DNA from: Octopus vulgaris
Taxonomy: Eukaryota
Assembly (NCBI GenBank): GCA_951406725.2
Contig: OX597834.1
Coordinates: forward strand, 11,966,001 to 12,030,000
Reading direction: 5' to 3'
Length of the DNA stretch: 64,000 nt
This document shows positions 1 to 64,000 of the stretch, piece after piece (position 1 is the first letter of the stretch; each line of letters begins with the position of its first letter). The position numbers and the translations under genes are program-made. Below the pieces are notes generated by a model. It saw only the letters and a list, made by a program, of their open reading frames with translations, had not been told where the DNA came from and ran no database searches.

Positions 1-269
1 GAAGCGTGCTCTTTAAGTGATATAAGCATTAAATAGATTTTTAAAAATATAGAAAAAAAATACTTAGTTTCCATTAAGCAATATGGATGGCATACTACAT
101 AGAATTAATAATTATCAATAAAATAAAAAAAAAAAGTTTATTCTAGTAAGGTCTTTATCTTAAACACCTTATTCGTGGTATGAAATAATGGAAAAAAATT
201 TAGGCCATCATAAAGATATACATCTTATAGACGTCTATCTATCTCTTTCTCTCACTTTCTATATGATTC

Positions 270-318
<49 letters not shown>

Positions 319-461
319 CATACATACACATATATATACATACATATACATACATATACATATATATACATACATATACATATATATACATACATACACA
401 TATATACACATACATACATATATATATATATACGTACATACATATATATACATACATATAC

Positions 462-492
<31 letters not shown>

Positions 493-799
493 CATATATA
501 CATACATATACATATATACATACATATCTATATATACATATATATATACATACATATCTATATATACATATATATATACATACATATCTATATATACATA
601 TATATATATACATACATATCTATATATACATATATATATACATACATATCTATATATATACATATATATACATATCTATATATACATATATATATATATA
701 CATACATATATATACATATCTATATATACATATATATATATACATATCTATACATATATACATACATATATACATACATATACATATATATATATAAAT

Positions 800-842
<43 letters not shown>
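270..842. repeat. (TA)n/(TACA)n compound microsatellite
   Basis: Directly visible low-complexity tract; explains the YIYI/HTYI pseudo-ORFs. Confidence 0.97.
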
Positions 843-1352
843 CCCCAACATATGTACAGTACACCCCAAATGCATTAAACATTACGCACACAATACATAC
901 TGTACCCTAGCATAACCACTCCCAAGACTTTATCCTTTACAGAGAGAAAACGAACACAGCATTATATACCTACGCCCCCGAAAACAATTATGCATGGCAC
1001 CACTACACATATCACACCCCACATCTCGACAGGAGCACCACATTCATAATACAAACCTTCACCATTTCAAGATGATACTTTCTGGCTTCCCAGCATACCC
1101 ACTCTAGTGTAATAACCCTAAGCTAATCCCCTAGCCTCTTTTTCGTTGCACCACTTTTTCATAGGAGCCTCTGACGGGTTGTGCTCTTCCCCTTCCGACA
1201 ATAAAGACCAGTTGCCATATTCCCTTCCACATCGGCTAACTGTGATGAGCGTAAAGTCATATAACCGGCTTGTTACCTAACGCTCCATTAATACCTTTAT
1301 GCGAAACCGGTTGGTAAAATTAGCCGTAATGGATATTTAATACTATACTTTT

Positions 1353-1356
<4 letters not shown>
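843..1356 (+). mobile_element. Penelope-like element terminal segment (putative pseudo-LTR) carrying a hammerhead-like motif
   Basis: Complex-sequence island bounded by (TA)n on both sides, with a type I hammerhead-like fold near its right end (1233-1326). PLE assignment is inferred from the known PLE-hammerhead association; no RT or GIY-YIG coding is visible. Confidence 0.45.
1233..1326 (+). ncRNA. type I hammerhead-ribozyme-like motif, C3>G variant core
   Basis: Stem I cggcta/tagccg plus act/ggt; core gtgatga (1242-1248); 8-bp stem II gcgtaaag/ctttatgc; GAAA 1303-1306; palindromic accggt followed by t. Confidence 0.6.
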
Positions 1357-1398
<42 letters not shown>

Positions 1399-1577
1399 TG
1401 CGAAGTAGATAAAATAAGAGATAACTGATGAAGGTAATGTTCTTTATGTTCCGTCTCTCGTTTCTCTGTTTCTTTGTTTCTTCTTCTGTTCGAAAAAAAA
1501 TTATTCGTTTTTTGCCTTTCATGTTCTCGTTTCATATTTTGCCTATGTTTTTCTTTCTGATGTCCAGTTCCCATTTA

Positions 1578-1927
<350 letters not shown>

Positions 1928-2304
1928 GAATGTTCATCTTTGCAGTTAAAAGTGTAATTTTATAACAAAAAGTAAGGAAAAACCTTAAATAAGCGTATAT
2001 ATTTGTTTACTCCGACACATGTTCGCAGACACCCCCCACAACCCCACACAAGCTCACTAACAAATGCATATTTTCTCTCCCCCCCTCTCTCTCTCACGCA
2101 TCACACTTACACAGAGCATTCATGCAAGCCCATACACGCACATATTTAAAAACTGTAATTTAAAAGCATAATAATCTTTCTACATTACCGTCTGAAAAAA
2201 ATCCGGAAAACCCTGGTATAAGATCCCTCAACCACAGAAGGTAATAATAAAAGTATTAAATTCCAACTAAGGTCTTTAAGGTGACAGATAAAGAAAAAAT
2301 GCCA

Positions 2305-2420
2305 GAATCGATTATATCGACCTTTCTACTTGATTGCTACTTATTTAATCGAACACGAGAATAATGATAGAAAATATCAAAGAAGTGTTTTGGCAGGATA
2401 TTAACTCACAATGTAATATG
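2305..2420 (-). mobile_element. highly degenerate SINE family B fragment
   Basis: gattatatcgac...tacttatttaatcga...ttaactcacaatgtaa resembles the reverse complement of the family B core. Confidence 0.4.
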
Positions 2421-2504
2421 ACGTAACAATACAGCGAACCATACACAAAGGTGGCTTTTGAGCGATTTCTCAAAGAAACGCCGTCCTTGAAGGAAATGGT
2501 GGCG

Positions 2505-3210
2505 GTGTTGGTGGGGATGATGATAACGAAGATGGCGATGGTGATTATGATAATGGTGATGATGATGATGACGAAGACGACGACGATGAAGATGGCGGCG
2601 TGACGCAGTCTGTTATGAACGTGATGATGATGATGATGAAGGTAGTGGCCATGAAAATGATGATAATGATGAGGATATTGACGATGATGATGGTGATGAT
2701 GATGATGATACTGATGTTGATGACGATATTCATGGTGATGATGATGACTATGATATTGGTGGTGATGATGACGATGATATTGTTGATGATGATGATATTG
2801 ATGATGACGATGATATTGATGATGATGATGATATTGATGATGATGATATTGATGATGATGATATTGATGATGATGATGATATTGATGATGATGATATTGA
2901 TGATGATGATATTGATGATGATGATGATGATGATGATATTGATGATGATGATGATATTGATGATGATGATATTGATGATGATGATATTGAGGATGATGAT
3001 GACGATGACGATGAAGATGAAGATGATGATGATGATGACGACGATGACGCTACTGCTGACGATGATGAAGATGTTGATGACGATGATAACGATGACAACA
3101 AGACGGTGATGACCTTAATGATTATGAGGATTATGTTAATGAGGACGAGGACGACGATGATGATGATGACGCGATTATGATGATGATGATGATGATGATT
3201 ATAATGACGA
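2505..3210. repeat. (GAT)n/(GAC)n trinucleotide tract
   Basis: Directly visible; gives the poly-M/poly-S pseudo-ORFs. Confidence 0.95.
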
Positions 3211-3579
3211 CACTGACAATAATGATCATAGTGGTGGTGGTGATTGTACCGGAGCGGGTGATATTGCTGATGGTCACATAGTTCTCGACCGAGATCACAG
3301 TTAGTGTCACCATGGTGATGATTATCTTCGAGACTACGCGAAAAAAAAAAAAGATTAATGCTGCAGGTGGTTCTGATGGTGAAATTTCGTTGTTGTAGGA
3401 ATGCTAGAAGTAGTAATTGTTGTACGTGCAGTAGTATGTGTTGTGCTCAAAATAGTACCTGGAATAGAAGTAGTAGCGGTAGTAGTAGCATCAGTAATAT
3501 AGCAGTGATAAGAATATTAACAATACGAAAAAGGTGAAGTATTAGAGGAAGAAGCAGAAGAAAAAACAAGAGAAAGAAC

Positions 3580-3776
3580 TAGTATTAGTGGTAGTAGTAG
3601 TAGTGAGTGTTGTAGTAGTAAGTGCAGTAGTAGTAAGTGTAGTAGTTGTAATTGTAGTAGTAGCAGCACCAGGTGCATAATCAGTAGTAGTAACAGCAGT
3701 AGTACCAGTTGTAGTAGCACCAGCACCACCATCACTAGCAGTATTATCATCATTATCACCATCATCATTATTACTA

Positions 3777-3815
<39 letters not shown>

Positions 3816-3861
3816 GTAGTAGTAGTAGTAGTAGTAGTAGTAGCAGCAGCATCAGCAGCAA

Positions 3862-3905
<44 letters not shown>

Positions 3906-4240
3906 AAAGATGAGGATAACGATGTTTATGCTGAAAGAGAAGAAGTATGACAGCTATGTCAGCGATGGTTGTAATGGTTATGATGTTGACGATCATCATC
4001 ATCATTATCATCATTAACATTGTGATGGTTATGATAATGGTGTATGTGGCGGAGGCTGATGATGATGATGGCGGCGGCGGCGATGATAACTGTGAAATTA
4101 TGAAGATGACGATGTCGACGACGATGAAGAAGGCCCTGATCATCATCCTGATGATGATCACGATGATGGTGCTGGTGGTGTTGGTGGTGGTGGTAAGAAT
4201 GATGATTACGAAGGCTATGATGATGCTACTGCTGCCGATG
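3580..4240. repeat. mosaic (TAG)n/(TAT)n/(CAG)n/(GAT)n trinucleotide tract
   Basis: Directly visible. Confidence 0.9.
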
Positions 4241-4824
4241 TTATAAAAACCAAAGCAGTTTCCATTATTGATTACCAGTGATTTATTGTCAATTTATTGG
4301 TGTTGGTTCCATCGAACTCAGCTTTTATGTGTTTTCACTCTTATTTATTGTTTCAAATTTATTGTTCTTTTCCTTTTTTTAATATTATATTATATTCAAA
4401 AGCCGAAGAAGCCAAACTGATGTTTTTCGCTCTTTTTTTAAAACTTGGTTATGTTTCCTTAAATTATACATATATTTTTTTTCTCATTTTTCCTTGCTGT
4501 TTTCATACCAGCGATATTGGAAGAGTATTAAAAAAAATATACACTCTCTCAGGGCGAGAGGAAAAAAATAACTAGACAAAACATTTTATTTAACCATTGT
4601 TTTCAGTGTAAAAACCAAGGGTGATCGATAGATAACCGTGAAACAATAAACCGAGGATTTACTCCAGACATGATGTGGGTTGCCGCTGGAGATGGAAGGT
4701 GTTGGGATAACGAGACGGTGGAAGATAGGGAAATCGAGCGAGAGGGAGAGGGACAGAGTGGGGAAAAAAGTGAGATAGACAAGAGGGTGAAATAGTTCTT
4801 GATTCATTATATTTTCAACCTCCA

Positions 4825-5249
4825 AAATGGCGGCGAGCTGGCAGAAACGTTAGCAGGCCGGGCGAAATGCGTAGCCGTATTTCGTCTGTCGTTACGTTCC
4901 GAGTTCAAGTTCCGCCGGAGTCGACTTTGCCTTTCATCCTTTCGGGGTTGATAAATTGAGTACCAGCGACGCACTGGGGTCGATATAATCGACTAAATAC
5001 TTATGTCTATCTTTGTTTGTCCGCTCTATGTTTAGCCACTTGTGGGTAATAAAGAAATGCGTATTTCGTTTGTCGTTACGTTCCGAGTTCAAATTCCGCC
5101 AGGGTCGACTTCGCCTTTCATCCTTTCGGGGTCGATAAATTAAGTACCACTTACACACTGGGGTCGATGTAATCGACTTAATCCCTTTGTCTGTCTGTCC
5201 TTGTTTGTCCCCTCTGTGTTTAGCCCGTTGTGGGTAATAAAGAAATAGG
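4825..5249 (+). mobile_element. tRNA-derived SINE family B (young form), head plus 2 tandem body units, 15-bp TSD
   Basis: A-box-like tggcagaaacgttag, B-box-like gagttcaaattcc, core gcctttcatcctttcggggtcgataaattaagtacc; direct repeat tattttcaacctcca at 4810-4824 and 5250-5264. Confidence 0.9.
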
Positions 5250-5325
5250 TATTTTCAACCTCCAGTCTTATATGTTTCATCTGCTGTCGAGTTTTTACTT
5301 TATCATGCACACAATATTTTCATAA

Positions 5326-5593
5326 GGGCCGGTTTCCCGTTTTCCTTGGCGTATAGGTTCCCCACCTGGATGGGACGCCGGTCCGTCGCAGGTGAGCTGC
5401 AAGATTTAAGAGGAAAGATTGAGAGAAAGTTGTGGCGAAAGAGTCAGCATAAGTACGCCATGACTTCCTGCCAGAACCGCGTGGAGCTTAGGTGTTTCAC
5501 TCATAAACACACACATTGCCCTGTCTAAGATTCAAACCTGCGATCTCTCAACCGCGAGTCCGCTACTCTAACCACTAGGTCATGTACCTGCAC
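5326..5593 (-). mobile_element. tRNA-derived SINE family D with V-domain-like 3' part
   Basis: Reverse complement starts gtgcagg..tgacctagtggttagag (A box), then ggtttgaatc (B box); 3' part cgacggaccggcgtcccatccaggtggggaac is shared with 50575-50640. Confidence 0.75.
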
Positions 5594-5631
5594 GTCACTA
5601 GTTATAGAGCTAGATAAAAATATGAGATAAT

Positions 5632-6065
5632 ATTAATTTCAAGATTTGACACAAGATCAGTAAATTTTAATGAGAGAGAGATTGAGAGAGAGCGAGCGAG
5701 AGAGAGAGAAATAGTAAATGTATAACATCGATGCCAGTGATTTATTGGTTATTGTTTTATCGACTACCGAAAGGATGAAAAGCTAAGTTGGAATTTGAAC
5801 TCAGAACATCAAGAATGAAAAATGCTGCTAAGCATTTTGTTCGGTATTTTAACGATTCTACCAACGCATGTCCGCTAAATTCACCGTCATCAATTCACCG
5901 TTATATTATCAATAAACTAGATTTTACCTGTTAATGGTGAGATATTAACTATGGATATATTTTCTGGGAAATCTTTCTTCGCGGTGAACTTTTCTTATGG
6001 TGGAACTTTCATCATAGGGAACTGATGGCGGTGAATTTTTCTGTAATCCTGCCAGCTCACCACCA
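5632..6065 (-). mobile_element. old SINE family B copy interrupted by a (GA)n tract and a small inverted-repeat element
   Basis: cgaaaggatgaaa, ggaatttgaactcagaac, gctaagcatttt, aacgattct and ctgccagctcaccacc match the family B reverse complement. Confidence 0.65.
5877..6038. mobile_element. MITE-like insert with 20-bp inverted repeats
   Basis: aaattcaccgtcatcaattc (5877-5896) versus gaactgatggcggtgaattt (6019-6038), 18/20 complementary. Confidence 0.5.
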
Positions 6066-6754
6066 TTATTTATGAGATAATATTACGGACCACGTTCAGG
6101 CAACAATGCTCTTCTCATTACATGTGATGTACTAGTGAATGTCTAAAAAAACACTCGAAAATTATGTTTTGTTTTAAAACTTGAGATTACATAGAAAGTA
6201 TTTACCATACAAATATGGTAACATGCAGGGTTTATTAAGTAGTTTTGTATCACATTTGAAATAGAAATGCTTCACTCCGTTTTAAAAAAAAATATAACCT
6301 AAACAGAAGCGGAGAAGTTTTCAACTGTCATAGGTAGTGTAGAGGAGGAGGCCCAAACAGCTCTTCTGCGAGAATCACAAGTACAAAAATCATATAAGAA
6401 TAAGGTTTGTAGTTGGAAAGGCTCAAAAGAAGCTATTCTCCAGAGATCCAGATAAGTCTCCTTCTCTCATTGTAGGGAAACGGAGAATGTGTTGAGAATA
6501 ATATGATACTGCAGGAACGATAATACTGCAGTATATTTTAGAAAAGGAGTCATTCTTATGGCATTCTAGTGAAGAATCAATGCATTTTAGAATGTTTATC
6601 CAACGTCGTATCAGAAATCACTCGGGAACAATGCGAAATAAATTTCAAATATTACATGTTCAGACATTACTTTCCTGTTTTTCAAATACTTTTCACTTAT
6701 TTCTAGGAAAAAGTTTTCATTACTTAATGTAATATCTACAACGGTATATCGTAA

Positions 6755-6855
<101 letters not shown>

Positions 6856-6963
6856 ATATAAGTGCCTTGTTGATAAACATCTATATATGTTTGATCAAAT
6901 ATATTTGTATGCCCATTAAGAAAATGATCCTATATATCCGGCAGTACATACATGCATACATAC

Positions 6964-7002
<39 letters not shown>

Positions 7003-8027
7003 TATACACATATATATATTCATATAAATATGTATATTCATATAAATACACACACACACACACACACACATATGTATGTATATATACACGCATACGTACA
7101 TAGACGCCTAAAAACATGTTGATGTGTGTGCGTTCGTTACTAAATCTAGTATGATTTTCGGCAAGTATACACTTGTAATGATATTGTCTGAAATTGCTTA
7201 CGATGAGAACAATATCACTTAAGAGATTGGCTAATTCAATGGTGTTTGACACGTTATTGATAGGGGAAATGGTTTTGTCTTCAGCTGAATTAGAAATAAG
7301 TGCAACTGAACGCAAACTATTTTAAAGTCTAACACAATACATCCTCCACACATCACATTTAATATGATAGAAAATTTTAATAATTCACAACCATAAACCA
7401 CCAGAAAATCCAAAAATCCAAACCCAAATGTAAGCGAAATAGATAAACTGGAAAGAAAACCATTTTAGAAATAAATGCTTGCTTGTTATATTGCTCTAAG
7501 TTGGATGCAGCAAGGAAGAAGCTTTATAATCAATTTCCTGACTTGACAGCAGTCTCGGTCGGCAATCCATTAAATATATCATATATGTATTTATGTGAAG
7601 GAAACATTTATTTATATAAGTGAAAGCTGTTGTATTTACGAAGTATAATTGTCACATTTCTACACTCTAAAAGTACACTGGAGATATTTGGAAAAGGCAC
7701 GTATTGTCGTGTTAATAAATGAAATATATAACATGAGATTGTATTTGGGAATGTTATATCAAAATTTCGCTTTTAATTAACGCTTATAAGTACTGTTCGT
7801 CCATATGATCTTTCTCAAGATGATGAGTAAAAGGAGATTTAGGAAGACCAGACCATGTTTTATCATTGCTCAACTGTGTGTGCCTATATGTATGTGTATA
7901 CGAACAGACATGCCCACACATAAACATACACACAAGTACATTCACACACAATATATATATACATGTGTGTATATGAATATATATATATATATATATACAT
8001 ATACACACATACACACATGTGTGTATA

Positions 8028-8084
<57 letters not shown>

Positions 8085-8093
8085 GTGTGTATA

Positions 8094-8148
<55 letters not shown>

Positions 8149-8175
8149 GTGTGTATATGCATATATAAATATATA

Positions 8176-8360
8176 TAGTTAATCCAAACATGAAAACAAC
8201 AACGCGAGGACGTGTAACAAATATAGTATTATTGGACGCTCAGGAAAGAAGGAGGGTTTAACGTTTCGAGCGGAGCTTTTCGTCAGAAACATAGGAAAAG
8301 GAAAGATCCGAAGAAGGGAAGACGGAAGAAAAAAATCGCCAACAGTACACACGCGGTCAC
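8176..8360 (-). mobile_element. Penelope-like fragment with minimal hammerhead motif
   Basis: Island between microsatellites; the minus strand reads gttt-CTGACGA-a-aagc-tcc-gctc-GAAA-cg-tt-aaac (8256-8290); shares gtatta..tgg.cgctcagga with the 34766 and 43061 copies. Confidence 0.6.
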
Positions 8361-8373
8361 ATGTGTGTGTGTA

Positions 8374-8413
<40 letters not shown>

Positions 8414-8468
8414 AAAATCTATTTTCCATGACGATGTGGCAGTCCTACGCAGGACCCTGTTACTACTT

Positions 8469-8499
<31 letters not shown>

Positions 8500-8548
8500 A
8501 TGTACATATATGTGTGCGTGTGCATATATGTGTGTGTGTGTGTGTGTA

Positions 8549-8585
<37 letters not shown>

Positions 8586-8635
8586 AAATCATTTATTCAC
8601 ATACATATTCGTGTACTCAGAAAGTACTTCACGCG

Positions 8636-8948
8636 CGTTTACTGACGAGTTTTCAAGTCGATCCCGTCAGCGGATCAGCCTGCTCGTGAAATTAACGTGT
8701 ACGTTGTTGAGTACTCCGTAAACACTAGTACTCTTAGCTTCTTTCTCAGGGAAACTGACCGTAATACTGAACGTCGCAAGGCTGGCCCTTTGAAATATAG
8801 GTACTACACCTATTTGAGAGGCCCGTGTATTGGAGCAACGTGGGATAAATTGTCTTGCTTAAGCTCACAACACGTTGCCAGAGATCGAACTCACGACCTT
8901 ACGATCATGAGCCGAACGCCCCTAACCACTAAGCCACTCGTCTTCACT
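8636..8948 (-). mobile_element. tRNA-derived SINE family E
   Basis: Reverse complement head gtggcttagtggttaggg...ctcatgatcgtaaggtcgtgagttcgatc, then a CORE-like segment; body matches 32240-32500 and 43383-43665. Confidence 0.8.
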
Positions 8949-9079
8949 TGTGTATATACACGTAAATGCGCTCATTTGTTGGATATGATAATTCTTCATG
9001 ATAATCTGGAATCGTACATTTGTAATGGTATCGTATTACGTTCTTTTAGACGTAAACCTCATTGAAGCGATTGTCCAAT

Positions 9080-9560
9080 ACGATGGTGACGACGATGAAC
9101 AGATGATGATGATGAGGAGGAGGATGTGGATGAGGAAGTAGTGGAGGAGGTGGTGTTATTGGTGGTGATTGTAGTGGTGGTGGTGGTGGTTGTGGTGTTG
9201 CTGTTAGTGGTGGTGGTCGTGGATGTGGTTGTGGTGGTGGTGGAGGTAGTGGTGGTGGTGGATGTAATGGTAGTGGAGGTGGTTGGTGGTGGTGGAGGTG
9301 GAGGTGGTTGTGGTTGTGGATGTGGTGGATGTGGTTGTGGATGTGGTGGTGGTGGTGGTGGAGGTAGTGGTGGATGTAATGGTGGTGGAGGTGGTGGTAG
9401 TAGTGGAGGTGGAGGTGGTGGTAGTGGAGGTGGTGGTAGTGGAGGTGGTCGTCGTGGTGGACGACGGCAAAGCCAACGGTAACGACAACGACGATCAAGA
9501 TGATGATGCGGGGGAGGCGGCAGAGGAAGAGGAGGAAGAGGAGGAGGTGGTGGTGGAGTA
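9080..9560. repeat. (GGT)n/(GGA)n-rich trinucleotide tract
   Basis: Directly visible; all frames give homopolymeric peptides. Confidence 0.93.
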
Positions 9561-10285
9561 GAGTGAGAGGCAGTTGAGCAAGAGGAGCATAAGAATGAGT
9601 ATGAGGCGAGAGTTGGTTGTGCTACAGCTGTTGGTGTTGTGGATCACTGTTACACGGAAAAGGGGAACAAAAGGAAATGTGCAATTATAAAATTTGATGC
9701 TGGAGATGATAAGAATTACTGAAATCTAATATTTCCTATGGAATACATCACCTGACCAGAGATATTTCATCTGTCGTTTTCGATTAGACGGACAAATATT
9801 CACTCTTAATTTGTACATCGACTGCCGTTGACCAAGGTCCAACGGTGAATATGAAGGGTGGAGAAATAAGGGTAGGAAGTGTAGCCAAAACGTAGGTTAT
9901 AGAACAAATCCCTTTTGCCAACAAGGACTATTTTGGGGTAACTTGTTGAATGATAACAATCTGTACTACACAAGGTATTCTGTCTTGCGATAGGCCCAGA
10001 AAATATGTCTGTTGAACGGAAGTTCTCTTTGTATTAACGTTCCCATAGTTTCATCTCCAGTTTTGTTTGCTGCGGATAGCGACCTTTTCTTGTGTTTGTG
10101 AATGGCATTTGTTAGATAGAAACCAAATTTAAAGATCCCTCGTGTGTTTGTGCGATAATGAATATGTGTGTGAATGCATGAGAGTGTAAGCGTTCTATTG
10201 CGTCTCTGTTCCACTTTGTGAGCACACGTTTAGTTCGCTTAACGATCGACACTTTACAGTTCACCAATAGTGAATTAGAATTATA

Positions 10286-10459
10286 CAGGAGGGGCTGTAT
10301 GGTAAGTTGCTTGCTAACCAACCACATGGTTGCGGGTTCAGTCCCACTGCGTGGCATCATAGGCAAGTGTCTTCTGCTATAGCCCCGGGCCGACCAATGC
10401 CTTGTGAGTGGATTTGGTAGACGGAAACTGAAAGAAGCCTGTCGTATATATGTATATAC

Positions 10460-10495
<36 letters not shown>

Positions 10496-10704
10496 TCGTG
10501 TGTCTGCGTTTGTCCCCCTAGCATTGCTTGACAACCGATGCTGGTGTGTTTACGTCCCCGTAACATAGCGGTTCGGCAAAAGAGACCGATAGAATAAGTA
10601 CTGGGCTTACAAAGAATAAGCCCCGGGGTCGATTTGCTCGACTAAAGGCGGTGCTCCAGCATGGCCGCAGTCAAATGACTGAAACAAGTAAAAGAGAAAA
10701 GAGA
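10286..10704 (+). mobile_element. tRNA-derived SINE family A, full length
   Basis: Head ggctgtatggtaag...gggttcagtccc, CORE-like ggcaagtgtctt, internal (TA)n(TG)n, LINE-like tail ggcggtgctccagcatggccgcagtcaaatgactgaaacaagtaaaagag; more than 10 copies or fragments in the window. Confidence 0.92.
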
Positions 10705-11160
10705 GAAATCGAAAAAGAAATCTTATATCTAGTAGGAATGATGGTGTCTGAACAGGGGCAAAGTAGATTCACAGAAAGAGAGGAAAATGAAATAACAAAA
10801 AAGGATTAATATCCTATCAGGAAATATCCTGTTGGTCATAGCCAGAGAGTTATCAATCGCAGATGAACTGGGCAAATTACGAAACTGACAACAATTATAG
10901 CAAAAACTGCATCTTCGACAGCAAGCATTTTATCTCCCACATTGCCGAGGTTGTCACCTAAACCATCCGTCAAATATTTAGAAAATAACTCGCAATTTAG
11001 CTATGGCCGGTTATCGTTGTCATTTTGTCATGAAAGTTGTTTCGCTGGCGTTGTTTAATGCGCTCGATTTGACATTTATTGCTAGTGACGCTATAAATAT
11101 TCTTTCAATTATTTTATCCAAGAATTTAAGAAATTTGAGCAGTGCATATCACATTTGCAG

Positions 11161-11235
11161 AGACCGCTGTCAAAAGAGTGACACTGAAGGAACCACCGCC
11201 CAGTGGGAACCACTGCAACAGGAGCGTACGTATTA
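11161..11235 (+). other. candidate 75-nt internal exon of an unknown gene
   Basis: Acceptor acatttgcag ends at 11160, donor gtaagt starts at 11236; length divisible by 3; GC-richer than flanks; two open frames (e.g. TAVKRVTLKEPPPSGNHCNRSVRI). No homology recognised. Confidence 0.35.
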
Positions 11236-11686
11236 GTAAGTAGCTTGTCTGGTCAGAATACTTGAAACGAAATCTATTCTGCAAATGCACGCAGTTGACT
11301 GTGTTCTTCACGTTGTTCCATATTTTGCTTAACTCCATTTTAACTCCGATTAAGCAGACATGTATTCGATAGGGTTCATATAATTACCATCAACATTATA
11401 TAAACACAAAATGCATCTAGTTCTACCATATTTAATGTAATTTCTTACCATTTTTATTTTACTGTGGTAAGCGCTATCTATCTACAGGACAAATTTTTCG
11501 AGTTCTCAGTCAGGTAAGATGAATGAATAAAATGATCTAACTGGATGTTCAACTGATATCAGTTTCAAGCAATCGAAAATCAGGTGTTTATATTTAAAGA
11601 CATGTCCGATAAATAAAATATATAGAACAATAACGGAAAACGCAAAATCCAGAAAAGTACTATGAGGCATTTTGGAATGGTATATT

Positions 11687-44168: not shown

Positions 44169-44597
44169 TATATATGCGCATCCTTGCTGTTGTTCTTGTG
44201 TGTGTCTGTCCAAGTTCAATCACAAATTATACAGACCAACGCAATTAACTTCGGAGCATCGTGTTTGTTCCCATTTCCATGAACTACGCATTTGCATCAA
44301 AGTTCCATATTACGCGTGTGATGTGTACAACAACAATAAACCGTCTACAAGTCTTCCATACATTTTCATCTCGTCTCCCGTTTTACAATTATACTCTCTG
44401 TGAAATATCCATCATTAAATTCTCCATGCATTATCATTAACATGTTTAGTTGAATATCAAAACCAGTTACAAAACTAGTTTATCATTACGTTTCACTAAT
44501 CAAATTCTAATGATTTGTGTATTTATTTGTTTTCTAATTATAATGAAGAATTTAATGACTATTCTTGTTCTATAACTTTTTGTCGGTTAACTCTAAG

Positions 44598-44667
44598 ACT
44601 GCTGCTACTGCTGCTACTATTACTGCTGCTACTGCTACTACTGCTACAACTGCTACTGCTGCTGCTA

Positions 44668-44699
<32 letters not shown>

Positions 44700-44716
44700 A
44701 CTCCTACTACTTACTA
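44598..44716. repeat. (CTA)n/(CTG)n tract
   Basis: Directly visible. Confidence 0.95.
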
Positions 44717-44744
44717 TGAATATTGTTATTACTAGCATTATGAT

Positions 44745-45650
44745 GGTGGCGAGCTGGCAGAATCGTTAGCACGCCGGTCGGAATGTTTAGCGGCGGTATT
44801 TCGCCTGCCGCTACGTTCTCAGTTCAAATTCTGCAACGGTCGACTTAGACACTCATCCTTTCAGCGTCAATTAAATAAGTACCGGTTAGGCACTGGGGTC
44901 GATGTAATCCCCTCCTCCATGCTGCACTAGTGCCAAAAGTCTGAAATCCTTATCATTATTATTAAGTCGCCAAGCTGGCAGAATCGTTAGCACGCTGAAC
45001 TAATGCTTACCGACATTTTGTCCATCTTTATGTTTGTGTTCAAATTCTGCTGCAGTCGACTTTTCCTTTCATCCTTTCGGGGTCGATAAAATAAGCAGTA
45101 GTTGAACACTGGTATCCATGTAATCGACTCATCCTCCTCCCACTCCAAAATTCCTGCCCTTGTGCTAAAATTCGTAAGCATTATTATTATTATTATTATC
45201 GAAGCGATGAGATGGCAGAAGTCTTAGCTTGCCGGCAAAATAGTTAGCGACATTTCGTCTGCCATTACGTTGAGAGTTCAAGCTCCGAGAGATCAACATT
45301 TGCTTCTCACCTTTGAAGGGCCGATAAAATGAGTAGCAGTTGAGTACTGGATTCGATATAATGGACTGTCCCCCTCCCCAAGAATCCAGAGCTGTCCCTA
45401 TAAAAGAAAAGATTATTATCGTTTCCCTGAAGGCGGTTAGCTGCCAGAGCCACACGAAAAGCTCTGCAGTTAATTTTCTTTTTCTTTTTCGTGGCCTTAC
45501 GTTCTGAATTTAAGATTTCTAAATGTCTATTAACCTTTGGCGATCTCTCAAAAGTGTACCATTTGTGCATTGTGGTCGATGTGATCGATTAGTTCTTACC
45601 CCGTAAAATTTCAAGCTTTGCGTCTAATAGCAGCAGTGGTTATCATAAAT
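44745..45650 (+). mobile_element. head-to-tail cluster of four old family B SINEs with (ATT)n-type tails
   Basis: Heads near 44745, 44964, 45201 and 45430, each followed by the tcatcctttc..gtcgataaa core and a gtgccaaaa..tgaaa..attattatt-like tail. Confidence 0.8.
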
Positions 45651-45714
45651 ACTTTGTCATGCTGTCCAGATGTTAAATGCAACGGTGTAACTGGTATCAG
45701 TCAAGCCACAAGGA

Positions 45715-46615
45715 CCTCCTGAAGGATTTTCTGGAAGGCTGACTTTCCTAATACACCAATCGTTTCATGTAATTCCAAACCACTTTACGAAGTTATGAAA
45801 TTTCACAACTGGTGTCAATTTATAATTTACCCTCTCGCATTTTAGACACTCTTGTTATTGTCAGTTGCCTGTTGGAGAACTTCGTGACATTTTCAACAAT
45901 TTTACTCGCATTATTCAAGTCATTTAGATAACTACATCAATGGCCTGACAATATTTGTTCTTCATGTCGTTCAATACAACAATATTCGATCACCGATACT
46001 CAGTTACTGTATCAGTCTGAAAAGCATAATCTCAGAATATCTTTCCTTTTCTCCTGATATGAGTTTCCATTCTCATAACAGTTGTCTATTTCTGCATATT
46101 GGTTTCTACAAAATAAAAGTCTGGAAGTACAGACAGATTTTATCATCGCGCTTGTATTCTCTGTGCGCAAATATCTCATATCCACTAACCAAACGGTTTA
46201 CATTTTCCGCATTCTTTTCATAGATTTGACTTTCCTGCGACAAACGATTTGTAGCTGGTAAACTTCACAGAACTGGCACCAACCAAGAGCTTGTTCTAGA
46301 GCTGCAATTGTAACGCTCTAACCACTAGGCTTCAGATCTTCTCACTTAAATTATGAATATCATTTCGTCTATCGTTGACATCCTGTGCCTCTGTTCCAAA
46401 CTGACTATGCATTATTATTTTCAGAGAACCTTCTTTTCTCTTCAACTCTTTAGTTAAACTCTTACCAAAGATTTCATCTGCATTAGCACACACATCATCT
46501 GCATATCGCGACAAATCTTCAACACTATTTCCCATATACTCTGTAAGACTTGTTCTTTCAATGATTATATAATAATCCATTCGATGAGACCACTGCGCCC
46601 GTTATTTCTCTTTAT
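45715..46615 (-). mobile_element. very degenerate non-LTR RT remnant (RTE-like)
   Basis: ORF 46332-46580 contains EDLSRYADDV followed by GSLKI; a downstream frame reads LGKSAFQKI near 45720-45755. Many disablements. Confidence 0.35.
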
Positions 46616-46725
46616 GTACAATCTATTTATATTTGTTTTAGAATGTAATTTTCCCGTTTTTCTATCCAAGATTGATATTCCTTCTTCCTCATTATTATTA
46701 TTATTATTATTACTACTACTACTAG

Positions 46726-46970
46726 GGTGTTTGATTGGGAAAAATCCTTAGAGCATTGGATAAAATGCTTTGCGTTATTTTTTCGGCACTTTAAATTTGT
46801 GTTAAAATGCCACCGAGTATCTTTTGCCTTTCATCATTTCGAAGATCAAACAAAGTACGAGGGATGCCGGGGACCAATCACCAAAGCTATCTCCTTTCCC
46901 TCAAGTCCCCTGCTTAAAAAAAAAACCCAAAAAAACTCACCACTATTACTACTACTACCACCACCACCGT
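46726..46970 (+). mobile_element. degenerate old family B SINE
   Basis: aaaatgctttgcgttattttt, ttttgcctttcatcatttcgaagatc; follows an (ATT)n(ACT)n tract. Confidence 0.5.
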
Positions 46971-47368
46971 ATAATATGCATTTCTAACGATATTTCTCCA
47001 TATGACGATGACGCCTGATCAAATTTGTTTTTCAAACATTTGGGTTCGATAAGATAGAAAACCAGCCATGGAACTCAGCGAAATTAATCCCGGAATCCAC
47101 TCCCCTCTTCAAATTGTTTGCCTTGCAATTAAAATAGAAATTGCGTTTGGGTACGAATGGAATTTTTCTCCGATACACGAGGTAAAGAATTAATTTTTGC
47201 TGCTGACTCATTCTCTTTGCTTTTGACATTTTCAAATGAAAATGTCTACTAAACAAAAGCAATATGTTCATAAAGATAAAGAATAAAAAAAAATGAGACT
47301 GTCAACAAGCATCAAAAAAGAAAACCTACTCCTCGTTCGAATGAACATTTAAGTAGAAAGAGATATTG

Positions 47369-47455
47369 TTACTCTTCTACTCATTTACTTGCGTCAGTCA
47401 TTTGAATGTGGCCATGCTGGAGCACCGCCTTTAGTCGAGCAAAATCGACTCCAGT
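47369..47455 (-). mobile_element. SINE family A tail fragment
   Basis: tcagtcatttgaatgtggccatgctggagcaccgcctttagtcgagcaaaatcgac. Confidence 0.85.
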
Positions 47456-47652
47456 TTGTGCCTTTCTTTCTTTCCCTCTTACTCTCTCCCTCTCCTTTCC
47501 TTTCTTGCTTCCTTTTCTTTCTTTCTTTTCTCTCAGGAAAGAAGGAAAGAATAGAAGGAAAATAACAAGCGTTGTTATTTCTTTACGAATGCAATTAATT
47601 GGTAAAAGTGCAAAAGTTTTCGTCAAATATTTTTCAGTTATATTTTGTTTAA

Positions 47653-48668
47653 CACGTTGCCTGCCACAATATATCGATATGATCTGCTTCGATTTGCCAA
47701 AGGGTTTTATTAACTTTCTCCAATCAGAAAGCTGAAATATTTTGTATGGTGGTTTATAGGTACATAATACATCTAATTACACTACAATGACGTGATACGA
47801 GTTATCTCATAGGAAAGCAAAATGCTCAGATTGGCTTTCTATAAAGGCTTTGAGATGTTATTATTTGAGTCAGTCTCTTCATTACTTTACTTTTTTTTTT
47901 TTTTTACTTTTTTACTTGTTTCAGTCATTTGACTGCGGCCATGCTGGAGCACCGCCTTTAGTCGAGCAAATCGACCCCGGGACGTATTCTTTGTAAGCCG
48001 AGTACTTATTCTATCGGTCTCTTTTGCCGAACCGCTAAGTTACGGGGACGTAAGCATACCAGCATCGGTTGTCAAGCAATGCTAGGGGGACAAACACACA
48101 CACACACACATAAATAAATAAATATATATATATATATATATATACATATACATACATATATACGACAGGCTTCTTTCAGTTTCCGTCTACCAAATCCACT
48201 CACAAGGTTTTGGTCGGCCCAAGGCTATAGCAGAAGACACTGGCCCAAGATGCCACGCAGTGGGACTGAACCCGGAACCATGTGGTTGGTTAGCAAGCTA
48301 CTTACCACACAGCCACTCCTGCGCCTTGTATAATATTTTTTTTTGTTTCAGATTTATAAAGAACTATTATAAATTTTGATTAGTAATATATATAAGATGC
48401 CAAAAAGCATTTCCAGTGAAAAAAATTGCTGGAATGCTTCAAGTCCTCGCGGAAAATGAACTACCGGAAGATGATAACTTAGAGTTAGAGAGTTAATACT
48501 CAGATACTTTGGATAAAAATTATGTAGCAAATACCAGTGGAAGTAATACAAATGACACCAGTTCTACTGACGAAGATGAGCTCCAGGTCGTAAGAGACAA
48601 CGCATCTCTCCTGAAGCAACTGTACCAAGTTCTCCAGCACCAACGGAATGGACATCTAATATTTATAC

Positions 48669-48725
<57 letters not shown>

Positions 48726-49111
48726 GTTTATATATTTGTTGTGCAAGATTTTTTATGTGAAGTCGTGTATTGAAACAGATAGTTATATTTCGGAATGGTC
48801 ATTTTGCCAGTTTAGCCAATAAAATGGCTGACGGTTAGTAAGGGAGAGACACACAAATAAGAAAGAAAACAAAGGACCACTGATGCGGTCACAGGAGTGT
48901 GACGAAAGAACTCTGGCCGAAATAAGATTAAGATTAATGTATAAAATAAATAACACTGAGGCAAAATAACACCATATATATAGTGTTAGTTCTTGACGCC
49001 AGTTCATTTTAAGTGTGTTACAATAAAATAGACCTCTATGAGTATTCTCGTACCTGGCAAAATTGTATAGATTGTCAACTACGAGATAACTCGTAGTTGG
49101 CAGTCAACGTG
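47653..49111 (+). mobile_element. non-autonomous piggyBac-like DNA transposon
   Basis: TTAA at 47649-47652 and 49112-49115; TIRs cacgttgcctgcca and tggcagtcaacgtg (13/14 complementary); repeated subterminal tacgag..a.ctcgta motifs; disrupted acidic N-terminus-like frame at ~48398-48600. Confidence 0.75.
47885..48326 (-). mobile_element. SINE family A, full length, nested in the piggyBac-like element
   Basis: Near-identical to the 24951-25355 copy. Confidence 0.92.
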
Positions 49112-49264
49112 TTAATACCTCTATGATTTTCATTGATTAGATATTTTCTTGAGCCTTACCCGTCCTCTATCGGCTATTAGTGACTGAAATGAGGACGATT
49201 TCTCTTGAGTTTGACGTCGGTTAGTTGCAAGTTTCAAAGCAGGAACTTATCTGGATTCAATGTG

Positions 49265-49405
49265 AGCGACTCCAGAATTTGACTAATATTTATCTTAACG
49301 ACCCCGAATCAGAAGGGATTAAACATCAGTGGGGTTTGAACTCAGGACGCAAGAAGAAACGCTGATCAGTATTTTATCCGGGGTGTTAATGATTCTGCCT
49401 AATTA
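49265..49405 (-). mobile_element. degenerate old family B SINE
   Basis: cgaccccgaa, tttgaactcaggacg, gtattttatccggggtgttaatgattctgcc. Confidence 0.5.
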
Positions 49406-50102
49406 CTGGTTTCAAATTTCCGTGCACTTTTACATATACATCCAAATTCAAAAAAATTCATTTAGTAACGCTACTTAAATTTGGTTGGTAAGTGGTTTAG
49501 AAAAACTAAAACTACACATTATCATTTGACGTTGGACATTGTTCATACGCAGAAAAATGTGTGTCTCGTACGACGGAGCGTCGAAGACAAGCCCTTGTGT
49601 TAATCAAATGAAGACGTGGTCGACGTTGAGTGCCATTATTCAAGTTTCGATAAACTATAACACCAGTCAATAACACGAATTTATAGTGTCTATATATAAC
49701 TAATTGTTCTCTCCAGTCTAACCTGGCAAAAGTGTGGCCTGGTGTCTAATTTAGAAATCATTATATATGATTATATCAATCATACTGAAGCCGTTGCAAT
49801 TGTTGTTATTTTAATTTCCAATAAAATTACTGGACAGACAAATGTGAAACTCTGCCAAATGGGAATCATTGCTAAATATATATAACTTAGTATTTTTAAT
49901 ATTTTAAACTTTGAAAGAAAATGCTGACAGAAGCATTCAGCTCACAGTGATACAGCTTTTACTTGCCGCTCCATAATTTTAGGTCTGTGACCTCTATAAA
50001 CAGTTGTCGCGGTAGGTACAAGCACCCTTAGTTGAACTTTCTTAAGAATAACTGACACGAAGATTTAAGGACAAGGAAAGTAAACCAATTATATATATAT
50101 AT

Positions 50103-50153
<51 letters not shown>

Positions 50154-50424
50154 TATATATATATATATACATACATATATATATATACACACATATATAT
50201 ATACACACACATATATATATACACACACATATATATATATACACACATATATATATATACACACATATATATATATACACACATATATATATATATACAC
50301 ATATATATATATATATATATATACATATATACACACATATATATATATATACACACACATATATATATATACATATATATATATATGTATATATATATAT
50401 GTGTGTGTATGTGTGTGTGTGTTT

Positions 50425-50677
50425 GGAGGCGCGTGGCTTAGTGGTTAGGGTCTCAGCACCATGATCGTAAGGTTGTGGTTTCGATTCCTAGACCGCGCCA
50501 CGCGTTGAGTTCTTGAGCAAAACACTTTATTTCACGTTGCTCCAGTTCACTCAGCTGGCAAAAATGAGTAACGTTCCGATGGACTGGCGTTCCGTCCAGC
50601 TGGGGAACACATACGCCAGAGAAACCGGGAAACCGGGCCCTTGAGTCTGGTTAGTCTTTAAAAGGGCGCATTTATTT
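50425..50677 (+). mobile_element. tRNA-derived SINE family C (family E head and CORE-like segment plus V-domain-like 3' part)
   Basis: A box tggcttagtgg, B box gtttcgattcc, cttgagcaaaacactttatttcacgttgctccag, then cgatggactggcgttccgtccag. Confidence 0.85.
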
Positions 50678-50700
50678 GTCATATATATATATATATACAC

Positions 50701-50762
<62 letters not shown>

Positions 50763-50835
50763 GTGAATAGAAAATCATCACTAAATCTCTAAACGAGAGA
50801 CGTTCAGTAACAGTATTCTAGTGTAAAGATTATTG

Positions 50836-50978
50836 GCCATCGACCGGAGACACTGGTTCTGAAAGAGTAGATTTGTCAGAGTTGTTGAGATGCAAGAGAA
50901 ATTGGTTCTACAATTTCTGTATGCCCTTTCATATTTAAGGTCAAGAACTGTCCAAGTTTAGTACAATTTTCATGCTTC

Positions 50979-51028
<50 letters not shown>

Positions 51029-52520
51029 AATTAGAGATAAAACCACTATTAGGCAAATCAAACAGTGAAAAATATAAACCAAAACATAGAAATAAAAATA
51101 ATTAATATAATATACAAAATATAAAATTTTAATTATTTAAATTTAAAGTTAAAAATTTAAAATTATTAATTTATATTTATAAATTTTTATATATATATAT
51201 AAAATATTTATTTATTTATTTTATTATTTTTTTTATATACATACATTATCGACTTATATACACCAACGTTCACACTTACACATAGGCATAAGAAGGTCCT
51301 TAGCAACGTAAGATTTTTCTTTATATTTGTTATGTACTCTGGAGTGAAGATCCTCAGTATTTGGCTGGTATTATTTTATCGAACCGTACCATTTTATATA
51401 TTGCTTATGAAAGATTTTTGCTCCGCTCTAGTATCTTCTTTTTCCTATATATATATTTTCAATTTCATTGAATCGATTTTATAACTCCCATTACCGATTC
51501 GTCCTTATGTACTCTGAATACGTAACTTTTTGCGTGTTTTTTGTGTCTCATTTGATGTTTCTGATATTTCTGTCGATATTAGCTAATTTCCCAGTTGGAC
51601 ATCTCTGTCGCATTCACTAGTTCACCAGCATTAATTACCATGGTTACGTTCAAGTAGAATATGCACTCGCTTTCCTCTTTCAATTATATTTTATATATTT
51701 TTTTTATACATTTATTTTAGATTTCTTCATTTTGTTTCTGTCTTTATCGTATTTTATCTCTATCGCCCGTTTCTGCATCAATGATCAACAAACAATACTT
51801 CAGAAAGATCAACAAATGAATATTTTTTTTGCCTTTGTGTTTCTCAACTTCATTTTTTTTTCCTTTCTTTCCGTGTCCTAACATTTCTCTGTTTCAATCG
51901 TTACTGTTGAACAAACATTACTTGTTCCGCTTGTAATTCTATTCACAGAACAATTGACAAGATTATGTAACAAAGCCTTCGTGGATATTTTTAAATACAT
52001 CATAGTATTGTTTTAACGTACCTAAGCTTTTATTTTGTTTTCCGGACAAACAGATGCATATTGTAGTCAATACATACATACATACATACATACATATATG
52101 TAATAACATATGTACAGCTCTATAGTAATATAATGGCCGTCTTCTTTCTCTACGTCTACGTCGTACATTTGTCCTTTGTGCTAATATAAATTACTGTCTT
52201 TCACTTCACTTCATTGATATTTACATTTATTCATTATAATATTCTTCAATAGCTTCATGTTGTGTTTGTCTCACAATTTGCTTCGGGCTGCTGCTGTATT
52301 CTATTAAATTCTGCGTTTATAATTACATCATATACAATGCGTTCTCCGTTTCCATAGACACGTTTTTGATGTAATTGCCATCGACCAGAGACACTGGTTT
52401 GAAAGGAGTAGATTTATTAGAGATGCAGAAATGTGAGCGAAATTGATTCCGAAGGTTTTGTACGCCCTTTCGTATATAAGGCCAAGAACTGTCTAAGTCC
52501 GGTACAATTTTTATGCTTTC
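50836..52520 (+). repeat. pair of diverged ~143-bp direct repeats (50836-50978 and 52377-52520)
   Basis: gccatcgacc(g/a)gagacactggtt...agtagattt...gccctttc.tat.taagg.caagaactgtc.aagt...gtacaatttt.atgctt in both copies. Confidence 0.8.
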
Positions 52521-54514
52521 ATACGTATCACTCGTCATATGAAAATAATGATGCTTATAGGATGTTGAAACAGTAAAGTTTGAATAGGGAAAAGGGTCTA
52601 ACAAATAATCCCGTTAAACAGAATTAAGATGGTTTGATAACAATATATCCCCGACACCATAGAAGAGAAATAATTATATATACGGAAAAAAAAAAAAAAG
52701 GAAACAATTTAACCATGAGTAAGTGCAGTTCTTGTTGCGGTTTGGCGGCTTGAGTTCCCATGCTGGACAGGTCAGAGGTAGAGGATAGTGTATTAAATAA
52801 ACCTGTTCCCAGAGCGGCCAAAATGGTTTTGGATAGGTCAAACACGGCTTTATATAAAAAAAAAGTTTAGACGAAATTACAGAATAACCGGTGCTGATTT
52901 AAAAACCAACAGACATTGGAGAAGGCTTTCTCTTAATGGAAAATAAGACACAGTGCAGAAAATCCTAATGAAAGATGCGAGGTGTCAGAGCTGAAAATGT
53001 AGGGGGTCAAGCCAGGAAGAAATAGAAAGACAATCTTAGAGCAGAGAATAGTGGAGACAAATCGTTGAGGCCTATGAATCTTGATAACTCTATTTAAGGG
53101 GGTAGCTTGGAAAATGAGCATTATTAAGTAATTGTAAATTTGAAAACTCCGGTACATACGTAATGAAATACACTGAAAACCCTAGAAATTAACACATTAT
53201 TAATTTTCTAATCAGTGAAGACATTAAAGTATATTTAAAACAGTTGAACATGAAAGCAAGGTATACTAAGGTAGTAATTAATTGATCTTTACCAGGTATA
53301 AATATATTTACGTTTATTCTGTTTGAAAATTCTACATATGTTGACGTCTGTAGATCTTTTCCTTGATACAAATGAAGGTCTATTTAAAATACATGATTTG
53401 ACGCCACTGAAACTTTGTGGTTGCTGGTGTATTTGTTGGTGTTGATGATGACGATGTTGTTGATGACGATGTTCTATCCCGATATTTTTCAGGTTTTCTC
53501 TGTCTAGAAGTAAGTTACCCAATGAATACATATTCTTTTCTACTCTACGTACAAGGCCACGAAATGATAGCTAAAACTGTGCTCTAAATGGAGGTGTAGT
53601 CAAATCCTATTTCATGGACTCAACCATGTTCTAAAATAAGGCGAAATGTAAGCTACTATAAATCGGCACGAACTTTCAGGACAACCCACTACATTAGAGT
53701 AAAGTGTATTTTGAGGGATATTTGGCTGCTACATTTAGTAGTACGTCCACGTATATCGGAGTCCTTTCAAAGTAGATTTTCTATTACCTGTTAATCCACA
53801 TTCTGCATTATGCGCCATATTAATAGCTTTCTTAAAATGCTTTACTAATACAATACATTTACCATGGAAATACTTACGTATTATATATACACAAAGTACG
53901 GTACATGTCATTTTAAACTCTATATTCTTTCATACAGGCTCGTCTTACAAAATTAATGGGAATGTCAAGATATGTAACATCTAAACATGTCTCCTTCTAA
54001 ATATAGGGTATGCGTCGCTACGTACACCGAACGAATTACACAAAAGCTTTTAAATAATAATTCCATTATACGTGGTTATTTACGTATATAACGTATGTGG
54101 TCGGCCATTAATATGTCAGTGCATCTAAACGTTTGTGAATGTGTAATAACGTGTTGCATAAGATAACAATTGAATAAAGTTGCATTTCTACAGCCATAGA
54201 AACTAATGAGAGAGGAATGGAGACGTGAGTAGATGTAATGTGTAATCTATGCTTGTATTCAAAATATCACAACGTATGGGAGATGCCAAGTTGTAAACAA
54301 TCTATCATTCTATCATCAGGAGAAAATGACCCCCGTATCAGATCTGTTCTCTTTAGGCATGGAAAATGTAGGCATCGAGAAACAACACATACAGACTCGT
54401 ATGGATACAAATCTTATGTTCTCTGTCACTTTCTATCCCCCCTCTGTCTAGATATATATATATATATATATATAAACATACATACTTCCTATCTCCCTCT
54501 CTCTACCTACATTA

Positions 54515-54545
<31 letters not shown>

Positions 54546-54602
54546 TATATATGTATATGTATGTATATAAATTTATACAATATATATACAATCATATATA
54601 TG

Positions 54603-54639
<37 letters not shown>

Positions 54640-54641
<2 letters not shown>

Positions 54642-55030
54642 GCAATATAGCCCGGCGTTGCTCGGATATGTTTTCTTTTCGACCCTTTAGAATTAGAATT
54701 TTTGAAACCTAAAAATTCTGCATTATGTAGCTAGATATTCTCTTTATGTGAACATTTTTCTGATTGAAATACACCGAAAAATGGCAACACAGCAGTCAAA
54801 ATATTGTAAAAAAAGGGGCTTTTCATAGAAAAACCCCACCTTTTTGATGTAAATAATTTTTGGTGTTAAACTGGTCCGATTCGAATTCTTTCTTCTACGG
54901 AACGAAGAGCAAGCCTTCTTCTATCATACTCTCAATTTTGGTTAACTTGCGGCGCAGGGTCTCTGGGGAGATAGTGTTAGTTGTAGGCTACGAAACCTGC
55001 TACACACAGACAACTTCAGTTTTATATATA
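54640..55030 (-). mobile_element. non-autonomous Helitron-like element
   Basis: Minus strand starts tatatataaaactgaagttgtctgtgtgt and ends with the hairpin ccgagcaacgccggg; the terminal CTAG is eroded. Confidence 0.65.
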
Positions 55031-56104
55031 AATATATACATGTATATATGCATGTATATATGCATATGTGTGTGTGTGTATGTTGGTGTGTGTGTGTGTG
55101 TGTGTTCGTGTGCGCATGTGTTTGTTAGTGTCTGTGTGCGTATGCCTGCGTACCTTTGCAGCTGAGATCTTTGCCGTTGTTATTCGCAATCCAAAATGTT
55201 TGTTGGAATATACAACGATTTAACTTCGTTTATCATTTCCTAAAGACAGAAACTCGGCATTCCTAAGCGCGATTCGTGTAACATCAAAGTTTTCACAGCT
55301 GAGAGAAGAAACATCGGCAGCAACAATGGAATGGCTGCCTATTGCGCGGCTGCGAAAAGATGAAAGGGCATCCTGATCTATCTGTGTCATATAGAGCCTG
55401 AAGTATTTACAATAAATCAATCCTTCATCGCTCTGATGACTCTGCAAATGGACCTTATACATGCATATACATGTAGATAGATACACAGAGAAATATACAG
55501 AAACACTTACAGAAACACACAGACAGACAGACACACACACGCACATATATACTCACACACTGATATATACAAGAAAAGCACATAGGCATATACGCTCATT
55601 TAAGGGCTGCGTGAGTTTATGGAAGAATGCAAAGATGCAAATATTATATAAACACAATCACACGTGTTAGTATGTATTTTCATGCCTAAATCACTCTGTG
55701 CTCCTCGTAAACATATTTAAATAGGAAGGGAACCGCTTCCCTGCAGAATGTTTGCAATGCCTGTAAAATGCTAACGTTGGATGTTTATATATATATATAT
55801 ATATATATATCATCGTGCAAGACGTTTTCTGAAGAGCAATATGTTAGGTTAACGCAGCATATGTAACGTGCGTTAAACCCGGCATAAATTACATATATAT
55901 GTATGTATGTATATATAAATATATGTGTATATATATATACATTTATATACGAGTAATACGAGCATGTATATATATATATATATATACACACACATATATA
56001 TAAACGTATATATGTATGTGTGTATCAATATGTAGTTGTTAATATATGTACACGTACATACATGCATACAAAAGTGAGCACAAACTCGACAAGCACAGGC
56101 AATG

Positions 56105-56145
<41 letters not shown>

Positions 56146-56321
56146 CATACACACACATTCAGACATACACACACTCGCACACACATACATATCAATATAT
56201 ATATACATTTTATATTTATGTTTAAAACAAATATATTTTCATATATACAGAGAAAAGTGTGTGTTTTCCTAATTGTGTGATAGTTTGCACGTGTGTTTGT
56301 AAGTAACGTGTATTTCGTTTA

Positions 56322-56356
<35 letters not shown>

Positions 56357-56832
56357 CGCAAGCTTTTTGCAACTATAAAATAAGAGTTTACTTATAACGA
56401 CCATATGAATATTCCAAGAAATGTTTTATTACCTTCCATCTTTGCGCGATAACTGCTCTCAAGACAAAAGATTTATAAACATTTCTGCAATGCTTGCATC
56501 ATTTTCTATTGAACATGGCAAGCATTTCTTTGAAAGGAGTCCATCAGCTGGTTTATAAAATCTCTGTTTTATTGCAGTACAGCGATTAACTAAACCTAAA
56601 CATGCACAATATGTTTTTATCCGAAAACACATGCGTTCGTGAAGGGAGACATTATAAACCAAATACACGCATAAAAAAAAACGAACGGCAAAGCAAAATT
56701 CCTGCTTGTATAGTAATAGCATGTATAAACTTACTGATATACATATCTACGTATATGTATGTGTGTATAGCTATCAATATGTCTATTTATCTATCCAGCT
56801 ATCTACTATCTGTGTATCTCTCTCTCTCTCTA

Positions 56833-56889
<57 letters not shown>

Positions 56890-56920
56890 CCATCTATCTT
56901 TCTATGTATCTATCTATCCA

Positions 56921-56953
<33 letters not shown>

Positions 56954-56989
56954 CTCATCTACCTTTCTATGTATCTATCTATCCATCCA

Positions 56990-57050
<61 letters not shown>

Positions 57051-57815
57051 CCATCCACCTTTCTATGTATCTATCTATCCATCTCTCTCTCTCTCTCTCT
57101 CTCTTATATATATATATATATATATACATACATACATACACTCTCACACAAGCGTGTATGTATATTAGTTTGTGTATGCGTGTGTATGAGTATTTGCGTG
57201 TATGTGTTTGTGTGTGTGTGTGTGTGTAGAAAAGCGTACATAGATTTATATACAAATAAACAAATAAACACGCAATCTTCTATTTGAATTTAATGTATTT
57301 CTGTACTCTGAAGCATAAACTTGGAGGAGCAGAGATAGAGGGCAGTGAAAGGAATGAGAGTAGAGAAGATAATAGGAGAGAGACAGTGAGAAAGAGAGAT
57401 AAACATAACACATAGAAACAGAGAGTGAGTATGAGAAAGACATACACAGAGAAAAGGTTCGTGATATGGTAATATGGAGATGAAATTTCTACACTCAGTA
57501 AATGATCCGTTCGGTGAAGGAAGGAAATATCCTACAAAATTCAGCAAAATTTTTAAAATTGCGTTTTTCATCTTAAACGTATATTTCAAATAACTTCCTT
57601 TTTGCCATTCATCTGCGAAATAAAAGAGCTTAATCCACACCCTTTTACATTGAATTTGAATTTAGATTTTCAATAACAGACGAGAGAAGGATGGGTACAT
57701 AAGACAGCAAGCGTTTCGGAGAGACATAGAGCCGCCGAAACGATCGAATCTACAACCTAGCTTGTTAAAATATAATGAAAATCTCCAGTTGTTTCCATAT
57801 TTCAATATATCAATA

Positions 57816-58467
57816 CTAGCAAAACGCCCTCCCCCTCGTCCAATGGATGGTGCTGAGTTGTCAAATATTTAAACCGAATTTTCTCAAAACAACTTGTCCG
57901 ACCGTCCCATAGGCCTCTCCTTTTGATGAAAATTTTCAAAAACTTTTCCTAAATTTTGATGAAAATTTTCAAAAAAACCTTTCAAAAATTTTGATGAAAA
58001 CTTTAAGAAAAATTTCCACAGAAACACTGATTTAACCTAAATTTGAGACACCAGCAAAAGAAGAAAGAAAGATAGACTTTTTTCTATTCCAAAGAAAACC
58101 GATTATATTCACACAAACATGCAACCATAAAAGTTTAAAGTACCAGTAATGATAAGGCTGTTGACTGGGAGAACACAAACATGGTTTAAACAGTAAGCTT
58201 GGCAGGAAAGAAACGTGCCTTTAAGCAGTACAAAATCAACAAAAAAATGGAAGGTGCAGTTATGTACAGGTTGATGGAAGAAAAGCAGGACAAAAACGGT
58301 TTTATCGATTGTATTCTCACCTGGAATCGATTTTTGTAATTTTTGCAAGACTTATGCACGCCCTGATACCGTCGGTATCTACATATCAAATTTGAGCGCA
58401 ATCAGACGGAGGATGATCGAGATCCTAGAAGTCATACACACAGACAGAACGGATATTATATAATAGA
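57816..58467 (-). mobile_element. non-autonomous Helitron with intact termini
   Basis: Minus strand A|TCtattatata...CTAG|T, no TSD, subterminal hairpin cgtcc-aat-ggatg, internal triple repeat ttttgatgaaaattttcaaaaa. Confidence 0.75.
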
Positions 58468-58477
58468 TTTATCATCA

Positions 58478-58610
58478 CGCTGAGGTCGACTTTGCCTTTC
58501 ATACTTTCAGGGTGTTTTATGTAAGTAACAGTTTATCACTGGGGCCGATGTAATGTACTTAACCCCTGCCTCGAGGTTGCTAGCGTTGTCCTAAATTTGA
58601 AACCAATATA
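58478..58610 (+). mobile_element. old family B SINE lacking its head
   Basis: gaggtcgactttgcctttcatactttcaggg...cactggggccgatgtaat...aaatttgaaaccaat. Confidence 0.7.
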
Positions 58611-58854
58611 TCAACCAATATTTGTCACTAAAATATGTATATTTTTTTAATGAGATTCATAAGAAGCTAAAACATCAATGTAGTTTGGAAAACTATAATG
58701 GCTGTCGTAGAAAATTTGTAAAGTGTTGAATAATTTCTTAATACATCGAATGTGCCATGGACTGAAATGCATTTATACATACATTTATACGTGAATGGGG
58801 TCGGTAGATCACTGTTATTCAATGATGGGTATCACTTTGTTCCATCAAAGGAGT

Positions 58855-59267
58855 TATGTTCCCCAGAATTAACATATGTGTGGTTGATCATTCCACAAAC
58901 CCGTATAGTCCCAATGTAATTGTCGGGCGTTCTACACTAGGCATTACGAGGCTATACATTTTTAATTAGTGGTACAATTTACCTCAACGAGATCTATAAA
59001 ATCAGCGTATAACTAATTTCATTCACAACATATGGCTGTAGACCTGGGTAAGGAAAATGTTAGGTGTTCCTTAATCAAAATACATGCGGTTGATCATTCC
59101 ACAAACCCGTATAATCGCAATGTAATTCTCGCATCCTACACTGTACATTACAAAGGCTTTCACTTTTTAATTACAGGTACAATTTACCTCAGAGAGGTCT
59201 ATAAGATCAGCGTCTAACAAATTTCATTCACAACATATGGCTGTGGACGTGGGTACCGAAAATGTCG
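58855..59267. repeat. diverged tandem duplication, period 206 bp
   Basis: gttgatcattccacaaacccgtata at 58883 and 59089; aatttcattcacaacatatggctgt in both units. Confidence 0.9.
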
Positions 59268-59509
59268 TTTTTACAAGTTGCTTTACATTGAAATTTCATT
59301 TCTGGTCTTGTGTTTGCGAACCAATCTCCTCAATCGTTCAACCATGCTCTCTATACATTAATAGAAGCCCCCCCCCCACACACACACACACGCGCGCGCG
59401 CAAAAACACACACCCGCACGCACCACGCACGCAAACCTACAAAAAATCCATACGCATACACCCTTATATAAAGCCATACACATTTATATAAATATTTATT
59501 TATATGCAT

Positions 59510-59723
59510 ATATATATGTGTGTGCGTGTATGTTTGTGTGTCTGTGTTTGTCCCCCTAGCATTGCTTGACAACCGATGCTGGTGTGTTTATGTCCCCCGT
59601 TACTTAGCGGTTCGGAAAAAAGAGACCGATAGAATAAGTCCCGGGGTCGATTTGCTCGATCAAATGCGGTGCTCCAGCTTGGCCGCAGTCAAATGACTGA
59701 AACAAGTAAAAGTAAAGTAAAAG
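59510..59723 (+). mobile_element. SINE family A, 3' half
   Basis: Begins at the internal microsatellite; has a deletion between the two agaataagt motifs; tail cagtcaaatgactgaaacaagtaaaag. Confidence 0.9.
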
Positions 59724-60184
59724 GAAGTAATATCAGTATGCATTCACGCATGCGTGTTTTTCAGTCCAGTATAAGACCGTCGTGTTTTCGTCCTTCGTTG
59801 TGTACATACGAACTGAAGCACAAGTACAATTGTCCTGATTATATCAAATTTAATTACAAGGGATTTGTAAAAACATCTTTATTAACCTATTTTACATCAT
59901 TTCCGAATGAGGATGGAGAGGATGGTAGAAGTGTCGTGATTCAAACAGCGTCTCTGGAACGTTATATATATTTAAGCATAGGAAGAAAACGACAGAGAAA
60001 TTTTTCTGTAATGGAAAAAGTATTTAGGAAAAAGTAAGTGTATATGGCGTATATGTACACACATACACGACCTTATATATGTATAGAATAAGAAAGAGAG
60101 GAGGAGGAAGGATAAAGGGAAGGAAAGCGAAAGATGTACCATAATATAAACATATGTATGTTTCAGTGTGTGTGTGTGCGTGTG

Positions 60185-60544
60185 TAAATATATATATGTA
60201 TACATATATATGTATACATATATATGTATACATATATATGTATATATATAGGTGTATATATATACATATGTATATGTATGTATATATATACATATGTATA
60301 TGTATGTATATATATATACGTATATATACGTATATATATGTATATGTATATATGTATATATATATAAATATATATATATGTATGTATGTATATATATATA
60401 AATATATATATGTATGTATCTATATATATTTATGTATGTATATATATTTATGTATGTATGTATATATATTTATGTATGTATGTATATATATTTATGTATG
60501 TATGTATATATATTTATGTATGTATGTATATATATATATATATA

Positions 60545-60588
<44 letters not shown>

Positions 60589-60625
60589 TACAGCTACATT
60601 CATATATACACACAGACACATACAT
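60185..60625. repeat. (TA)n/(TATG)n tract
   Basis: Directly visible. Confidence 0.95.
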
Positions 60626-61383
60626 AGAAAGTCACATGTGTATACGCGAGATACTCCTTTATCATATTTGTTTTTTCTTTAATTTCATAAGACAGCGGGT
60701 ATTGTGATTGCGCTTTCCATTTATTCATTAAGTGATAGTATAATTAGAAAATGATTTAATAGAACATGATTAACTTAAAGACTTGTCTTGATAGTATCGT
60801 GCAGTAATTTAATCGGATGTATGTATTAAAAGCGTCTTTACTTGAATGGAACATACGGATTTTCCTAATCAATAATATATATTCTGTAGGATGGGAAAAT
60901 ATTATCAGAATGTTCATGATGTACAACCATGCTTTAATGCAAGAACTCAAAATCAATTTATAATGTATTTACTACGCTCCTTCTATTTTGCCTTTGGGTT
61001 TGCATTGATCTATCTTTTAATTATTTGAAAGAAACTTTGAGCAGACAGATTCAAGGAGACACGGTGACTGTAGATTTGCAGAAATTTTGCAGTTCTGAAA
61101 TTTTGGTTTTTATATGAATGCATTCATTGCTCCACTTTGAGAAAATCAAAAGCCGTTTGTGGTATTTGATTCCTTATTGAATTAGCTGGTCTAATTACTC
61201 AAGGAAAATGAAACAAGATGTTGCTGAAGATTTTATCTCTAAATGATTAATGCTGTAACTGCGTATGTTGAACGGCCTTGTGTTTAAAGAGTTTACCCTG
61301 CAATAACTTGGTTCAATGAATGATTCCTCTGTGCAGGGAAATATTCAAATGATGTTCCTACCAGATTTATTAGCCATATCTAA

Positions 61384-61708
61384 AATGATAATAGAAGGCC
61401 TTCGGAGAAACAGCATCAGATGCTGGGCAATCGTATGAATCTTTTAATTCGGTTTCTACCCAGGATTTTTACACAATTGTGGTTTCTGTAGTGTCAGCTG
61501 CTACATACAACAATTCGAACCACCTTTTGAATTTATGGACAAACAATATATTTTTATAGGTTGCTTTTGCCCTACAGAATACAAGATTATGAAAAGATTT
61601 GAGCTTTCAAGGCCTTTGAGCCTCGAAGTCTTGCACCTTCATCAGAGGTCTTGTACCATGTTTTTTTGCTTTTTTTTGAGACTTAAGATTTTTCATACAC
61701 CCTTCGTA
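61384..61708 (+). mobile_element. degenerate mariner-like remnant
   Basis: Frame KAFGETASDAGQSYE (61395-61439) resembles the mariner N-terminal HTH motif AFGE..S...VYEW; right end tttcatacacccttcgta resembles a mariner TIR plus TA. Left TIR not found. Confidence 0.4.
61594..61652 (-). ncRNA. type I hammerhead-like motif with canonical core
   Basis: Minus strand aagacct-CTGATGA-aggt...gcctt-GAAA-gc-TC-aaatctt; stem I is 5/7 paired. Confidence 0.5.
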
Positions 61709-61743
61709 CACAGATGCTGCAAATATTTGAAATATTGTGAAAT

Positions 61744-62100
61744 AAGGATTTGCTTCCCAAACTCCTGGTGCCGGGTTCGGTCCCATTACGTGGTGGCATG
61801 AGTAAATGAATTCTATAACACTAGGCGGACCAAAGGTATGAGTGGATTTAATAGACAAATCTTAAAGAAGATCGTCTTATTTACACGACTGTGTGTGTAT
61901 GTGTGAATGTGTATGCATGTGTATGTGTTTGGATATGTGCGTGTGCCTATACTCCTTGCTTTTGTCTCAGAAAGCCTCTTCTATGGTATTGAATCCTGTT
62001 CTTCCCAGAAAGTAGCGGTTCGACAAGCAGGAAAAACAGAACTAAATACAGGATTTCCAACTATTACCTGTTTGAAATCGATTAACTCAAAACCAGCAAC
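61744..62100 (+). mobile_element. old degenerate SINE family A
   Basis: ccgggttcggtcccattacgtgg, tgagtggattt, tagcggttcg. Confidence 0.6.
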
Positions 62101-62214
62101 TGAGGCCAGGAAAGGAATAAAGGATTATCTATCTGCAAATATATATCTTTACGTGTGTGTGCTCGTGTTCCTACTGTACGTTTGTGTGTATACATACATA
62201 ATATATATATATAC

Positions 62215-62273
<59 letters not shown>

Positions 62274-62292
62274 AAACACACAGTAGTAGTAA

Positions 62293-62337
<45 letters not shown>

Positions 62338-62446
62338 CAGCAATAATCCATGGAAGGAATTATATAATTTTTTTAATATTTCAATGCATATTTATAAATT
62401 GCATCCATGGATTATTACTATCACTATATATATATATATATATATA

Positions 62447-62607
62447 GGTGTAGCTGTGCGGTAAGAAGCTTGCTTCACAACTACATAGTTCTGGGTTCAG
62501 TCCCACTGCGTGGCAATTTGGGCATGTGTCTCCTGCTATAACCTCGGACCGAACAAAGCCTTGTGGGTGGATTTGGTAGACAGAAACCGAGAAAAGCCCG
62601 TCGTATA
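62447..62607 (+). mobile_element. SINE family A, head half
   Basis: gctgtgcggtaagaagcttgctt...gggttcagtcccactgcgtggc...gcccgtcgtata. Confidence 0.85.
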
Positions 62608-62663
62608 CATACAACATATATACATACATACATACTTACATATATACATACATACATACTTAC

Positions 62664-62716
<53 letters not shown>

Positions 62717-62777
62717 GTGTGTGTGTGTGTGTGTATGTTGATATAGATATAAAAGGGAGAGTGAGAGAGAAAGACAA

Positions 62778-62940
62778 GACGGACTTCCGAACAGTATCCA
62801 TTTATCAGATTCAGTAACAAGTTATTGGTAGACTTAGAGCTGTTATAGAAGACACAAGGCCGAAGGTGCCTTAGTACTGAACCCGAAAGTGAAACCTCTT
62901 GGTTCTAAAGAGGTATTCTTAAGCGCACAGATATGCCTGA
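62778..62940 (-). mobile_element. degenerate SINE family A head, inverted relative to 62447-62607
   Basis: tagaagacac...aaggtgcc...actgaacccgaa...gcacagatatgcctg. Confidence 0.5.
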
Positions 62941-64000
62941 ACTTGAAAGCAAGTATTTCTACAAAAATTCATATCGCCGGTAGAGTACGAAACTACGACA
63001 TCTGAGGAATGAAGTGAAACGCTATGTATAGTGTTTTGTCTTGTAACCTACAACATTCGCCATCGCCCAGACCAACTCCGTAACTAAGTAAATTAATAGA
63101 TTGTAAGAAAAAACATAAAATGGAAAATTTGTTTTGAAAGCGAAGATGAATTATGTCATTAAAGAGAACTCGAGTAATATAGATGCTATATTACACGCAG
63201 ACTTACTGCGTAGTTTCACCTTTCACTTGTGCGTAAACTATCACACTAAAATAGTTTTAAAATATATATAACAAAAGAAGAAATTTAAAAAAAGAAGCAA
63301 TGCAAACTGAAGCTGCTATTGATACGAGAAGAGGAGAAAATGAAATGAATCTTTCATTTCAGAGTCTCATTTAGCTGTCGCTAAGTAACATCAAATTTAA
63401 TTAGATTTTATATTTTTATAGTTTATCAAGTTTTTACGCATCGATTTCAATTGTCATTTTTGAGTTGTTCTTAAGTATTACATTTCTTTTATATTTCTCT
63501 AATTTATAGAATTTTGCTTCTATAATTATTATTTTTGCTTCATTTTTATTTATTTCTCTCATCAGGTTACAAGTCACAATTTTTGCACAACACAAAGAAG
63601 ACCATTAGCTGCCTAGTTGCCAATAAAATTATCGAAGTTCACAGTAAATGCTCATCTATAAATGAGAATAGACAATTATAACTAATGTATGCATGTATAG
63701 AATGAAAACATTTCACTAAAGGCTGCTGACTTCTTTGATTTATCTATATAGGTGCTACATCATTTCACCATGATTTATTGGTTAGCAAAGTATTTCTTCA
63801 AAAAATTACAGAAACGCCATTTTATTCAGTAAAGAGTCATATCCGTTTAATCATGTTGAAAATCAGAAAACAAATCATTCTTAATGGGGGTACATTTATA
63901 CAAGTTAGAAACAAGCCAAGATTTAATTTACAGTAAACACAGACTTTTTCAAAAGCAATATACACACAAACTCGTGTTCACACACGCACATCTATATACA

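Follow-up and report, generated by a model that had tools for sequence, protein, structure and literature searches.

Serial insertion of a young octopus SINE into the heads of its own kin as the likely origin of headless tandem units

How a dispersed SINE comes to stand in tandem, with several bodies behind one head and a single TSD around the whole, is the question raised by the window analysed here, a microsatellite-rich stretch of 64,000 nucleotides from Octopus vulgaris. A preliminary description of this DNA had reported three such copies of a family termed B and had offered four possible causes, namely jumping of the reverse transcriptase (RT) between templates, rolling-circle copying of a circularised body RNA, multimeric master copies, and unequal exchange after insertion. 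Re-reading of the sequence found the three arrays where they had been placed, together with their outer TSDs and the fixed joint. All four internal joints restarted at the same SINE position (50/51, GTATTT), at which the head hairpin enters its 3′ arm (fold z = -2.2 for copy 3 and -1.4 for copy 1), and the extra units, by sequence reading, lacked the A-box-like motif and kept the B-box-like motif, as had been described. The tail motif proposed for the joints held generally, with 7 occurrences in the window vs 0.03 expected, except at one joint of copy 2, which read GTATTTTGTCTA and departed from it. Copy 2 likewise displayed the head and the three units ascribed to it, but also a partial second head and, at one joint, a short duplication of the tail that the description did not include. 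The features of the window are as follows.

4810..4824, forward strand: left TSD of copy 1, 15/15 identical to 5250-5264
4829..4876, forward strand: SINE head of copy 1, with the A-box-like motif and the 5′ arm and loop of the hairpin
4877..5060, forward strand: unit 1 of copy 1, with the B-box-like motif, core and LINE-type tail; likely the later insert, judging from the order of unit variants in arrays
5061..5249, forward strand: unit 2 of copy 1, with 88% identity to unit 1; likely the resident's body
5250..5264, forward strand: right TSD of copy 1, with GG just before it that is absent from the empty-site copy
12301..12316, reverse strand: head-side TSD of copy 2, 14/16 identical to 11671-11686
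12272..12300, reverse strand: partial extra head of copy 2, 29 bp, with no matching TSD after any tail
12224..12271, reverse strand: head of copy 2
12040..12223, reverse strand: unit 1 of copy 2, 184 bp
11872..12039, reverse strand: unit 2 of copy 2, 168 bp, with an internal deletion and a 6-bp tail duplication
11688..11871, reverse strand: unit 3 of copy 2, 184 bp, with the older C221 tail variant
11671..11686, reverse strand: tail-side TSD of copy 2
31213..31227, forward strand: left TSD of copy 3, starting GGTA
31230..31276, forward strand: head of copy 3
31277..31460, forward strand: unit 1 of copy 3, 184 bp, of the youngest variant, A173
31461..31644, forward strand: unit 2 of copy 3, 184 bp, 90% identical to unit 1
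31644..31658, forward strand: right TSD of copy 3, a 14/15 match to the left TSD
44745..45416, forward strand: three older sister SINEs, with the B head and core, A-type tails and empty position-50 sites, stacked head to tail

Numbering within the element follows a 234-bp reference, for which 63 full SINE copies were combined. The SINE is short (~234 bp), non-coding, dispersed and of high copy number, with 143 B tails in 1.4 Mb of spaced loci, and its copies are flanked by TSDs, as those of tRNA-derived SINEs are. Sequence and fold displayed A- and B-box-like motifs and paired ends, while ARAGORN and Rfam returned no tRNA match; Rfam also returned no ribozyme match, either for the window at the gathering level or for copy 3 at E up to 10. 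Three sister SINEs share one head and core and differ in their tails, designated B, A1 and A2, with a core divergence of 0.04 for the young B, 0.12 for A1 and 0.17 for A2. Identity of 78-93% was found between the last 25-50 nt of the SINE and the 3′ ends of several LINE families with an RT. A Pol III stop at the joint, where a C57 to T change yields TTTT, was considered and abandoned, since it was found at 21/261 joints vs 57/477 heads, with no enrichment.

The central domain of the SINE presumably resembles the Meta/Sauria domain; the hallmark of the MetaSINE/MESC superfamily is a 66-bp Meta central domain. A tRNA-like head would be a further likeness to the OR1/OR2 octopus tRNA SINEs and to MetaSINE/MESC. 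These elements are named in PMC4824008, PMC4758252 and PMC5804259, and the available parts of the three papers make no mention of self-targeting or of tandem arrays of this kind.

The sister SINEs at 44745..45416 are the kind of resident that B copies insert into. A second mode of stacking, in which the heads are kept and full-length A-type SINEs are separated by short ATT-rich spacers, was observed in the same part of the window and at loci L088 and L111.

The joint was then followed through a genome of 2.8 Gb in 227 contigs. A 34-nt pattern running from the tail into GTATTT gave 17,504 exact matches and its reversed control gave 0, which indicated that the fixed joint is a genome-wide feature. 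Finer counts were obtained from a sample of 140 10-kb loci taken at round-number positions along contigs C1-C30; the loci are spaced rather than strictly random, with some excess of chromosome ends. Among 142 complete B tails in these spaced loci, 64 ran into other DNA, 55 into position 50-53, 10 into position 17 and 8 into position 83 (one array), and 5 ended elsewhere; the 55 joints were spread over 29/140 loci, with 15 of them in L108. One B unit was present in 74 of the 93 B-bearing elements and 2 to 11 units in the other 19, and 33/169 SINE elements were filled. An older sister SINE closes thousands of arrays, with 1,878 exact chimera matches genome-wide for B-to-A1 and 136 for B-to-A2. 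The reverse order was not found in the spaced loci, where 0/122 A tails ran into position 47-56. These B-A chimeras carry most of the argument below because their parents are marked. Contigs of four other organisms also covered the whole dimer including the joint, in a family too repetitive for dating from contigs.

Several other arrangements were encountered during this census. A second hot spot was found at SINE position 17, where the tail AAAGAAATA is joined to AGAA(A/T)CG and a second head is also absent; such joints were located at L012, L014, L029, L041, L054, L064, L096 and L106. The older C221 tail variant was enriched at this position (8/15 vs 14/170 at position 50), and it ends in AG in ordinary DNA too. 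On the reverse strand of L108, a 9-mer of a 152-bp unit (726-2275), whose joint leads from GGTATT to position 83, and an 11-mer of a 184-bp unit (3304-5500) lie within 5 kb of sequence as satellite nuclei, and the same locus harbours ~8 near-identical head-to-tail copies of a different ~200-bp SINE-like repeat with (TA)n between them. At L050 (4282-5620, reverse strand), a B dimer was inserted inside a 121-bp tandem repeat derived from the SINE core. A third site is possible at GGTACTT in a SINE core, where B was inserted on the opposite strand at L104 and L299.

The joint is an insertion hot spot, in which GGTATTT at SINE position 50 serves as a fixed target of both a LINE and B. Regarding B, 96 genome matches comprised a head, GGTATTT, up to 22 bases and a second head, and 23/29 distinct head-duplicated loci that were fetched resumed at position 50 after a full B copy. 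By manual reading, the same private mutation was present in both copies of the duplication at at least 10 of these 29 loci. Shared private mutations and resumption at position 50 indicate insertion of the ordinary kind, the TSD of which begins at position 50. Regarding the LINE, screening the joint for a LINE-type tail led to 10 matches, of which 4 had such a tail, and the two that were read (L343 and L349) were broken ends of an L1/Tx1-type ORF2 joined to an A1 body. GTATT-like bases stood right after the tail in 20/20 LINE 3′ ends (the 20 best of 40 listed relatives), 18 of which continued into the SINE body and 1 of which stopped after 17 SINE bases, the last being legible no further than this. 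According to the available part of PMC4494074, a target-specific Tx1 element is one with a single target type in over 20% of its flanks; the share of the site-specific LINE, 20/20 at GTATT among the best 20 of 40 listed, lies above this threshold.

The tail of the site-specific LINE ends in AATAAAGAAATTG and that of B in AATAAAGAAATAG. The LINE copies are 80-89% alike, which makes them somewhat older than B, and those read were not intact. This family compares at 59% over 93 aa with a sister family that carries RVT_1 and zf-RVT, and full-length relatives carry PF03372; the hallmark of target-specific Tx1-clade LINEs is an APE endonuclease, an RT and a C-terminal zinc finger in an ORF of ~1,150 aa. 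No named reference RT was present among 120 listed protein-search matches, which yielded the content of domains and no name of a clade. The LINE is likely of L1/Tx1 type, and B likely borrows its enzymes. It is taken as the partner because it shares both the tail and the site with B, several other LINE families with the tail having other flanks. In a zf-RVT search, 0/40 other LINE 3′ ends (40 of 150 listed, mostly from long open frames) stood at the SINE site. B was less strict than the LINE about this site, as seen in the 64/142 tails that end in other DNA. Outside the head site B retained this preference: 13/42 resolved empty sites started with GGTA (background 0.26% per position) and about as many with TAT, and 6/42 filled sites carried G to GGTA that was absent from the empty site.

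Three leads were set aside. The first candidate partner, a LINE family from L109/L091, shared the tail, but the tail pattern had 0 matches at GGTATTTCGTC. A variant-tail pattern at the joint had 229 matches, and the 30/30 loci fetched from these were B copies only. A complementarity between tail and target was considered, GAAATA being the reverse complement of TATTTC; this was not relied on because AATAAAGAAAT also ends LINE families with unrelated flanks.

Other LINEs of this genome were also found with recurrent surroundings. An L1/Tx1-type family with open frames of 1,140 aa (L308-L315) ran into one and the same target at 8/8 fetched 3′ ends, and five of its copies stand in a row, 5-6 kb apart, in G000:C2 near 73.05 Mb. 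Further fixed flanks were common to other LINE families, in L320/321/323/337 and in L318/322/324. Another element, in L020, L036 and L055, has a B-like tail followed by (TATC)n-type sequence and is a candidate microsatellite-targeting LINE. In L109 and L171-L174, a 5′-truncated LINE was multiplied along with a histone cluster (H2B, H3, H4).

The order of events was read from the ages of the parts. In 52/59 chimeras the terminal A core was more diverged than the first B core (p = 2e-9), and the first-unit core of chimeras was close to that of B monomers (0.041-0.044 vs 0.040). The terminal unit was A-type right from the joint, T65 being found in 38/66 last vs 5/63 first units. Mismatches per site in the outer TSD amounted to 0.13-0.14 in chimeras, 0.054 in B monomers and 0.12-0.17 in A monomers, and perfect TSD 12-mers were found in 6/37 chimeras vs 17/28 B monomers (p = 0.0003). 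This count drops low-complexity flanks and pairs below 9 of 12, and when the under-9 pairs were kept, the difference between B and chimeras was weaker (p = 0.065). On these measures of divergence, the resident SINE appears to have preceded the inserted B unit in chimeric arrays. Among 49 arrays, the youngest variant (A173, divergence 0.031) was confined to the first unit in 16 and to the last in 2, and the oldest (C221, divergence 0.055) to the last unit in 12 and to the first in 0; with A173 first and C221 last, arrays would grow at the head end. The overall divergence of first and last units did not differ in 17 B-only arrays (8 to 8), and head and terminal A unit were only weakly correlated in divergence (rho 0.22, p = 0.10).

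If each B unit arrived as an insertion, the absence of its head has to be explained. In the spaced loci, 31 B units with a head were joined to a SINE, and a duplicated head was found in only 2 of them. The single head that remains reads as a mosaic running from resident to newcomer: T21 was present in the heads of 24/59 chimeras vs 9/57 B monomers (p = 0.004), and in B-A2 chimeras (n = 24) the resident share fell in the 5′ to 3′ direction from 0.77 (positions 4-20) through 0.30, 0.27 and 0.11 to 0, while in A1 chimeras it was noisy and not monotonic (0.44, 0.04, 0.69, 0.01). Since the head is mostly B-type at positions 21-49, most cDNAs must have run through the hairpin. Moreover, inserts at tail joints, where no head lies upstream, kept their own head (172 matches), which indicates that head loss depends on homology. 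The head was thus probably merged at insertion by homology, in the way proposed for R2 with upstream 28S sequence. Such pairing predicts that sharing of private variants between neighbours is confined to the TSD zone; this sharing was mostly absent, with 1/22 at positions 52-66, and the pairing model therefore needs the newcomer's strand to win usually near the nick.

The timing of head loss could be otherwise, in that the same site-specific insertion would always duplicate the head first and the extra head would then be lost by recombination or slippage between the 62-bp repeats. The head-duplicated forms (96 exact matches and the 2/31 of the spaced loci) are what this course of events would leave behind, and the heads kept at tail joints are compatible with either timing. 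Uniform crossover between tandem heads would also yield the resident-to-B gradient, so that pairing at insertion is favoured only by the age test and by the persistence of repeats. In the former, head-duplicated inserts, a set chosen by exact head patterns, were not younger than seamless ones (divergence 0.040, n = 27, vs 0.038, n = 93; p = 0.43). In the latter, direct repeats of 117-184 bp, which are longer and more similar than the heads, persist uncollapsed by the thousand in the same arrays. Both results argue against slow later deletion, which would also need a loss of more than 90% of the extra heads, and we regard it as unlikely. A different departure from serial insertion places the whole event at the RNA level, the RT jumping between SINE RNAs at the hairpin or copying a read-through multimeric RNA, and the array being inserted in one step. 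The coincidence of the joint with the hairpin arm speaks for it, as does the lack of a TTTT stop in the B majority sequence, so that transcription by Pol III could pass through arrays; the TSDs of B-only arrays are young (0.070), L146 is a dimer inside one TSD, and the G, GG or GGTA at 6/42 filled sites could come from RNA read through the joint. Some arrays probably did move whole. Chimeras, however, combine old outer TSDs and old terminal units with partly resident heads, which is not expected from a one-step jump. Template jumping or stalling at the hairpin is further contradicted by the lack of a pile-up of 5′ ends, with 1/84 B-first elements starting at positions 45-62, by the lack of A tails at the joint, and by the LINE, which uses the same base as a DNA target. 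Units also failed to cluster by array position, the nearest neighbour being at the same position in 38/90 cases, which disagrees with the multimeric master copies of the preliminary description as well; the distances of 0.0987 within and 0.0994 between positions (permutation p = 0.029) are in line with the age gradient. Assembly in one step is accordingly held to be quite improbable as the general origin of the arrays.

The two remaining proposals are decided by the relationship between neighbouring units, which was scored at 11 source-variant sites. In short arrays, 49 neighbour pairs had 0 differences in 8 cases, 1 in 8, 2 in 6 and at least 3 in 27, and in long arrays 17/41 pairs differed at 0-1 sites; among random unit pairs, 3% had 0 differences and ~10% differed at 0-1 sites. 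If the arrays came from DNA-level duplication or gene conversion of pre-existing dimers by unequal exchange, the 16/49 and 17/41 closely similar pairs are readily understood, and so are the private variants shared by neighbours along the whole unit (~20% in short arrays and 45% in long ones, more than in shuffled pairs) and the higher-order repeats of the long arrays L003 and L008. About a third of neighbour pairs, and many of those in long arrays, appear from these patterns to be later local DNA duplicates. Nevertheless, neither the first joint nor the LINE insertions nor the forms with a TSD could be created by exchange, and A-type alleles do not begin at scattered crossovers but exactly where the joint lies. 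Most neighbours are as different from each other as copies drawn at random, and unit identity in the window was not higher within arrays (0.84-0.90) than between them (0.81-0.90). As the sole cause, DNA-level duplication is contradicted, and we give it even less weight than insertion in one step; it is accepted in a secondary role. Rolling-circle reverse transcription of a 184-nt circular body RNA, in the manner of retrozymes, would account for the fixed unit length and joint and for the near-identical units of a few arrays (L122, L030, L104). In sequence, a back-joined circle would be indistinguishable from the genomic joint. Against it stand the lack of a ribozyme match and the 27/49 neighbour pairs with at least 3 differences; moreover, arrays end in the tail of another family and a circle would have no head. 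Since neighbours come mostly from different source variants, a single circle or master multimer is excluded as the main cause, and the circle is scarcely credible. The main cause of the arrays is none of the four that had been offered.

Serial insertion of the young SINE B into its kin, with homology-guided merging of the heads at insertion, is in our judgement the likely explanation as a whole, and the serial site-specific insertion, taken alone and genome-wide, is very likely. In this mechanism, B would enter a resident SINE from the same family at position 50, GGTATTT, the target identified above. The LINE protein may bind B RNA through the common 3′ tail, nick GGTATTT and reverse-transcribe there, and the B RNA seems to carry G or GGTA beyond its tail, which could pair with the target. 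The end of the cDNA, corresponding to the head (positions 1-62), would anneal to the identical sequence upstream of the nick and prime the second strand. The expected product is a mosaic head followed by the new body and the old body, all within the TSD of the resident. By landing in the resident head and pairing with the old head, the array would gain one headless unit per insertion; failed pairing would leave the duplicated head and TSD seen in the minority. The head site would be rebuilt in each round, in keeping with the observed pattern of the newest unit first and the oldest last, and some units would be multiplied later at the DNA level, as the patterns of long, higher-order arrays suggest.

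A broader reading can be put forward only tentatively, at somewhat below even chances. The SINE would constitute a self-templating system, acting as its own landing pad with an RNA homologous to both sides of the nick; each round would rebuild the site, rewrite the old promoter with the sequence of the newcomer and add a unit, giving tens of thousands of age-ordered arrays in which the history of the family is recorded, and seeding satellites. Homology on both sides, from target bases past the tail and from the head at the 5′ end, would in that case allow seamless, directional integration.

Little is understood of how the 5′ ends of non-LTR insertions are joined, and most of the basis for the homology model comes from R2 in rDNA. 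The octopus arrays would provide tens of thousands of natural trials of this step, with marked parents (a young insert and an old resident) and homology-free controls (tail joints and ordinary DNA). They would also represent a route from dispersed SINE to tandem array with retrotransposition as its first step, as well as a pairing of LINE and SINE whose parasitic partner supplies a safe landing site. In practice, such arrays confuse the building of SINE consensus sequences and age estimates because the parts of a single element can differ greatly in age. A SINE with its own head as target was not described in the literature searched, with Repbase and subscription journals outside the search.

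R2 is an autonomous, ribozyme-bearing element of rDNA with another type of endonuclease. Unlike in R2, the homology in the octopus would be provided by the 5′ end of the SINE itself, and insertion is into a dispersed repeat and yields a tandem unit. In the part of PMC3774820 that was available, R2 RNA with upstream 28S sequence gave over 80% precise 5′ junctions and ~10% direct duplications. The likeness lies in a cDNA carrying sequence from upstream of the target, which was proposed to anneal there, and in duplications with extra nucleotides as a minority (PMC3774820).

Shared targeting has its parallel in the crocodilian SINEU-3 with Tx1-Mar and in Xenopus Tx1 in Tx1D, where, according to the same available part of PMC4494074, a SINE and a Tx1 LINE use one fixed target in another repeat. 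As in the SINEU-3/Tx1-Mar pair described there, SINE and LINE share a target in the octopus and sequential insertion gives tandem SINE copies. In contrast, the crocodilian target is a DNA transposon and the tandem copies sandwich a TSD, whereas B targets its own head, the site is rebuilt, and most inserts have neither a second head nor a visible TSD. Active L1-Tx1 families are listed in a recent annotation of octopus repeats, which, in its available part, is silent on targets or arrays (PMC13282606).

The products resemble the squamate SINE-derived satellites, sSat, for which the accessible part of PMC10702118 invokes unequal recombination and, briefly, same-locus insertion. There, too, tandem units are shorter than the SINE and range from few to many, and long arrays are more uniform. 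The sSat definition asks for at least 4 uniform middle monomers, more than the window's 2-3-unit arrays contain, and this number is reached or approached at L108, L122 and L008. The fixed target, partner LINE and age polarity of the octopus arrays are absent from the description in that part of PMC10702118. Non-LTR retrozymes, as far as the available part of PMC7761336 describes them, are also dispersed, TSD-flanked multimers of a short non-coding unit, but they carry hammerhead ribozymes and derive from one circle, whereas the octopus units are of mixed origins and without a ribozyme match. By analogy with these systems, the octopus SINE would combine shared targeting of the Tx1-Mar/SINEU-3 kind with 5′ joining of the R2 type, yielding arrays that resemble sSat.
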